Shown: positions 1 to 64,000 of the stretch, piece after piece | Position numbering within the stretch: the stretch's first letter is position 1 | Layout: every line of letters starts with the position of its first letter | NCBI GenBank assembly: GCA_965279375.1 | Contig: OZ257156.1 | Coordinates: 2,112,001 to 2,176,000 of the forward strand | DNA length: 64,000 nt | Direction: 5' to 3' | From: Gemmatimonas sp. | GTDB taxonomy: Bacteria; Gemmatimonadota; Gemmatimonadetes; Gemmatimonadales; Gemmatimonadaceae | Program-made: the position numbers and the translations under genes | Notes under the pieces: generated by a model | Seen by the model: the letters and a program-made list of their open reading frames with translations, nothing else | The model's database searches: none | Told to the model about the DNA's origin: nothing

Positions 1-1392
1 ATTCGACTCGAGGACGAGCGGGCCGCGCTGATGGAACGTGTGACGGATGCCTTCATCTCGCTGGATTTCGACGGTCGCGTCACGTGGATCAATGAGAAGG
101 CCGCGAGCCGCGCGGGTCGACGACCGGATGAAATGCTCGGCCTGCACCTGTTCCCGGACTTTTCGGACAGTTTCAGTGACACGCTTCGGCTGGCGTGTCA
201 GCAGGTGCAGCACGAGCAAGTGCCGAAATCGATCGAAGTGTACTTCCGACCATTGCAACGGTGGTACGAGGCCCGAATCTATCCGTCGGCAACGGGCATC
301 TCGATTTTTTCGTCGGATGTCACCGAGCGGAAGCAGGCCGAGGCCGCGCTGAATCTCAGTGAGGCACGTTTTCGCGTTCTCGTAGAACAAGGCGCTGACG
401 TGATCTTCATGCTCGACCGCGCTGGCGACATCATCTGGTGTAGTCCGTCGGTGACGAAGGTCATCGGCTACGATCCGGCGGAACTGCTCGGGCGACCCGC
501 GATCTCTCTGGTCCATCCTGACGACCGGCCACGTTCGATCGATCTCGTGACGGCCGCGATGCGGGACCCTGGACTCACCACCTCGGACGAGTTCCGCGTC
601 CTCCACCGTGACGGAAGCCTCCGCGTCATCGAGGGGTTCGGGGTCAATCGCTTTGACGATCCCTCGTTTGGGGCGTTCGTGGGCAGTTGGCACGACATCA
701 CCGAGCAGCGAGACGCCGAGCAGGTGCTGACGGAGTCGGCGGACCAACTGCGACGCCTGACGCAGCGACTGCAGATCGTTCGCGAGGAGGAGCAGGCGCT
801 GCTTTCCCGCGACCTGCATGACCGACTCGGTCAGGCCCTCACCATGCTCAAACTGGGACTGGCGCGCGTCACCGACAGTGTCATCTCGGGCGATATCGGG
901 GCAGCGACCGATCTGCGTCAGCTGAGTAGCGACGTTGACGCGCTGGTGCAGACGACGCGACAGATCTCCGCCGACCTGCGGCCACCGCTGCTCGACGACT
1001 TCGGACTGGCGGCTGCACTCGAGTGGGCGGCGCAGCGGTTCGCTGCGCGCACGGGACTCGCGTGCACCGCGGAGACGAACGATGTCGATCTGCGTCCCGA
1101 AATCTCCCGCGCGTTTTATGCCATCACGCAAGAGGCGCTGACCAACGTCGCTCGGCATGCTGAGGCGACTGCCGTCACGATTCGATTGGCGTACGTGAAT
1201 GCGCACGTCCAGTTGGACGTGGAAGACGATGGTGTGGGCATTTCACCAACGACGCTGCACTTCGGCGACACGCTTGGACTGCTCGGCATGCGAGAGCGGG
1301 CCACTTCCGTCGGTGCGCGCTTGGAGATCGTGCCCGGAGCAGAGTGCGGCACCGTCGTGTCGATACGGATTCCCAGGGAGACAGTCGCATGA
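1..1392 (+). CDS. PAS-domain sensor histidine kinase, HisKA_3 (NarX/UhpB-type); probably 5'-truncated by the window edge
   Basis: Frame is open from base 1. Two PAS domains, H-box SRDLHDRLGQ, N-box QEALTNVARHA, G1 DDGVG, G2 LGLLGMRERA. Confidence 0.92.
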   Translation: MRLEDERAALMERVTDAFISLDFDGRVTWINEKAASRAGRRPDEMLGLHLFPDFSDSFSDTLRLACQQVQHEQVPKSIEVYFRPLQRWYEARIYPSATGISIFSSDVTERKQAEAALNLSEARFRVLVEQGADVIFMLDRAGDIIWCSPSVTKVIGYDPAELLGRPAISLVHPDDRPRSIDLVTAAMRDPGLTTSDEFRVLHRDGSLRVIEGFGVNRFDDPSFGAFVGSWHDITEQRDAEQVLTESADQLRRLTQRLQIVREEEQALLSRDLHDRLGQALTMLKLGLARVTDSVISGDIGAATDLRQLSSDVDALVQTTRQISADLRPPLLDDFGLAAALEWAAQRFAARTGLACTAETNDVDLRPEISRAFYAITQEALTNVARHAEATAVTIRLAYVNAHVQLDVEDDGVGISPTTLHFGDTLGLLGMRERATSVGARLEIVPGAECGTVVSIRIPRETVA

Positions 1393-2024
1393 TTCGCGTC
1401 CTGCTGGCGGATGACCATCCGATGCTCCGCCGCGGGCTGGCCTCGCTGCTGGATGCACAGTCCGACATCCGCGTGGTCGGCGAGGTCGGCAGCGCGGACG
1501 AATTGTTCACCCTCCTCGCGAATACCAGCGTCCATGTGCTGGTGCTCGACGTCTCCATGCCCGGACCGGGACTGGCGGCTGTGCTCAAGACGCTCCGCGA
1601 CGAGCACCGTGGCGTGCGTACGATCATACTGAGCATGTATCCCGAGGAGCAGTTCGCCCCGCGCGCGCTGCGCGATGGCGCGCTTGGCTACCTGACCAAG
1701 GACCAGTCGCCCGAGATGCTGGTGACGGCCGTGCGAAAAGTCGCGGCGGGTGGCGTGTTCGTCACACCGACATTGGCTGAGCTGCTGGTCGCCGGATTGA
1801 CGACCGACGTCGACCGACCGCCGCATGAGTTGCTTTCCAGTCGTGAGATGGCAGTCTTTCGTGCCATTGGCGCGGGTCGCAGCTTGAAGGAGGTAGCCGG
1901 CGCCCTTGGGATCAGTCCAAAGACCGCCAGCACCTACCGGGTTCGCATACTCGAAAAGCTGGGAGTGACGTCGAACGCAGACATCGTTCGCTACGCCGTG
2001 CGGCACGGACTCGCCGCGGAGTAG
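1389..2024 (+). CDS. NarL/LuxR-family response regulator, UvrY/GacA-like
   Basis: ATGA overlap with the kinase stop. Receiver motifs ADDH, LDVSMPG, GYLTK; LuxR HTH LSSRE...ISPKTASTYRVRILEKL. Confidence 0.93.
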   Translation: MIRVLLADDHPMLRRGLASLLDAQSDIRVVGEVGSADELFTLLANTSVHVLVLDVSMPGPGLAAVLKTLRDEHRGVRTIILSMYPEEQFAPRALRDGALGYLTKDQSPEMLVTAVRKVAAGGVFVTPTLAELLVAGLTTDVDRPPHELLSSREMAVFRAIGAGRSLKEVAGALGISPKTASTYRVRILEKLGVTSNADIVRYAVRHGLAAE

Positions 2025-2046
2025 TGTCGTCCCGCGCTGGCGGCCA

Positions 2047-2064
2047 TGTCGGCGCAGTCCTACA
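2047..2064. promoter_or_regulatory. Imperfect palindrome TGTCGG-N6-CCTACA, candidate operator of the adjacent regulator
   Basis: Intergenic; same geometry as the GacA/UvrY box TGTAAG-N6-CTTACA; further CGAC half-site-like words at 2070-2074 and 2081-2085. Confidence 0.45.
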
Positions 2065-2120
2065 CGAGACGACACGAACGCCGACGCGCGCGCTCAGCGG
2101 GGCGCGCCTAGCGTTCCGGA

Positions 2121-2501
2121 ATGAGATTATTTGTCGTAGAAGATTCGACGCCGTTCAGGCGCGTACTCCTGACGCAGCTGTCGCAATTGCCCAATGTGCA
2201 GGTCATCGGATCCGCGGCGACTGTCGCGGAGGCGATTGAAGGCATCGCGCAGACTGCGCCCGACCTGCTGACGCTCGATCTCCGCCTCGGCCGGCAGAGT
2301 GGTGTGGAGGTGCTCGTGACGGTTCGAGCGGCGCGGCCCGATGTCACGATCATCGTGCTGACCAATCATGCCGATTCGACGTGTCGCGCTCGCTGTCTCG
2401 CAGCCGGCGCGAACCACTTCTTCGACAAATCCACCGAGTTCGACGCCGCGGTGTCGCTCATTCGTGCGCAAGCAGTTGCCCAGCCGGGGGGCCACTCATG
2501 A
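2121..2501 (+). CDS. Single-domain response regulator (receiver only)
   Basis: VVEDS, LDLRL, VLTN and FFDKS receiver motifs; no output domain. Confidence 0.88.
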   Translation: MRLFVVEDSTPFRRVLLTQLSQLPNVQVIGSAATVAEAIEGIAQTAPDLLTLDLRLGRQSGVEVLVTVRAARPDVTIIVLTNHADSTCRARCLAAGANHFFDKSTEFDAAVSLIRAQAVAQPGGHS

Positions 2502-3289
2502 GCATGAATTCTCAGGCCGGCGTAGAAAGCGCGAGAGCACGCGCGACCGAGCCTCACCTGCTCGAGGCTGTAGGGCAGTTCTCGCTGGGGATCGCGCACG
2601 ACTTCAACACGCTGCTCACGATCATCGCGTCCAACGCGTCCATCCTCGCAGAGACCTATCCCAACGAGTCGGACGTACCCTGCGAACTGAAGGCGGTTGG
2701 TCACGCCGCGCAGCGCGGCGCGCAGATGGTTCGTCGCCTGATGCTCTTTGCTCGTCACCAGTCGGTCCAGCTGTCGACGATAGGAATCGACGACGTCATG
2801 GTCGGCATGCCGGAACAGATCCGCGCGCTCCTTCCGGACAATGTGTCGCTTGAATCCGTCGTCGATCGTACACCATTGCTTGTGACAGCGGACAGCGGCG
2901 TCCTGGAGGAGATTCTGTTGAACCTCGCCACCAATGCGCGGGACGCGATGCCGAGCGGTGGTTCGCTGGTTTTGTCCGCCACGCGAACATTCCGCTGCAG
3001 CGCAACCGACGTACGCGGCAACGTCATTCCGCGAGGCGAGTACGTGGAGATCACGGTGGGCGATACCGGCACCGGGCTGGACGAGCGAACGCGCGAGCGC
3101 ATGTTCGAACCGTTCTTCTCCACCAAACACACCGGCGCTGGCGCCGGCCTCGGTCTCGCCATGAGCTACGCGCTCGTGCGGCAGTTGAACGGGTATATGG
3201 ACGTCGATTCCGTGCAGCACGTGGGTACTCGCGTGACGCTCATACTGCCGGCTCTTCCTCGACTGGCGAGAGCCGCGACGCGTCCATGA
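2498..3289 (+). CDS. Histidine kinase core (HisKA + HATPase_c) without a sensor domain
   Basis: ATGA overlap at 2498. GIAHDFN H-box, NLATNARDAM, DTGTG, FEPFFSTK, GAGLGL. Confidence 0.85.
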   Translation: MSMNSQAGVESARARATEPHLLEAVGQFSLGIAHDFNTLLTIIASNASILAETYPNESDVPCELKAVGHAAQRGAQMVRRLMLFARHQSVQLSTIGIDDVMVGMPEQIRALLPDNVSLESVVDRTPLLVTADSGVLEEILLNLATNARDAMPSGGSLVLSATRTFRCSATDVRGNVIPRGEYVEITVGDTGTGLDERTRERMFEPFFSTKHTGAGAGLGLAMSYALVRQLNGYMDVDSVQHVGTRVTLILPALPRLARAATRP

Positions 3290-3323
3290 CCGTTCGCGCG
3301 ACTGCGCGACGTCGCGAGCCCCG

Positions 3324-5630
3324 CTAGAACGCCATCATCCGCGTGACCTTGAGCGCGATGCTGCGCTCGTTGCGCACGTTCGTTTCGGTATTCTGCCGCT
3401 CGGTATACACCAGGAACACGTCACTGAGCGGCGAGTAGCGCCACGCGAGCCGCGCATTGGTCACGAAGCTCTTGCTCTGCGTGTTGTACTGGACGAAGGT
3501 GCTGCCGAAGAGTGTCGTGGACCACGCGTACTTCACACGCAGGCCGGCCAGGTCTGCCACGAAATCGCCGCTCTTGAGCGACACGTCGTTGCGCTGATAC
3601 GTGCCTTCGAAGCTGACATCGTAGCGCGGCCGCCAGGTCAACCCGCCGTTGTACGCGAGGCGCGAACCGTCGTAGTAGTCGCCGACGTTGAGTCCGACGT
3701 TCCCGTACACGGGATACCGCTGCGTTGTGGTGTAGGTCAATTGCGCGTTTCGGTACGCGTAGGCACCGGCCGGGATCGAGCGGCCCGCGAACGGCGAGAA
3801 CGGACGGTCGAGGCGATCGAACCAGTCGTTCACTTCCAGCTTCAGCTCTCCGTCGGGCTGAAAGAACACATCGAGACCGGCGGTCACCTGATGCGACTGC
3901 GCGCTACCGTCGTAGTCGGCGTAGTAGTCCGCTTCGATGTACGGATTGAGCTCCTGAATGCCACGCAGTTTGGGACGGGCGTGCACACCAGCGGTCGCGT
4001 ATCGCTGCTGGAAGCCACGCCGCCGCACGAACCCCAACCCCGGATCGAAGTTGGCGGACACACGCTTGTACATGGCCGACGTGTTCCAGAGCTTGCCGCG
4101 ATACGCCACCGAGACGCGTCCGGCGCCACCGTCCGAGGTAGACCCGTCGGCGTCGGTCGTGGCGAGATACGAATTGATGATCAGGTTGCCGAACGGGCGT
4201 ATGTTCGCGTCGATGCCGATGGAGCGATTGAAGCTGCCGCTGCCACTATCGCTGTCGGTGGCCTGCCGATTGGAGAAGAGCAGTCCGACATCGGAGTTGC
4301 CGGAGAGATTGCGGCGCACGCGCGCCACCGAAAAGTTCTCGGCCGGCGTGGTGCGCGCACGCTGCGTCTGCATGTCGAGCAAACCGACTTCCCATCCGCC
4401 CACACGTCCGGTGATGCGTCCGCCGCCAACGATGGGAATGGGCAGGCCGTCGGCGGTGAGGCCGATCTGTCGCGAGTTGAAGAGCGTGAAGTCGTTGAGT
4501 GACGATCCCATGCGATAGTTGCGCTCGACGACATCGCCAAAGGTGAACGACCCCGAGTTCTCAATGAAGAACTCACGCCGCTCGGGAAACAGGACACCGA
4601 AGCGCGTCAGGTTCACCACCTGCTGATCCACTTCCACCTGCGAAAAGTCGGTGTTGTAGGTGGCGTCGAGCGTGAGTGATGGCGTGAGGCCGTACTTGAT
4701 GTCTCCGCCCACGTCGCCTTTGCTGCCGAGTGAGCTGCTGGGGACTTGAGCGCCACTGGAGTTGGAGGTGAGCGCGTACGGCTTCACCTGCAGATTGCGT
4801 CCCTGCTTGAGCGCGGAAAGTCCTTCGATGGTGCCCGCCTTGGACATGCGGTGCAGGCGATACTGTCGCTCGAGCGGCGCCCAGTAGGACGTCTCGTTCA
4901 CGCGGCGTACGCGCCGGATGAAGTTGATCCCCCACGATTGGGGATCGCGCCGCGCATCGAAGCGCAGCGTCTTGAGCGGAATCGTCATCTCCACCGTCCA
5001 ACTCGAATCCTGCTGCGACGTCTTGACCGTGTAGATGCCGTCCCATGCCTCGACGATGTTGCGCGAGTCGTTGAACGTTTGCTCGTCGCGCACGGCGCCC
5101 TTGGGATTGACGAGAAACAGGAACGAGTTGCGCTTGTCGTGGAACGTGTCGAGCACGAGTCCGAAGATGTCGCTGTTAGAGGAGACGAAATCGCGTTCCA
5201 GTCCAACCGTGATCGCGCGACCGGGCTCGGGATCGTAGTTCACGCCCGACACGTACAAATGGTCTTCGTCGTAGAGCACCCGCACGTCGGTCCGGAATCG
5301 CGCGCGTTCGCCGGTGTTGGGCAATTGCTGCACGAAGTCAGTCAGTACCATCGCACTTGCCCACGCGGCTTCATCGAGCACGCCGTCCACCTTGATCGGC
5401 GACGTCGTGCGGACAGCGCGCATTGTCGGACGCGGCACGGCCTCGGGGTTGACCACCGTCGGCGCCGGCGCGGGGTTGCTCGGCCCCTGTGCCGCCACTG
5501 GAGTCACGAGCGAGGCGAGCAACGACAGCGCGGCCACTGCCAGCGCTGGCCAGCGGCGCGAAGCGGAGTGGAGTCGCCGTTCGGAGCGCGAGCGGAGACG
5601 GAGGGCCAGATGCAGAAAGCTTTGAGGCAT
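3324..5630 (-). CDS. DUF5916 / CBM9-like domain outer-membrane protein
   Basis: Signal peptide, IKVDGVLDEAAW, LDTFHD, NTDFSQVEVD, FPERREFFIE; C-terminal Phe. Confidence 0.85.
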   Translation of the reverse strand: MPQSFLHLALRLRSRSERRLHSASRRWPALAVAALSLLASLVTPVAAQGPSNPAPAPTVVNPEAVPRPTMRAVRTTSPIKVDGVLDEAAWASAMVLTDFVQQLPNTGERARFRTDVRVLYDEDHLYVSGVNYDPEPGRAITVGLERDFVSSNSDIFGLVLDTFHDKRNSFLFLVNPKGAVRDEQTFNDSRNIVEAWDGIYTVKTSQQDSSWTVEMTIPLKTLRFDARRDPQSWGINFIRRVRRVNETSYWAPLERQYRLHRMSKAGTIEGLSALKQGRNLQVKPYALTSNSSGAQVPSSSLGSKGDVGGDIKYGLTPSLTLDATYNTDFSQVEVDQQVVNLTRFGVLFPERREFFIENSGSFTFGDVVERNYRMGSSLNDFTLFNSRQIGLTADGLPIPIVGGGRITGRVGGWEVGLLDMQTQRARTTPAENFSVARVRRNLSGNSDVGLLFSNRQATDSDSGSGSFNRSIGIDANIRPFGNLIINSYLATTDADGSTSDGGAGRVSVAYRGKLWNTSAMYKRVSANFDPGLGFVRRRGFQQRYATAGVHARPKLRGIQELNPYIEADYYADYDGSAQSHQVTAGLDVFFQPDGELKLEVNDWFDRLDRPFSPFAGRSIPAGAYAYRNAQLTYTTTQRYPVYGNVGLNVGDYYDGSRLAYNGGLTWRPRYDVSFEGTYQRNDVSLKSGDFVADLAGLRVKYAWSTTLFGSTFVQYNTQSKSFVTNARLAWRYSPLSDVFLVYTERQNTETNVRNERSIALKVTRMMAF

Positions 5631-5788
5631 CGCCAATGCTAAGCACCGGGCAAGCGAACGCTACCGTCCGCGTTCGTGCGACGGCGCACGCGAGACGCGT
5701 GCGCTGCCGGCCCTGTGACGGGGGCCGTGTGGTGAATCACGCTCGCGATTGCATTGGCACCGAACTGTCGAGTGCACAGATTACGCGC

Positions 5789-6862
5789 ATGTCGCCCGCC
5801 GTCATCGCACTGATCGCCGTCCTCACCATCGCCGTGGTGGTGATCGTCGTGCTCGTGATTCGCATGAATCGGGAGCCCGTCGCAACGCGCGACGAGTCGG
5901 GGGTGCTGCCGTTGTTCACCAGCCACGGCGTCATGAACGAAGGGGAGGCCCCCGAGGGCTACGAGGAGTTCGACGAGGACGAGGCCGCCGAACGCGCTGC
6001 CCTGCAGCGTGACGTGGCCCGACACGAATCGGCGCAACGCGAGGCCACGCAACGGGAATCCGATCAGCGGGACGCGGCGCAGCGCGAGGCGCTCGAGTTT
6101 GCGGCGTCCGTTCGTGAGGCCGCCGCGCGGGAGGCCGCCCAGCGAGCGGCAGCGCAACGGGCCGCTGCGACAGCGGCGGCAGCGGCTGCAGCCGCGGCAA
6201 CGGGCCCGGCTGCCAGCGCGGCCGCGACGCCCGGAAGCGGCACATCGGCAGGCACATCAGCGGCCTCGATCAGTCCGGATGAGCTTGCTCGGCTTCGCGC
6301 GGCGGCCTCAGCCGCACCGAATGGAGCGCCGCGGACGCCGCCACCTCCCGCATCGACGCGTCCCCAAGCGCCGCCGTCGGTCCGCACCTTCAACACGGCT
6401 ACGCCGCTGCGACAGGCACCGCCCGTGGCGAATCCGTCGCCCGCGCCGTCCCCGTCTGCGATTCCGCCGGCACGGACTGGAGACACCGAGTCCACGATCA
6501 ACTTCAATATCCCCAATGACGGGACGTTGCAGTTTCTCCCCGGCCGCCTCGAGGTGGCGTCAGGACGGGACTCCGGTCGCGAAATCCGCTTCGTGCGGCT
6601 GCCGGGGCCGAATGGTGGCGAGTTCACCTTCGGCCGGAGCGAAGGGGAGCTCTATCGGCACATTCAGCTTCGCGACCAGACGGTGAGCCGCGCGCACGCG
6701 AAGATGCGCTTCGCTGAGGGACGCTGGATGCTGCAGAATCTCTCGCAGACCAACCCCGTCGTGCACGATGGCCGTCCCCTCGCCACCGGCGAGGAGCTGC
6801 CGCTGGAAGATGGTGCCCGAATCGAGATGGGCGAGGTACTTTTTGCGTTCAAGAATCGGTAG
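5789..6862 (+). CDS. Membrane-anchored FHA domain protein
   Basis: N-terminal hydrophobic helix, Ala/Pro-rich linker, C-terminal FHA motifs FGRS, TVSRAHA, SQTNP. Confidence 0.85.
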   Translation: MSPAVIALIAVLTIAVVVIVVLVIRMNREPVATRDESGVLPLFTSHGVMNEGEAPEGYEEFDEDEAAERAALQRDVARHESAQREATQRESDQRDAAQREALEFAASVREAAAREAAQRAAAQRAAATAAAAAAAAATGPAASAAATPGSGTSAGTSAASISPDELARLRAAASAAPNGAPRTPPPPASTRPQAPPSVRTFNTATPLRQAPPVANPSPAPSPSAIPPARTGDTESTINFNIPNDGTLQFLPGRLEVASGRDSGREIRFVRLPGPNGGEFTFGRSEGELYRHIQLRDQTVSRAHAKMRFAEGRWMLQNLSQTNPVVHDGRPLATGEELPLEDGARIEMGEVLFAFKNR

Positions 6863-6907
6863 CTCTATCCCACCCGGCCATTCGTGGCGCGGAGTATTCA
6901 CGGCGCG

Positions 6908-9550
6908 ATGAACGAAGAGCGGGAAGAGAACGAGGTCAAGGACCTCGAAGAGTCCTACACACTGCTGGGCGAACTCGGACGCGGCGGCAGCGCGATTGTC
7001 TATCGCGCCCGCGACCGCGCGCTGCATCGTGAAGTGGCCATCAAGGTCGTGCGTCCGCGGCTGGCCGTCTCCGGCGAGGAGGCAATGGAGCGCCTCGCCC
7101 GCGAAGCGCGCACGGTCGCTCGCCTGCAGCACCCGAACATCGTCACCGTCCACGCCGTCGGGCGCATTCGCGACGGTGGGCTGGCGCTCGTCATGCAGCT
7201 CATTCCGGGGCGCACGCTCAAGCAGGCGCTCGCCGAGGATGGGGCCTTCGCACCCGAGCGTGCGGAGAAAGTGGTCAAGGACATCGCCGACGCACTCGCT
7301 TTCGCCCATGCCAACGGCGTCGTGCATCGCGACGTCAAGCCGGAAAACATCTTTCTCGACAGCAACACGGGACGCGCACTCCTCAGCGATTTCGGCATCG
7401 CGCATTCCAACGAGTTCGAGTCCCGCTTGACGATGGACGGCGCCACGATCGGTACGCCGGCCTACATGTCGCCAGAGCAGATCGACGGTGCACCGGCCAA
7501 CGCACGCTCCGATGTCTACAGCCTCGGCCTGGTCGCGTGGGAGATGCTCACGAACGAGCGCCCGTGGGAAGGCGAAGCCCTGTACAACGTCATCTTCAAG
7601 CAGAAGAACGAAGATCTCCCTGCGATTGACTCGATTCGCCCCGGCGAAGTTCCGCCGCGGCTGCAGTACATCATCGAACGCATGATGCAGAAGCGCCCGT
7701 CCGCGCGATGGGCCGGTGCGGACGGCCTGCTCTCGGCGCTCAACAACTGGGTCGTGCCGAGCGATTGGCGTCAGTGGGAGGAATCGCATCGGCGTCGCCG
7801 AGAGGCGGAGAAGAACAAGCCGCGTCCGAAGCCTGCCCCGGTCGATCCGACGTCGGCCGCCACGGTGCGTTTCGTTCGTCCGACGGAGGGCGTGGTGCCG
7901 TCGGTCGCGCCCAGCACGGCCATCCCGTCCTCCACCAACGCGCCTACCGCTGCGGCGGTGACTGCCAACAGCGCCGAGGATGAAGCCCCGTCGTGGGCGA
8001 CCGCCGAGCCGCGCTCCAACGTGCGACGCTGGGCGCTGGCGGGCGGCCTGCTGTTGTTGGTGGGCGGCGGTGGCGTGGCGACGTACGTGAGTCAGCGTGC
8101 GGCCAACGACAATGTCGCGCCCGCGGCCACGCTCACCGACTCGCGCTCGGTCGAAATGCCGATCGTCGCGGGCCCCACGACAGACTCACTCGGCGCGCCC
8201 ATCGACTCGACCACGCGCTCGCCCGCCGACTCGATGCGGATGGCGGAGGCGATTCGACCCGACAGCGTGCTCGCCGATTCACTGGCGAAGGCTGCACGTC
8301 GCGCGGCCGCTGCTCAGGCAGCGGCAAATCGTGCTGCGGCCGCGATGGCAGCGGGCGCTTCCGGCGCGCCCGGCGCAGCGACCGTTGCTGCACCGGTTGC
8401 TGCACCGACGCGGCCACCCACGGCGCCTGTCGCGGCTGCGACACCGGCCCCGGGCCCTGCCGTCGAGCCCAGTCGCGGCGAATCGGTGCGCGCGACCGAC
8501 GACGCCGCTGTCGTGGCCGCCGGCGGTCGGCATAGCTGCACGCTGGTGAGCAGCAAGGTCTACTGCTGGGGAGCAAACGAGCGCGGGCAGTTGGGCGACG
8601 GCGATGTCGAGTCGCGCGAGACGCCGGAGCCGATCGTTGGCGATCTGGCCTTCTCGCAGATCACGACTGGCCTGGAGCACACCTGCGGTATCTCGCGCGG
8701 TGAAGCCTATTGCTGGGGATCGGACGAACGTGGTCAGCTCGGCGATGCGACCACCACCTCGCGGAGCGCACCGGTGCGCGTGTCGGGGAGCTATTCGTTC
8801 CGGCAACTGCGTGCGGGCATCGCGCATACGTGCGGCCTGACGACGAGTGGCGACGTTGCCTGCTGGGGCGCCAACAGCAACGGACAGTTAGGCGATGGCG
8901 GCGGCAGCACGCGCTCGTCGCCGGTGCTGGTGGGCGGCGGCATGCGGTTCATCTCGGTCACGGCCGGCTGGAATCACAGCTGCGCGCTGGCGAGCGACGG
9001 ATCGGCGTGGTGCTGGGGCGCGAATGCTGGCGGCCAGTTGGGCAACGGGACGAGGGCCGATGCGCGCGCACCGGTGGCGGTGGCGGGCGGGCTCAAGTTC
9101 ACGAGTATCGCGGCCGGCGGTACACACACCTGCGCGGTCTCGGAAGAAGGGGAAGCGTTCTGCTGGGGGCGCAACTCCTTCGGGCAGTTGGGAACGGGCG
9201 GTTCCACCGATCAGCCATCGCCCACACGCGTGAGCACGCAGACGCGGTTCGTGTCAGTGACGGCGGGTGGCGTGCACACCTGTGCGCGCACGCGCGGCGG
9301 GCAGGGGTGGTGCTGGGGACGCAACGTCTACGGCCAGCTCGGCGATGGCAGCGTGAACAATCGGGACACTCCGGCGCGCGTCGCCGCGTCGGCAGGTTTC
9401 GCCTCGCTCAACGCGACCGGCGCGCACACCTGCGGCGCGGCCACCGATGGGGAGACGTACTGCTGGGGGTTCAACGTGGAAGGTCAGTTGGGTGATGGCA
9501 CGCGCAATCATAGTCCGCGCCCGATGCGCGTCACGATGACGCCCAAGTGA
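6908..9550 (+). CDS. Hanks-type Ser/Thr kinase with TM helix and 7 RCC1/BLIP-II-like repeats
   Basis: GRGGSAIVY, VAIK, HRDVKPEN, DFG, GTPAYMSPEQ; TM ALAGGLLLLVGGGG; seven H[ST]C...CWGx[ND]xxGQLG units. Confidence 0.93.
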   Translation: MNEEREENEVKDLEESYTLLGELGRGGSAIVYRARDRALHREVAIKVVRPRLAVSGEEAMERLAREARTVARLQHPNIVTVHAVGRIRDGGLALVMQLIPGRTLKQALAEDGAFAPERAEKVVKDIADALAFAHANGVVHRDVKPENIFLDSNTGRALLSDFGIAHSNEFESRLTMDGATIGTPAYMSPEQIDGAPANARSDVYSLGLVAWEMLTNERPWEGEALYNVIFKQKNEDLPAIDSIRPGEVPPRLQYIIERMMQKRPSARWAGADGLLSALNNWVVPSDWRQWEESHRRRREAEKNKPRPKPAPVDPTSAATVRFVRPTEGVVPSVAPSTAIPSSTNAPTAAAVTANSAEDEAPSWATAEPRSNVRRWALAGGLLLLVGGGGVATYVSQRAANDNVAPAATLTDSRSVEMPIVAGPTTDSLGAPIDSTTRSPADSMRMAEAIRPDSVLADSLAKAARRAAAAQAAANRAAAAMAAGASGAPGAATVAAPVAAPTRPPTAPVAAATPAPGPAVEPSRGESVRATDDAAVVAAGGRHSCTLVSSKVYCWGANERGQLGDGDVESRETPEPIVGDLAFSQITTGLEHTCGISRGEAYCWGSDERGQLGDATTTSRSAPVRVSGSYSFRQLRAGIAHTCGLTTSGDVACWGANSNGQLGDGGGSTRSSPVLVGGGMRFISVTAGWNHSCALASDGSAWCWGANAGGQLGNGTRADARAPVAVAGGLKFTSIAAGGTHTCAVSEEGEAFCWGRNSFGQLGTGGSTDQPSPTRVSTQTRFVSVTAGGVHTCARTRGGQGWCWGRNVYGQLGDGSVNNRDTPARVAASAGFASLNATGAHTCGAATDGETYCWGFNVEGQLGDGTRNHSPRPMRVTMTPK

Positions 9551-9557
9551 GCAACGC

Positions 9558-12500
9558 ATGACTACGCCGATGCGAACGCGCGTGCGCCGAGTGCTGGGCG
9601 CAGCCCGACTGGCGGCGCTGCTGCTCGGCGCGGGCGCAGCGACCGCCTGTCGTGGCATCAGCGATCTCACGGGACCGACACCGATCGGGACGGCGGTCGC
9701 GTCGGTGGAGCTGTCCATCGATGTGCTGTCGCTGACCGAAGGCGGCACTGCCGCGTTGCAGGTGACTGCGCGCGACGACAAGCGGCAGACGATCAGCGAT
9801 CGCAAGATCGTCTGGTCGAGCAGCGACACCTCCGTGGCGATCGTGTCGGCGGCCGGACTTGTCTCCGCCGTGCGTCCCGGTACCGCGCAGATTGCGGTGA
9901 CTGTGGAAGGGCAGAGCGCCGTCGCGCGCTTGACCGTGCTGGCGCGCACCGTGGCCAGCGTGACGATCACGCCCACGACGCCCTCGGTGCTGGTTGGCGG
10001 ATTTCTGCGACTGAGTGCGCGCACGGTTGATGGAAGTGGCACCGTGCTCACCGATCGCCCGGTGTTCTGGAATAGCAGCGATCCACGCGTGGTGGTGGTC
10101 GATCCGAGTGGGCTGTTGACCGGTATCGCGCCGGGTGGAGCGACGGTGACGGCCACCAGTGAAGCGCGCAGCGCGACCGTCGGTGTGACCGTCTTGGCGG
10201 TCCCGGTGGCGTCGGTGCGCGTACAGCCGGTGCGCGATACGCTGATCGTCGGACAGACCTCGCAACTCACAGCCACGCCGCTCGATTCGGCGGGCACACC
10301 GCTCACCGACCTGGTGACCTGGACGTCGAGCCAGCCGACGGTCGCGACCGTGTCATCGTCCGGCTTTGTCGCTGGCGTGGCGCAGGGCACCGCGACGATT
10401 ACCGCAGCAAGCGGCGGCCGTTCTGCCACGGCGAGCATCGTGGTGCTCTCGCGTCCGGTGGGTGCGGTCATCGTGTCGCCCGCGCAGGCGTCGCTCATCG
10501 TCGGGCAAACCGTTCGACTCGGCGTGCAGATCACCGACGCGGCCGGCAATCTGCTCACAGGACGCCCGATCACCTTCGCCAGCAGCAACGTCGATGTCGC
10601 GACGGTCGCGGCAGACGGCACCGTCAGCGCGCTCGACGTGGGCAGAACGAACATCACCGTCGCCAGTGAAGGGAAGACGACCGTCGTTGCCATCACTGTA
10701 TCGCCTTCGCCGATTGCGACGCTGCGTTTGACTCCGACCACGGCCGCGCTGTTGGTGGGCGCCTCCACGAGGTTGCTCGTGGACGCACTCGATGCGAGCG
10801 GCAATGTGCTCGGGCAGCGGGTGGTCACCTGGCGCTCCGGCGCGCCCAACATCGCGCGCGTCGGCACGGACGGAACAGTCACGGCACTCGCGGCCGGCAC
10901 CGCAATCATTTTCGCGACCTCAGAAGGACGCATCGCCACGGCGACGATCACTGTAACCGCGCTCACCGCACGCAGCGTCAGCATCTCGCCGGCGACCGCG
11001 ACACTGATCATTGGCGATGCCGTCGATCTGACGGCGACCGCCCGTGACGGCGCGGGGCAGTTGCTCAGCACCCGCCCGATTACCTGGAGCTCCAGCAATC
11101 CTGCCGCTGCGGTCGTCTCGAGCGGCGGACGCGTGCGCAGCGTCGCGCCGGGTACGGCGCGCATCGATGCCGTGATCGATGGTGTGACCGGATCGAGCAA
11201 CGTCACCGTGTTGAACATTCCCGTGGCCACGGTGCTGGTGACCATGGCTTCGTCGCTGATTGTGGGGCAGGGCACCACCGCGTCGGTCACGCTGCGCGAT
11301 GCTGCGGGCAACATCCTGCTCGGTCGCGCGGTGTTGTGGAGCAGCTCCAATCCTGCCGTCGCGAGCATCGGCAACGCCTCGGGGGACATTGTCGCGGTGT
11401 CGCCCGGTTCCACGACCATCACGGCGTTCAGCGAAGGGAAGACGGGATCGGCCACGTTGACAGTGCTACCCATTCCGGTGGCGTCGGTCTCCGTCACGCT
11501 TGGCGTCGGGTCGCTGTTCGTCGGCTCGACCACGTCGAGCACGGTCGTGTTGCGTGACGCCAATGGCAACGTGCTGACCGGTCGCCCGATCACCTTCACG
11601 AGCTCAAACAACTCCGTCGCAACGGTGGACGCCGGTGGTGTCGTGACCGCCGTGGGGCCGGGCGTGGCCACCATCACTGCCACCAGCGGCACCGCATCAG
11701 GCTCTGCGGGCATCACAGTGGCGCTGGTGCCGGTCGCGTCGGTGAGCGTTGCCCTCGGCAACGGTACGCTGTTCGTGGGCGCCAGCACACAAGCCGTCGC
11801 CGATCTGCGCGACGCCAATAACAACGTGCTCACGGGACGCGTGGTCACATGGGTCAGCTCCAATCCTTCCGTCGCCACCGTCAGCAATTCGGGTGGCGTG
11901 GTGGCCGTGGGGCCCGGCACCGCGAGCATCACGGGATCGAGCGGCGGACAGAGCGGTTCCGCGAGCATCACCGTACTGCAGGTGCCGGTCGCGTCGGTCT
12001 CCGTGACGCCGTCCACGCAGAGCATCGTGCTCGGCGGTGGTGGATCCGTCACCGCCACTCCGCTCGATGCGTCGGGCGGCGTACTCACCGGTCGTGTCAT
12101 CACCTACGCCAGCTCCGACGTGAGCGTAGTGACCGTGAGCAGCACGGGCGCGCTCACGGCAGTCAGCATCGGCAGCGCGACCATCACCGCGACCAGTGAA
12201 GGCCAGTCTGGCACCGCGTCGGTGAGCGTGATTCCGCCACCGGTGGCCACGGTCAACGTGGGGTTGGGCGCAGGATCGCTTGACGAGGGACTCACAACGA
12301 CCGCGACGGCCGTGACGCTCGACGCTGCGGGTAACGTGCTCGTCGGCCGCGTAGTCACCTTCTCGAGTTCGAATCCGACCGTGGCCAGCGTGGGTCCATC
12401 GGGCACCGTGACGGCAATCAGTATCGGCACGACGGACATCATCGCCACCAGTGAAGGCAAGACCGGTCGTGCCACGTTCAGCGTGACGCGGCCGCCGGTG

Positions 12501-12749
12501 GAAACGGTGATCGTCACGATCGGCGCCGCCACGATCGTCGTCGGCCAAGGAACGTCGGCCGCCGCGGAATTGCGCGACGCCCAGAATCGCGTGCTGACAG
12601 GGCGCGTCTGCACCTGGAGCAGTTCGAATCCGGCCATTGCGGTGGTGACCAATAGTGGTGCCGTTGATGGCATTGCTGTGGGTTCGGTCTCCATCACTGC
12701 CACCTGCGAAGGCAAGTCCGGATCCGTCGGCGTCACGGTGATTCCATGA
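9558..12749 (+). CDS. Lipoprotein with 12 bacterial Ig-like group 2 (Big_2) repeats
   Basis: Lipobox-like ATAC; twelve repeats of about 85 aa with W/F/YxSSxxxVATV...GxVxxVxxGxATITA. Confidence 0.9.
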   Translation: MTTPMRTRVRRVLGAARLAALLLGAGAATACRGISDLTGPTPIGTAVASVELSIDVLSLTEGGTAALQVTARDDKRQTISDRKIVWSSSDTSVAIVSAAGLVSAVRPGTAQIAVTVEGQSAVARLTVLARTVASVTITPTTPSVLVGGFLRLSARTVDGSGTVLTDRPVFWNSSDPRVVVVDPSGLLTGIAPGGATVTATSEARSATVGVTVLAVPVASVRVQPVRDTLIVGQTSQLTATPLDSAGTPLTDLVTWTSSQPTVATVSSSGFVAGVAQGTATITAASGGRSATASIVVLSRPVGAVIVSPAQASLIVGQTVRLGVQITDAAGNLLTGRPITFASSNVDVATVAADGTVSALDVGRTNITVASEGKTTVVAITVSPSPIATLRLTPTTAALLVGASTRLLVDALDASGNVLGQRVVTWRSGAPNIARVGTDGTVTALAAGTAIIFATSEGRIATATITVTALTARSVSISPATATLIIGDAVDLTATARDGAGQLLSTRPITWSSSNPAAAVVSSGGRVRSVAPGTARIDAVIDGVTGSSNVTVLNIPVATVLVTMASSLIVGQGTTASVTLRDAAGNILLGRAVLWSSSNPAVASIGNASGDIVAVSPGSTTITAFSEGKTGSATLTVLPIPVASVSVTLGVGSLFVGSTTSSTVVLRDANGNVLTGRPITFTSSNNSVATVDAGGVVTAVGPGVATITATSGTASGSAGITVALVPVASVSVALGNGTLFVGASTQAVADLRDANNNVLTGRVVTWVSSNPSVATVSNSGGVVAVGPGTASITGSSGGQSGSASITVLQVPVASVSVTPSTQSIVLGGGGSVTATPLDASGGVLTGRVITYASSDVSVVTVSSTGALTAVSIGSATITATSEGQSGTASVSVIPPPVATVNVGLGAGSLDEGLTTTATAVTLDAAGNVLVGRVVTFSSSNPTVASVGPSGTVTAISIGTTDIIATSEGKTGRATFSVTRPPVETVIVTIGAATIVVGQGTSAAAELRDAQNRVLTGRVCTWSSSNPAIAVVTNSGAVDGIAVGSVSITATCEGKSGSVGVTVIP

Positions 12750-14395
12750 CCACGCGTTTGCAGAGTGCTGGCACGATGCAGCGGTGCGTCGCGCGGACAA
12801 CGCGTTTCGCGTCGGTAATCGCTGCCGTGCTGCTGCTGGGCTCCTGCACCGAAGCCACGGTGGAAACGGTGCCGGTGACGACGGTGGTACTGACGCCCAC
12901 GTCGGCGGCCCTGCGCGTTGGCGCCACGACGGCACTCGTGGCGCGCTCATTCGACGCGAACAGCAATCCGGTCGACGCGGGCTTCACCTGGTCCACCAGC
13001 AATCGTCTCGTGGCCACGGTGTCCGGCAACGGCATCGTCACCGCGATTGCGCCCGGCGATGTCCAGATCGCCGTCAGCACGCTCGGCAAGAGTGCGACCG
13101 CCTCGATCACCGTGACGCCGAGGACGGTCGCGACCGTGCAGGTGTCGCCGGCCACGGTGACGACGCGCGTGGGTGCAACCGTACCGCTGCAAGCCATCAC
13201 GCTCGACGATGAGGCAGGCGCGCTCACCGGACGGGCGATCACGTGGGCCAGCAGCAACATCGCCATCGCCACCGTGAATGCGCAGGGTGTCGTGACCGGC
13301 ATCGCGCCAGGTGCGGCGACGGTGACGGCAACCAGCGAAGGGCGGGTGGGGCAATCGGCGGTGACGGTCACCGTGCCGCCGGTGCAGACAGTCACCGTGT
13401 CGCCCGCGGCCGACACCGTCGCCGTTGGCATCGATCGTCCGCATACCGTGTTGCTGCGCGACGCGAGCGGAGCAACGCTCACCGGACGCGCGGTGGCGTG
13501 GAGCTCGAGCAACGTGGCGGTGGCCACCGTGACGTCCACTGGTACCGTCACGGGACGTTCACCGGGGACGGCGACGATCGCGGCGACCAGCGAGGGACGC
13601 GTCGGCACGGCCAACGTGATCATTCTTGCGCGTCCCGCCGATGCAGTTACGCTGACGCCGGAGACGGCGACGCTGGTCGTCGGCACGACGCAACGGTTAA
13701 CCACGCAAGTCACTGACGCGATTGGCAATCTGGTGCCGGGTCGACAGGTGACCTACACGAGCAGCGCCGCGACCATCGCGCGCGTGGACACTGCGGGGCT
13801 CGTGACGGCTGTCGCCGCTGGCACGGCGCGCATCACGGCGACGAGTCAGGGCAAGAGCGCGGTCGCCACCATCACGGTGATTCCGGTGCCGGTCGCGACG
13901 GTCACGATGAATGTCACCGCCGCGACAGTGCTCACCGCGGCCACACGCCAGCTCTCGGTTGTGTCGCGTGCGGCCGACGGCACGACGTTGGCGGGACGCA
14001 CGGTCGCGTGGACGACGGGCGCCCCGGGCGTGGCAAGCGTGTCCAATACGGGACTGGTCACCGGTGTCTCGCCCGGCGTCGCGATCATCCTGGCGACAGT
14101 GGAAGGCATCACGGCTACGTCGACCATCACGGTCGCACTGCCAACGGTCGCCTCGGTGTCATTGACGCCGGCGACGCCAACGGTGGCCGTCAACGGCAAT
14201 CTGCAGCTCACCGCAACCCCGCTCAACAGCGCCGGAACTGCACTCACGGGACGCTCCGTGGCGTGGTCATCGGCTGACGAAAGCATCGCGTTCGTGTCCA
14301 GCACCGGCCTCGTGGTCGGATTCAAGGCGGGCACGGTCCGCATTACGGCCTTAGTGGAGGGAGTCAGTGCCTCGGTGCTCGTCACAGTTCGATAA
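12746..14395 (+). CDS. Lipoprotein with 6 Big_2 repeats
   Basis: ATGA overlap; lipobox LGSC; six Big_2 repeats. Confidence 0.9.
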   Translation: MTTRLQSAGTMQRCVARTTRFASVIAAVLLLGSCTEATVETVPVTTVVLTPTSAALRVGATTALVARSFDANSNPVDAGFTWSTSNRLVATVSGNGIVTAIAPGDVQIAVSTLGKSATASITVTPRTVATVQVSPATVTTRVGATVPLQAITLDDEAGALTGRAITWASSNIAIATVNAQGVVTGIAPGAATVTATSEGRVGQSAVTVTVPPVQTVTVSPAADTVAVGIDRPHTVLLRDASGATLTGRAVAWSSSNVAVATVTSTGTVTGRSPGTATIAATSEGRVGTANVIILARPADAVTLTPETATLVVGTTQRLTTQVTDAIGNLVPGRQVTYTSSAATIARVDTAGLVTAVAAGTARITATSQGKSAVATITVIPVPVATVTMNVTAATVLTAATRQLSVVSRAADGTTLAGRTVAWTTGAPGVASVSNTGLVTGVSPGVAIILATVEGITATSTITVALPTVASVSLTPATPTVAVNGNLQLTATPLNSAGTALTGRSVAWSSADESIAFVSSTGLVVGFKAGTVRITALVEGVSASVLVTVR

Positions 14396-14408
14396 GGTGC
14401 GCATCCCG

Positions 14409-15536
14409 ATGCGACTACTCGCTGCGGTGTGCGCGGTCGCGGCGCTGAGTGTGCGCGCCGACGCACAGCTGCTCGCGCCCAAGCGCGTGCTCACCACCGG
14501 CCCCGCACCCGGTTGCGAGGTCAGTACGTCGGCGCAGACCACGGTTGCTCGTCGAGACAACGTCGAAGCGCGCCGTTTGGCGGCGGTTGGGCAGGAGGCC
14601 GCACTCATCGGCGATCAGACGGCAGCGCGCGATGCGTTTGCCAAAGCCGCCGCACTCAATCCCACCGACGAACGCGTCGCCTACGACCTGGCGCGCGCGC
14701 ACGAAGAGCTCTCGGAGTCGGCCAAGGCCGTGACCGAGTTCTGTCGCTATCTCACGCTCTCGCCAGCGGGACGCGAAGCGGCCGACGTGCGCGCCCGTCT
14801 GTTGCGCCTCGTGCCCGCGCCAGAAGTAAAGCGTGCGCAGGATGTCCAGGTGGCCTTCCGACTCGGCCTCGGTCTCTTCGACGACGGCAACTACTCCGCC
14901 TCTGCACGCGCCTTCGACGACGTGGTGCGTTCTGCGCCGACCGCCGCCGAAGCGGTCTACAATCGCGGGCTCGCTCGTGCAGCGTCGGGCAACCGCGCGG
15001 ACGCCGTCAAGGACCTCGAGCTCTTTCGCGCCGCCGCGCCCACCGTGGACGATCGCGTTGCCGTTGGTCGCGCGATCGAAACGTTGCGGCGTCCTGTGTA
15101 CAACCCGGGTGTGGCCTTCGCGGCGGGGCTGCTGCCGGGCTTCGGACAATTCGCGACCGGGCGGCCGATCGGTGGGTTCGTCGTGCTGCTCGCTGCAGCC
15201 GGCTCGGCGGGTGCGAGCTTCATGCAGCGCACCACGGAAACCACGGTGCCGTACGTCGATCCCAATGGCCAGCCGGCGCCGTACACGCGCTCATCGACTG
15301 AGCGTCCGTATCTCGTGCCGGGACTCGCGGCGGCGGGTGGTGTGACGCTCATCGCACTGATTGAAGCGGTGGTGCACGCGAACCGTTCGCAGCGCTACGC
15401 ATCGGTTGTGGCCAAGCGCGGTGCCAATGCTCCTGCAGCTGCGCCCGCCGCAACGCCACCGTCACCTGGTTTCGCTGTGACGCCGCTCATCGACCGAAAC
15501 GGACGCACGGGACTACTCTTCAGCAGACGCTTCTAG
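14409..15536 (+). CDS. Exported TPR protein with C-terminal hydrophobic segments
   Basis: Signal peptide ending RADAQ; TPR-like helices (AFAKAAALNP, AVYNRGLARA); LLPGFGQF membrane motif. Confidence 0.75.
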   Translation: MRLLAAVCAVAALSVRADAQLLAPKRVLTTGPAPGCEVSTSAQTTVARRDNVEARRLAAVGQEAALIGDQTAARDAFAKAAALNPTDERVAYDLARAHEELSESAKAVTEFCRYLTLSPAGREAADVRARLLRLVPAPEVKRAQDVQVAFRLGLGLFDDGNYSASARAFDDVVRSAPTAAEAVYNRGLARAASGNRADAVKDLELFRAAAPTVDDRVAVGRAIETLRRPVYNPGVAFAAGLLPGFGQFATGRPIGGFVVLLAAAGSAGASFMQRTTETTVPYVDPNGQPAPYTRSSTERPYLVPGLAAAGGVTLIALIEAVVHANRSQRYASVVAKRGANAPAAAPAATPPSPGFAVTPLIDRNGRTGLLFSRRF

Positions 15537-15598
15537 CGGACGCTGTTGCGAGTGTGAACGGCGAACGCAGCTAACCCACCGTTTCGCCGTCGCCCATC

Positions 15599-17512
15599 AT
15601 GTCGCTCCGCCCGCGCGTTCTCGCCCTGCTCGCTCTCGTCGCCGTGAGCGCCTGTCGAGAGTCGTCCAGCACGGCGCCGTCCACAGGGCAGTTGTCGGTG
15701 TCCATGGCCGGGCTGCCTGCGGGTGTGAAACCGTTGGTTACCGTGAGCGGCCCGTCGTCGTTTCGCGCGACGCTGGACAGTGCAACCACGCTGACAGCCT
15801 TGCCTGCTGGTGACTTCACCGTCGTTGCGAGCGATGTGACGGCCGGGACGGTGCGCTACGGCGGCACACCTGCCACGCAGACGGTCACCGTCGCGCGAGA
15901 TGGCGTGACGACGGCCAGCCAGATTCTGTATGGCGTATCCAGCGCACGACTGACCGTCACCGTGAGCGGCTTGCCCGCGGGCTCGAACGCGAGCGTGACG
16001 ATCACTGGTCCGCGCGGCTACACGCGAACGATCAACGGCACCACGCAGATCGATCTGCTCGAACCGGGCACCTACACCATCGCCGCCGCCGACGTCGCGG
16101 TTGGCGCGAGTACGTATCGCGCGGTCGCCGCCACGCAGGTGATCGGGCTGTCTTCGTCACTGCAGTCCGTAGCGGCGAACGTGGAGTATGGCGCCGGACT
16201 CGCGACGATGCGCGTGAATGTGACAGGCCTGCCGTTCGATGTGCCGGCGGCGATCGACGTGACAGGCCCGAATGGCTTTGCGCGCCGAGTTTCGGCGTCG
16301 GCGGTCTTCGGACGGCTCGAAGCGGGCACGTACACCATCGCTGCGAACGTCGTGGGCAGCGTGCTGACGACCCACACGCCCACGCCCGCGCGGCGCACCG
16401 TCGTGCTCACGGGCAGCGATACGACCACGGCCGCCGTCGTGTACGACAGCGCGCCGTTGCAACTCGCGCTGCAGCCCTTCGCCAGTGGACTCACGCAACC
16501 CGTATTCCTCTCGGCGCCGCCGGGCGACACGCGACAGTTCATCGTGGAACGTGGCGGGCGCATCAAGCTGGTGATCAACGGCGCGATCCAGTCGACGCCG
16601 TTTCTCGATATCAGCAGCCGAGTGAACAATCAGGGCGAACGCGGTCTGCTGGGTATGACGTGGGATCCGGCGTATGCCGCAAACGGCTGGTTGTATGTGT
16701 TCTACGTGGCGCTCAACGGCAATGTGGTCGTGGAGCGCGTAGGATCCACGCCGGGCGCAAACGTGGCGAGCAACACGGGTACCGTCGTCATCAGCATTCC
16801 GCATGGTGGAAGCGAGCACCATGGTGGCCTGATCGAGTTTGGTCCGGACGGCATGCTGTATCTCGCACCCGGCGACGGTGCGTGCTGTGGTGACCCGAAG
16901 AACAACGCGCAGAATCTCGGATCGCTTCTGGGCAAGGTGCTGCGCATCGATGTGCGCACGCTGCCGTATCGCGTGCCGAATGACAATCCGTTCGTATTGC
17001 AGGCTGGTGCGCAGCCGGAAATCTGGGCGTATGGCCTGCGCAATCCGTGGCGCTCCTCATTCGACACACCTACCGGCACGCTCTACATCGGAGACGTGGG
17101 GCAGGATGCGCGCGAAGAGGTCAACGCTGGACCGGCGCAGACGAGCGGCATCAACTACGGCTGGCCGTACACCGAAGGAACCGCCTGCTATAGCCCCGCG
17201 GTGAACTGCACGGCGGGGCGCAACCTCACGCTGCCGGTGCTCGACTACGCGCACGCCGACGGCTGCTCCGTCATTGGCGGCTACGTCTATCGCGGCGCGG
17301 CGATTCCCGAACTTGTCGGGCACTACCTGTACGCGGACTTCTGTCGCGGTTGGGTGCGCAGCTTTCAGCTCAGCAACGGACGTGCGACGGAGCCACGCAG
17401 CTGGAACGGCCTGACGCTCCCGTTCACGAATTCATTCGGTCGCGATGGTGCCGGCGAGTTGTACATGATCTCGGGCAGCAGCATCTCGCGCATCGTGCGA
17501 CTGGTGCGCTAG
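15599..17512 (+). CDS. Lipoprotein: three Ig-like repeats + PQQ-dependent glucose/sorbosone dehydrogenase (GSDH) propeller
   Basis: Lipobox VSAC; GERGLLG, HHGG, FGPDGMLY, GKVLRID, WAYGLRNPWR, GDVGQ, NYGWP. Confidence 0.87.
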   Translation: MSLRPRVLALLALVAVSACRESSSTAPSTGQLSVSMAGLPAGVKPLVTVSGPSSFRATLDSATTLTALPAGDFTVVASDVTAGTVRYGGTPATQTVTVARDGVTTASQILYGVSSARLTVTVSGLPAGSNASVTITGPRGYTRTINGTTQIDLLEPGTYTIAAADVAVGASTYRAVAATQVIGLSSSLQSVAANVEYGAGLATMRVNVTGLPFDVPAAIDVTGPNGFARRVSASAVFGRLEAGTYTIAANVVGSVLTTHTPTPARRTVVLTGSDTTTAAVVYDSAPLQLALQPFASGLTQPVFLSAPPGDTRQFIVERGGRIKLVINGAIQSTPFLDISSRVNNQGERGLLGMTWDPAYAANGWLYVFYVALNGNVVVERVGSTPGANVASNTGTVVISIPHGGSEHHGGLIEFGPDGMLYLAPGDGACCGDPKNNAQNLGSLLGKVLRIDVRTLPYRVPNDNPFVLQAGAQPEIWAYGLRNPWRSSFDTPTGTLYIGDVGQDAREEVNAGPAQTSGINYGWPYTEGTACYSPAVNCTAGRNLTLPVLDYAHADGCSVIGGYVYRGAAIPELVGHYLYADFCRGWVRSFQLSNGRATEPRSWNGLTLPFTNSFGRDGAGELYMISGSSISRIVRLVR

Positions 17513-17517
17513 CCGCG

Positions 17518-17697
17518 CTACCGCTGCTTGGGCGGCAGCTTGGGCGGCGGAGCGACCGGACGATCCTCATCGTCGTTCACAATGGCGCCCCAGTCCTTCT
17601 TGGGTGCGCCACGCTTCACTCCGCCGTGCTGTTTGGGCTTCTCCACGATCTTGGTCGTCGAGCGCTTGCGCCCCTGACCGCCCTTGCCGCCTTTCAT
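17518..17697 (-). CDS. Small basic Lys/Gly/Pro-rich hypothetical protein (59 aa)
   Basis: ATG at 17697 with GGAG upstream; fills the gap after the S9 peptidase; G/C-ending codons. Confidence 0.55.
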   Translation of the reverse strand: MKGGKGGQGRKRSTTKIVEKPKQHGGVKRGAPKKDWGAIVNDDEDRPVAPPPKLPPKQR

Positions 17698-17735
17698 CGA
17701 TCCGTCTCCACGAAGTCGTGCACTATCGGTGGGCG

Positions 17736-20495
17736 TTACTTGTTCGCATCGAGCAGCGCCTTGCGTGCCAGCCAGCTCTGCCCGTCGGTGATCCACTTGG
17801 CCGGTGCTTCGCCCTTGAGGTAGTAGGCGAACCACTGGAGAATGCGCCGCTCGTAGTCGATGGCGTTTTCGCGCTTGCCGAGTCCGTGCCCTTCGCCGGG
17901 ATAGAGCAGCATCACCGCGTCCTTGCCGGCGCGACGCGCGTAGTTGTAGAACTCTACGCCCTGTCGCATGTCGACGGTGGGATCCTCGCCTCCGATTTCG
18001 ATGAGTACGCTCTTGGCCGGCATCACATGCACGCGATTGATCGGTGAGTTGCGGTTCATCGCCTGCACGTCTTCCCACGGCGCCACCTGCATGCGGAACT
18101 GTCCTGTCTCCCAGTGATCGAACTCGGGGACGGACGACCAGTGCATCTGCCCAGCGAAGCTCCACATGTCGCTGATACCCGCGCCCGCCACCGCCGTCTT
18201 GAACAGCGAGCTGTGCGTTGCGAGATAGTACGCCTCGTAGCCACCCTGTGAGTGCCCCGCGTGCCCCACGTTCGCGGCATCCACGAGCCCACGCGCGATC
18301 ACGTTGCGCACGGCCGGCTCCACCGACTGCAGCACTGCGAGACCCGGCTCACGCGGACGAAACACGATGTCCGGCATCAGCACGAAGTAACCATTCTGCG
18401 TGAACACGTTGGCGTTGTAGTAGTCGTTCTCGCGCGGCACGATGTAGCGGTGATAGCCCTGCGAGAGCAGCTCGTACGTGTACACGATCATCGGGTACTT
18501 CTTCTTCGGATCGTAGTTGGCCGGATAGTACAAGATGGCCTGCAGCGGCACGCCGATCGTGCTGCTGTAGTTCATTAACTCGGCTTTACCCCACGCGTAG
18601 TTCTTCTGGAACGGATTCGTTTCCGTCAGGCGCGTGGGGTTGGCCAAGTCCGCCGATGCGGCAAACACATTCGGTGATTCGTCGAAGCGCTGCCGCACGT
18701 AGGCGTAGCGATCGGTGCTGTCGGCCTTGCTCAACGACCCAATCGATGCATCGGCGAGAACCAACCGTTGCACCGTGCCTGCGGGCATCAGACGAGCATA
18801 GCCGCTCCGCTTGTCGCGCTTGCCGTACATCGAGAGGTACATCGGCGCGCCGAGGTCAACGGCACGCTCGACGGGCGTCGCGCCAAACCCCGCGAACGAC
18901 ACCACACGGTACTCGAGACCGTCGCGGGCACCGTCAGTCAGTCGTGTGCCGCCCGAGCCGTCCATGGTCAGTGCCCACACATCGTACGCGCTGTACACCA
19001 GCAACTTCGTGCCGTCTTTGGTCCACAACGGATTGCCGATGGAAGGCGACACGTCGCTCGGGTGATCGTCTTCGCGGTCCACGAAGTCCGCGCCACGCGC
19101 ACGCAGCGCAGCGGTGAGATTCGTGCGCTTGCCGGTCGCGACCTCCACCGCCCAATAGTCGCGTCCATCGAACCAAGGGATACGCGCGCCCGTCGGATCG
19201 GGTGAAAAGAATGAGCGCACCTTGGTCAGCAATTTCGTGCGCGCGCCGGTGTTCACGTTGATCGTCCAGATGTCCTGATCGCGACGACCGAACTTCTGAC
19301 CAAACGCGTACGGCTTCTTGTCCGTCTCCATCGCGAACGCATCGCCCTCGAGCACGCTCGCGGTCTCCGCGGCATCGCTGCCCAGTGGCACCACGCGACT
19401 GTCGTCCAGACGCCACGCCGTCAGCATGCTGGCGCGCAGGTCGCGCTGCTCACCGCTCCGCTGCTCCGGAATGACGTGCACGTCGTTCGTGTGCCAGATC
19501 TCCACGTCGGAGATCTTCTCGTCGCTCTTCTTGGGCGCGTCGGCCGCCGCGTCGCGAGGACGCACCCCCACGTAGAGCAACTTCCCGTCCTTGGACCACG
19601 ACGGCTTGCGCGACTCGGCGACGCGCATCTTCGCGGGAAATCCGGGAGACGTCGCAGGGTCGAGCACACGCATCGGTGCAGCGTTAGCGCCAATCGACGA
19701 CCATTGGAGCAGCACGTGCGACGTGTCGGTGAACGCCTTGTCCACGGTGCTGCGCAGCACCACCAGCTCATCCGACTTGGGGCGCCACGAGAGCGCGCGG
19801 TACATGTTCGCGCTGTTGTCGAGCAAGCGCACAGCACCGCTCAGTCCATCGAACACCTCCACACCGTTGCCAGTCGCGCCGTCGGTTGCGATGGCGAGCG
19901 CAAGCCACGGTTTGCGATCGTTCCAGAGCTGCTCGGACACATTGCTGAACACGAGTCGTGCGCCGCTCGTCAGGTCCAGCACCAGCACTTCGCTGCTGCG
20001 CTTGCCCTCGGCCGGATACTTGGTCACCGACACAAAGCCGCCCGCAGGACTGAAGCTGAAGGCGTTCGCGTCGGCGATGTTGATGGTCGTGCCAGAGGTC
20101 AGATCGCGCAGCGTGAAGGACGTTCGCACCGGCTTGCGATCCTTGAGCAGCTTGTCGCGCTCCTTGGGCGGCACACCAACCAGCGCGGCCATCCAGCGTG
20201 AGTCAGGAGAGAAGGCGGCAGCCGTGCCATAGGGGATCACGATCGTCGTGTCGCGCGCACCACCGCGCACACGCAGCTCGTTCTCCTCGTTGCCGCGCGC
20301 GATGCCGTACGAAAGCCACGCGCCGTTGGGTGACAGTCGCGACGCGCCGAGCGACTCGAACTGGCCAAGGTCCTTGGCCGTCACGAGGGGCTTGGCTTGC
20401 GCGCCGAGCTGGGCGACGGGCGGGCTGCCGGCGGTCGCGAAGGCGAAAGCCCCGGCCGTGAATGCAACGCGAAGTCGAACGAAGCGACGGAGCAT
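17736..20495 (-). CDS. Secreted S9 family (prolyl oligopeptidase-like) peptidase
   Basis: Signal peptide, propeller region, triad motifs GHSQGG, GEDPTV, GEGHG. Confidence 0.9.
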   Translation of the reverse strand: MLRRFVRLRVAFTAGAFAFATAGSPPVAQLGAQAKPLVTAKDLGQFESLGASRLSPNGAWLSYGIARGNEENELRVRGGARDTTIVIPYGTAAAFSPDSRWMAALVGVPPKERDKLLKDRKPVRTSFTLRDLTSGTTINIADANAFSFSPAGGFVSVTKYPAEGKRSSEVLVLDLTSGARLVFSNVSEQLWNDRKPWLALAIATDGATGNGVEVFDGLSGAVRLLDNSANMYRALSWRPKSDELVVLRSTVDKAFTDTSHVLLQWSSIGANAAPMRVLDPATSPGFPAKMRVAESRKPSWSKDGKLLYVGVRPRDAAADAPKKSDEKISDVEIWHTNDVHVIPEQRSGEQRDLRASMLTAWRLDDSRVVPLGSDAAETASVLEGDAFAMETDKKPYAFGQKFGRRDQDIWTINVNTGARTKLLTKVRSFFSPDPTGARIPWFDGRDYWAVEVATGKRTNLTAALRARGADFVDREDDHPSDVSPSIGNPLWTKDGTKLLVYSAYDVWALTMDGSGGTRLTDGARDGLEYRVVSFAGFGATPVERAVDLGAPMYLSMYGKRDKRSGYARLMPAGTVQRLVLADASIGSLSKADSTDRYAYVRQRFDESPNVFAASADLANPTRLTETNPFQKNYAWGKAELMNYSSTIGVPLQAILYYPANYDPKKKYPMIVYTYELLSQGYHRYIVPRENDYYNANVFTQNGYFVLMPDIVFRPREPGLAVLQSVEPAVRNVIARGLVDAANVGHAGHSQGGYEAYYLATHSSLFKTAVAGAGISDMWSFAGQMHWSSVPEFDHWETGQFRMQVAPWEDVQAMNRNSPINRVHVMPAKSVLIEIGGEDPTVDMRQGVEFYNYARRAGKDAVMLLYPGEGHGLGKRENAIDYERRILQWFAYYLKGEAPAKWITDGQSWLARKALLDANK

Positions 20496-20675
20496 GAGTG
20501 GATCGGATGCAGGTCAGATGCGAGTCGGAGGCCGTGGAGAACCGCGGAAGAAGATAGACTCGCCGCGTCCGGCCGGTGAGAGTGCCGCTGGCGGCAGTCC
20601 GTGGCGCGGCGCATTCTCTACCGCGCTTGGTCACTGCGTCCAGCCAATCGGCCGACCCCTTCTGCTCCAACCGTC

Positions 20676-22049
20676 ATGACTCGATCGCTCCGACTGCTCG
20701 TCACACTCGCACTTGTCACGATTGGCGCCACCATCGTCGCGCAGCGCACGGCCGCGGCCCGGCAGCCGCAGGCGGCGGGCAAACTGGCGCTCGTTGGAGG
20801 CACGCTGATCGACGGTAACGGGGCGCCGCCCATCACCAACAGCGTGGTGCTGGTCGACAACGGCAAGATCACGGCGGTCGGTCGCGTTGGTTCGCTGACC
20901 GTGCCGGATGGCTACACGGTCATCAACACCAATGGCATGACGGTGCTGCCGGGGCTCTTCGAGATGCACGCGCATCTCATGCTGGTGGGGCACGGCAACT
21001 ATGCACACTGGGACAGCGTCTATCCGGCGCGTCTGCAGAAGGACGTGATACCAGTCGCCGCACGGCAGTCGCTGCTGCACGGCGTGACCAGCCTGCGTGA
21101 TCTTGGTGGTCCACTCGCACCGATCATGGACGTCAAGCGCAAGATCGATCGGGGTGAGCTGACAGGCGCGACGATCTACACGTCGGGACCGTTCCTGCAG
21201 CACGCCCCATATCCCGGCACGGAGGCGTTTCGCTGGGGGATCAACGGCGTGGCCGACGCGCGCGCCAAGGTCAACACACTCGCCGATGCCGGCGTGAGCG
21301 TCATCAAGTTGATCGACCAGGACGAAATGACGATGGACGAGGTGCGCGCAGTGGTAGACGAAGCGCACAAGCGGAAACTGCCCGTCGTCGCGCACGCGCA
21401 TCGCCCGGAAGAGATCCGTCGTGGACTCGCTGCGGGTGTCGACGACTTCGAGCACACCGGCCTGGCGACGGCACCGGAGTATCCTGCCGACATCATCGAG
21501 GCGCTCCGCGCGCGCACGGCACAAGGCAATCGTCCGCCGCTCTACTGGACGCCCACGATCGACGTGCTCACCAACTACGGGACGCGTCGCGACCATCCGG
21601 AATACATCGACGACCCGGAATGGTACGAGGGGCTCGCCGCCGACATTGCGGCCGACGTCAAACAGTCGATCGTGCGCCTCGACACCCTAACCTACTACCG
21701 CTTCGTCGCCAATCGCCGCGCCACGTTGCCCACCAAGTTCCGCCAGCTCCGCGAAAGCGGCGTCCGCCTGCTCATCGGAACCGACGCCGGCGTGCCGGCC
21801 AACTTCCACGGCTATGCCACGCCTGAGGAGATGATCACCTGGGTGAACACCTACGGCATGGACCCCATGGAGACGATTCGCTCGGCGACCTATTGGCCCG
21901 CCTACTCGCTCAGTGTGCTCGACAAGGTCGGCACCGTAGACGCGGGAAAAGCCGCCGACATCATCGCGGTGCGCGGTGATCCGCTCAGCGACATCACGGT
22001 GCTGCGTCGGGTGGAGCTGGTGATCAAGGCAGGGAAGCGCGTGAAGTAG
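20676..22049 (+). CDS. Secreted metal-dependent amidohydrolase
   Basis: Signal peptide; PGLFEMHAH, IKL, HAH, FEH, GTDAG, GKAADII. Confidence 0.88.
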   Translation: MTRSLRLLVTLALVTIGATIVAQRTAAARQPQAAGKLALVGGTLIDGNGAPPITNSVVLVDNGKITAVGRVGSLTVPDGYTVINTNGMTVLPGLFEMHAHLMLVGHGNYAHWDSVYPARLQKDVIPVAARQSLLHGVTSLRDLGGPLAPIMDVKRKIDRGELTGATIYTSGPFLQHAPYPGTEAFRWGINGVADARAKVNTLADAGVSVIKLIDQDEMTMDEVRAVVDEAHKRKLPVVAHAHRPEEIRRGLAAGVDDFEHTGLATAPEYPADIIEALRARTAQGNRPPLYWTPTIDVLTNYGTRRDHPEYIDDPEWYEGLAADIAADVKQSIVRLDTLTYYRFVANRRATLPTKFRQLRESGVRLLIGTDAGVPANFHGYATPEEMITWVNTYGMDPMETIRSATYWPAYSLSVLDKVGTVDAGKAADIIAVRGDPLSDITVLRRVELVIKAGKRVK

Positions 22050-22062
22050 AACGTGTCACGCG

Positions 22063-23583
22063 CTAGGCGGCGGGGAGAAACACCTCGAACGACGTGCCGC
22101 TGTCCGGTGTGGACTGCAGCCGCACGTCACCCGCTGCCTGCCGCGCGATGCCATGCACCGTGGCCAAGCCGAGTCCCGTGCCGCGCCCAGATGGCTTGGT
22201 GGTGAAGAACGGCTCGAAGATGCGCTCGCGAATGTCGTCCGGGATGCCGGTGCCCGTGTCCTGCACGAGCAGGCGCACATACTCACCCGGCTTGAGGTTG
22301 GTCGCGGGTGAAGTGCCCAAAGTGATCGAGACCAGATCGAGTGACAGCGCGATGCGACCACCCGCCTGCACCGCATCGCGCGCGTTGGCCACGAGGTTGA
22401 TCACGATCTGTTCAAACTGCGCCGGGTCCATGCACAGTGACGCGCTGCCGCTGCTGCCGCTGACGGTGAGTTCGATCGCAGGGCCCGCCATCACGCGCAG
22501 CATCGCGGCAAGCGCGCGCAAGCGCTCCGATGGATCGAAATGCACCGCCTGTGTCGGCCGGGCGCGCGCGAAGGTGAGCAGTTGCGAGACCAACGAACGG
22601 CCGTGCGACATCGCGCTGTCCACTTCCTCCGTGAGCTGCGGATCGTCTTTGCGAGATGCCGAACTGCGCAGCCCATCCCACGACAAGCTGAGCACCTGAA
22701 GCACGTTGTTCATGTCGTGCGCGACGCCCGCGGCCATGCGCCCCAGGCTTTCCATGCGTTCTGCGACCAGCACCCGCTCGCGCGCTCGGGTCAGCTCCAG
22801 CGACTGCGCGTTCACCAGCGCCAATTCCTCTGCCGTGGACGCCAGCAGTGTACAGACGCCGGTCGCGAGAATGGCGAGCACGTCGATCGTGACGAAGAGC
22901 AGCACGGCAGCGAAGGGTAAGTCGGGCATGCCGACTCGTAGTCCGAGCACAACCGCCAGCGCCTGTCGTAACGCAAGCGCCGCAAAGCCGATGGTCAGCA
23001 GATGGAGCGCGGCCGGGTGACGCGGGCTGGCGCGCCACGCTCGCCACGCCAACACGGCGGGCACCGCAAGCACAAGCAGCTGCAGCGCGCGACTTATCGT
23101 AACCGGGATGACGCGCGTGTCGGGAAAGAGCGCGGCGGAGCCGAATACTCCCACGGCGTGAACGAGTAGCGCGCCGAATGCCCAGCGTAGCGCGGCCGCT
23201 GCGGCAGGCTGCTCGGGCCGTTCGGGGTCGGCCAACGCGGCAAAGGCGTTGCGCGCATACGGGATGGCCGCCGCGAGCAGCGCGACCAGGCACGTCGTGA
23301 ACGCGCGACTGAGTTCGCGGTTGTTCCAGACCGCGCCGCTCCACGACGAAAAGATGTTGAGCACGGCCGACAGCGCGAACAAGCGCCAGAAGATCGCCAT
23401 CGCTCGCATGGCAGCGCGCCCGAAATGCCGCGACACGCCTTCCTGCGCCGCTGCAAAGCCGAGGACAACGGCGCATTGCAACAGCGTGGAGCCGAGGTTG
23501 ATTCGATCGAACGAGCGCAGTGCATCGAAACCGCTCACCAACAGCAGTTGTGTCGCAATTGCCAAACCGCGATCCTCGCGCAA
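22063..23583 (-). CDS. Multi-TM sensor histidine kinase (start codon uncertain)
   Basis: Several TM helices; ESLGRMAAGVAHDMNN, NLVANARDA, DTGTG, FEPFFTTK, GTGLGL. Confidence 0.85.
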   Translation of the reverse strand: MREDRGLAIATQLLLVSGFDALRSFDRINLGSTLLQCAVVLGFAAAQEGVSRHFGRAAMRAMAIFWRLFALSAVLNIFSSWSGAVWNNRELSRAFTTCLVALLAAAIPYARNAFAALADPERPEQPAAAAALRWAFGALLVHAVGVFGSAALFPDTRVIPVTISRALQLLVLAVPAVLAWRAWRASPRHPAALHLLTIGFAALALRQALAVVLGLRVGMPDLPFAAVLLFVTIDVLAILATGVCTLLASTAEELALVNAQSLELTRARERVLVAERMESLGRMAAGVAHDMNNVLQVLSLSWDGLRSSASRKDDPQLTEEVDSAMSHGRSLVSQLLTFARARPTQAVHFDPSERLRALAAMLRVMAGPAIELTVSGSSGSASLCMDPAQFEQIVINLVANARDAVQAGGRIALSLDLVSITLGTSPATNLKPGEYVRLLVQDTGTGIPDDIRERIFEPFFTTKPSGRGTGLGLATVHGIARQAAGDVRLQSTPDSGTSFEVFLPAA

Positions 23584-23692
23584 GTCATTCTGCAGCCGTC
23601 TCGCGCCAAGGCATCATCGACCTTCGCAGCGATTGGGAAAGCAGTCCCCTAGAAGTGGTGCAATGCTTCGCGTCACCACAAGGGGCTGCGCG

Positions 23693-25555
23693 CTACTCCG
23701 GGGCGGAATTTCCCTGCGGATTCTTCGCCGTGCTGTCGTCCGGGGCCGCTCCCCCCTGCGCAATGCGATACGCCGCTGTGTGTGCTGCCAGCAGCGCGCG
23801 GAACTCAGCAGAGGTACGCATCGTGCCCGCCTCAGTGCCGTCGCTGATCGGGAAAATCAACGTGAAGACCGCACCACCTCCCGGCGCATCGTCGATCGAT
23901 ACCGAGCCGCCGTGCAATTGCACGAGGTCTCGCACCACCGCGAGACCAATGCCGCTGCCGCCGGTACGTCCTTTCGTCCCCCCGAGACGGACAAAGGGTT
24001 TCCACACCGATCGACGCTCCGCGGCCGGGATGCCCGGCCCCTGATCGGCCACCCGCAGGCACGCTGAGGCTCCCGTCTTCTCGAGTTCGATGTGGATCGT
24101 CTGTCCGCGCGGTCCGTACTTGATGGCATTGTCGAGCAGGTTGACGACCACTTGTCGCACGGCCCGAGGGTCGATCATCGCGAAAATGCGCGACGGTGCA
24201 TCGGCGACGATGCGCATGCTGTATTGCTCGGCGATCGGGACGTATCCCTCCACCACTTCCTCGACCAGCTCGCCCAGATCGGTGCGCTCCTTCTCGAGAC
24301 GAGCGCGATCCGCATCCAGATGCGAGAAAAGCAGGATGTTCTCCACGAGATCGCCAAGCCGGCGAGTCTCGCGACCGATAATGCCGAGCCAATGGACGCG
24401 CTCCTCGTCGTCGCGCTCGCGGCGGAGCTGCAGCGTCTCGGTGAACATGCGGATTTGCGCCAAAGGTGTGCGCAATTCGTGCGAAACGCTCGCCACGAAA
24501 TCCCGACGTGCCTTAAAGAGCGACAGCTCGCGCCAGAGATTCACGGCCGCGGCGAGCGCAAGCAGAATGGACAGCACCGAAAGCCAGAGATTGAGCGGGA
24601 CGTCCAGGCGTCGCTCGGCGCCCTTCTCGTTGCCCGTGAACGGCAGTGAGACCACAGTGCCGCTCTCGCCCACGTGCTGCTGCATCTGCGCCACCAACGC
24701 GGGAGACAGGCTCGCCACGACGCGAAACTCCCCAGCGCCGCGCGAGATGAACTCGCCTTCCGCACTGCCGGGCTGCGCGGGTTGTGACTCGTACAGCGTC
24801 TTCCCTCGAGTATCGAACAGTCGGATGGCGATGAGCGAGTCGGTGCGCATGGAATCGACGCCGCTCTTGCGCTTGGTGTCCATCCATGCGGCGGGCAGCA
24901 GCGGAAGGTCGCGCAGAACGGTGCGGCCCACCTCGCGCCAACCGAGTCGTCGCGAGTACGTGAAGCCATAGAGCGCCACCTCGCGTCCCTCGAGATCGCG
25001 CAATGGCGCGAATGCAACGGACACGGGCTCGGCGCGGTCCACGAGCGCCCATGGGAGCACGTCACGTCCGCCGCCCGGCGGCATTGGACGTTCGCGCATC
25101 GCGTGCAGAATGCTGTCCTGCATCCCGCGGTCGTTGGCCGCGTCCAGCCCGGCGTATGTCTGCGTCGCGAGGTTGACGACGAAGAAGCCAAGGTTGGGAT
25201 CGTCGGGCGCGATGCCCAGACGCGTGATTTCCCGACGGGCCTGCCGGGCGACGTCGGTGAGCGAAGGCATCGCCGTGCCCGGCGTCCAGCGCGTGCCGAT
25301 GACCGACGCGAGCACTTGCAGACGAATGTTCTCGAAGGCGTAGTACGCGCGATCGCCGAACAGTCTCGCGCCAAGTGCGGCGAACTGACGAATCGCCAGA
25401 TCGCTCGCCCGGCGTCGCTCTTCGTAGCTGCGGCGCAGCTGCAGCGCGCTCGTGACCGAGAGCGCAGTCATCATCACCAGCACGATGGAAAAGAGAACCG
25501 CGCTGGGGCTCGCCGAACGCCACGTGGACGTCAGCGCGCGAAACACGCGAGACAC
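23693..25555 (-). CDS. Membrane sensor histidine kinase (HisKA, PhoR-like)
   Basis: Two TM helices around a periplasmic domain; SVSHELRTPL, NLLDNAIKY, DQGPGI, GSGIGL. Confidence 0.9.
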   Translation of the reverse strand: MSRVFRALTSTWRSASPSAVLFSIVLVMMTALSVTSALQLRRSYEERRRASDLAIRQFAALGARLFGDRAYYAFENIRLQVLASVIGTRWTPGTAMPSLTDVARQARREITRLGIAPDDPNLGFFVVNLATQTYAGLDAANDRGMQDSILHAMRERPMPPGGGRDVLPWALVDRAEPVSVAFAPLRDLEGREVALYGFTYSRRLGWREVGRTVLRDLPLLPAAWMDTKRKSGVDSMRTDSLIAIRLFDTRGKTLYESQPAQPGSAEGEFISRGAGEFRVVASLSPALVAQMQQHVGESGTVVSLPFTGNEKGAERRLDVPLNLWLSVLSILLALAAAVNLWRELSLFKARRDFVASVSHELRTPLAQIRMFTETLQLRRERDDEERVHWLGIIGRETRRLGDLVENILLFSHLDADRARLEKERTDLGELVEEVVEGYVPIAEQYSMRIVADAPSRIFAMIDPRAVRQVVVNLLDNAIKYGPRGQTIHIELEKTGASACLRVADQGPGIPAAERRSVWKPFVRLGGTKGRTGGSGIGLAVVRDLVQLHGGSVSIDDAPGGGAVFTLIFPISDGTEAGTMRTSAEFRALLAAHTAAYRIAQGGAAPDDSTAKNPQGNSAPE

Positions 25556-25558
25556 CCG

Positions 25559-26164
25559 CTAGACCTGTCCGCGCAAGATCGCGCCGACCCGAGAGCGCGT
25601 GGATGCACCCATCTTGAGAAGGACCTGTTCCGTGTGATTGCGTGCCGTGAACACGCTGACGCCCAGCTTCTCCGCGATCTCCGCATTCGAGAGCCCGAGT
25701 GCGAGCAGTCGGGCCACTTCGATCTGCCGCTCGGTGAGGCTATAGCGTGCGGTGAGTTCGTCGTCGCGTAGCGAGCCGTTCGTGTTGGCACTCAGGTCGA
25801 GCGACGCGCGGCGCAAGTGTGCGCCGATGCGTGCCATCAGTTCCACGACGCCGAACGGTTTGGTGACGTAGTCGTCGGCACCCAGCCGGAAGCCTCTCAC
25901 CTTGTCCGACTCCATTCCACGGGCACTGAGGATGAGCACGGGCGCCTGACAGCCGCGCTGACGGATCGACTCGAGCACGGTGTAGCCGTCGTTGTCCGGG
26001 AGGCCCAGGTCCAGCACGATCAGGTCCGGCGCTTCACGCAACGCGGCCTCGATTGCGGCCTGCGCCGTCGCGGCGATCGAGGCGCGATGGCCCTCGTGCT
26101 CGAGATTGCGACGGAGCCCGTTGGCAAGGTCCTGATTGTCTTCGACGATGAGTATGCGCTTCAT
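25559..26164 (-). CDS. Response regulator: OmpR-like receiver + LuxR-type HTH
   Basis: LDLGLP, GADDYVTKPF receiver; LTERQIEVARLLALGLSNAEIAEKL HTH. Confidence 0.9.
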   Translation of the reverse strand: MKRILIVEDNQDLANGLRRNLEHEGHRASIAATAQAAIEAALREAPDLIVLDLGLPDNDGYTVLESIRQRGCQAPVLILSARGMESDKVRGFRLGADDYVTKPFGVVELMARIGAHLRRASLDLSANTNGSLRDDELTARYSLTERQIEVARLLALGLSNAEIAEKLGVSVFTARNHTEQVLLKMGASTRSRVGAILRGQV

Positions 26165-26179
26165 GAATCGGGTGAGGGA

Positions 26180-26824
26180 TCAGGCAGGAAGATGCAGGCC
26201 GCTCGCGCCCGGCGCGACTGGCTGCAGGGGATCCTTGCCGATCGGAATGCCATCGCCCAAAGGCCAGGTTCCTGGCAGCTCACCCAGTTCCTTCTTGATC
26301 GGCTCACAGAGCTTCGCGCCGCCGATCTTCGCCGACCCCTGCGCCGTGACCTTTCCCGGCTTGAACGCCATGATCTTGCCGCCGTCGATGATGAGCACTG
26401 CCTGCGCGAAGTTGAGCGTCACGTCGATCAGAATCTCGAGCGAGGGCGCGGGCAGGGGCGCCGGTGTCGCGCTGGTCCGAATTTCGACGTAGGGCCTGTA
26501 GGTCCACTTGATCGGATGCTCGTACAGCACGACCTCGTGCTTCTGTCCCGCGGGATACTTCGTCAGATCAGCGTACTTTCTCACCTCGGCGCGCTTGTTC
26601 CACGCACTGAGCGCGATCTCGCGGATGCTCGTTTTGAGCGCGGTCGCCACGCACTCCACCACGGACGCAATCACCGTTGGCGACGTCGGGCCAGCCAGCA
26701 CACCCAGGAGGAGCGTGACCTGTTGTGCAATTGCGTTGACGGCATCGTCATCGAGTCGATGCTCACCGGGCTTCTTGGCGCGGACGCCAAACATCCATGC
26801 CAGCGAGTGGTCATGATGCTCCAT
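26180..26824 (-). CDS. Hypothetical protein coupled to the PASTA protein gene
   Basis: TGATG overlap with the upstream gene; globular-looking sequence; no recognised motif. Confidence 0.7.
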   Translation of the reverse strand: MEHHDHSLAWMFGVRAKKPGEHRLDDDAVNAIAQQVTLLLGVLAGPTSPTVIASVVECVATALKTSIREIALSAWNKRAEVRKYADLTKYPAGQKHEVVLYEHPIKWTYRPYVEIRTSATPAPLPAPSLEILIDVTLNFAQAVLIIDGGKIMAFKPGKVTAQGSAKIGGAKLCEPIKKELGELPGTWPLGDGIPIGKDPLQPVAPGASGLHLPA

Positions 26825-28827
26825 CAGTCCTCCATTGGACGCACGATCGGACCGTCGTGCTGGATCGAGACCTCGGGCGCTGTCGGCACGAGTGTGATCT
26901 CGTACTCGAGCAGCGACCGGTTGTCGGGGAGATCGACGCGCGGCAACTCAGGCGGTGGTTCGCGCAGCGTGACATCGATCGTCGCGGGCGGATCTCCGTT
27001 CGACGGCCCGTTATCTGGCGGCTTTGGAGTGAGGAGCCGATAGGCCGCAAACGCGACGACTGCACCGCCGGCGATCACCCAGATCCACCACATCGGACGG
27101 TCTGGGTCACGTGGGTCGAGACCCTGCGTGCGCAGCGTGACAGCGACGAGCGTGGCGGCCGCCACCAGTGTGCCGGCTGTCGGCGTCTGCGTGGCGACGA
27201 CCGAATCCTTGACGACCGTGACGCTGACAACCTCGCCGAGCGCGAGCCCGACGGTTGCGAGCAGACGACGCGCATCGGCGATCGACTGTCCCGTCAGTGA
27301 TGGCACGCGACGCTGCACTGGTGGAGGATCCCGCTGCGAGACGGTGTCGGGCGGCTGTACTCGTTCGAACCGGGTGACGGTGAGCACGACGTCAACGCCG
27401 GGCTGCACCAACTCGCCTTCGTCGGGCGACTGCGCGATCACCACTCCCGCGATCGTACTGTCCGCTGTCGCGCGCTCCACGACGTTGATGATGGGCGAGA
27501 GTTCGCCGAGCATCGCTCTGGCCGTGGCGAGTCTTTCACCCACGACATCGATCATGACTCGGGGCGTTGGCGGCGCACTGTCGGGCGCATCGGAGATGAC
27601 GATGGCAACAGGGCGTCCGAGCAGGAGCGTCGTACCGGAATCGGGCTTCTGTGCAATCACCTGATCGCGTGTGCCGGGATCTCCCGCCATGATCGATTCC
27701 AGTGACCGGAAGCCAGCATCTTGCAGCGCCCGAGCGGCCGACGCTCGCGACATTCCTACAACGAAGGGAACACGTCGGAGTGCGGGAGCGCGAGCGATCT
27801 GTATGCTGATCGCGTCTGTCTCGTGTACCGCGGCGCCAGCGCCTGGCGTTTGCGAAACCACGCGTCCCGCACGCGCCGCATCCTCGATCGTGTCCACGTG
27901 CGGCCGAGTCAGCTTTCTCCCCTGAATCGTGTCAAGCGCCTCGGTCAACGTTCGACCGACGAGCAGAGGCATGGTTTGTGTGGGTATGACGGGATGCGGT
28001 CCCTGTGACAGCCAGAGTTCGACGATCGCGCCAGAGACGGTCGGCGTGCGCGGATCCGGATGCTGTCGCGCGATGCGGCCGGCGGGTATGGAGTCGTCGT
28101 ACTCGCTCGCCACCTCTCGGCCCTGCAATCCCTGGTTAGTGAGGATCAGGGTTGCGCGCGTCATCTCCAGTCCGATCACGCGCGGCACGACCGTGGGCAC
28201 CTGCACCGACAGGGTCACCGAGGTGCCAGCGTCAACGGTGCTGAGCGGAGCGGGCGACTGATCGGTTACGACGGCACGCGCCACATCGCCACGGGTGAGC
28301 CGTGGCGTGCGCGGTGTGAGCTTCACTGAATCGAGCAGGCGCAGCGCGTCGCTCAACGTGCGACCGATGAGTAGAGGCACGCGCACCGTGGTTTGCGGCA
28401 CATACCGGTACACCCAGAGTCGTACGGTGTCCGTGCGCGGCGGCAACGGTTGCCCAGGCTGCGGCGACTGCCGGAAGACGCGCGCGTCCCGTTGCGGCGC
28501 CTGGGTGTCCTGTGTGGAAACGACGAGTGGAGAGTTCAGCAAGCTGAGAATTCGCCGCGCGCTCGCTTCGGTGCTGTCGATCAGCGAGGGCATGAGCAAA
28601 CGCTTCGCCCCGATAGAGCGCTGCTGCGCCAGCAGCGCGGAGTCCGCGAACACCGCCGCGGCCCGGATCTTCGCGCGCGCGACTGAGTCCGACGCGCCAA
28701 TCGCTGGCTTCTTCTGCACGGGCTTCTGGCCCTGCGCTGTCGTAGCCATGCTGCTCCACGACAGCGCAAAGAGCGTCCCCGCCACCATCCCGCGCCACAT
28801 TGCGACGTGGATCATTGTCGGGCCCAT
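26824..28827 (-). CDS. Exported protein with about 7 PASTA domains and a C-terminal TM helix (start uncertain)
   Basis: Repeats (V/M)PxxxG...A...L...V..QxP..G; TM WWIWVIAGGAVVAFAAY. Confidence 0.82.
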   Translation of the reverse strand: MGPTMIHVAMWRGMVAGTLFALSWSSMATTAQGQKPVQKKPAIGASDSVARAKIRAAAVFADSALLAQQRSIGAKRLLMPSLIDSTEASARRILSLLNSPLVVSTQDTQAPQRDARVFRQSPQPGQPLPPRTDTVRLWVYRYVPQTTVRVPLLIGRTLSDALRLLDSVKLTPRTPRLTRGDVARAVVTDQSPAPLSTVDAGTSVTLSVQVPTVVPRVIGLEMTRATLILTNQGLQGREVASEYDDSIPAGRIARQHPDPRTPTVSGAIVELWLSQGPHPVIPTQTMPLLVGRTLTEALDTIQGRKLTRPHVDTIEDAARAGRVVSQTPGAGAAVHETDAISIQIARAPALRRVPFVVGMSRASAARALQDAGFRSLESIMAGDPGTRDQVIAQKPDSGTTLLLGRPVAIVISDAPDSAPPTPRVMIDVVGERLATARAMLGELSPIINVVERATADSTIAGVVIAQSPDEGELVQPGVDVVLTVTRFERVQPPDTVSQRDPPPVQRRVPSLTGQSIADARRLLATVGLALGEVVSVTVVKDSVVATQTPTAGTLVAAATLVAVTLRTQGLDPRDPDRPMWWIWVIAGGAVVAFAAYRLLTPKPPDNGPSNGDPPATIDVTLREPPPELPRVDLPDNRSLLEYEITLVPTAPEVSIQHDGPIVRPMED

Positions 28828-28935
28828 CGGTCAGAGGGGACTACGCTCTGCATTGCATGGCCGCACTAACGGTGCGTCGAATATTGCGTGCCCGGGTCGT
28901 ACGTCAACCGAGTAGCGAGCCCGGCCGCTCTCTCG

Positions 28936-29790
28936 CTACTTCATGCGTCGCAGCTCCTGCTCCGACACCATGAAGCCGAAGCCGGGCCATCCGCCCGACT
29001 TTACGGCGCGCTCGAACGCCGCCTTCGCCTGAACGCTGTCACCCCGCATGAGATACCAGTTGCCCAGCCCATAGCTGAGGGTGGCGATCTGCACGTCGGC
29101 TGTGTCGCCCGCTGTGAAGAGGGTCGCTGGCGTGACCTCGCCGCGGTAGAGTCTGAGGCGCGACACGTACGCGTAGCCCGGCGGTGCTGGCAATGTGTCC
29201 GGGCGGCGTGCGAGCATCGCCTTCGCTTCGGCTGCTCGCCCTGCCCGCGAGAGCGACATCCATAGCCAGTCGGTACTGCCGGCGCGTTCACCGCCATCGG
29301 GGGCTAGCGGTTGCGCCTTGGCGAACATCGCAGCGGCCGCGTCAAACTTCCCCTGCAGATGTCGCAGTACGCCAAGGTGAAACAGGATGCCGTAGTTGGT
29401 GCTGTCGAGCTGGTAGCCGCGCGTGAGATCGGACTCGGCCTTGGCGAACTCGCGTACGCTCAGATAGCGATGGCCACGCCACCGATAGAGCATCGCATCG
29501 TTGGGAGCGATTTCGAGGCCGCGCGTGAATGTGGCGATGGCTTCGCGGAACTGCCGTGCGCCGGATTGCGCGACACCCAGCGCGATGATGCGCTGGACGT
29601 TGCGCGGGTCGGCGTCGAGTGCGGCCTGCGCACGCGCGATGGGTCCCGTGTCGGCTTGCGCGCGGTACTGCACCCCCTGGGGGCTCCGATACTGCACGCT
29701 GCCTTGGGCCAAGACAGGTGTCGCGAGTATGCAGGCGACGCTGAGGGCGATCGGGAGAGCGACGGCGACGGCGGTGAGGCGGCGATGCAT
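28936..29790 (-). CDS. Exported TPR protein
   Basis: ATG at 29790 after GGAG; signal peptide; TPR motifs AIATFTRGLEIAP, YRWRGHRY. Confidence 0.82.
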   Translation of the reverse strand: MHRRLTAVAVALPIALSVACILATPVLAQGSVQYRSPQGVQYRAQADTGPIARAQAALDADPRNVQRIIALGVAQSGARQFREAIATFTRGLEIAPNDAMLYRWRGHRYLSVREFAKAESDLTRGYQLDSTNYGILFHLGVLRHLQGKFDAAAAMFAKAQPLAPDGGERAGSTDWLWMSLSRAGRAAEAKAMLARRPDTLPAPPGYAYVSRLRLYRGEVTPATLFTAGDTADVQIATLSYGLGNWYLMRGDSVQAKAAFERAVKSGGWPGFGFMVSEQELRRMK

Positions 29791-29999
29791 GGCTGCTCCG
29801 ATGAGGGCGTTGTGCGGGTCGCGCCAAGTTCCGCTCCGGGCGGCGAGGCGGCAATCCCGGGAGCCCCACCGGATATCGGTCCGATGCCGGTACACCTCGT
29901 CACCATTCCGGCAGTGGTGCGTCAGACACAAAGGGCGACCCCGGTGACCGATGCCGACACCGTGCTCGCGCCGTGCGTCAAACCCCGCCATACTAGGTC

Positions 30000-31493
30000 A
30001 TGACCCCTCCCGACACTGCGGCCCTGCTTGCGCAGTTGGATGCGGAACTCGAGTCCGACACCACGCTCGCTGCGGCTGAGCCGATTCTCGCGCTCGCTGC
30101 GAAGTACCTCACCGAGACGCGAAGCGGAGACGGTCCTGTCTCCACCTGGCACAGCGCGCAGAGCATCGTCGATCGCCTGGAGGCGGAGATCCCGCGACAG
30201 GGACGACCGCTCGCAGACGTCGCTAAACGGCTCGCGACGTTTCTGCTCGACGACTTGAACCGGTTGGCGCATCCGATGTACATCGGACATCAGGTGTCCG
30301 CGCCGCTCCCCGCCGCCGTTTGGACCGATGCGCTGATCAGCGCGTTCAATCAGTCGCTGGCCGTGCGCGAAATGTCACCGTCGTTCACGCCGCTCGAGCA
30401 TCAGGTGGTGGCGTGGTTCACCGATCTGGTGGGTTGGGACGACCACGCCGGCGGCACCATGACCTCCGGCGGCACCGAAGCGACGCTGACCGCGCTCCTC
30501 GCGGCGCGCAGTCGCGCGATTCCTAACGTCTGGCTGCACGGCATTCCCCCGCACGCACCGGTGCTCATCTGCGGCGAACATTCGCACTACGCCGTGACTC
30601 GCGCGGCCGGCGAGATGGGGTTGGGGCTGCAGCGCGTCATCACCATTCGGTCGCACGAACACCGGATGGATATCGCGCATCTGCGCGAGAAGCTCAAGCA
30701 GCTCCATTCGTCGCACATCGGCGTGATGGCGGTGGTCGCTACCGCAGGATGCACGGCCACCGGCAGCTTCGACGATCTCGACGCGATCGCTGACGCGTGT
30801 CACGAGTTCAAGGACGCGCACGGCGACATCTGGCTGCACGTCGATGCGGCGCACGGTGGCGCGGCGATGATGTCCGAGGTGCACAAGCATCGCGTGAAGG
30901 GACTCGCACGCGCCCGATCCATCGCGTGGGATCCGCACAAGACGCTGCTGCTGCCACTGGCCGCGGGACTGCTGCTCATGCGTGACGAGAAGGAACTCGA
31001 AGCGGCCTTCTCGCAACAGGCGCCCTATCTCTTCACGCAGACCGACGAAGCGCGCGCCTGGGACACCGGCAAGCGCAGCATGCAGTGTTCGCGTCGAGCC
31101 GATGTGCTCAAGCTCTACGTGGCCATCGAGCGCTACGGGGCGGACGCACTCGCTGCGCTGTACGATCGCCTGTGCGCAATGGCGAAGGTCCTGCACGACC
31201 TGCTGGCGGCGCATTCGGACTTCATGCCGCTGCACGAGCCGGAGTCCAACATCCTGTGTTTCGCGTGGACGCCCAAGGACGTCCCCGAGTCCAAGCGAGA
31301 CGACCTCACCGACGCACTGCGCGAACGCTACAACCGCTCGGGACGTGGCTTCATCACGAGCACCACACTCGGCAAGCATCGCGTGTTGCGTATCACGGTG
31401 ATGAACGCGCGTACCAACGCGTCACACATGCAAAAGCTGGTCGACGGACTCGTCGCCGAAGGGCGCGCCGTCCTGCAGCACGAAGGCTACTGA
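30000..31493 (+). CDS. Group II PLP-dependent amino-acid decarboxylase
   Basis: TSGGTEA, HYAV, AGCTATGSFD, HVDAAHGG, WDPHK (Schiff-base Lys). Confidence 0.92.
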   Translation: MTPPDTAALLAQLDAELESDTTLAAAEPILALAAKYLTETRSGDGPVSTWHSAQSIVDRLEAEIPRQGRPLADVAKRLATFLLDDLNRLAHPMYIGHQVSAPLPAAVWTDALISAFNQSLAVREMSPSFTPLEHQVVAWFTDLVGWDDHAGGTMTSGGTEATLTALLAARSRAIPNVWLHGIPPHAPVLICGEHSHYAVTRAAGEMGLGLQRVITIRSHEHRMDIAHLREKLKQLHSSHIGVMAVVATAGCTATGSFDDLDAIADACHEFKDAHGDIWLHVDAAHGGAAMMSEVHKHRVKGLARARSIAWDPHKTLLLPLAAGLLLMRDEKELEAAFSQQAPYLFTQTDEARAWDTGKRSMQCSRRADVLKLYVAIERYGADALAALYDRLCAMAKVLHDLLAAHSDFMPLHEPESNILCFAWTPKDVPESKRDDLTDALRERYNRSGRGFITSTTLGKHRVLRITVMNARTNASHMQKLVDGLVAEGRAVLQHEGY

Positions 31494-31512
31494 CCGCGTG
31501 ACTTAGCGGCGT

Positions 31513-32022
31513 TCAGGAAAGCCCGGCGCGTACCACGCGCGCCGTCACTGACAGCTGCCCGATGTGTCGCATGCCGTGCTCGGCGCCGTGTACGAGGCAA
31601 CCGATCACAGTGGATGGGAGTTGTTTGCGCCCGACGCCGCGAAACTCTCCAAGGATGCGCACGTCTATACGTCGCAGTTCGTCGAGCGCTTCGTCGACGC
31701 GTTTGTCCAGCGCGTTCAGCGCTCGCGTGATGCCCGCGGCATCGACCGGTTCTCGCTCGGCACGCAATGCGGCGAACTGTGCTTCGGAGAGCGCCTCACC
31801 GCGCGCATAGGCAAAGAGACGGTCCACCACACCGGTGATGTGCTGGATGTGAAAGGCCACCGATGCCACGCCGGCGGGCGTGGCGTTCCACTGCGCCGCA
31901 TCCAACGACTCGGTGAGTTCGTGCGCACTCTCCCGCACCTGCAGCAGGATGTGCGCGACCGGTTGCAGTACGTCAGGAACGCCATCGATCGGGCCGCGCT
32001 GCCACCACTCCGTCTCAGCCAT
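31513..32022 (-). CDS. DinB family protein
   Basis: SVAFHIQH and HGAEHGMRHIGQ His motifs. Confidence 0.85.
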   Translation of the reverse strand: MAETEWWQRGPIDGVPDVLQPVAHILLQVRESAHELTESLDAAQWNATPAGVASVAFHIQHITGVVDRLFAYARGEALSEAQFAALRAEREPVDAAGITRALNALDKRVDEALDELRRIDVRILGEFRGVGRKQLPSTVIGCLVHGAEHGMRHIGQLSVTARVVRAGLS

Positions 32023-32040
32023 GATTTTCTCTGTGCTCGC

Positions 32041-33354
32041 TCAGACGCGCGGTACGATGTGGCTGCGCGAAATCGCGGCCAGCGACGTCGTGCCACTCTG
32101 CTTCATCACCACTTCGAATTCCTTGCGCAGCAGCGCGAGCACCGTCTCCACGCCTTCCTGACCAAACGCGCCGAGTCCCCAGATGTACGGCCGGCCGATG
32201 CCGATCGCGGTGGCGCCGAGTGCCATCGCCTTGAAGACGTCGGTGCCGCGACGGAAACCGCCGTCGCAGATGACAGGGATGCGTCCCGCGGCGCCTTCCA
32301 CGACCTCTGGAAGCGACGTCACGGTCGCGCGCTGTGAATTCTCTGCGCGTCCGCCGTGGTTGGAGACGAAGATGCCATCAACGCCATGCTGCACGGCTAG
32401 CTCGGCGTCTTCCTTGGTCACGATGCCCTTGATGAGCACCTTCATCTTCGTGGCGTTCTTGAGACGATCGACGAACTCCCACGTCGGCGTGCCCTTCTCG
32501 AGAATCGGCGTGCGCTTTTCGTAGCCCACAAGGTTCGGCTTGCGACGATTGTCGCGATCATCCACGCGGCCGCTCACCCCCGGCAGCGGTGCGCCACCCA
32601 GATGGCACTTCACGCAGGTGCGCGTGTCCTTGCGTGCTTCGCGGATCATCGTTTCGCGGTTGCTGCCGCCGAGCAGATCGACCGTGAAGACGATCGCCGG
32701 TGCGCCAGCGCGTTCGGCGCGCTCCACCATCTGCTTGGTGATCGCCCAGTCGGACTGGTGGTAGAGCTGAAACCACACAGGTCCACCGCGCGCGGCAATG
32801 GCGTCTTCGATCGACGTGGTCGCAACGGTGGAGAGCACCTGCAGGTGATTGCGCGCTTTCGCCGCACGCGCGACCGCGATCTCCCCCTCGGGGTGAAACG
32901 CCTTCTGACTCCCGACGGGATTGATGATGATCGGCGTGGGATACTTGGTGCCATACAGTGACACGCTCGCGTCCACGTTGCCCACATCGATCAATCGACG
33001 CGGGCGCAGCGACCACTTCTCGAATCCGTCGCGATTGGCGCGAATGGTGCCGTCGTCGTCGCTGCCGGTGGCCAGATAGCCCCAGTGCGCGACCGGAATG
33101 CGCTGTTTGGCGATCGGCTCGAAGTCGAAGACGTCGAGTGCGTCTTTCGCCGACTTAATCAGCAGCGATTGCGGTGCGCGCGTGGCGACACTGTGCTCGG
33201 CCATCTGCTGGGCCAACGAGAGCGCGTGCGCGCCGTCGCCGGATTCGCCGGTGAGTCGCGAGAACGTGCTGGCGTCGATTCCAGCGGCCGCCAGCAGGGG
33301 GCTACCGGCGAGGAACGCGAGAAACTGCCGACGAGACGGGTCGTTGTTGAGCAT
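32041..33354 (-). CDS. FMN-dependent alpha-hydroxy acid oxidase/dehydrogenase with Tat signal and CxxCH motif
   Basis: SRRQFL twin-arginine motif; WFQLY, TVD, IKGI, SNHGGR, DGGFRRGTD, IGRP; CVKCH at 32602-32616. Confidence 0.92.
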   Translation of the reverse strand: MLNNDPSRRQFLAFLAGSPLLAAAGIDASTFSRLTGESGDGAHALSLAQQMAEHSVATRAPQSLLIKSAKDALDVFDFEPIAKQRIPVAHWGYLATGSDDDGTIRANRDGFEKWSLRPRRLIDVGNVDASVSLYGTKYPTPIIINPVGSQKAFHPEGEIAVARAAKARNHLQVLSTVATTSIEDAIAARGGPVWFQLYHQSDWAITKQMVERAERAGAPAIVFTVDLLGGSNRETMIREARKDTRTCVKCHLGGAPLPGVSGRVDDRDNRRKPNLVGYEKRTPILEKGTPTWEFVDRLKNATKMKVLIKGIVTKEDAELAVQHGVDGIFVSNHGGRAENSQRATVTSLPEVVEGAAGRIPVICDGGFRRGTDVFKAMALGATAIGIGRPYIWGLGAFGQEGVETVLALLRKEFEVVMKQSGTTSLAAISRSHIVPRV

Positions 33355-33407
33355 GCCTCAAGTGGCAGGCAGCGCGTCCTCTTGTCCAGTCCCGGAAGAC
33401 GGAGCGG

Positions 33408-34049
33408 TCAGCTACCGTGGATCGGGGTGTCCATGTACCGGTGCAGATCCGCGAGCAGAGCATCGGCCGTCAGTGCGCCCTGCTCATGCGCGAGCAGCAG
33501 CCCCCGCAGCCACTCGCGATTCGCCACGCCGAAGCGTACGCCGTTCGTGAGCGTGATGAGCGGACCAACCAACAACTTCGCGTGCGCAGCGATAGCATCG
33601 TCGCTGTCCGTCTGGCGCTCGAACTCCGCGCGATCCTTCTCGATCGATGCGACGATTTCCCCGAATGCCGCGAGCTCGGCGTCGACGGCGCTCAGCTCTG
33701 CGGATAGCACGGACGCGAGGTCGTGCGCGTTCATTCGACTGGCGAAAAAGAGCTTGAGCAGCAATGGCTCGCGGCGCGCAACACTCGGCGCGGGCTGGGC
33801 CACCCATCGGTCGAACGCGTCGACGCCCAACGGCGTGATGTGGTACTCCTTGCGGTCGGGACGGGTCTGCTGCGCGACGCGCTCGTGGCCAACCATCGCG
33901 TCGGCTTCCAGCTCGGACAGGGTGCGGTAGATCGCGGCTTGATCGGCGCTCCAGAAGTGCCGCACCGACGCGTTGAAGAACCGCTTGATGTCGTAGCCGC
34001 TCAGCGGACGAATCGTGAGAAAACCAAGAATTGCGTACCGAAGCGACAT
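33408..34049 (-). CDS. PadR family transcriptional regulator (AphA-like, extended C-terminus)
   Basis: SLRYAILGFL, SGYDI, IYRTL, PDRKEYHITPLG, LLLKLFF. Confidence 0.92.
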   Translation of the reverse strand: MSLRYAILGFLTIRPLSGYDIKRFFNASVRHFWSADQAAIYRTLSELEADAMVGHERVAQQTRPDRKEYHITPLGVDAFDRWVAQPAPSVARREPLLLKLFFASRMNAHDLASVLSAELSAVDAELAAFGEIVASIEKDRAEFERQTDSDDAIAAHAKLLVGPLITLTNGVRFGVANREWLRGLLLAHEQGALTADALLADLHRYMDTPIHGS

Positions 34050-34090
34050 CGGTCCACCGGACAGGGTTGCGTTGCCAACGCTTCACGGCC

Positions 34091-34131
34091 AAATATAGGA
34101 CAACGGGTATATATGTAAAGTCTTATATCAT
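34091..34131. promoter_or_regulatory. AT-rich divergent promoter with candidate PadR operator (ATGT-N8-ATAT)
   Basis: ATATGT-N6-TTATAT at 34111-34128, overlapping a TATCAT -10-like hexamer at 34126-34131, between padR and the CocE gene. Confidence 0.55.
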
Positions 34132-34140
34132 CACAGTCCT

Positions 34141-35832
34141 ATGAAAAACGTCGTCAGAAGAGTCGCTCGCTCGGTCGGTCGTCTCGTGGTCGCGCTACTG
34201 CCGCTCGGCGCGTGCCACTCCGTGCCCGCGTCCGTCACACGTCCTCGTATCGCCGCAACGGACAGTGTCTCCCTCGCTGCCGACGTCATAGTCCCCGTCG
34301 CGGTGCCGGAAGGCGGCGTCCCCGTGGTTCTCATCCAGACCCGGTACTGGCGCAGCTTTGCGCTGCGAGGCGGCGGCAAGGAGGGTGCGGTGCCCCTTGG
34401 TCCGCGCGAGGCAATCGTGGAGCGGCTGGTGCAAGCAGGATTCGGAGTCGTCGTCACCGATGTCCGAGGCACCGGGGCATCAGATGGCCTCTGGCCTTGG
34501 CCGTGGTCGGTCGGCGAGGTCCACGATATGGGGCCGATCATTGATTGGATCGCGGCGCAGCCATGGTCCAATGGCGTTGTAGGGGCGACCGGCGTGTCGT
34601 ACGAGGGCACCACGGCCCTCTTGTCCGCGACCGCGGGGCGACCGGCGCTGCGAGCCATTCTGGCCCGCGAGGTGGAATGGAATCTCGTCGACGAAATCAT
34701 CGCACCAGGTGCAGTCCGCAACGTGGGTTTCGTGGATGCGTGGAGTCGATCGGTCAACGCGCTCGATCACGGTAAACTGCCGGAGCTCTTCCCGCGGCTC
34801 GCGCGGCTCGGCATCAAGGGCGTGCATCCGACGGACGACGATCCACGCGCGGACATCCTTCGCGCGAGGCAGCGCGCGCGTCCGACGACGGATGTGGCCG
34901 GTCGAGTGCAAGCGGTGCGCGGCGGCAACGATCGCTTCGGTGCCGAAGGACCCGCGTCGGATTCGCTTGGGCCAGCCGGCCACGTCTCGCGCCTTGCGTC
35001 GACCACCGCCGTCGTCGGGATTTGGGGAAGCTGGTGGGATGGCGCGACCGCAGACGCGGTGTTGCGCGCCCAGGAACAGATGCCGATTCGTGAAGCGGTC
35101 ATCGGTCCGTGGTCGCACGAAGGCGATCACAATGCCAGCCCGTTGCGGCGCGACGATAGCGAACGGCCTACTGTCGATCTCGATGCCGTGGTCGGGTTCT
35201 TTCGTCGCCATCTCAGCGCGCTGGACGGTGCGCGGGCTCCGCGCAACTCGTGGTACGTCGCGGGAAGTGAACGGTGGCGCTCCGGCGAGACGTGGCCGAG
35301 CACGAAGCCGCGCACGTGGTATCTCGTTGACACACGGCTCGACGATCGTCCGAGCAGCAGTGCCCCGCGCAGCCTTTCGGTGGACTTCGCGTCGTCCACC
35401 GGCACAAAGACGCGCTGGACGACTGGACTCGCGCGACCGGTCGACGCCCCGAATCGCGCAAAAGCCCGCGGGCTCGTGTCGTGGAACTCCAGCGCGTTGT
35501 CCACGCCGCTCTCGGTGTTCGGCGCGGCGCAATTCCGGTGCAGCATAAAGCTCGATGCGCCAGAAGCGGCGCTGCATGTCTACGTGGAGTCAGTCGACCC
35601 GAAGGGGCGCGTGCGACTATTGAGTGAAGGCGTCCAGCGCGTGCAAGCAGGATCGGTGTCGGTACGCATCCGACCTGTCGCCTTTGAACTGCCTGTGGGC
35701 TGGTCCCTCCGTCTGTCGGTCGCCGGCGCTGACAGTCCGAGCTTTGAACGTGTGCCTCAGGCGGGGCCGCAACGGATCCATTTTGGTCCCGAGGGCTGTG
35801 CGCTCGCATTGCCGGTCGTTGTGGATGAGTAG
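34141..35832 (+). CDS. CocE/NonD family hydrolase, possible lipoprotein
   Basis: LGAC, QTRY, DVRGTGASDG, QPWSNG, nucleophile elbow GVSYEG, GPWSH. Confidence 0.88.
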   Translation: MKNVVRRVARSVGRLVVALLPLGACHSVPASVTRPRIAATDSVSLAADVIVPVAVPEGGVPVVLIQTRYWRSFALRGGGKEGAVPLGPREAIVERLVQAGFGVVVTDVRGTGASDGLWPWPWSVGEVHDMGPIIDWIAAQPWSNGVVGATGVSYEGTTALLSATAGRPALRAILAREVEWNLVDEIIAPGAVRNVGFVDAWSRSVNALDHGKLPELFPRLARLGIKGVHPTDDDPRADILRARQRARPTTDVAGRVQAVRGGNDRFGAEGPASDSLGPAGHVSRLASTTAVVGIWGSWWDGATADAVLRAQEQMPIREAVIGPWSHEGDHNASPLRRDDSERPTVDLDAVVGFFRRHLSALDGARAPRNSWYVAGSERWRSGETWPSTKPRTWYLVDTRLDDRPSSSAPRSLSVDFASSTGTKTRWTTGLARPVDAPNRAKARGLVSWNSSALSTPLSVFGAAQFRCSIKLDAPEAALHVYVESVDPKGRVRLLSEGVQRVQAGSVSVRIRPVAFELPVGWSLRLSVAGADSPSFERVPQAGPQRIHFGPEGCALALPVVVDE

Positions 35833-35923
35833 CAAACTTGCTATCGAGCGCGCGGGCCAGTGGGGAACACCGGCTCCGCTGTCCGTTTGACAACTGACAT
35901 CTCATTTCCGAAAGGACCCTCAG

Positions 35924-36502
35924 ATGCCGCACATCGATCTGCGCCCGGAACTCTTCGGCATCACCAGCCTTCTCGCCTTTCGTCCGGAGACGGCGGCGCC
36001 GCTCTGCGACCTGACGCAGGTTCTGCTGCGCGGTCCATCCACGTTGAGCGAAGCCGAGCGTGAACTCATTGCCACGTACGTGTCGCAGCGCAACGAATGC
36101 GTGTTCTGCGCAACGGCGCATGCGTCGGCCACGTGTCATCTGCCCGGCGGTGATGCGGCGCTGGTGGCCGCCGTGCGCGAGAACCTCGACACCGCGCCGG
36201 TGAGTGAGAAGCTGCGCGCCCTGCTGCGCATCGCGGGGCAGGTGCAGGTGAGCGGCCGGGCTGTGCGAGCGGAAGATGTCGCGCTGGCAAAATCCCACGG
36301 CGCGACCGATCTGGAGCTCCATGACACGGTGCTGATCGCCGCGCTCTTCAGCCTCTACAACCGCTACGTGGACGGACTGGGCACCGCGCTCCCCGAGGCG
36401 CCTGAGTTCTTCGATGCGCTGGGCGCCCGCATCACCAAACGCGGCTACACGATGCCGCCCAACGGGTATCAGCCGTTGCAGGCTGGGGCGAAACCCGCGT
36501 AG
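35924..36502 (+). CDS. AhpD/carboxymuconolactone decarboxylase family protein
   Basis: ERELIATYVS-x-RNECVFCATAH CxxC motif, NRYVDGL; AAGGA RBS. Confidence 0.88.
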   Translation: MPHIDLRPELFGITSLLAFRPETAAPLCDLTQVLLRGPSTLSEAERELIATYVSQRNECVFCATAHASATCHLPGGDAALVAAVRENLDTAPVSEKLRALLRIAGQVQVSGRAVRAEDVALAKSHGATDLELHDTVLIAALFSLYNRYVDGLGTALPEAPEFFDALGARITKRGYTMPPNGYQPLQAGAKPA

Positions 36503-36584
36503 CAGCGACCGGTCGTTGCCAATTCCGGGACGGGACGCAGATTCGCGGGAAGCTCTCCGCGGGAATTCCTTCACCGGTGCCTAC

Positions 36585-38549
36585 ATGCGCTTTTCGCGTC
36601 GCCTGCTCGCTGCGCTCATCGTCGCTGCTTCATTCCCTGCGGCGGTCAGCGCGCAGGGATCCAACGCATTGCCGACGGCGCATCCGCTCGACGGTCTCTC
36701 GTTGCGCGAGCACTGGGCCATCTACGACGTGCTCGTCGCCTCGGGGAAGACCGACAGCACGACGCGCTATCTGTACACGGGGTTGCACGAGCCACCCAAG
36801 GCCGAGGTGCAGGCATGGCGCGCCGGGCAATCGTTCCGGCGCGAGGCGTTGGTCCATCTGACGCAAGGGAAGCGCGGCTACGAGGCGATCGTCGACATCG
36901 CGGGCAAGAAGCTGCTCTCGTGGGTGGAAGTGCCGGGGCGTCAGTACATGACCAGTCGCGAGGAAGGCGAGAAGGCCGAAGGGCTCGTGCTCAAGGATCC
37001 TCGCGTGCGCGCCGCGATCGCCAAGCGCGGTGTGAAGGACTTCACGCACGTCGGCTGCGGTCCTGCCAATCACGGCTACTTCGATCTGCCTGAAGAGCGC
37101 AATCATCGCGTGGTGCATGTCACGTGCGGTGACGATCGAGGCCGCAACACGGGCTACGGCGGCAACTTCGATGGACTGGTGATCGTCGCCGATCTCACCG
37201 ACGACAAAATTCTGCGCATCATCGACACGGGCGTGCAGGGCGACAACGCACCGAGCGGCGATCATGACGCGGACGCAATCGGTCCGACGCGTGTGACGAA
37301 GAATCCGGTGACGATGATTCAGCCCGGCGGTCCGTCATTCACGCTCGACGGACAGCAGGTGAGCTGGCAGAACTGGAAGTTCCACTTCCGCATCGACCCG
37401 CGTCGTGGCGTGGTGCTCTCGCAGGTGCGCTATGCGGACGGCGGCAAGGACCGCTCGATCATGTATCAGGGCTCGCTATCGGAGCTGTTCGTGCCGTACA
37501 TGGACCCGCAGGATCCGTGGAACTATCAGGGCTACTTCGACCTCGGTACGTATCCGTCAGCGTTTGGCGGCATCGCCAGTACGCTCGAACCGGGGATCGA
37601 GTGCCCGACGAACGGCGTGCTGTTCAATTCGGTGGTGGTGACCGATCTCGGGCGTCCGCGTGAACGTGCGCGCACCGCGTGCTTGTTCGAGCGCTCGGCG
37701 GGTGACGTGGCGTGGCGTCATGCGCGCGACGGAGAGTTAAACCTCGAGGCGCGCGCCAAGCGCGATCTCGTGCTGCGCATGTTCATGCACGCGGGCAACT
37801 ACGACTACCTGTTCGACTGGGTGTTTCAGCAGGATGGCACCATCAAGGTGAATCTCGGCGCCACCGGCATGGATCAGGTGAAGGGTGCGACGGGCGGGGC
37901 GAATGATGAGCAGTACGGCCGATTGATTGCGCCCAAGCTGGTTGGCGTGAATCACAGCCACTTCTTCTCGTTCCGTCTCGACATGGATGTCGATGGTTCG
38001 GCCAACTCGCTGCTCGTGGACAAGCTGGCCACCGAGAAGCTGCCCGCGAGCAATCCGCGTCGCAGCATCTGGTCGGTGACCACGACCGAAGCCAAGAAGG
38101 AGTCCGACGCGCAGCGCATGTCGATGATGTCTTCGCCGGAGATCTGGCGCATCGTCAACCCCGGCGTGAAGGGCGCGTACGGCAGCCCGGTTGGCTACGA
38201 AATCGAAGCGATGGGTGCGATGACGATGCTCACGCCCGACGACTACATGCAGCGCCGCGCGGGCTTCACCAATCATACGCTGTGGGTGACGCCGTTCGCA
38301 CAGAACGAGCTGTTTGCGGCAGGCGACTATCCGTCGGTGAGCACGGCGGGCGCAGGACTCCCGACGTGGACTGCACCCAATCGCAGCGTGGCCAACACGG
38401 ACGTCGTGGCGTGGCTAACGATGGGTTTCCATCACGTGCCACGCCCGGAAGACTGGCCGATCATGCCGGTGGCGTGGCACAGCTTCGAGATCCGTCCGGT
38501 GGGCTTCTTCAATCGCAATCCGGCAATCGATCTGCCCAAGGTGCCCTGA
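36585..38549 (+). CDS. tynA: Periplasmic copper-containing primary amine oxidase (TPQ)
   Basis: Signal peptide; HPLD, YFDLG (base Asp), GNYDY (TPQ), HSH and HHVPRPEDWP copper-site motifs. Confidence 0.9.
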   Translation: MRFSRRLLAALIVAASFPAAVSAQGSNALPTAHPLDGLSLREHWAIYDVLVASGKTDSTTRYLYTGLHEPPKAEVQAWRAGQSFRREALVHLTQGKRGYEAIVDIAGKKLLSWVEVPGRQYMTSREEGEKAEGLVLKDPRVRAAIAKRGVKDFTHVGCGPANHGYFDLPEERNHRVVHVTCGDDRGRNTGYGGNFDGLVIVADLTDDKILRIIDTGVQGDNAPSGDHDADAIGPTRVTKNPVTMIQPGGPSFTLDGQQVSWQNWKFHFRIDPRRGVVLSQVRYADGGKDRSIMYQGSLSELFVPYMDPQDPWNYQGYFDLGTYPSAFGGIASTLEPGIECPTNGVLFNSVVVTDLGRPRERARTACLFERSAGDVAWRHARDGELNLEARAKRDLVLRMFMHAGNYDYLFDWVFQQDGTIKVNLGATGMDQVKGATGGANDEQYGRLIAPKLVGVNHSHFFSFRLDMDVDGSANSLLVDKLATEKLPASNPRRSIWSVTTTEAKKESDAQRMSMMSSPEIWRIVNPGVKGAYGSPVGYEIEAMGAMTMLTPDDYMQRRAGFTNHTLWVTPFAQNELFAAGDYPSVSTAGAGLPTWTAPNRSVANTDVVAWLTMGFHHVPRPEDWPIMPVAWHSFEIRPVGFFNRNPAIDLPKVP

Positions 38550-38567
38550 GGCGTTACGCGCGTTTGT

Positions 38568-39326
38568 TCACGCGGGCGGTCGTCCGATCGCCCGCGCACC
38601 TACCGGCGAAATCAGCGCAACTCGCCGCAGGTGCACCGAGTCTGCTGCGGCGACGAACGCCGACGTCACGCCATGTGCGGCCATCGCCCGCGACAGCTGC
38701 GTGAGACCGCCGCACAGATAGCGGTTGCACAGGTTCGAGCGCAGACTGCGCGGGAGCGTGCAGCCGCCGGTCGCATGAAAGATGCAGGAGCCGCGGTAAT
38801 GACGCGCCGGCAGTGCGGCCACATACCGCGCCTCGATCTCCTCCGGCGATGGCGACGATGCCTCCGTTGTTGCAAGATGCGCGCGCACGCGCACGAGGCT
38901 CGCCGCCTTGAGAAACGCGTGCGTCCCGCCGGCCGTGCAGCACTCGCCGCGACAGACGCCGCACCCAACACCGAGCGTCGCGCCCACGGACAGTTCAGCG
39001 GAGTCGGCGGTGGGACCCTCGTGTTCGCCCGCATCGACGCGCACGGCCTCTTCCTCTGGCGTCATGGGCAGCGTGTTGTCGCGCAGCGGAACCGCGAAGG
39101 CGCGTTTGATCTGCAATCGCAGATGTCTCAGGAATCGTTTTCGCGTCTCGGCGGGTAGCGCGGTCGCCTCGCGCGTGTTGGCGGGAAGCACGATCACCGG
39201 CAATGCGATGACAGGCAACTCGCCCGTCGTTGGCTGATGCGGCGCAGCGAGCGCCTCGGCGTGAGACTGCAGCGCCGCGTTGCGCGCACGCTGCGCTGCG
39301 ATGGGGCCGACCCCTCCACGCGTCAC
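38568..39326 (-). CDS. Cysteine-cluster protein (YkgJ/UPF0153-like)
   Basis: CGVCRGECC...CIF...GCTLP...CNRYLC; GTG start preceded by TATGGT-N6. Confidence 0.7.
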   Translation of the reverse strand: MTRGGVGPIAAQRARNAALQSHAEALAAPHQPTTGELPVIALPVIVLPANTREATALPAETRKRFLRHLRLQIKRAFAVPLRDNTLPMTPEEEAVRVDAGEHEGPTADSAELSVGATLGVGCGVCRGECCTAGGTHAFLKAASLVRVRAHLATTEASSPSPEEIEARYVAALPARHYRGSCIFHATGGCTLPRSLRSNLCNRYLCGGLTQLSRAMAAHGVTSAFVAAADSVHLRRVALISPVGARAIGRPPA

Positions 39327-39510
39327 TGCTGCACCATAGCCTGTCGCTGGAAGTGGGCCACCATGACCAACGACTGGAAGCTAGCGCGGAACGCACCGTC
39401 GACGGGCAATCGAGCACGATTCACGCGTTGACGTGTCGCTCGCGAGGGTCGAAATTCGCCCGATCCTTGGACGCAGCTTGTCCTTCGCCGTCCTCGCCTC
39501 GGGAGTCGTC

Positions 39511-40959
39511 ATGCATCGTTCGTTCGTCGGTGGCTTCGCTCTCCTCGCTTTGCTCGCGTGTCCGTTGTCGGCACAAGCGACGTACGACCTGGTGATCCGT
39601 GGTGGCCGCGCGATCGATCCCGAGTCGCACCTCGATGCGGTGCGCAATGTGGGAATCCGTGGCGGCAAGGTGGCCGCGATCAGCGCCGGCTCGCTACAAG
39701 GTCGACGTGTGATCGATGCGCGTGGACTGGTCGTCTCTCCCGGATTCATCGACCTGCATGCGCACGGACAGGACGACGAGAACTATCGCGTCTTTGCGCT
39801 CGACGGCGTCACGACCGCGTTGGAGCTCGAGGTCGGCGCCTCGGACGTACCGGCGTTCTACGCCGCACGCAGTGGCAAAGCGCTGATCAACTTCGGCGCT
39901 GCTGCCAGTCACCTCAAGGCGCGCATGGTGGTGATGCGCGATGGCGGTGTTGCGGCCGGCACGCTTCTGCCGCTCGATTCGGCCGGCTACAACGTGGCCA
40001 ACGCCGATCAGATCGCCGCGATGCGCCGCTTCATCGACGCCGGGCTCGATGCCGGCGGACTCGGCGTCGGCATGGGACTGCAGTACACACCCGCCGCCAC
40101 GAAGTACGAAGTGCTCGAGGCGTTCCGCAGCGCGGCGCGCCGGCACGCGCCCGTGTTCGTCCACACACGCTCCTGGGGCGAGACGGATCCCGGCAGTTCG
40201 GTGGAGTCGTACATGGAGGTGATCTCCGCCAGCGCGATCAGTAGCGCGCCCGTGCACATCGTGCACCTCAACTCCACCAGCCTGGTCGCCACCCCACGCA
40301 CGCTGGCCATGATCGCAGAGGCGCAGTCGCGCGGACTCGACGTGACAGCCGAAGCGTATCCGTACATCGCCGGCATGACGGAGATATCGTCGCCGCTGCT
40401 TGAGCGCTATGTCGCAGGGCCGGACAGTCTGTTCAGCACACTCATGCTGGCCCGCACCGGTGAACGGCTGACGCGCGCCACCTTTCTGGCCAATCGTAAG
40501 CCCGGCGAGCGCGTGATCCTGTTCGTCAACACGCCCGAAATGGAAGCCATGGCGATCACCAGTCCGCTCACCGCCATCGCCAGCGACGGTGGACTGCGAA
40601 ACGGCATCGGTCATCCGCGCGCCGCCGGCACCTTTGCGCGCGTGCTCGGTCATTACGTGCGTGAGTCGCACCAGCTCTCGCTGGTCGACGCCGTGCGCAA
40701 GATGACGTTGATGCCGGCGCAGCGACTCGAGCGCCTCGCGCCAGTATTTCGCAACAAGGGTCGCCTGCGCATTGGCGCCGACGCGGACATTTCCGTGTTC
40801 GATCCTGCGACCGTGAGCGATCGTTCGACCTATCAGCAACCCGCGCTGCCGTCGATCGGCTTTCGACACGTCATCGTCAACGGCGTGCCCGTAGTGCGCG
40901 ACGGGGCGATCATCGACGGCGTGTTTCCGGGCCGAGGAGCGCGCGCGCCGCAGCGCTGA
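39511..40959 (+). CDS. Secreted N-acyl-D-amino-acid deacylase family amidohydrolase
   Basis: Signal peptide; PGFIDLHAH, TAEAYPY, ASDGG, HPRAAGTFARVLG, GADADI. Confidence 0.88.
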   Translation: MHRSFVGGFALLALLACPLSAQATYDLVIRGGRAIDPESHLDAVRNVGIRGGKVAAISAGSLQGRRVIDARGLVVSPGFIDLHAHGQDDENYRVFALDGVTTALELEVGASDVPAFYAARSGKALINFGAAASHLKARMVVMRDGGVAAGTLLPLDSAGYNVANADQIAAMRRFIDAGLDAGGLGVGMGLQYTPAATKYEVLEAFRSAARRHAPVFVHTRSWGETDPGSSVESYMEVISASAISSAPVHIVHLNSTSLVATPRTLAMIAEAQSRGLDVTAEAYPYIAGMTEISSPLLERYVAGPDSLFSTLMLARTGERLTRATFLANRKPGERVILFVNTPEMEAMAITSPLTAIASDGGLRNGIGHPRAAGTFARVLGHYVRESHQLSLVDAVRKMTLMPAQRLERLAPVFRNKGRLRIGADADISVFDPATVSDRSTYQQPALPSIGFRHVIVNGVPVVRDGAIIDGVFPGRGARAPQR

Positions 40960-40970
40960 TGGTGTCGCGA

Positions 40971-41002
40971 CGGATCGCCTCGCGACAGCGCGAGGCGATC
41001 CG
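40971..41002. terminator. Perfect 14-bp GC-rich hairpin between convergent genes
   Basis: CGGATCGCCTCGCG-ACAG-CGCGAGGCGATCCG; no U-tract. Confidence 0.65.
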
Positions 41003-41005
41003 GTA

Positions 41006-41482
41006 CTACGGCTTTCTGGCGGAGAAGACGATGTCGCGGAGGGCGTCGTCGTCCGTTGGGAGTTCCAGAGTGCCAGCCGGGAATCCGTTGACGCTCAGGA
41101 TGTAGGCAATCACGTCGGCAACGTCCTTGCGACTGTACGTGCCGGGCGTGTCCGTCGGCATGGAGGTGCGCACCCGCTCGTGCATCTCCCCAAGCGTCTG
41201 TCCGTTCCAGTTGCTCATGAACGCGCCGCCGGTGAGCGCCGGCGATTCATCCGCGCCACCCAGCGACGCCTGATGGCATCGCGAACAGGTGCGACCATAC
41301 GCCTCGAGCCCGCGCGTCACCTGTGCCGCGGTGAACACACTGTCCCACGTCGTGCGCGAGTGCAGTTTCGTCTTCCTGACACTCGACTTCGCAGGCTGGT
41401 GTGCGATCGTGTTCGCCGACGCGTACATCGGCACGAGCACGACCGCACTGAGCGCGATCCAGCGACGCAATCCGACGCTCAC
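41006..41482 (-). CDS. Monoheme cytochrome c
   Basis: Signal peptide, CSRCH, distal SMP Met, NGFPAG; GTGA overlap with the PQQ gene. Confidence 0.9.
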   Translation of the reverse strand: MSVGLRRWIALSAVVLVPMYASANTIAHQPAKSSVRKTKLHSRTTWDSVFTAAQVTRGLEAYGRTCSRCHQASLGGADESPALTGGAFMSNWNGQTLGEMHERVRTSMPTDTPGTYSRKDVADVIAYILSVNGFPAGTLELPTDDDALRDIVFSARKP

Positions 41483-43560
41483 CTGGCGGCGGGGGCAGGA
41501 AGACGATACGCGATGTATTCCCCCGAGTACGGGCCGCCGCTCACCGCCACGACGATGTACTGGCGTCCGGCGAGCGTGTACGTCATCGGGGAACCGCTTT
41601 GCGGCGCGGGCATTGGCACGGTGCCGACTTCCTTGCCCGTCGCCTTGTCGTACGCACGCAGCATCGCGCCACGCGGGCGCGGTGCGACGGTCGTCACTTC
41701 AGGATCGCCCGCAATGACGAGCGTCTTGGTGACGAGCGTGCCCACGTAGCCGGACTGTCCGGTACGCGGAATCGTCATCCCCTTGAGTGCCTCGTGATTA
41801 CGCACAGCGTCGGGCGTCTCGCCGTGCGGCACCTGCCACGCGAACTCACCGGTGTTGAGGTTGATCGCGGAGATGGTGCCGTAGGGCGGCTTGAGCAGCG
41901 GAAGTCCCTGCACGCCCAGTCCGGTCAAGCGCGGCGTCCCCGGAGGAGTCGGCGCCGTACCGCGCACGAACTCCATGTCCGACGCACCTGCCGCCGGCGC
42001 GATGAGCCCCAGCAGCGACGGGGAGTAGTTGGACGCCGACACGTAGAGCAGGTGCGACTCTGGATCGTACGACCCGCCCGCCCAGTTTGCGCCACCGTTG
42101 GTGGGACCCTGCGACAACGTCGCGAGTGGACCACCCGGCTTGCTCACGATCGGCGGCGTGAAGATGGGGCCCAGTTTGAAGCGCGCGGCAGTAGCGAGGC
42201 CCGCTTCCTTGAGCGCGGGGGTGAAATCGATGATGTCATCGAGCGAGATGCCGTTGCGCGAGAATGCTTTCGGCTTGCTCGGCATGGGCTGCGTCTTGGA
42301 GTACCACTCGCCGGGCACATCGCCGATCTCCACAGGCTTCTCTTCGATCGGCCACACGGGCTTGCCGGTGACGCGATCGAATACGTACAGGATGCCCTGC
42401 TTGGTGGGCACCGCGACGGCCTTGATCGGCTTGCCGTCAACGTCGATGTCCGCGAGGATCGGCGCCGACGCGAGATCGAAATCCCAGATGGGATGATGCA
42501 CCAGTTGGAAGTGCCACTTCTTCACACCGGTTTGCAGATCGACACAGACGATGCTTTCGCCGTAGAGGTTGTCGCCCGGCCGACGGCCGCCGTAGTAGTC
42601 GCCAGTCGGCGACTCGATCGGCAGGTAGACGAGGCCCAACTCCTCATCGGCGGTGATCTGCGTCCAGACGCCGGTGTTGCCTGCAGCGTCGGCCGAGTTG
42701 TTGAGCCACGTTTCGTATCCCGGCTCACCCTTGCGCGGGATCGTGTGGAAGGTCCACAGCTTCTTGCCCGTGCGCACATCGAATCCGCGGATGTCGCCCT
42801 TGTTGTTGCGATACGACTTGGGCGCACCACCCTCGCGGAAGGCCGCGCCCACGATGACCACATTGCGCGCGACGATCGGCGCGCCCTGATAGCCGATCTC
42901 GCCCGTCACCAGATCCGGCAGCACCGGCGTGTCCATGTTCGCCTTGAGATCGACGGCGCCACTGTCACCAAAACTCAATATGCGCGCGCCACTCTTTGCA
43001 TCGAGCGCCACGAGCCGATAGCCAGGCGTCGTATAGATGATTCGCCCCTGCTTGCCGTCGGTCCAGTACGCCAGACCGCGACCGGACAACGGTCGAGGAG
43101 CAGCGGCGCCACGCTCCCCTTCGTTCTCGCTGTGGACCCAGAGCAACTCACCCGTGGCCGCGTCGAGCGCAACGACGGCACGACGCGTACCCGCGGTGGC
43201 ATACAGATCACCTCCCACCATGAGCGGCGTTCCTTCGAGCTTGAACTCAGGACGTGGGCCGAGTGCATCGGTCTTGAAGCGCCACGCGACTTCGAGCGTG
43301 CTGAAGTTCTGTGCCGATATCTGTTCGAATGGCGCGTAGCGCGTGCCGCGTGTGTCCCCGGTGTGACTCGGCCACTCGCCGGCCGCCGTGGTGAAGGGGC
43401 GAACTGGCGCGGAGGGTGGCGCAGCTTTCGCGCGTTGCGCCGACAGTGTGGACGATGGGGCCACCGCGGCACCGCACGCGAGCAGCAGATGTAGCGCTTG
43501 GCGACCATGACGGCGCGCGTTGGATACGCGCACCGATTGGTGTGACGTCACTGCAATCAT
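41479..43560 (-). CDS. Periplasmic PQQ-dependent dehydrogenase (quinoprotein glucose dehydrogenase-like)
   Basis: EGTPL, RGLAYW, RGFDVRTG, WHFQLVHHPIWDFD, GGANW, PPYG, SPMTY...GRQYIV; TGATG overlap at 43560. Confidence 0.9.
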   Translation of the reverse strand: MIAVTSHQSVRVSNARRHGRQALHLLLACGAAVAPSSTLSAQRAKAAPPSAPVRPFTTAAGEWPSHTGDTRGTRYAPFEQISAQNFSTLEVAWRFKTDALGPRPEFKLEGTPLMVGGDLYATAGTRRAVVALDAATGELLWVHSENEGERGAAAPRPLSGRGLAYWTDGKQGRIIYTTPGYRLVALDAKSGARILSFGDSGAVDLKANMDTPVLPDLVTGEIGYQGAPIVARNVVIVGAAFREGGAPKSYRNNKGDIRGFDVRTGKKLWTFHTIPRKGEPGYETWLNNSADAAGNTGVWTQITADEELGLVYLPIESPTGDYYGGRRPGDNLYGESIVCVDLQTGVKKWHFQLVHHPIWDFDLASAPILADIDVDGKPIKAVAVPTKQGILYVFDRVTGKPVWPIEEKPVEIGDVPGEWYSKTQPMPSKPKAFSRNGISLDDIIDFTPALKEAGLATAARFKLGPIFTPPIVSKPGGPLATLSQGPTNGGANWAGGSYDPESHLLYVSASNYSPSLLGLIAPAAGASDMEFVRGTAPTPPGTPRLTGLGVQGLPLLKPPYGTISAINLNTGEFAWQVPHGETPDAVRNHEALKGMTIPRTGQSGYVGTLVTKTLVIAGDPEVTTVAPRPRGAMLRAYDKATGKEVGTVPMPAPQSGSPMTYTLAGRQYIVVAVSGGPYSGEYIAYRLPAPAAR

Positions 43561-45083
43561 CACTGCGGGACCACCTTGCGAGCGGCTTTCGCCTTGCGTT
43601 CTGCGACCATCTTTTCGAATTCGTCCTGTTCGAGGTAAGTGACGTCGATCCAATTGTGTGCCATCTCATCCACCGTGCGATCGCCCCAGCCCACCCACTG
43701 CGACGCATCAGGATTGAGAGGATTGGCGGTGGTGTTGTCGTGCCACGCGGTGAACACCAGCGTCGTTCCCTTGGGCATCAGTGGGGCGACGCTGTCCGCA
43801 TAGACATAGTTGATGTGCCAGTTCCACTGGAAGTTGCTGACCTGGCTGATGATTTCCTTTTTGCCGTCTGGATAGATCGCCTCGAGCGACATCGCCTTGC
43901 CGCGCATGTGCATATGCGGCTGGAAATTCTCGAGCCGTCCCGGCGCCTGCAGCACGTAGATGTTTTGTGTGATCGTCTTCTCGTTGGGCGGGATGTCCAG
44001 ATCGGAGCCACGCGCCACGTTGAACATCGTCAGTACGGTCCGATGCTTGGGCACATAGCCCTTCGGATACAAGTAGACGGCCATCTCCACCTGACTGTCC
44101 TTGTACTCCTCGCCGTTCGCGTGCATGTGCACTTCCCAGCGAATGCGCGAGCCGGGGAGCATCAACTTGCCTGCGTCGTCGTTGAAGATCTGTCCTGTCT
44201 TGCCCACCGCCCATTCCATGAACAGGCCGGCGTTGGACTGATGATCGTGCGCCGAGCTGGCCAATCCCGTCACCCCCTTTTCGTCCTGCAGCAGGTAGGC
44301 GAGCACATGGTGCACGATCTTCCGATCGCCGTCTCTCGCCGGCTTGACTTCGATCGCACGCACCCAGCGCGGCTCGGTGAGCCCCGTTTCCACCACGGGA
44401 CGGAACCACTTGTCCTGCGTGTGCGCGGCGAGCGTATACGGCTTGGACTTGATGATGAGGTCCGGCTGCTGCCCGATCTTCTCGGCGATCTGCCAACGGT
44501 TCGGGTCGGGGAACTTCATCGCGGGTGGCATGTCCTTGGGGTCGCCGAGCGGCGTGCCACCGTCCACCCAATTCACGATCGTCGCGATCTGCGCCTCGCT
44601 CAGGCTGCGATCGTTCTTGAACAGCTGAATGCCCACCGTCTTGTCGATGTGCCACGGCGGCATGAGGCGCTGCGAGACCTTCGCGCGAATCTCGTCGGCG
44701 TATTCCTTCGCCTGCTCGTACGTGAGCAGCGACATCGGCGCGATCGATCCGGGCTGGTGGCACTGCTGACAGTTCTGCTGCAGGATCGGCGCGATGTCCT
44801 TTGTGTACGTGACGGCGCGTGGCGCGACCTTGCCCGGTGCGTTTGGCGACGCGACTGTGCCCGCTTTCGCAGGCGACGTGGGTGCCGCTGTGCGTGCATA
44901 CATGCGCGTGTGCACTGGCGTCTGCGACGGCGTCTGTGCCAGCAGCGCACTACTCACCGACATGGATACCACCGCGCCAAGCAGCGTGTGCATGCGTGCA
45001 CGTGACGCGGAGATCGAACGGCGATTGCTCGGGCGATTGCTCAGGCGATTGTTCATCAGATGCCTCGGCATGCGGAAGGTCAT
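43560..45083 (-). CDS. Heme c-fused copper type II (PHM/DBH-like) monooxygenase
   Basis: N-terminal CQQCH and MPPW; VHHV, VHMH, PHMHMRGK and DEM match the CuH/CuM ligand pattern; ATGA overlap at 45080-45083. Confidence 0.8.
   Translation of the reverse strand: MTFRMPRHLMNNRLSNRPSNRRSISASRARMHTLLGAVVSMSVSSALLAQTPSQTPVHTRMYARTAAPTSPAKAGTVASPNAPGKVAPRAVTYTKDIAPILQQNCQQCHQPGSIAPMSLLTYEQAKEYADEIRAKVSQRLMPPWHIDKTVGIQLFKNDRSLSEAQIATIVNWVDGGTPLGDPKDMPPAMKFPDPNRWQIAEKIGQQPDLIIKSKPYTLAAHTQDKWFRPVVETGLTEPRWVRAIEVKPARDGDRKIVHHVLAYLLQDEKGVTGLASSAHDHQSNAGLFMEWAVGKTGQIFNDDAGKLMLPGSRIRWEVHMHANGEEYKDSQVEMAVYLYPKGYVPKHRTVLTMFNVARGSDLDIPPNEKTITQNIYVLQAPGRLENFQPHMHMRGKAMSLEAIYPDGKKEIISQVSNFQWNWHINYVYADSVAPLMPKGTTLVFTAWHDNTTANPLNPDASQWVGWGDRTVDEMAHNWIDVTYLEQDEFEKMVAERKAKAARKVVPQ
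45020..45055. repeat. 3 x 12-bp tandem repeat GGCGATTG(C/T)TC(G/A)
   Basis: Directly visible; encodes NNRL/SNRP/SNRR near the monooxygenase N-terminus. Confidence 0.8.
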
Positions 45084-45916
45084 GGGGTCACCGTCACGCG
45101 CAGAAATCCATTGGTCCAGCAGCACTGCGAATGTCCCGCACTCACGACTGGTGAGTCGTTGGCACGTACACGCAGCAGATACTCGCCCGGCTTGCTGAAG
45201 GTTGCCGTCACATTCCCCGTGCCGCCGGTTGCGGTGAGCCGTGTCGTTGGTGGTGTGAACGTCACGACTCCGGGGCCCTGGTGCTGAAACCACGTGAGAT
45301 CCACCGGCGTCGCGGCGCGCGCAACTGGCTCGGCTTTTCCGTCGTCTTTCACGAACACCGACACGCTGAGTGGTGCGCCGACGGCCACACGCATTGGCCC
45401 TGCGGTGACGCCGAGCGGACCTTGTCCGGCTGCGCCGTCGGCGGTGAAGCGTACCTCGGGCGGCGTGTTGTCGGCCGACGCTTCACCTTCGATGGCATCG
45501 ATCTGCCAGTCAGGGTGCAGACTGCCGGGGACGGCATAGACCTGACCGCCGACCTTGATCGACCACGTGACTTTCTGCTTGCCGAAATCCGCTGGCACAA
45601 CGACGGCGAATACGCCCCAATGCCGTCGTGGGTTAAAGTGCGTCGGTTGCCCCTGATTCGGTTTGCCGGGCGCTACGAAGTTTTCCGCGCCGACCGGCAC
45701 GTCCACGACTTCGGTCGTGTTGCGATTGAGATAGCCGAACGACAGGCTGTACGTGCCATCGTGATTGCGATACCAGCCTTCGTAGACCGGTGTGACCGAT
45801 TGGCCAGCCGGACTGAGTGGCGCGAGTGAGCGTTGTGCGGTGGCCGCCTGCGGCACCGCCAGTGCGGCGACGCAGAGCGGAACGAGCAGGAGGAGTGGGG
45901 CGAGCGTGCGGCGCAT
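45080..45916 (-). CDS. Exported hypothetical protein with C-terminal PKD/Ig-like domain
   Basis: Signal peptide; GQSVTPVYEGW, FGYLNRN, GQPTHF, DDGK, ATFSKPGEYLLR, QCCWTN. Confidence 0.82.
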   Translation of the reverse strand: MRRTLAPLLLLVPLCVAALAVPQAATAQRSLAPLSPAGQSVTPVYEGWYRNHDGTYSLSFGYLNRNTTEVVDVPVGAENFVAPGKPNQGQPTHFNPRRHWGVFAVVVPADFGKQKVTWSIKVGGQVYAVPGSLHPDWQIDAIEGEASADNTPPEVRFTADGAAGQGPLGVTAGPMRVAVGAPLSVSVFVKDDGKAEPVARAATPVDLTWFQHQGPGVVTFTPPTTRLTATGGTGNVTATFSKPGEYLLRVRANDSPVVSAGHSQCCWTNGFLRVTVTP

Positions 45917-46034
45917 GCAGTCTCAGCCTGGGTGGGAGGTGGGTCGCCCCAATTACGGACGTATCGGCGCGGGCCGCAAGCGCACTGGGGACCCCGGGGT
46001 ATCGCGCTCGACACAAGCGCACCACTTTCTGCGC

Positions 46035-48350
46035 ATGACTGCACGCCTCTCCTTCACGTTCGCTGCCGCACTGGCCCTCGCTCTCCCCCTCGCCTCCCTG
46101 CGCGCGCAATCCAACACCGTGATCGCCGGTCCGGCGGCTCCGGTGGCCCCGGCGGTGATCACCCGCGATTCCGCGCAGCACGCCACGGTTCGCGCCATCA
46201 AGCTTTCCGCGCCGCTCACGCTCGACGGCGTGCTCGACGAGGTGGTGTACACCAAGGAAGTGCCGTTCGGCGGACTGATTCAGGTGGCACCCAATGCCGG
46301 TGCACCGGCGACCGAGCGCAGCGACATCTGGATCACGTATGATGATCGCAACATTTACCTGTCCTGTCGCTGCTACGACGCGTCGCCGTCCGCCGAATGG
46401 ATCGTGAATGAACTGCGCCGCGACACCGGTGGCCTGCGCAACAACGAACACATCGGCGTCCTGTTCGACACGTTCTACGATCGCCGCAGTGGCTTTGCCT
46501 TCTACACCAATCCGCTTGGCGCGCGCGCCGATTACTCCATTGTCGATGAAGGCCAGTCCAACACCGATTGGAATCCGGTGTGGACGTCCAAGACCGGTCG
46601 CTTCGATGGCGGCTGGACCGTCGAGATGGCCATTCCCTTCAAGTCGCTGCGCTATCGCGCAGGCACGGATCAAGTGTGGGGGATGCAGATCCGTCGCTCG
46701 GTGCGACACAAGAATGAGTGGGACTATCTCACGCCGGTGCCGCGCATCCTGGCGGGTCCGCAGGCGCTCAACCGCGTGTCGGCAGGTGGCACGCTGGTTG
46801 GACTCGATCTCCCCGAGACAGGCAAGAACATCGAGATCAAGCCATACGTCGTGGCGCGAACAACGACGGACCGTGTGCGCACGCCCAAGATCAGCAACGA
46901 TGTCGGCAGCGAGATCGGCGGCGATATCAAGTACGCCGTCACGCCCAATCTCACGGCAGACCTCACGGTCAATACGGATTTCGCGCAGGTGGAGGCCGAT
47001 GAGCAACAGGTCAACCTGACGCGATTCAATCTGTTCTTTCCCGAGAAGCGCGAATTCTTTCTCGAGGGGCGCGGCATCTTTGATTTTGCGCGCGGCGGCA
47101 ATGGCGCGTTTGGCGGAAACGGCGGCGCCGACACGCCGCAGCTGTTCTATACGCGACGCATCGGGCTCGACAACGGTGGCGTCGTGCCGATCAACGTGGG
47201 CGGCCGACTCACCGGCAAGCTGGGCAAGTACGCGCTCGGTCTGATGAACATCGGCACGTCGGGCGACCCGGCATTCAAGGCCGAGCCGACCAACTTCACC
47301 GTGCTGCGTGTGAAGCGTGATGTGCTGCAGCGCAGCTCGGTCGGCGCGATGTATACCAACCGATCGGTCGGCGCATCGGGCACCGGTTCCAACGCCGTGT
47401 ACGGCCTCGACGGGGCGTTCCTGCTCACACAGGCGTTGACCGCCGGCGTGTACTGGGCGCAGAGTCAAACCACGCGCGTCGCTGGAGAGAATCAGAGCTA
47501 TCAGGGGCGGCTCGACTACAGCGTCGACAAGTACGGCGCGAAGGCGGAGTATCTCTCGGTGGGCCGCAACTTCGATCCGCAGGTCGGCTTCCGTCGCCGC
47601 TTCGACATCGGTCGGTCGTTCGGCGAGCTGCGCTTCTCGCCCCGCCCAGCGAATCAGACGATCGTGCGGAAGTTCACGGGCACCGCGTCGGGCGAGTACG
47701 TCGAGAACGGTCTGGGCATCGTGGAAACGCGCATCTGGCGCGGGCACTTCGACACCGAGTTCGCGAGCAGTGACGTGGTGGGCTTTGACGTGACGCGAAA
47801 CTACGAGTTCCTGCGCCAGCCGTTCACGCCCTCGGGTGCATCGGTGCCCATCGCGCCGGGCGGCTATGGCTTCTCGGATGTAGCCCTTTCGTATTCCTTC
47901 GGCGCGCAGCGGCGAGCGTCGGGCACCGTCCGCGTGCAAGCCGGCCAGTTCTACGACGGCACGATCCGCAGCATCACCATCGGGCCGAGCACCACCGGTT
48001 CGTCAGCCCGTATCGCCATCATGAAGCGGCTCGCCGTCGAGCCCACGTTTTCGATCACGCGTGTTGAGCGACCCAACTCGTCGTTTACCACTCGGCTTGC
48101 CCGGGCACGTGTGGACTACGGGTTCACACCGCTGATGTTTGCGAGTGGGCTCGTGCAATGGAACTCGGCCGACCGTGCGTTCAGCACGAACCTGCGTTTT
48201 CGCTGGGAGTATGCGCCGGGCAGCGAAGTCTTTCTCGTGTACACCGACGAGCGCGACATCCGCGACGATCGCTATGCGACGCCGACCACCGTGCGCGGCC
48301 TCAAGAATCGCGCATTGGTGGTGAAGTTCAATCGGCTGTTCAGATATTGA
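46035..48350 (+). CDS. DUF5916 / CBM9-like domain outer-membrane protein (second paralog)
   Basis: LDGVLDE, FDTFYD, NTDFAQVEAD, FFPEKREFFLEG, RWEYAPGS; aromatic C-terminus. Confidence 0.87.
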   Translation: MTARLSFTFAAALALALPLASLRAQSNTVIAGPAAPVAPAVITRDSAQHATVRAIKLSAPLTLDGVLDEVVYTKEVPFGGLIQVAPNAGAPATERSDIWITYDDRNIYLSCRCYDASPSAEWIVNELRRDTGGLRNNEHIGVLFDTFYDRRSGFAFYTNPLGARADYSIVDEGQSNTDWNPVWTSKTGRFDGGWTVEMAIPFKSLRYRAGTDQVWGMQIRRSVRHKNEWDYLTPVPRILAGPQALNRVSAGGTLVGLDLPETGKNIEIKPYVVARTTTDRVRTPKISNDVGSEIGGDIKYAVTPNLTADLTVNTDFAQVEADEQQVNLTRFNLFFPEKREFFLEGRGIFDFARGGNGAFGGNGGADTPQLFYTRRIGLDNGGVVPINVGGRLTGKLGKYALGLMNIGTSGDPAFKAEPTNFTVLRVKRDVLQRSSVGAMYTNRSVGASGTGSNAVYGLDGAFLLTQALTAGVYWAQSQTTRVAGENQSYQGRLDYSVDKYGAKAEYLSVGRNFDPQVGFRRRFDIGRSFGELRFSPRPANQTIVRKFTGTASGEYVENGLGIVETRIWRGHFDTEFASSDVVGFDVTRNYEFLRQPFTPSGASVPIAPGGYGFSDVALSYSFGAQRRASGTVRVQAGQFYDGTIRSITIGPSTTGSSARIAIMKRLAVEPTFSITRVERPNSSFTTRLARARVDYGFTPLMFASGLVQWNSADRAFSTNLRFRWEYAPGSEVFLVYTDERDIRDDRYATPTTVRGLKNRALVVKFNRLFRY

Positions 48351-48400
48351 GAAATTCTCGATCCAAGAGTACATGACCGCACAAACAGTCCGTCTCAAAG

Positions 48401-48440
48401 TGGCCATCGACGAGCGATGTCGCATCGTCACCGATGGCTA
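48401..48440. terminator. Bulged stem-loop downstream of the DUF5916 gene
   Basis: TGGCCATCG/CGATGGCTA, ACGA/TCGT and GCG/CGC paired segments. Confidence 0.35.
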
Positions 48441-48663
48441 TCGAACAAGCGCAGATAGAACGCTCGATACCACAGTAATTTCTGGTTAATCTGGATCCTG
48501 TCCGTTGCATTTTCGGCAATCCCTCACGCGTAGGTGCTGAGCACCTCGCGTCGTTTGACAAGTCCGATGCATGGCGACACCGTACCACCTGTCGCCGCGT
48601 GAGCATTGCTGAGGCAGTTGTACCGGCGCACGTACTCCATGAACCATCGCGCCTGCGCCAACG

Positions 48664-51417
48664 ATGCCCGGTCCATTTCGTCTTCGTGTGTTCGGTGGCA
48701 TGCAGCTGCTCGCGCCACTCGCCCCCACAGACGATGAGCTGACACGCGCCGAGCTGCTCGAGAATCGGCGACGGGTGCTCGCTGTGCTGACGCTCCTCGC
48801 CCTGTCGCCGCGTCCGCTCACCCGCGACCAGCTGGCTGACCACTTCTGGCGCGACAGCGAACCGGCCCGCGCTCGGCATTCGGTGACCGAGTCGTTGCGC
48901 ATGCTGCGGCGCGTGCTGGGGGAAGACGCGGTTGCATCGCGAGCGGCGCACCTGTCGCTCGATCCAGACGTCCCGCTCGAGTCGGACGTCGCGCAATTTC
49001 TCGCAGCACACGCCGCCGCAGACCACGCGACCGCGGTGTCCCTCTACACCGGCGATTTCCTCGACGGGATCTACGTCGAGCGCGCCCCCCGCTTTGATGA
49101 GTGGGTGGACCGGCAGCGTCAGTCGCTGCGCGACGCGTTCGTTGCATCATGCGCAGCCGAGTGCGGTCGCCTCGCCGGCGAGGGCGCGCACGCAGAGGCC
49201 GCACCTATCGCTCGGCGATGGCTCGATGTGGCGCCGTTGTCCACCGAAGCCGCAGAGGCATGGTTTCGCGCATTGCTCGCGCCGGGCAGCAGCGAGGCAG
49301 TGCGCACGGCGCGCGAACGCTTCACGGCCTACGCCGCATCGCTCGAGGCGGAGTACGACACGCCCCCCGATCGGCGTCTGGTGCAGCTGTTCGACGACGC
49401 CGAGCAGGTACTCGCGTCTCGGTCCGCCGCAGTGCCGGAGCCAGTCAAACCGCGCGCCCTGGTGGAGCCGCCCACGGTGTCGGAACTCAGCACGGCCGAC
49501 GCACCTGTCGTCGGGGCGCCCGCCTCGAGTCGCACGACAGCTGACGACCGCGCCCAGTCGCCCGTTGCTGTCCCGCGTCGAAGCCGGATCGCGTTGGCCA
49601 TCCTGATGCTGCTCGTCGTGGCCCCAGTGGTCGCGTGGCGCTTCGGATTGTTTGGCTCAGGTCGCTCCGCGATCGCTGACTCGGACCAGGTCGCGTCGAT
49701 GGTCGTCGCCGACGCCGAGAACGCGAGCCCGGACTCGCTGTTGGGCTACATGGTGACGTTGGCCGTGACCACGGCGCTTCGGGAAGCAGATGCCGTACAG
49801 CCGCTGTCGGCAAGCCGGGTGCGCGAACTGCGGCGACTCACCACATCGCCCACGGATACGGCGGCACTGCGCGGACCGCTGACGGAGCCGATCGCCCGCA
49901 CGGTCGCTGTTCGCGCCGGCGCTGGCGCGGTCGCCATCCCTGTGATCGTCACGCTTGGCGACCAGTATCGTGTGGCGCTGCGCGTGGTGCGGACGAGCGA
50001 TGGTGCGACGGTCTCCAGCGCGCAGTCCGCGATCGTTGCGCCGGCTGGCCTGCTGAGCGCGATCGATGACGTGGTGCAGCGTACGCGACGACAACTGCCC
50101 GATCGTGGTCGCACGGCGGCACCGCGCGCACTTCCCGACTACACCACGGCATCCTTGGCGGCGTTGCGCCTCTACGCCCAAGGGGCACAGGCGTTCGACC
50201 GGAATGATCCGGTCAGTGCACTCGAGTATTACCGCCAGTCGGTCGCGACGGACTCCACCTTCGCGCTCGCCTGGACCGCGCTTGGTCGCGTGCTGTCGTT
50301 CGCCAATCGTCCCATGGCCGCCGACAGTGCGTTTGCGGCGGCTCTGCGGCACTCGGCCCATCTGACTGAGCGCGAGCGCATGATCGTGCGCGCCGCTGCG
50401 TTTCGCGCGCGCGGATTCGCCGACAGTGCCATCGCCGTCCGTGCAGCGTGGATCGCCGCGCACCCCGACGACGTGGAGCAGTTGCGCGTGCAGCTCTACG
50501 ATCTGATTTCGGCGTCGCGCAATGTCGAAGCAGTGGCGCTGGGTGAGGCGCTCGTTCGTCGGGATTCAACCAACGAGAACGTGCTGTACAATCTGGCACT
50601 GGCGTACCGGGCCGACGATCTGCCGACGCGTCGCCGGGCGGCCGAAACCTACGCGCGCGGTTTGCGCCTGGACCCGACGCATCGACGGAACCCGATGCTT
50701 CCGCAGCTGTTCGGCGGACTGCTGGCCCGCGCGCAGATGTACGACAGTGCGGCGCGGTTCCTTGAGTCATTCGGGCCAGAAGACCAGCGCGTGTACGGGC
50801 GCGCGATGCGGGCCTACGGACAGATGGAGCTGCTGCGGAATCAGCCTCGTGCGGCGATCGTCCCGTTTGAGCGCGCCATCTCGGCGGGACAGGCGATGCA
50901 CGACACCCTCACCTGGGTTCGCGCACGGCTGTGGCTGGCGAACACGCTGGCTGCCGCCGGGGAGAGCGACCGGGCTCGCGCGCACGCGGACACCCTCGCC
51001 AAGGAAGCCACCTGGTTGCACGAGCCCCCGATCCAGTACTGGATCGGGCTGCATCTGTCCCGGCTCGGCCGAGTGAACGACGCGCAGTCGGTGCTCAAGG
51101 CGCTGGAGCGCTCGATGGTCGCGACCTCGCGGGTGCATGCGGCCGACCAGGCCTTGCTCAAGGCTGAGATCGCCACAGCGCTCGGGCGGGCGACCTCTGT
51201 GTTGCCGACGCTGCAGGGCGCCATGCGGGGCGACAGCACCGCCATCAGCCTGGAAACCGTCGCGTGGGCGAGTCTGCAGTCCGGCGATTCGGCGACGGCC
51301 CGGACCTTGGCGCCCGCCATTTTGGGCGCCCGCGACTCCTTCGGCTTCGAAGGTTGGCTCGCGATGGAGCGGACGAAGGCGTGGTCTGCACGGCTGGGGA
51401 CTGAAACGCGGCGCTGA
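48664..51417 (+). CDS. Membrane-spanning SARP-family regulator (wHTH + BTAD, TM, TPR domain)
   Basis: LRVFGG, LTRDQLADHFW, LRRVLG, LYTGDFLDG, FDEWV; TM IALAILMLLVVAPVVAW; TPR-like DSTFALAW. Confidence 0.88.
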   Translation: MPGPFRLRVFGGMQLLAPLAPTDDELTRAELLENRRRVLAVLTLLALSPRPLTRDQLADHFWRDSEPARARHSVTESLRMLRRVLGEDAVASRAAHLSLDPDVPLESDVAQFLAAHAAADHATAVSLYTGDFLDGIYVERAPRFDEWVDRQRQSLRDAFVASCAAECGRLAGEGAHAEAAPIARRWLDVAPLSTEAAEAWFRALLAPGSSEAVRTARERFTAYAASLEAEYDTPPDRRLVQLFDDAEQVLASRSAAVPEPVKPRALVEPPTVSELSTADAPVVGAPASSRTTADDRAQSPVAVPRRSRIALAILMLLVVAPVVAWRFGLFGSGRSAIADSDQVASMVVADAENASPDSLLGYMVTLAVTTALREADAVQPLSASRVRELRRLTTSPTDTAALRGPLTEPIARTVAVRAGAGAVAIPVIVTLGDQYRVALRVVRTSDGATVSSAQSAIVAPAGLLSAIDDVVQRTRRQLPDRGRTAAPRALPDYTTASLAALRLYAQGAQAFDRNDPVSALEYYRQSVATDSTFALAWTALGRVLSFANRPMAADSAFAAALRHSAHLTERERMIVRAAAFRARGFADSAIAVRAAWIAAHPDDVEQLRVQLYDLISASRNVEAVALGEALVRRDSTNENVLYNLALAYRADDLPTRRRAAETYARGLRLDPTHRRNPMLPQLFGGLLARAQMYDSAARFLESFGPEDQRVYGRAMRAYGQMELLRNQPRAAIVPFERAISAGQAMHDTLTWVRARLWLANTLAAAGESDRARAHADTLAKEATWLHEPPIQYWIGLHLSRLGRVNDAQSVLKALERSMVATSRVHAADQALLKAEIATALGRATSVLPTLQGAMRGDSTAISLETVAWASLQSGDSATARTLAPAILGARDSFGFEGWLAMERTKAWSARLGTETRR

Positions 51418-51478
51418 TGCGCGCGCGCGGGGCTCAAGGGGAGCGTTTCCGGGCCGATTTCTGAGAGAGAGGCCCCGT

Positions 51479-51497
51479 TTGAGGACCACTTGAGGAC
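51479..51497 (+). promoter_or_regulatory. Direct repeat TTGAGGAC x2 with 11-bp period, candidate SARP binding site
   Basis: Copies at 51479-51486 and 51490-51497, between the SARP gene and the first PEP-CTERM gene. Confidence 0.55.
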
Positions 51498-51592
51498 GGC
51501 GTGATGCGGTCGGCCGAAGATCCGCGCGTGAGTCGGCGTGTCTGGTCAACGAGCGCCAATCAGCGCCCACCAATACTCAAGGAGTTCCCCGA

Positions 51593-52606
51593 ATGCATCG
51601 CGTCACTCGACCGTTTCCGACCGCGAAGGTCTGGCTCTTGGCATTCACCGTGGCGGCCGGGCAGACGCCGTCAGCGGCAAGCGCGCAGACGTACAAGGCG
51701 GACGCGTGGGCGTCCGCCCGCGCATGGAATTCGGCGTTGCTGCCACCGAATTCGATCTTCGACGCCAACGGCAACACCAATTCGACAGGGACCTCGTCGA
51801 ATGCGCAGGCGTCGATGGTGGACGGCACCATTTCAGGGGCGGCGCGTGCCAGCGCTCAGGCAGCCGGTCAAGGGGTCCTGCGCGCCGGCGCATACGTCGA
51901 CCTTTCCTTCGGCGGCACCGAGAGCGGACAAGCCGAAGGGTCCGCCTTCTCGCTGGCCACCTCCTCGGTTGGGTTCAACTTCTTCGACGCATCGGTGCCC
52001 ATCGGGGATCCCGTGGTCTTCACGGCGCAGTCGCTGGTGTCCGGTGGATACCTGCTGAGCGCCCCCCCGAGCAACGGCGCCAGCTACGCTGTCGGCGGCA
52101 TTGGGGTCCAGATGGGGACGAGCGTGTATGGCCCTGCCGGTCAGGGGATCTCGCCCCTGCTCGGCTGGTGGGGACAGGGCTTCTCCTCCGAGCTGAGGTC
52201 CAACGGTCAGATCTTCGACCAGGGATCGGTCAGCACAGGCCCGCAGTCGTTCGACGTGCACGTGTTTAACGGGCAGCTGCTGTACCTGAACATGTTTGTG
52301 GAGGTTTCGGCCGGCTACAACCTGCAACTCGCGGCCAACGGTACGCCGGCCACCGCGCAGGCATGGTCGGACTACACGCGCACCCTGCGATGGGGCGGAA
52401 TCACGGCGGCGCGACGTCTGGATGGCACCGCGCTGTCGAACTACACGGCGTTCGGTGTCGATGGCTTCGACTACGTGAATGCCGCCGGTACCGTGACCAC
52501 GGTGCCGGAACCTTCGACGACGGTGTTGGTGGCGGTTGGCGCGCTCCTGCTCGTACTCGAGCGAAAGCGGCGCACGCATGTTCGCGCGGCTCGCGCTGCG
52601 GCCTGA
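51593..52606 (+). CDS. PEP-CTERM sorting domain protein
   Basis: AAGGAG RBS, signal peptide, C-terminal VPEPST + TM + RKRR. Confidence 0.9.
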   Translation: MHRVTRPFPTAKVWLLAFTVAAGQTPSAASAQTYKADAWASARAWNSALLPPNSIFDANGNTNSTGTSSNAQASMVDGTISGAARASAQAAGQGVLRAGAYVDLSFGGTESGQAEGSAFSLATSSVGFNFFDASVPIGDPVVFTAQSLVSGGYLLSAPPSNGASYAVGGIGVQMGTSVYGPAGQGISPLLGWWGQGFSSELRSNGQIFDQGSVSTGPQSFDVHVFNGQLLYLNMFVEVSAGYNLQLAANGTPATAQAWSDYTRTLRWGGITAARRLDGTALSNYTAFGVDGFDYVNAAGTVTTVPEPSTTVLVAVGALLLVLERKRRTHVRAARAAA

Positions 52607-52749
52607 GCGCCAGACATTCGGCGATCCGGTCCGCGTTCAGCCGGTCGTGAGGGTGGTATTCGCCGGCACGAGACCGACACCTGCCCGTCACCCGTAGCAC
52701 GTCGCCTCAACTCGGGGCGGCCTCTCCTCTTCCTCCATCAATCGGATCC

Positions 52750-53424
52750 ATGCGCACCATGACAGCACACAACCGCTGGCCATTCGCGAAGCTCGTGACA
52801 CAGTGTGCCATCCTGTTCCTCACCGCGTCGATGACGCTGGCTCCGCGAGCGCAGGCCCAGTTCATCTACAGCTACACGGGGAAAAACTTCACGCAGACCA
52901 ATGTCATCGGCCCGACGAGCCCACCGAACGTATTTAGCACCAACAACAGCGTGTCGGGTTTCCTTCAGTTGTCCGCGCTGCTTGGAAGCAACCTCGTGGT
53001 CAATACGCGTGGGAGCACCGTCACCCCTGTATCGTTTCGCTTCACGGACGGTCTCAACACGTTTACCGACGCAAACGTCACCAGTTCGTTTTTCTCGTTC
53101 AGTACGGACGCGTTGGGGAACATCACGGAATGGGTGGCTAGAGCAACACTCTTCAATGGAGCGGCAGGCGGAGGATATGCCAGGGAGTTTACCACGTTTA
53201 GTGGCACGTACAGCTCGGACCGTGGCGTCGAGACCGTCTGCGGCCCGACATCCACCGCTTCTATTTGCGCTTATTTCGGAGACCCGTTCTATCAGGTGTC
53301 CGGATCCAACTACGATGCACCAGGAACGTGGCAGGTGCAGACCACCGTCCCCGAGCCAAGCTCAGTACTTCTGGTCGGTGTTGGCTTGGTTTGTTGCGCC
53401 ATTCGTCTGCGTCGTCGGGCCTAA
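52750..53424 (+). CDS. PEP-CTERM sorting domain protein
   Basis: Signal peptide ending AQA; C-terminal VPEPSS + TM + RLRRR. Confidence 0.9.
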   Translation: MRTMTAHNRWPFAKLVTQCAILFLTASMTLAPRAQAQFIYSYTGKNFTQTNVIGPTSPPNVFSTNNSVSGFLQLSALLGSNLVVNTRGSTVTPVSFRFTDGLNTFTDANVTSSFFSFSTDALGNITEWVARATLFNGAAGGGYAREFTTFSGTYSSDRGVETVCGPTSTASICAYFGDPFYQVSGSNYDAPGTWQVQTTVPEPSSVLLVGVGLVCCAIRLRRRA

Positions 53425-53601
53425 TCGTTCCCCTCTCGTGATTCACACGGGCCGCGCTGCACGATTGGGCGCGGCATTCGTGTGTGCGGGGGAATAGCCA
53501 AGACCCTTTCGCCCATGCGCACGCCACGACTGTCAGAGTCGGTTGGAGAGGGCGACTCTTCGGGAGCAGCATCGTGATCGGGGTCGATCGACGTCGTGCC
53601 G

Positions 53602-55395
53602 CTACGGCTTCGTGTACACCACCTTCCCATCAAACACCGTCAACTCACAGGTCATGTCCTTGAGCGCTTCGGTCTTCACGGCGTAGGGATCGCGGTCCCA
53701 CACGGCGAGGTCGGCGTATTTGCCTACCTCGATGGAGCCGATCTTCTTCTCCATGAACATCTGGCGTGCGGCCCAGATGGTGACCGCGCGCAGCGCGACG
53801 TGCACATCCACCGATTCCGTGCGCCCGAAGGGATCGGTGGTGCCGTTTGACAAGAGCGTCTGCCGTGCCACCGCCGACCAGATGCCGTAGCGCGCCGCAA
53901 AGGGCGTGACGCCAAAGTCCGAGCCGTTGGCCCACGTCATGCCGCGCTTGAGAAACGTCGCAAAGGGATTGAGACGCAGCGACCGCGCCGGCCCAAAGTT
54001 CGCGGCATAGGTATCGCCCAACCACCAGGCAAAGGTCGCCGACGGCTCCGGATACCCCGCGTCAAAGTCATGCTGCAGGCGCGCCATCACGTCGATCGCG
54101 TGATCGCTCGGGATGTTGGCGTGAATGATCCCGTGACGCAGTCCCTTCTTCGGGTTGGCCGCGATCGCCTGCGCGTAGCTGTCCACCGTGTAGTCGATCG
54201 CCTGATCGCCGATGGAGTGCACGCTCACGTGCATGCCCGCATCGTGAAAGAGGCGAATCATTGCGCGAATGGTGTCCGGATTGGACGCGGGATAGCCCTT
54301 GTTGCCCACGTCGATCTCGGTGCCGTTCTTGTTCCAGTCGTCGTAGAGCCACGCGGTACGCGCACCGCCGCTGCCGTCCATATACAGCTTCGCGCCGCCG
54401 GCGATCACATGATCGTCACCGGTGCTTTCGTACGGCCGAGTGGTGGCGGCGCGTTCGGCGATGAGCGTACGCGCTGATGCCGTCGTGCTGCCCCCGCGCC
54501 ACAGCGCAAACACGCGCACGGGGAGTTTGCCTTCGGCGGCCACGCGCTTGTATGCGTCGAACGTCGCGCCATTCATGCCAGGGTCCTTGAGTCCCGTCAT
54601 CCCTTCGGCCACGAACGCCTGCGCAAGATCGCGCAGGCCGGCCTCGGTCTGCTGGATGCTGCGCCCGGGAATGAGACGACGCACGAGTCCCTGCGCGGAC
54701 TCCTTGAGAATGCCGGTGGGCGTGCCATCCGGATTGCGGTCGATCGTTCCGTTGGGTGGATCGCGCGTGTCCTTGGTGATGCCCGCCTTGGCCAGTGCGA
54801 CACTGTTGGCCACGCCGTAGTGGCCCGTGGTCTGCTGCAGCCACACGGGATTGTCCGGCGAACTCGCATCGAGGTCTTTCGCCGTGGGCAGGCGACGTTC
54901 GGCGAACTTGCCTTCATCCCAGCCACGCCCTTCCACCCAAGCACCCGCGCCGACCTTTCTGGCCTGCGCGGCAACGGCGGTCGCCATGTCAGCGATGCTC
55001 TTGGCCGCGGGGTAACCCACATCCACCACGAACAGTCGATCGCCTCCGCCGCCCGAGAAGTGATTGTGCGCGTCGAGCAGCCCTGGCGTGACGCTCCGCC
55101 CCTTGAGATCGATGCGCTGCGTTGATGGACCCGCGAGTCGCAGAATCTGCGCGTCGGTGCCCACGGCCACGATCTTATTGCCGCGAACGGCAATCGCTTG
55201 CGCAATGCGATCCTTTGCATCGACGGTGATCACGTGCCCGTGCAGGAGCACGAGATCGGCGCGCGGCGCCTGCTGCGCGCCGATCTCGAGAGACGCGGTG
55301 CCCAGGGCGCATGCAGCAAACGCGGCCAGCACCCAGGGTGCCGCCGCGTTCGTGTGTAACCGCCTGTGGATTCGTTGACCTGTGGAACGGACCAT
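53602..55395 (-). CDS. Amidohydrolase_3 (YtcJ-like) secreted amidohydrolase
   Basis: PGLLDAHNH, PTGILKE, KLYMDGS, HSIGD, GSDF, GSIEVGKYADL; TAATG overlap with the kinase gene. Confidence 0.9.
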   Translation of the reverse strand: MVRSTGQRIHRRLHTNAAAPWVLAAFAACALGTASLEIGAQQAPRADLVLLHGHVITVDAKDRIAQAIAVRGNKIVAVGTDAQILRLAGPSTQRIDLKGRSVTPGLLDAHNHFSGGGGDRLFVVDVGYPAAKSIADMATAVAAQARKVGAGAWVEGRGWDEGKFAERRLPTAKDLDASSPDNPVWLQQTTGHYGVANSVALAKAGITKDTRDPPNGTIDRNPDGTPTGILKESAQGLVRRLIPGRSIQQTEAGLRDLAQAFVAEGMTGLKDPGMNGATFDAYKRVAAEGKLPVRVFALWRGGSTTASARTLIAERAATTRPYESTGDDHVIAGGAKLYMDGSGGARTAWLYDDWNKNGTEIDVGNKGYPASNPDTIRAMIRLFHDAGMHVSVHSIGDQAIDYTVDSYAQAIAANPKKGLRHGIIHANIPSDHAIDVMARLQHDFDAGYPEPSATFAWWLGDTYAANFGPARSLRLNPFATFLKRGMTWANGSDFGVTPFAARYGIWSAVARQTLLSNGTTDPFGRTESVDVHVALRAVTIWAARQMFMEKKIGSIEVGKYADLAVWDRDPYAVKTEALKDMTCELTVFDGKVVYTKP

Positions 55396-57653
55396 TATTG
55401 CGGCCTCGCGATCGCGTCGCGCCAAGGGGCGAAGTCATCGTACAGACGGCGCACGAGGCCGTCGCTCAGGGCAATCCGCGTGATGGCGCTGCCGCGTGCG
55501 GCATCCCGCACCACCACTTCGATCTTGGGGAGTGAACCATCCTCTCGCGGCATGAACGCTGCGGGCGACACCAGCGCGACGATCTCGTTGGGCACCGGCT
55601 TTCCGGCGGCGAGATGCGCCGGCACGTTGGCCAACGCCGGAATGCGCGACGATTGCTCGAGCGCCACCGCCACGCCATCGCGCAGCAGCTCCACCGACTC
55701 CACATCACCGCGACGAATATCCAACACCTTGTCCGGCACATACGAAGGCCACGGCGCCTTTTCGGGCGTGACTTCCAGCACGTACATCGCGCGACGCGAC
55801 GACACCACTGATTTCCACGCGCCCCACCCCTCGATGGGATCCACCATCGGATACGGTTCCCCCGACGCACTCGTCTTGCCGTTGCGCCACGCGTCACCCT
55901 GTTCGGCGCGCCACACAAACACCGGCGTGGGCATGATCACGGCCCGCACGTCGCCATTGCGCACGATACGCGCCTTGCCGTCGACGCCACGAGCAATCAT
56001 CGCACGCGCGGCTGCTTCCGGATATCGCGCACGGACACTGGCCACGCGCGCGATGCTGTCGGCGCGTTCCTTCTTGCTGCGCTGCTCTGCCAACCTCGCC
56101 GAATCCCGCTGTGCGCGCTTGATGCTGTCGGCCTTGGCGGCAGCAGAACCTTTCGCGGCGACGGCTGCGGGCGTCGCAGATGCCCCGGACGGCGCAGGTG
56201 CCCCGGGCGGCGTTGGTGTGGCCGGCGGAGAGGTCTGTGTAGCACCTGTTGAGGTCGCGCCGTTCGGCGACGACGGTGCGTTAGGCGCTGCGGGCGACGG
56301 CACGACGGCGACACGAGCGGCGCTATCGGCAAGCGCGCTGTCGGCCGATGTGCGGAATGCGGCCTCGCCACTGCCTGGGGCACTGCCTGCGGAACCTCGA
56401 CCGAACGCGAGCCACAGCGCGCCGGCCACGAGCACTGCGCCGCCTGCCAGCATGCCCGCGCGAGAGGAGCCGGATGAGGTCAGGCGCACCTGCTCCTGCG
56501 TCACCCCGCTGGTGATCGCGGCCGGGGCACCCGCGCTCGACGCGGATTCCACGCCGCTGCCGACGGTGTTGGTGCGAATCGCGCTGACAGCGGCACTGTT
56601 GCGCAACCCTTCGCTGACCGAGTGCGGCGTGCGCGCGGCCACATTCGCCACGCGCGTGTCGAGCGCACGGCGATACAGCTCCGCGGTTTGCGTCGGCGTC
56701 ATGCTGCTGATCGCGCCGGAGAGCGCATGCGCAAAGTCGGAGACCGTCTCGAAGCGTTCCGCAGCATCCGGCGCCAACGCGCGATCGAAGATCTCCTGCA
56801 GCGACTGCGGCCACTCCACGTCCTCACGCGCCTTCTGCAGCGTTTGCGGACGACTGGTGAGCCGCAAGATGAGCGATTCCTTGGACGACTCCGCCGGAAA
56901 TGCCTGCTTGCCGGTGAGCGCGTAGAACGCCACCAGCGCGAGGGCGTACTGATCGCTGCGCGGGTCGAGCGTGTCTCCCGCCAGCTGCTCGGGCGACATG
57001 TACTGCGGCGTGCCGATTGCGAAGCCGGTACGGGTCACGCGCGTATTGCTCGTGTCCATCGTGCGCGCGATGCCGAAGTCCACGAGCTTCACCATGAACG
57101 TGCCATCGCTGCGAAGACCAAGCATGATGTTGTCCGGCTTGATGTCGCGGTGCAGCATGTTCAGGTCGTGCGCGGCCTGCAGCGCGTCGGCGGCCTGGCC
57201 GAGGATGTCTGCGGCGATATCCGGATGCAGCGCCGACTCACGATCCAGCTTGGCCGCCAGCGATTCGCCGTCCACATACTCCATCGCCAGATACACAATG
57301 CCGTCGGCGGTTTCGCCGAAATCGAAAATCGCCGCGATGTTGGGGTGCGACAGCTGGCTCGCGTTTTCTGCCTCGCGTGTGAAGCGTTGCAGCGCTTCCA
57401 CGTCACCAACGAGCGCAGGTCGCATGATCTTAATCGCGCTCTTGCGCTTCATGCGCACGTGTTCGCCGAGGTACACCTGTCCCATGCCACCTTCGCCGAT
57501 CCGCGAGGTGATGCGATAGCGGTCGGCGACAACCGTACCGATCAGGTCGGCGGTCTGGCCGGCGCTGACGAGCCGAGTCCCGTCCTTCGCACAGAACGCG
57601 ACGCCGTCTTCGTAGGCGTCGCCGCAGCGGGGGCAGATATTCGTCGGAGGCAC
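55395..57653 (-). CDS. Ser/Thr kinase with N-terminal zinc-ribbon-like motif, TM helix and unknown C-terminal domain
   Basis: CPRC...CAKD; GEGGMGQVY, AIK, HRDIKPDN, DFG, GTPQYMSPEQ; GTG start at 57653 is inferred. Confidence 0.9.
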   Translation of the reverse strand: MPPTNICPRCGDAYEDGVAFCAKDGTRLVSAGQTADLIGTVVADRYRITSRIGEGGMGQVYLGEHVRMKRKSAIKIMRPALVGDVEALQRFTREAENASQLSHPNIAAIFDFGETADGIVYLAMEYVDGESLAAKLDRESALHPDIAADILGQAADALQAAHDLNMLHRDIKPDNIMLGLRSDGTFMVKLVDFGIARTMDTSNTRVTRTGFAIGTPQYMSPEQLAGDTLDPRSDQYALALVAFYALTGKQAFPAESSKESLILRLTSRPQTLQKAREDVEWPQSLQEIFDRALAPDAAERFETVSDFAHALSGAISSMTPTQTAELYRRALDTRVANVAARTPHSVSEGLRNSAAVSAIRTNTVGSGVESASSAGAPAAITSGVTQEQVRLTSSGSSRAGMLAGGAVLVAGALWLAFGRGSAGSAPGSGEAAFRTSADSALADSAARVAVVPSPAAPNAPSSPNGATSTGATQTSPPATPTPPGAPAPSGASATPAAVAAKGSAAAKADSIKRAQRDSARLAEQRSKKERADSIARVASVRARYPEAAARAMIARGVDGKARIVRNGDVRAVIMPTPVFVWRAEQGDAWRNGKTSASGEPYPMVDPIEGWGAWKSVVSSRRAMYVLEVTPEKAPWPSYVPDKVLDIRRGDVESVELLRDGVAVALEQSSRIPALANVPAHLAAGKPVPNEIVALVSPAAFMPREDGSLPKIEVVVRDAARGSAITRIALSDGLVRRLYDDFAPWRDAIARPQ

Positions 57654-57752
57654 GCGGTCGGCGGAGGGTGTGCGATACGGAAGCGTCCGGCAGTGAGGTA
57701 AAACTACCACCCGCACGATTGCCGGGCGCAACACTACCGTTCAGAATGCAGC

Positions 57753-59444
57753 ATGCCCACCGCACGCACGCTTCCGCTCCACGTCTCGCTGCTGCTCGGC
57801 GCTGCACCGCTGGCCGCGCAGACTCCGTGCGACGGCAAGACCGTCAGCCGGGTCGAGATTGTGCGGTCAACGCGGACGATCGTGGACAAGATGCGTGCGC
57901 CGGGGTGGAGCCGCCCGATTCTGCAGCCGCTTTTGGTAGGCGTGCCCACACGCGAAAGTGCGATCCGTCCGTTTCTGCAGCTCGCCGTCGGAAAGTCATG
58001 CTCGGAGATTCGTCGAGCGGAGTCGGAGCGGCTCCTGCGTCTGCAGCCGTACCTGGCCGACGCCACAGTACGCGTGGTGGACGAGACCGACGGATCGGTG
58101 CGCGTCGAGGTCGAAACGATCGACGACCAGCGGCCGATCATCGGCGTGGGACTGCGCGAGTCGTCGCTCAGCTACCTCGAGCTGGGCAACAGCAACATCT
58201 CCGGTTCAGGTCATCTGGCCGCGGTGGGTTGGCGCGACGGCCGCGCCTTTCGCGACGGTATCGGCGGTCGCTATACCGACTACCACGTGCTGGGCCGACC
58301 GGTGCGCGCCAACGTCGCGTACGCCCGCTTTCCGCTGGGCTCCTTCGCACTCGCATCACTGTCTGAACCGTTCTTCACGGACCTGCAGCGCACGGCCAGC
58401 TACGCCGGATACCTGCGGGACGACGGCTATCAGCGCTTCGTGCGGCCCTCAGGGGACGCGCTGTCGCTCAACACCATTCGCGAGCGCGCCGACGCCGGGA
58501 TCGCCTGGCGGCTCGGCTCCGGCGGATCGGCGAGATATCTCCTGGGCGTGCTCGGGAGCGTCGAGCGCCGTCGGCAGCCCAGCGCGCCGGTCATCTTCGC
58601 CGACTCGGGGCTCGTCGCCACCAACGACAGCACGCTACGCGGACGTTATCGCACCACGGATGCCACACGACTTGGCGTGGTTGCCGGCGTCCGCGCCGTG
58701 ACGTTCGTGAAGGTGAAGGGCTTCGACGCGCTCGAGGGCGTGCAGGACATCGGACGCGGCATGCAGTTCGCCGCGACGATCGGCTCCAGCATCAGCGGCT
58801 CGGTGCGCGGTCCGTTCGTCTCGGCCGACTTCTACACTGGCGTGGGTGCCGAACGCTCGTTTCTCGGCCTGCGCACCCAGGTGGAGACGCGACGTGACGC
58901 GGGGAGGTGGGCCAACATCGTGGGGAGCGGCCGATTGGCGTGGTACTCACGCCCCAGCGCGAAGCAGACTCGCCTCTGGAGCCTCGAGTACGTCGGCGCC
59001 GGTCGCCACGACGTCCCGTACCAGCTGACGATGGACGATCCGCAAAGCGGCATCCGCGGCTACGCGGGGTCGCGTGTGGTTGGCGCACGTCGTCTGTTGT
59101 TGCGCGCCGAGCGCCGTGTCGTGATGCCGGGGATTTCGCGATACCTCGGCTGGGGCGTGGCCGGCTTTGCCGATGCAGCGCAGATGTGGAAGGGGACCGT
59201 TCCGTATGGTCGCAACGGAACGCGCGGCAGCGTCGGCCTCAGTCTGCTGGCCGCCGTGCCGCGCGAGTCGCGCTCACTGGCGCGCGTGGATTTTGCGTTT
59301 CCCTTCGTGCCCGACGACAACGCGAAGGATTTCTCCGTGCGCTTCACCTACACCGTTGCCGGCCGCTCCTTCTGGCGCGAGCCCTGGCAACTCGCCCGCG
59401 CCCGACTCGGCGCCGTGGCCAGCGACATCTTCACGTGGCCGTAA
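57753..59444 (+). CDS. Outer-membrane protein with POTRA-like N-terminus (Omp85/TamA-like, tentative)
   Basis: Signal peptide; TRESAIRPFL...ESERLLR; amphipathic strands; GIRGY loop; GFADAAQMW, ARVDFAFP. Confidence 0.65.
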   Translation: MPTARTLPLHVSLLLGAAPLAAQTPCDGKTVSRVEIVRSTRTIVDKMRAPGWSRPILQPLLVGVPTRESAIRPFLQLAVGKSCSEIRRAESERLLRLQPYLADATVRVVDETDGSVRVEVETIDDQRPIIGVGLRESSLSYLELGNSNISGSGHLAAVGWRDGRAFRDGIGGRYTDYHVLGRPVRANVAYARFPLGSFALASLSEPFFTDLQRTASYAGYLRDDGYQRFVRPSGDALSLNTIRERADAGIAWRLGSGGSARYLLGVLGSVERRRQPSAPVIFADSGLVATNDSTLRGRYRTTDATRLGVVAGVRAVTFVKVKGFDALEGVQDIGRGMQFAATIGSSISGSVRGPFVSADFYTGVGAERSFLGLRTQVETRRDAGRWANIVGSGRLAWYSRPSAKQTRLWSLEYVGAGRHDVPYQLTMDDPQSGIRGYAGSRVVGARRLLLRAERRVVMPGISRYLGWGVAGFADAAQMWKGTVPYGRNGTRGSVGLSLLAAVPRESRSLARVDFAFPFVPDDNAKDFSVRFTYTVAGRSFWREPWQLARARLGAVASDIFTWP

Positions 59445-59547
59445 ACCGACGCATGGTGGTCTGAGCGCGCACCGCCCAAGGCAGTGCTGGGCGTGAGTGG
59501 GTAGAGTCTGGGAGATGCCCTCGCCACCAAGCGCATATAGCACACAC

Positions 59548-59567
59548 GAGCACGACTGCGCGTGCTC
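59548..59567. terminator. Hairpin just downstream of the hsdM stop, between convergent genes
   Basis: GAGCACG-ACTGCG-CGTGCTC. Confidence 0.4.
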
Positions 59568-59574
59568 TCACGAC

Positions 59575-61221
59575 CTATGCCTGTGATGGATCGACATCCC
59601 CTGTCGGAAGCAGAGGCAATCCCAGCTCTCGCAGGAATCCATTGTGTGTGTCCCGCGCCTTCCTAATCTCCTTCTCGATCGCCATGAGTGCCTGGTTCGT
59701 GGCCGTCAGATCAATCTCCTCCTCACCAACCGCTGTGCTGATGTAGCGGGAGATGTTGAGGTTGAAATCGTTTTTCTCGATCTCCGCCATCTCTACCCGG
59801 CGGGCGTATCGCTCGATGGGCTTCTCAGGTCGCTGTTGATACGTGTCGACGATCTTCGCAATGTGCGCGGCGCTGAGCTGGTTCTGGCGCTTGCCCTTCT
59901 CGAAATGTTCGGCGGCGTTGATGAACAGCACATCGTCTGGCTTCTTGCACTTCTTGAGCACGAGGATGCAGACCGGAATGCCCGTCGAGTAGAATAGATT
60001 GGCGGGCAGGCCGATCACGGTATCGATGTGACCGTCCTTAAGCAGCTTCGTACGAATGCGTTCCTCGGCGCCGCCCCTGAACAGCACGCCATGGGGCAGG
60101 ATGATGGCCATGACGCCTTCGTCCTTGAGGAAGTGGAAGCCGTGCAGCAGGAAGGCGAAATCGGCGGCTGACTTGGGTGCGAGGCCGTGGCTCTTGAAGC
60201 GCACGTCGTCGCCCATGCTCTCGCCGGCGTCCCAGCGGTAGCTGAACGGCGGATTGGCGACGATGGCGTCGAAGAGCGGCTTCCTGGCCGGGTTCGGCTC
60301 GCGCAACATGTCCCACTCGTTGAGCAGTGTATCGCCGTGGAAGATCTCGAACTCCGTGTCCTTCACCCCGTGCAGCAGCATGTTCATGCGTGCCAGGTTG
60401 TAGGTGGTGATGTTCTTCTCCTGGCCGAAGATCTTGCCGATCGTGCCGCCGTCTTTGGTCACGCGCTTCCGCACGTTGAGCAGCAGCGAGCCGGAACCGC
60501 AGGCGAAGTCCATTACCCGTTCCAGCCGCTTCTTCGTACCGGTATTGGGCTCCTGACTGTCCAGCGTCACGATGGCGGAGAGGATGTCGGAGATCTGCTG
60601 CGGCGTGTAGAACTCGCCCGCCTTCTTGCCGGACCCCGCGGCAAACTGGCCGATCAGGTATTCGTAGGCGTCGCCGAGCGCGTCGATGTCCGTCGAGAAC
60701 TCGTTGAGCCCTTCGGCGATCTTCTGGATGACGGTGCAGAGCTTTGCATTCTTTTCGGCCTGAGTCTTGCCCAGCTTGGGCGAATGCAGGTCGATCTCCG
60801 AGAACAAACCCTGAAAGGTGCTCTCGAACGATTCCGTCTCGATGTACTTGAAACCGTCCTGCAACGTGCCCAGCAGCTCGCCGTTCTGCGTGCGGGCCAG
60901 ATTGGCGATACTGTTCCATAGGTGTTCCGGTTTGATGACATAGTGCACCTTGCGCCGCATCTGCTTCTCGAACTCCGGGATGTCATCCACGTTGTTCGCG
61001 TACCACAGCGCCAGCGGCACCTTACGGGCTTCGCCGCCGGTGTCGGGGTAATCCTTGCCCAGTTCCTTCTTCGCCGCCGTCTCGTAGTTGTCGGAGAGGT
61101 AGCGCAGGAAGAGAAACGAGAGCATGTAGTCGCGGAAATCGTCCGCATCCATCGCCCCGCGCAGTTGATCGGCGATGCTCCAGAGCGTATTGCCGAGTTG
61201 CTTCTGAGTGGTCTCGCTCAT
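59575..61221 (-). CDS. hsdM: Type I restriction-modification methyltransferase subunit (m6A)
   Basis: LWSIADQLRG, GDAYEYLI, GEFYTP, DFACGSGSLL, NPPF, LPHGVLFRG. Confidence 0.97.
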   Translation of the reverse strand: MSETTQKQLGNTLWSIADQLRGAMDADDFRDYMLSFLFLRYLSDNYETAAKKELGKDYPDTGGEARKVPLALWYANNVDDIPEFEKQMRRKVHYVIKPEHLWNSIANLARTQNGELLGTLQDGFKYIETESFESTFQGLFSEIDLHSPKLGKTQAEKNAKLCTVIQKIAEGLNEFSTDIDALGDAYEYLIGQFAAGSGKKAGEFYTPQQISDILSAIVTLDSQEPNTGTKKRLERVMDFACGSGSLLLNVRKRVTKDGGTIGKIFGQEKNITTYNLARMNMLLHGVKDTEFEIFHGDTLLNEWDMLREPNPARKPLFDAIVANPPFSYRWDAGESMGDDVRFKSHGLAPKSAADFAFLLHGFHFLKDEGVMAIILPHGVLFRGGAEERIRTKLLKDGHIDTVIGLPANLFYSTGIPVCILVLKKCKKPDDVLFINAAEHFEKGKRQNQLSAAHIAKIVDTYQQRPEKPIERYARRVEMAEIEKNDFNLNISRYISTAVGEEEIDLTATNQALMAIEKEIRKARDTHNGFLRELGLPLLPTGDVDPSQA

Positions 61222-62228
61222 GGCTTGGTGCGTCGCTTGATAGTGGACTCCAGCGCATCGAGGTCAGCGGCGTCTTGCTGGTCGGCCTGCTGTGCTTCGC
61301 GTGTTCTGCGCTGCAGGTCGAACGCGAGATAGAGCTCGCCGGTACGAGCTTCCATGTGTTCGTGACTGATGGAGCCAGCGTGCGTGAGCAACGGGAATCC
61401 GTTCGAGCTGATGATCTGATCCACGTTATGCTTCCAGAATTCCATGCGCGTGTCCTGTTTGGACTTGGCGCGGAGCTCGGCGGTTTCCAGAAAGATGACC
61501 ACCAGCCGGTTCAGCGTATCGATCTCGTCTTCGGTCAGGTAGTTCTTCGCGACGACGATGTCGGTCTTTCGCACTTTGTCGCCCTTCCAGGCGAGCAGCC
61601 CGAAATGCGGATCGTCGGGATTGGCGCGAGCGGTAATGAGTTCAGCGGCGGTCTTGCGTGTTACTGCAAATATCAGAACGTTCTGCACGGTCGCAAAGAA
61701 CTGCTGTGTTGCTGAGTCGGTCTTGTCGTAGTCGCTGGACAGCGCGAAGAGATCGCGCACTTTCTGATAGAATCGCTTTTCCGAGGCGCGGATGTCCCGG
61801 ATGCGCTCCAGCATCTCATCGAAGTAATCCGGTCGGCCGTCCGGGTTCTTCAAGCGTTCGTCGTCCATGACGAAGCCCTTGATGAGGTATTCCTTGAGGA
61901 CGGTGGAGGCCCAGCGCCGGAACTGCACCCCACGCGGCGAGCGCACGCGGTAGCCCACGGCAAGAATGGCGTCGAGGCTGTAGAGGGTGACCGGGCGCTG
62001 CACCTCGCGGTTGCCCTCGGTTTGAACTACCGAGGATTCCTCGGTAGTTGCCGTCCGGTCCAACTCCCCTTCCTCGAAGATGTTCTTCAGATGCAGCCCG
62101 ACATTGTCGGAGCTGACATTGAACAACTCCGCCATGTCTTTCTGCGTCAGCCAGACAGTTTCGTCTTTGGCCCGCAGCTTGATCTGGCTGCGACCATCGT
62201 CGGTGGTGTAGAGGATCAAGTCGTTCAC
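61218..62228 (-). CDS. rhuM: RhuM family DNA-binding protein
   Basis: TVWLTQKDMAELF, HLKNIFEEGEL, AVGYRVRS, QFRRWA, EYLIKGFVMDDERLK, RIRDIRASEKRFY, AKNYL. Confidence 0.92.
   Translation of the reverse strand: MNDLILYTTDDGRSQIKLRAKDETVWLTQKDMAELFNVSSDNVGLHLKNIFEEGELDRTATTEESSVVQTEGNREVQRPVTLYSLDAILAVGYRVRSPRGVQFRRWASTVLKEYLIKGFVMDDERLKNPDGRPDYFDEMLERIRDIRASEKRFYQKVRDLFALSSDYDKTDSATQQFFATVQNVLIFAVTRKTAAELITARANPDDPHFGLLAWKGDKVRKTDIVVAKNYLTEDEIDTLNRLVVIFLETAELRAKSKQDTRMEFWKHNVDQIISSNGFPLLTHAGSISHEHMEARTGELYLAFDLQRRTREAQQADQQDAADLDALESTIKRRTKP
62025..62049. repeat. Perfect 12-1-12 palindrome inside the rhuM coding sequence
   Basis: AACTACCGAGGA-T-TCCTCGGTAGTT; encodes (A)TTEESSVV on the minus strand. 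Confidence 0.95.
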
Positions 62229-63460
62229 GGGGGCGTGACCGGCGTTGCTGAAACGGCTCCGCGAACCGCTGGAGCGATGTCCGGCAGCGAGAACTGAAAC
62301 TTGGTGGTGAAGTCCCGAAGGATGCGGCGGAACAACTCCTGGTTGTCCTCGCCCATCTCGGTCGGCTCGTGAATGGCGTACTTGCCGTGACTCAGAAGAT
62401 TCAGAGCGCGGTTGTAAAGCGCGAGGTCTTCCTCGTTGTCCAGTGCCTTGAGGCAGAACCCAATGTCAGCGTGCCCGAAGAACGACGCGGTCTTCTCCAG
62501 GATGCTTCGCAGGGCGTTGAAATGAAACGTGTAGAGCTTGCCAGTGGCGGGATCTGCGGCCAGCTGCAGCTCTGCCATCGTTGCAACGTGATGGAAAAAC
62601 GGCGTGTCCTCTGTGGCGCGGAGTGTGTACGTCCCATCCGAGTTCGGACGGTGCAGGAAATAGCGCTTGTGCCTCACTGCCGGCGCGCCCTCCTTGGACC
62701 TGCCGATCTCATTGCACATCACGTTGAAGAACAGCGCATGGTGGGATGAAAACACCACCTTGATGGGAGCGTCGTTGCCATCCGCGCCCGTCCGGCTCGC
62801 GGCCCGGCGCACAAGGTTGGCAAGGTCACAGGCGACGGCGATGGCGTTGTTGTCGTCCAAGGACGAGATCGGGTCGTCTATATAGAGGTATTTCACGGCC
62901 GGAAACGCGCCGGGAAATTTCAGAACCTGTTCAGCAATGGCCATGAACACGCACCAGATGAAGATGTTCTGCTCACCACGCGAAATCTTTATCTGCGACT
63001 GATCACCTTTACCGAAACTGACGAAAACGGGCCTGGAGAACGACTCACTTCCCCGCTGCACTACCTCGTACGTGAAATCAAAGCTGAAGTCCGCGTAGCG
63101 CTTCAGGTATTCATCTATGACGGGCTCCAGAGGCTCATTCTTGAATGCATCAAAGAAACGCGACCCTTGGTTGATATTGAGACCGCGAGCGGTGTCGTTC
63201 TCAAGGTCGTTGTCCCAAGTGAAGAGATCCTCGGTGAAGGCATTGAAGTAGAGACAGTCAGCGATACCCTGCGGATTCTTCTTGCTCTTGCGTTTTGCGG
63301 CGTTTTTGAACTCCATGGACAGTCGCGTCTTACCGGTGCGGTTGTACGCGAAAATGAGCACAAGCTCTAGGGGACTCGTCGGATTGTTTAGATCATCCCG
63401 CAGCCTGGTCGCCAACATTCGGAGATTCGACAAGCGATGAATCCTTGGCTTTGCTCTCAT
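62225..63460 (-). CDS. prrC: PrrC family anticodon nuclease (ABC-ATPase + HEPN RNase)
   Basis: Walker A AYNRTGKT, PrrC box FNAFTEDLFTWDND, signature ISRGEQ, Walker B YIDDPISSLD, H-loop SSH, nuclease motifs LRSILEKTASF and NRALNLLSH; lies between hsd genes. Confidence 0.9.
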   Translation of the reverse strand: MRAKPRIHRLSNLRMLATRLRDDLNNPTSPLELVLIFAYNRTGKTRLSMEFKNAAKRKSKKNPQGIADCLYFNAFTEDLFTWDNDLENDTARGLNINQGSRFFDAFKNEPLEPVIDEYLKRYADFSFDFTYEVVQRGSESFSRPVFVSFGKGDQSQIKISRGEQNIFIWCVFMAIAEQVLKFPGAFPAVKYLYIDDPISSLDDNNAIAVACDLANLVRRAASRTGADGNDAPIKVVFSSHHALFFNVMCNEIGRSKEGAPAVRHKRYFLHRPNSDGTYTLRATEDTPFFHHVATMAELQLAADPATGKLYTFHFNALRSILEKTASFFGHADIGFCLKALDNEEDLALYNRALNLLSHGKYAIHEPTEMGEDNQELFRRILRDFTTKFQFSLPDIAPAVRGAVSATPVTPP

Positions 63461-64000
63461 GCCTCAACCTCTGCCGATGTTGGGAAAAGCCGCTGCATCA
63501 GCCCGCGCTTGTGGCGCTTCAGGGCTCCGAGTCCTCGCGCTTCGGCGGTGATTAGGGCGTCGACTACGCCGAGGCAGGTGCCTATGCGTTGTTGCTCGGC
63601 AGGCGAGGGGAAAGACACCTCCATGTCAAGTATGTCGGTCCGGGACAACCCGGGTATCAGGTTTCCCGAACCCAAGTCTGCGAAGCGTCTCCTCTTCGTG
63701 AGCAGGAATTGAAAAATGAACTGGCTCGATCCTCGTTTGGCGCGAATGGCCATGAGTTGGCGTCCCAACGCTACCGCCGGCAGAGTCGAAAACCACACTT
63801 CTCCAACGCCGCTTCCCTTTACCGTGATCAACGTGTCGTTAGGCGCTGCCACGTTCGCTGACCGTTTCGTCCACTTACAAACGTTCTCCACGTCATTGGT
63901 AAAGTCGGAAGGACCCGTGAAGTAGGGTACTTCTCCCGTTGTGCTGTATTGGTTGGGCGACAAATGCAATCCCGAGATCAAATGAACTTCGCTGGACAGG
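63457..64000 (-). CDS. hsdS: Type I RM specificity subunit, C-terminal part (runs off the window)
   Basis: Frame open to the window edge; TRD-like region then PSPAEQQRIG...LKRHKRGLMQRLFP conserved helix; ATGA overlap with prrC. Confidence 0.9.
   Translation of the reverse strand, partial: LSSEVHLISGLHLSPNQYSTTGEVPYFTGPSDFTNDVENVCKWTKRSANVAAPNDTLITVKGSGVGEVWFSTLPAVALGRQLMAIRAKRGSSQFIFQFLLTKRRRFADLGSGNLIPGLSRTDILDMEVSFPSPAEQQRIGTCLGVVDALITAEARGLGALKRHKRGLMQRLFPTSAEVEA

Follow-up and report, generated by a model that had tools for sequence, protein, structure and literature searches.

The rhuM gene analysed here carries, inside the codons of its own DNA-binding domain, a perfect 25-bp palindrome. 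Across the RhuM family dozens of different palindromic sequences stand at this same codon register, and their bases change together with the residues of the predicted recognition helix that the same gene encodes. This covariation, which is read from aligned sequences, makes it very likely that a RhuM dimer binds its own gene at the palindrome. The whole stretch of DNA that was analysed, 64,000 nucleotides in length, is referred to below as the window.

The rhuM gene and a palindrome at a fixed codon register

The gene and its palindrome are located in the window as follows.

59575..61221, minus strand: hsdM of a type I restriction-modification operon, directly downstream of rhuM with a 4-nt overlap
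61218..62228, minus strand: rhuM, 336 aa, Pfam Virulence_RhuM (PF13310, E 3e-109) and PADLOC candidate PDC-S05 (E 5e-149)
62225..63460, minus strand: prrC-like ABC-ATPase gene, directly upstream of rhuM with a 4-nt overlap (PADLOC PrrC, E 6e-125)
63457..64000, minus strand: 3' part of hsdS; the operon extends past the end of the window
62025..62049, no strand: palindromic DNA site, encoding RhuM codons 60-68 on the minus strand
62025..62034 and 62040..62049, no strand: the two arms in the 10-5-10 layout of the family, with an A/T-rich spacer at 62035-62039 and the centre at 62037

Past the window the operon continues with the remaining hsdS and then a 1,061-aa open reading frame where hsdR would be. 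No sigma-70-like promoter was predicted within 59-64 kb of the window. RhuM is a full-length member of PF13310 and PDC-S05: it scores 364.5 bits against the PF13310 profile (curated cut-off 33.7) over positions 1-250 of the 252 of the model, and its residues 2-333 match the PDC-S05 profile with the E value given above. PF13310 matches were found in 18/201, 65/201, 48/121 and 37/101 genomes of four phylum samples. The sole paper with defence evidence concerns one family member (PMC12881386); for this PDC-S05 protein in E. coli B, the plating of T7 and T5 went down about 1,000-fold and that of T4 about 10-fold, and the available text of the paper describes neither a mechanism nor a DNA-binding fold, a dimer or an internal site. 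By analogy with that member, the RhuM described here is a probable anti-phage protein. In the portions of other literature available to us, RhuM is named as a neighbour of restriction genes or under a virulence label. IbfA was considered as a relative and rejected, being an unrelated ATPase-TOPRIM protein according to the part of PMC12111858 consulted.

The palindrome starts 180 nt inside rhuM, downstream of the helix-turn-helix codons, and consists of 12-bp arms with no mismatch around a 1-nt centre; its position and symmetry are as an earlier note on this DNA had described them. It spans the last base of codon 60 through codon 68 and encodes A-TTEESSVV; the peptide had been given as ATTEESSVVQ following the helix-turn-helix, which is right but for the Q, which falls just outside. 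The chance frequency had been put at about 0.004 per window, an underestimate, since 150 order-3 Markov simulations give 0.053 palindromes of this kind per window. The genome contains 18 perfect palindromes with arms of at least 12 bp and loops of at most 1 nt, mostly GC-rich and terminator-like, and the 64-kb window holds two further palindromes with 14-bp arms and longer loops. Taken alone, the palindrome is just mildly rare, and it is the comparison across the family that makes it striking: because it is kept at one codon register, it is beyond chance. The search of the genome for other copies that the note had proposed returned no second copy of the 25-mer within 6 mismatches, and the site is single-copy. 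Four contig sets from one sample, which may be the sample of origin, agree with the stretch, with zero variants.

A similarity search gave 207 loci, of which 10 were unmapped and 197 mapped, and removal of 12 duplicates left 185 unique genes (L203, which contains a stop, was excluded from alignment A1). At this register at least 9 of the 10 outer pairs are complementary in 182/185 unique genes, with 57 different 25-mers, and the next best palindrome position elsewhere in the gene reaches 12/149. Since this sample was selected by likeness to the query, a second one was drawn via the Pfam family from four phyla, comprising the best-scoring loci of each search and 40 fetched matches. At least 8 of 10 pairs are complementary in 141/148 of these family-sampled RhuM domains (86 of them perfect), as against 2/9,999 other codon positions of the same domains used as control. 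Pairing is often absent from the central 5 nt, and A or T makes up 97% of the central 3 nt; the design across the family is 10-5-10. The suggestion that a 1-nt spacer suits a dimer operator was therefore sound as to the kind of site, which has the behaviour expected of a dimer site in duplex DNA, but the 1-nt spacer itself is specific to this allele. In the codon-aligned rhuM genes the segment is seen to be dual-coded, as had been proposed, with dyad symmetry kept by compensatory changes while the peptide varies. The accompanying claim of a strongly variable peptide does not hold among close relatives, where the segment is not among the most variable ones and jumps between few alleles. Two or more RhuM domains occur in 25/150 representatives, each tandem domain with its own core and matching helix, and the N-terminal domain is found fused to unrelated C-termini, including Fic.

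Covariation of the site with the predicted recognition helix

The constraint on the palindrome acts on the DNA sequence. In 38 genes sharing the peptide of this allele, five codons within the palindrome are invariant (38/38 each) while flanking synonymous sites vary freely. Four palindrome pairs join two third-codon positions, where symmetric synonymous double changes are possible at no cost to the protein; no such change occurs in 84 genes of this allele type, and because these free changes are absent we conclude that the sequence is kept and not mere symmetry. What is found here is a dyad site inside coding DNA that is conserved beyond the requirement of the protein, as in an intragenic operator.

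In 426 domains every palindrome core has a characteristic helix start that accompanies it. The two commonest cores are split by the presence or absence of D41 in 125/125 genes, a coupling for which a tree of residues 95-330 requires 42 or more changes and which holds in 12/12 independent pairs (p 0.0005). The outer-arm type is independent of both the core and residue 41. The outer arm bases follow the wing type, and so do codons 60-61, which lie between the helix and the core; because these codons follow the wing and not the helix, a single linked block cannot explain the coupling. Linkage is present over codons 21-67, where residues 21, 22, 28, 30, 34, 38 and 39 also follow the core, as do certain synonymous sites, namely 27, 36, 44 and 47. 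Helix and core are often transferred jointly as a block, so that the rows outnumber the independent origins.

Position-specific coupling was obtained from 277 non-redundant domains, with mutual information calculated on a thinned set of 138. Residues 40 and 44 are coupled with pairs 7-8, residue 41 with pair 6, residue 42 with pairs 4-5 and residue 45 with pair 3. From the helix residues the base is predicted correctly in 91-100% of the leave-one-out trials, where baselines are 41-75% and relatives are not independent. Pair 6 is synonymous on both arms and is C:G with Q, R or K at residue 41 in 81/81 domains and T:A with other residues in 49/49 (130/130 together), a rule that holds in five peptide classes. 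Pair 3 among Arg63 genes, likewise synonymous on both arms, is A:T with Y or H at residue 45 in 14/14 and G:C with E45 in 54/55. On a tree built without the helix and palindrome columns, with 12 close-clade rows taken as a random draw, pair 6 changes 21 times with 7/7 supported independent pairs (p 0.016), and pair 3 changes just 3 times with 1 supported independent pair. The sister genes L595/L596 and L600/L601 each show one peptide with two DNAs and two helices. The RhuM of the window (D41, L45) obeys the residue-to-base rule, and a genome of the same genus carries the sister core together with K40-Q41 at 85% identity. Because synonymous changes in the arms still track the helix, the coupling is to the DNA and not to the encoded peptide; protein packing is blind to a synonymous base and a protein-DNA contact is not, so that contact fits the coupling. 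The idea that peptide and site change together in an allele-specific manner is in this way borne out as allele-specific coupling by covariation, but the residues that track the site are 40-45, about 20 codons upstream, and not the peptide of the palindrome.

The predicted elements of the protein correspond to the following stretches of the gene.

62073..62144, minus strand: predicted helix-turn-helix, helices 29-36 and 40-52 (AlphaFold2)
62094..62111, minus strand: codons 40-45 (S-D-N-V-G-L); the residues that stand here vary in step with the six inner base pairs of each arm
61980..62045, minus strand: predicted wing beta-hairpin, strands 62-71 and 74-83, whose type goes with the outer arm bases
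61878..61937, minus strand: helix 98-117, centre of the predicted homodimer interface (dimer prediction)

The AlphaFold2 model of RhuM was made from a 54-row alignment (mean pLDDT 84.7) and replaced a single-sequence fold (pLDDT 43). It contains the helix-turn-helix, a beta-hairpin at 62-83, the long helix 98-117 and a helical C-terminal domain, and the first wing strand of the model is encoded by the palindrome. The best structural match of the N-terminal domain is the winged-helix DNA-binding domain of pSK1 Par (rmsd 2.3, 53 aligned), whose Z of 7.8 is middling, in the range of common arrangements. DdrC (Z 6.2, rmsd 3.4, 85 aligned) and Mbp1, a KilA-N-APSES protein (Z 5.4, rmsd 3.3, 88 aligned), follow; middling scores of this kind show a shared arrangement and not family membership or function. 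A Foldseek search with the model returned nothing at E <= 0.001, no relative of solved structure was found by sequence at E <= 1, and RhuM has no KilA-N match in Pfam; the Z of Mbp1 is below that of pSK1 Par. There are weak PHROG matches to the antirepressor Ant (E 0.001), and a profile comparison of RhuM with a P22_AR_N protein gave no match. No recognised toxic activity was found for the C-terminal domain among the structural matches, and the ESM Atlas gave only scores under 0.8 for residues 120-310.

RhuM was predicted to form a homodimer with a score of 0.71, the best of 3 controls scoring 0.00. The mark for a dimer is reached by 20/30 solved pairs and 1/23 single chains, and the runs agree in at least 93% of contacts with pLDDT of at least 80. 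The predicted contacts are made by helix 98-117 and the C-terminal domain, and the helix-turn-helix (28-50) and the wing lie outside the listed interface. Such a dimer would fit the site, where about 11 bp, or one helical turn, separates the centres of the inner hexamers, so that the two helices could lie in successive major grooves. Each subunit would read the inner six pairs via residues 40, 41, 42, 44 and 45 and the outer bases via the wing, with the A/T spacer between them, and a new helix or a new wing would force both arms to change. The matching of the arms probably arises via recombination combined with template switching, by which one arm is copied onto the other. In the same arm context a certain three-base spacer is found in 4 genes and its reverse complement in 5, and from this mark of spacer inversion template switching probably acts at the palindrome.

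Copies of the site in hosts and phages and what they may mean

In host genomes the site is almost restricted to the rhuM gene. One site match was found in each of 4/5 rhuM-bearing genomes and the fifth has the other arm type; 401 genomes of the phylum of our organism gave 8 site matches, 4 in RhuM-domain genes and 4 stand-alone. The flanks of 156 rhuM genes (1.39 Mb) contain 8 extra sites that are mostly non-cognate, with one near-cognate. A cognate operator at a promoter was considered and rejected because flank sites are this few and include a single near-cognate one.

Phages hold copies in DNA that does not encode RhuM. Exact copies of this allele are present in 10 viral contigs, in 7 of them outside RhuM genes, and the sister allele is present in 28, in 26 of them outside RhuM genes. 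Pseudomonas phage AH02 (MZ501271.1) carries a near-copy. With eight positions left free, the search gave at least 121 viral stretches, of which 80 were classified, and RhuM flanks are absent in 79/80 examined. With the codons left free it gave at least 120, of which again 80 were classified, and 62 unique non-RhuM matches keep the palindrome codons (59, 56, 53, 53 and 47 of 62 at five codons), which means that the DNA is what is kept. The 74 unique phage sites have 0, 1, 2, 3 and 4 mismatches in 11, 33, 26, 4 and 0 cases, most being not perfectly symmetric. Their half-sites belong to the 20 half-site types of the genes in 104/148 cases (7.8% expected), and the least-kept pair is pair 9 in phage copies and genes alike. 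The commonest phage half-site (24/148) is absent from the gene sample, in all 44/148 half-sites lie outside the gene repertoire, and some phage copies may serve other readers. The copies are intergenic or lie in frame in genes for portal, primase, terminase, DarB-like and replication initiator proteins and in other genes, and a PHROG match exists for 25/60 of the frames that carry them. In 31/40 phage carrier records we found no match to RhuM, P22_AR_N, Bro-N or Rha, a search that covered these four families; 21 of the carrier records are at least 90% complete. The use of a loose pattern over 40 phage records as a site count was rejected, a control pattern being about as frequent. All phage and host site counts are raw numbers and not numbers per base.

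Our proposal, evenly balanced between right and wrong in our judgement, is that RhuM, a probable anti-phage protein, has a 'self' safety catch in the site that it binds in its own gene and that phages blunt the protein with copies of the site. This reading would also account for the phage copies. Because the only cognate site is in the reader's own gene, reader and target travel together. The remaining steps are the least certain ones. RhuM bound to the site would be inactive and may, in addition, lower transcription of its own gene. It would be released if the host chromosome were lost or if foreign DNA lacking the site were replicated; T7, T5 and T4 all degrade the DNA of their host. A phage in which copies of the site are replicated would soak up RhuM, and this could drive new helix and site alleles in hosts and collections of alleles in phages. 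One site per chromosome means one dimer, so quenching would need tight control of expression, spreading or allostery.

The same self-binding evidence, namely helix-base covariation and the predicted dimer, would serve plain negative autoregulation, in which a dimer on the intragenic site would act as a roadblock to transcription and limit the expression of rhuM (and here of hsdM), the phage copies being relics or having no effect beyond a change of expression. Operators inside genes that stop elongation are established, and a site 180 nt into the gene with no cognate site in the flanks or elsewhere in the genome agrees with such a role, which is also compatible with the safety catch. As the full account we hold it to be unlikely, if the best placed of the alternatives, since it leaves unexplained why RhuM-less phages keep the DNA of the site, often as several alleles, and why the alleles turn over as rapidly as the changes counted above among 125 genes indicate. 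Titration of a pure autorepressor would raise the amount of the defence protein, so that the phage copies argue against autoregulation alone. Control of the downstream hsdM by the palindrome, which the earlier note had suggested, is not general, because hsdM is the next gene in 78/128 close loci but in only 2/81 family-wide loci, and the palindrome is kept in both sets.

We consider it improbable that the site is a point of recombination or module exchange whose stand-alone and mixed copies are junction scars. Alleles and wing types do reassort freely, L048, L051 and L128 have non-cognate alleles at a distance of 1.3 kb upstream of rhuM, L208 and L658 carry tandem arrays of different alleles, and in one phage group the left half-site goes with the left flank. 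This last pattern may be a junction, but it also fits inversion and homogenisation of one asymmetric site. No recombinase fold is among the top structural matches, the fusions of the domain to C-termini such as Fic speak against this role, and recombinant genes have both arms matched, which crossover alone would not give.

Less probable again is that RhuM binds the site while the phage copies are not decoys, serving instead related readers encoded by the phages or recruiting RhuM for the benefit of the phage. The half-sites outside the sampled RhuM repertoire point this way, as do the 9/40 carrier records with a match to one of the four families searched and the antirepressor-type genes, which have in-frame palindromes of their own. 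However, the palindromes of the eight such genes found are unlike the stand-alone sites, and most carrier records match none of the four families. There is very little probability that the palindrome has no function and that template switching, which according to the available text of PMC8604942 and PMC5941160 makes arms alike and inverts spacers, maintains the perfection of an old palindrome and creates diversity in a tolerant beta-strand. The inverted spacers are what this would produce, but it also predicts free symmetric synonymous drift, which is absent from the 84 genes and is accompanied by a change of the helix wherever such changes are present, and it leaves both the single fixed register and the phage copies unexplained. 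The least probable explanation, an mRNA hairpin acting as a terminator, RNase III site or RNA-binding site, has in its favour that the strand folds to an 11-bp stem (z -2.4), but the palindrome mismatches in 331 domains lack a G-U bias (32 G-U, 41 A-C, 35 other), no intrinsic terminator was called at the site, Rfam gave no family there and only a chance miRNA match far below threshold, the phage copies keep half-site sequence and not pairing, and the coupling is base by base to a helix of the major-groove type.

If the safety-catch reading is right, we would tentatively extend it, with somewhat less than even confidence, to RhuM-type winged-helix domains as a very common, hitherto undescribed class of 'self-tagged' immunity proteins, each with its cognate DNA tag within its own codons. 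Such proteins would be quiet with the tag and fire upon destruction of the host chromosome or replication of DNA without the tag, and phages would counter them with pure-DNA mimics in linkers and gaps. The design would reach the antirepressor-type domains AntA, P22_AR_N, Bro-N and Rha, and the alleles would amount to a readable helix-to-DNA code.

Comparison with known systems

The gene rhuM is very common and has long been labelled 'virulence' with no mechanism, and it now has a putative target in DNA, candidate residues for its specificity and naturally paired alleles. Reader and target lie in the same 100 bases; transfer cannot part them, and mutation has to occur at three places at once, which makes the gene a new example of overlapping codes. 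The alleles form a naturally occurring code for recognition by a small winged helix. If the phage copies are decoys, they would be a DNA-only counter-defence that is invisible to gene-based searches. We found no description of the rhuM palindrome in a literature search whose coverage lay mostly outside subscription journals.

The intragenic operators lac O2 in lacZ and the PurR box in purB are palindromic protein sites in coding DNA, with a reader that is encoded elsewhere, and they are stable. In contrast, the RhuM site lies in the DNA-binding codons of its own reader and diversifies with it. Perfect inverted repeats in coding DNA, with multi-base symmetric changes and spacer inversion, are described in the available texts on Nematomorpha mitochondria (PMC6649704), yeast (PMC8604942) and proteobacteria (PMC5941160). 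Those palindromes are, as far as these texts go, many, scattered and without a known reader, whereas rhuM has one site in a fixed register that is coupled to its own helix.

Among the closest known systems is BstA, an anti-phage protein as RhuM probably is; several copies of aba, the cognate DNA element of BstA, suppress it in trans (PMC8585504, on whose available text the statements on BstA in this paragraph rest). Both have an N-terminal DNA-binding domain, which is predicted for RhuM and KilA-N-like in BstA, and a cognate, co-encoded element that overlaps the gene, and both have allele-specific variants, a likeness that for RhuM is one of covariation only. The aba element is 63 bp long, has terminal direct repeats, overlaps the start of the gene and is given no palindrome in that text, whereas the RhuM site is a 25-bp palindrome well inside the gene. 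BstA is encoded by prophages beside the repressor, and rhuM is flanked by prrC and hsdM in a type I restriction-modification operon of a host, in a defence island. No BstA family was found for RhuM in Pfam, in NCBIfam or among the 25/39 PADLOC families listed. Suppression has been shown for aba, and for the RhuM palindrome we infer it; RhuM differs further in that its base-to-residue code is readable and that copies of its site occur in phages lacking the gene. RhuM is not a member of the BstA-aba system, but by analogy it may work like one.

Stand-alone phage copies and their surroundings

The palindrome of this window's rhuM gene is also found outside rhuM, as an exact copy or as near-copies, at the following phage loci.

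L211:340-525, phage: exact copy, immediately behind genes for tRNA-Met and tRNA-Gly
L267:2501-2530, Pseudomonas phage AH02: intergenic near-copy, adjoining ninG-like and Lar-like genes
L268:2501-2526, Acidovorax phage AP1: intergenic near-copy

The phage record of L211 carries two further near-copies besides the exact one. The most common half-site (one arm of the palindrome) of the phage copies, among the matches listed (L269-L348), accounts for 24 of the 148 half-sites and is absent from all the rhuM genes sampled; it may be a compromise site, or else the site of another reader. Other palindromes were observed next to the phage sites: in one phage group (L239, L243, L247-L249, L258-L261 and L266) a second, unrelated palindrome of 26 bp lies at 100-130 bp from the RhuM-type site, and at L215:520-720 a different, imperfect palindrome is present in three copies with a spacing of about 73 bp, adjoining an exact RhuM-type site.

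Arrays and tandem domains

RhuM-type palindromes also occur side by side.

L658:1400-1480, complete phage (G838): three differing RhuM-type palindromes, abutting, with a 26-bp period
L208:501-552: two alleles, head to tail

Behind the array in L658 come a half-site and a fragment of a RhuM helix. At the protein level, P0123, P0131, P0158, P0163 and others contain two to four RhuM N-terminal domains in tandem, and every domain has its own core with the matching helix.

Host genomes and the window

About 1.35 kb upstream of rhuM in three loci (L048, L051 and L128) there is a perfect palindrome of a non-cognate allele, which may be a scar left by an earlier rhuM. Two genomes that share the window's class (L519 and L520) have RhuM-type sites in a non-RhuM context, and the two contexts are alike. 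The R-M/prrC/rhuM operon (window 59575-64000) has a GC content of 57-60% versus 65% for the genome, a composition consistent with recent acquisition. The window has two further perfect inverted repeats, each with arms of 14 bp, which are likely terminators or chance occurrences.

Window 40971-41002: loop of 4
Window 55251-55288: loop of 10

Palindromes in antirepressor-type genes

In-frame palindromes were also observed within antirepressor-type genes (L011-L016, on viral contigs, and L659-L666), of the P22_AR_N, Bro-N and Rha types plus a type that we ourselves read as AntA-like, with 7-9 of 10 pairs complementary as a raw count. They lie immediately ahead of a wing motif that resembles the one in RhuM.
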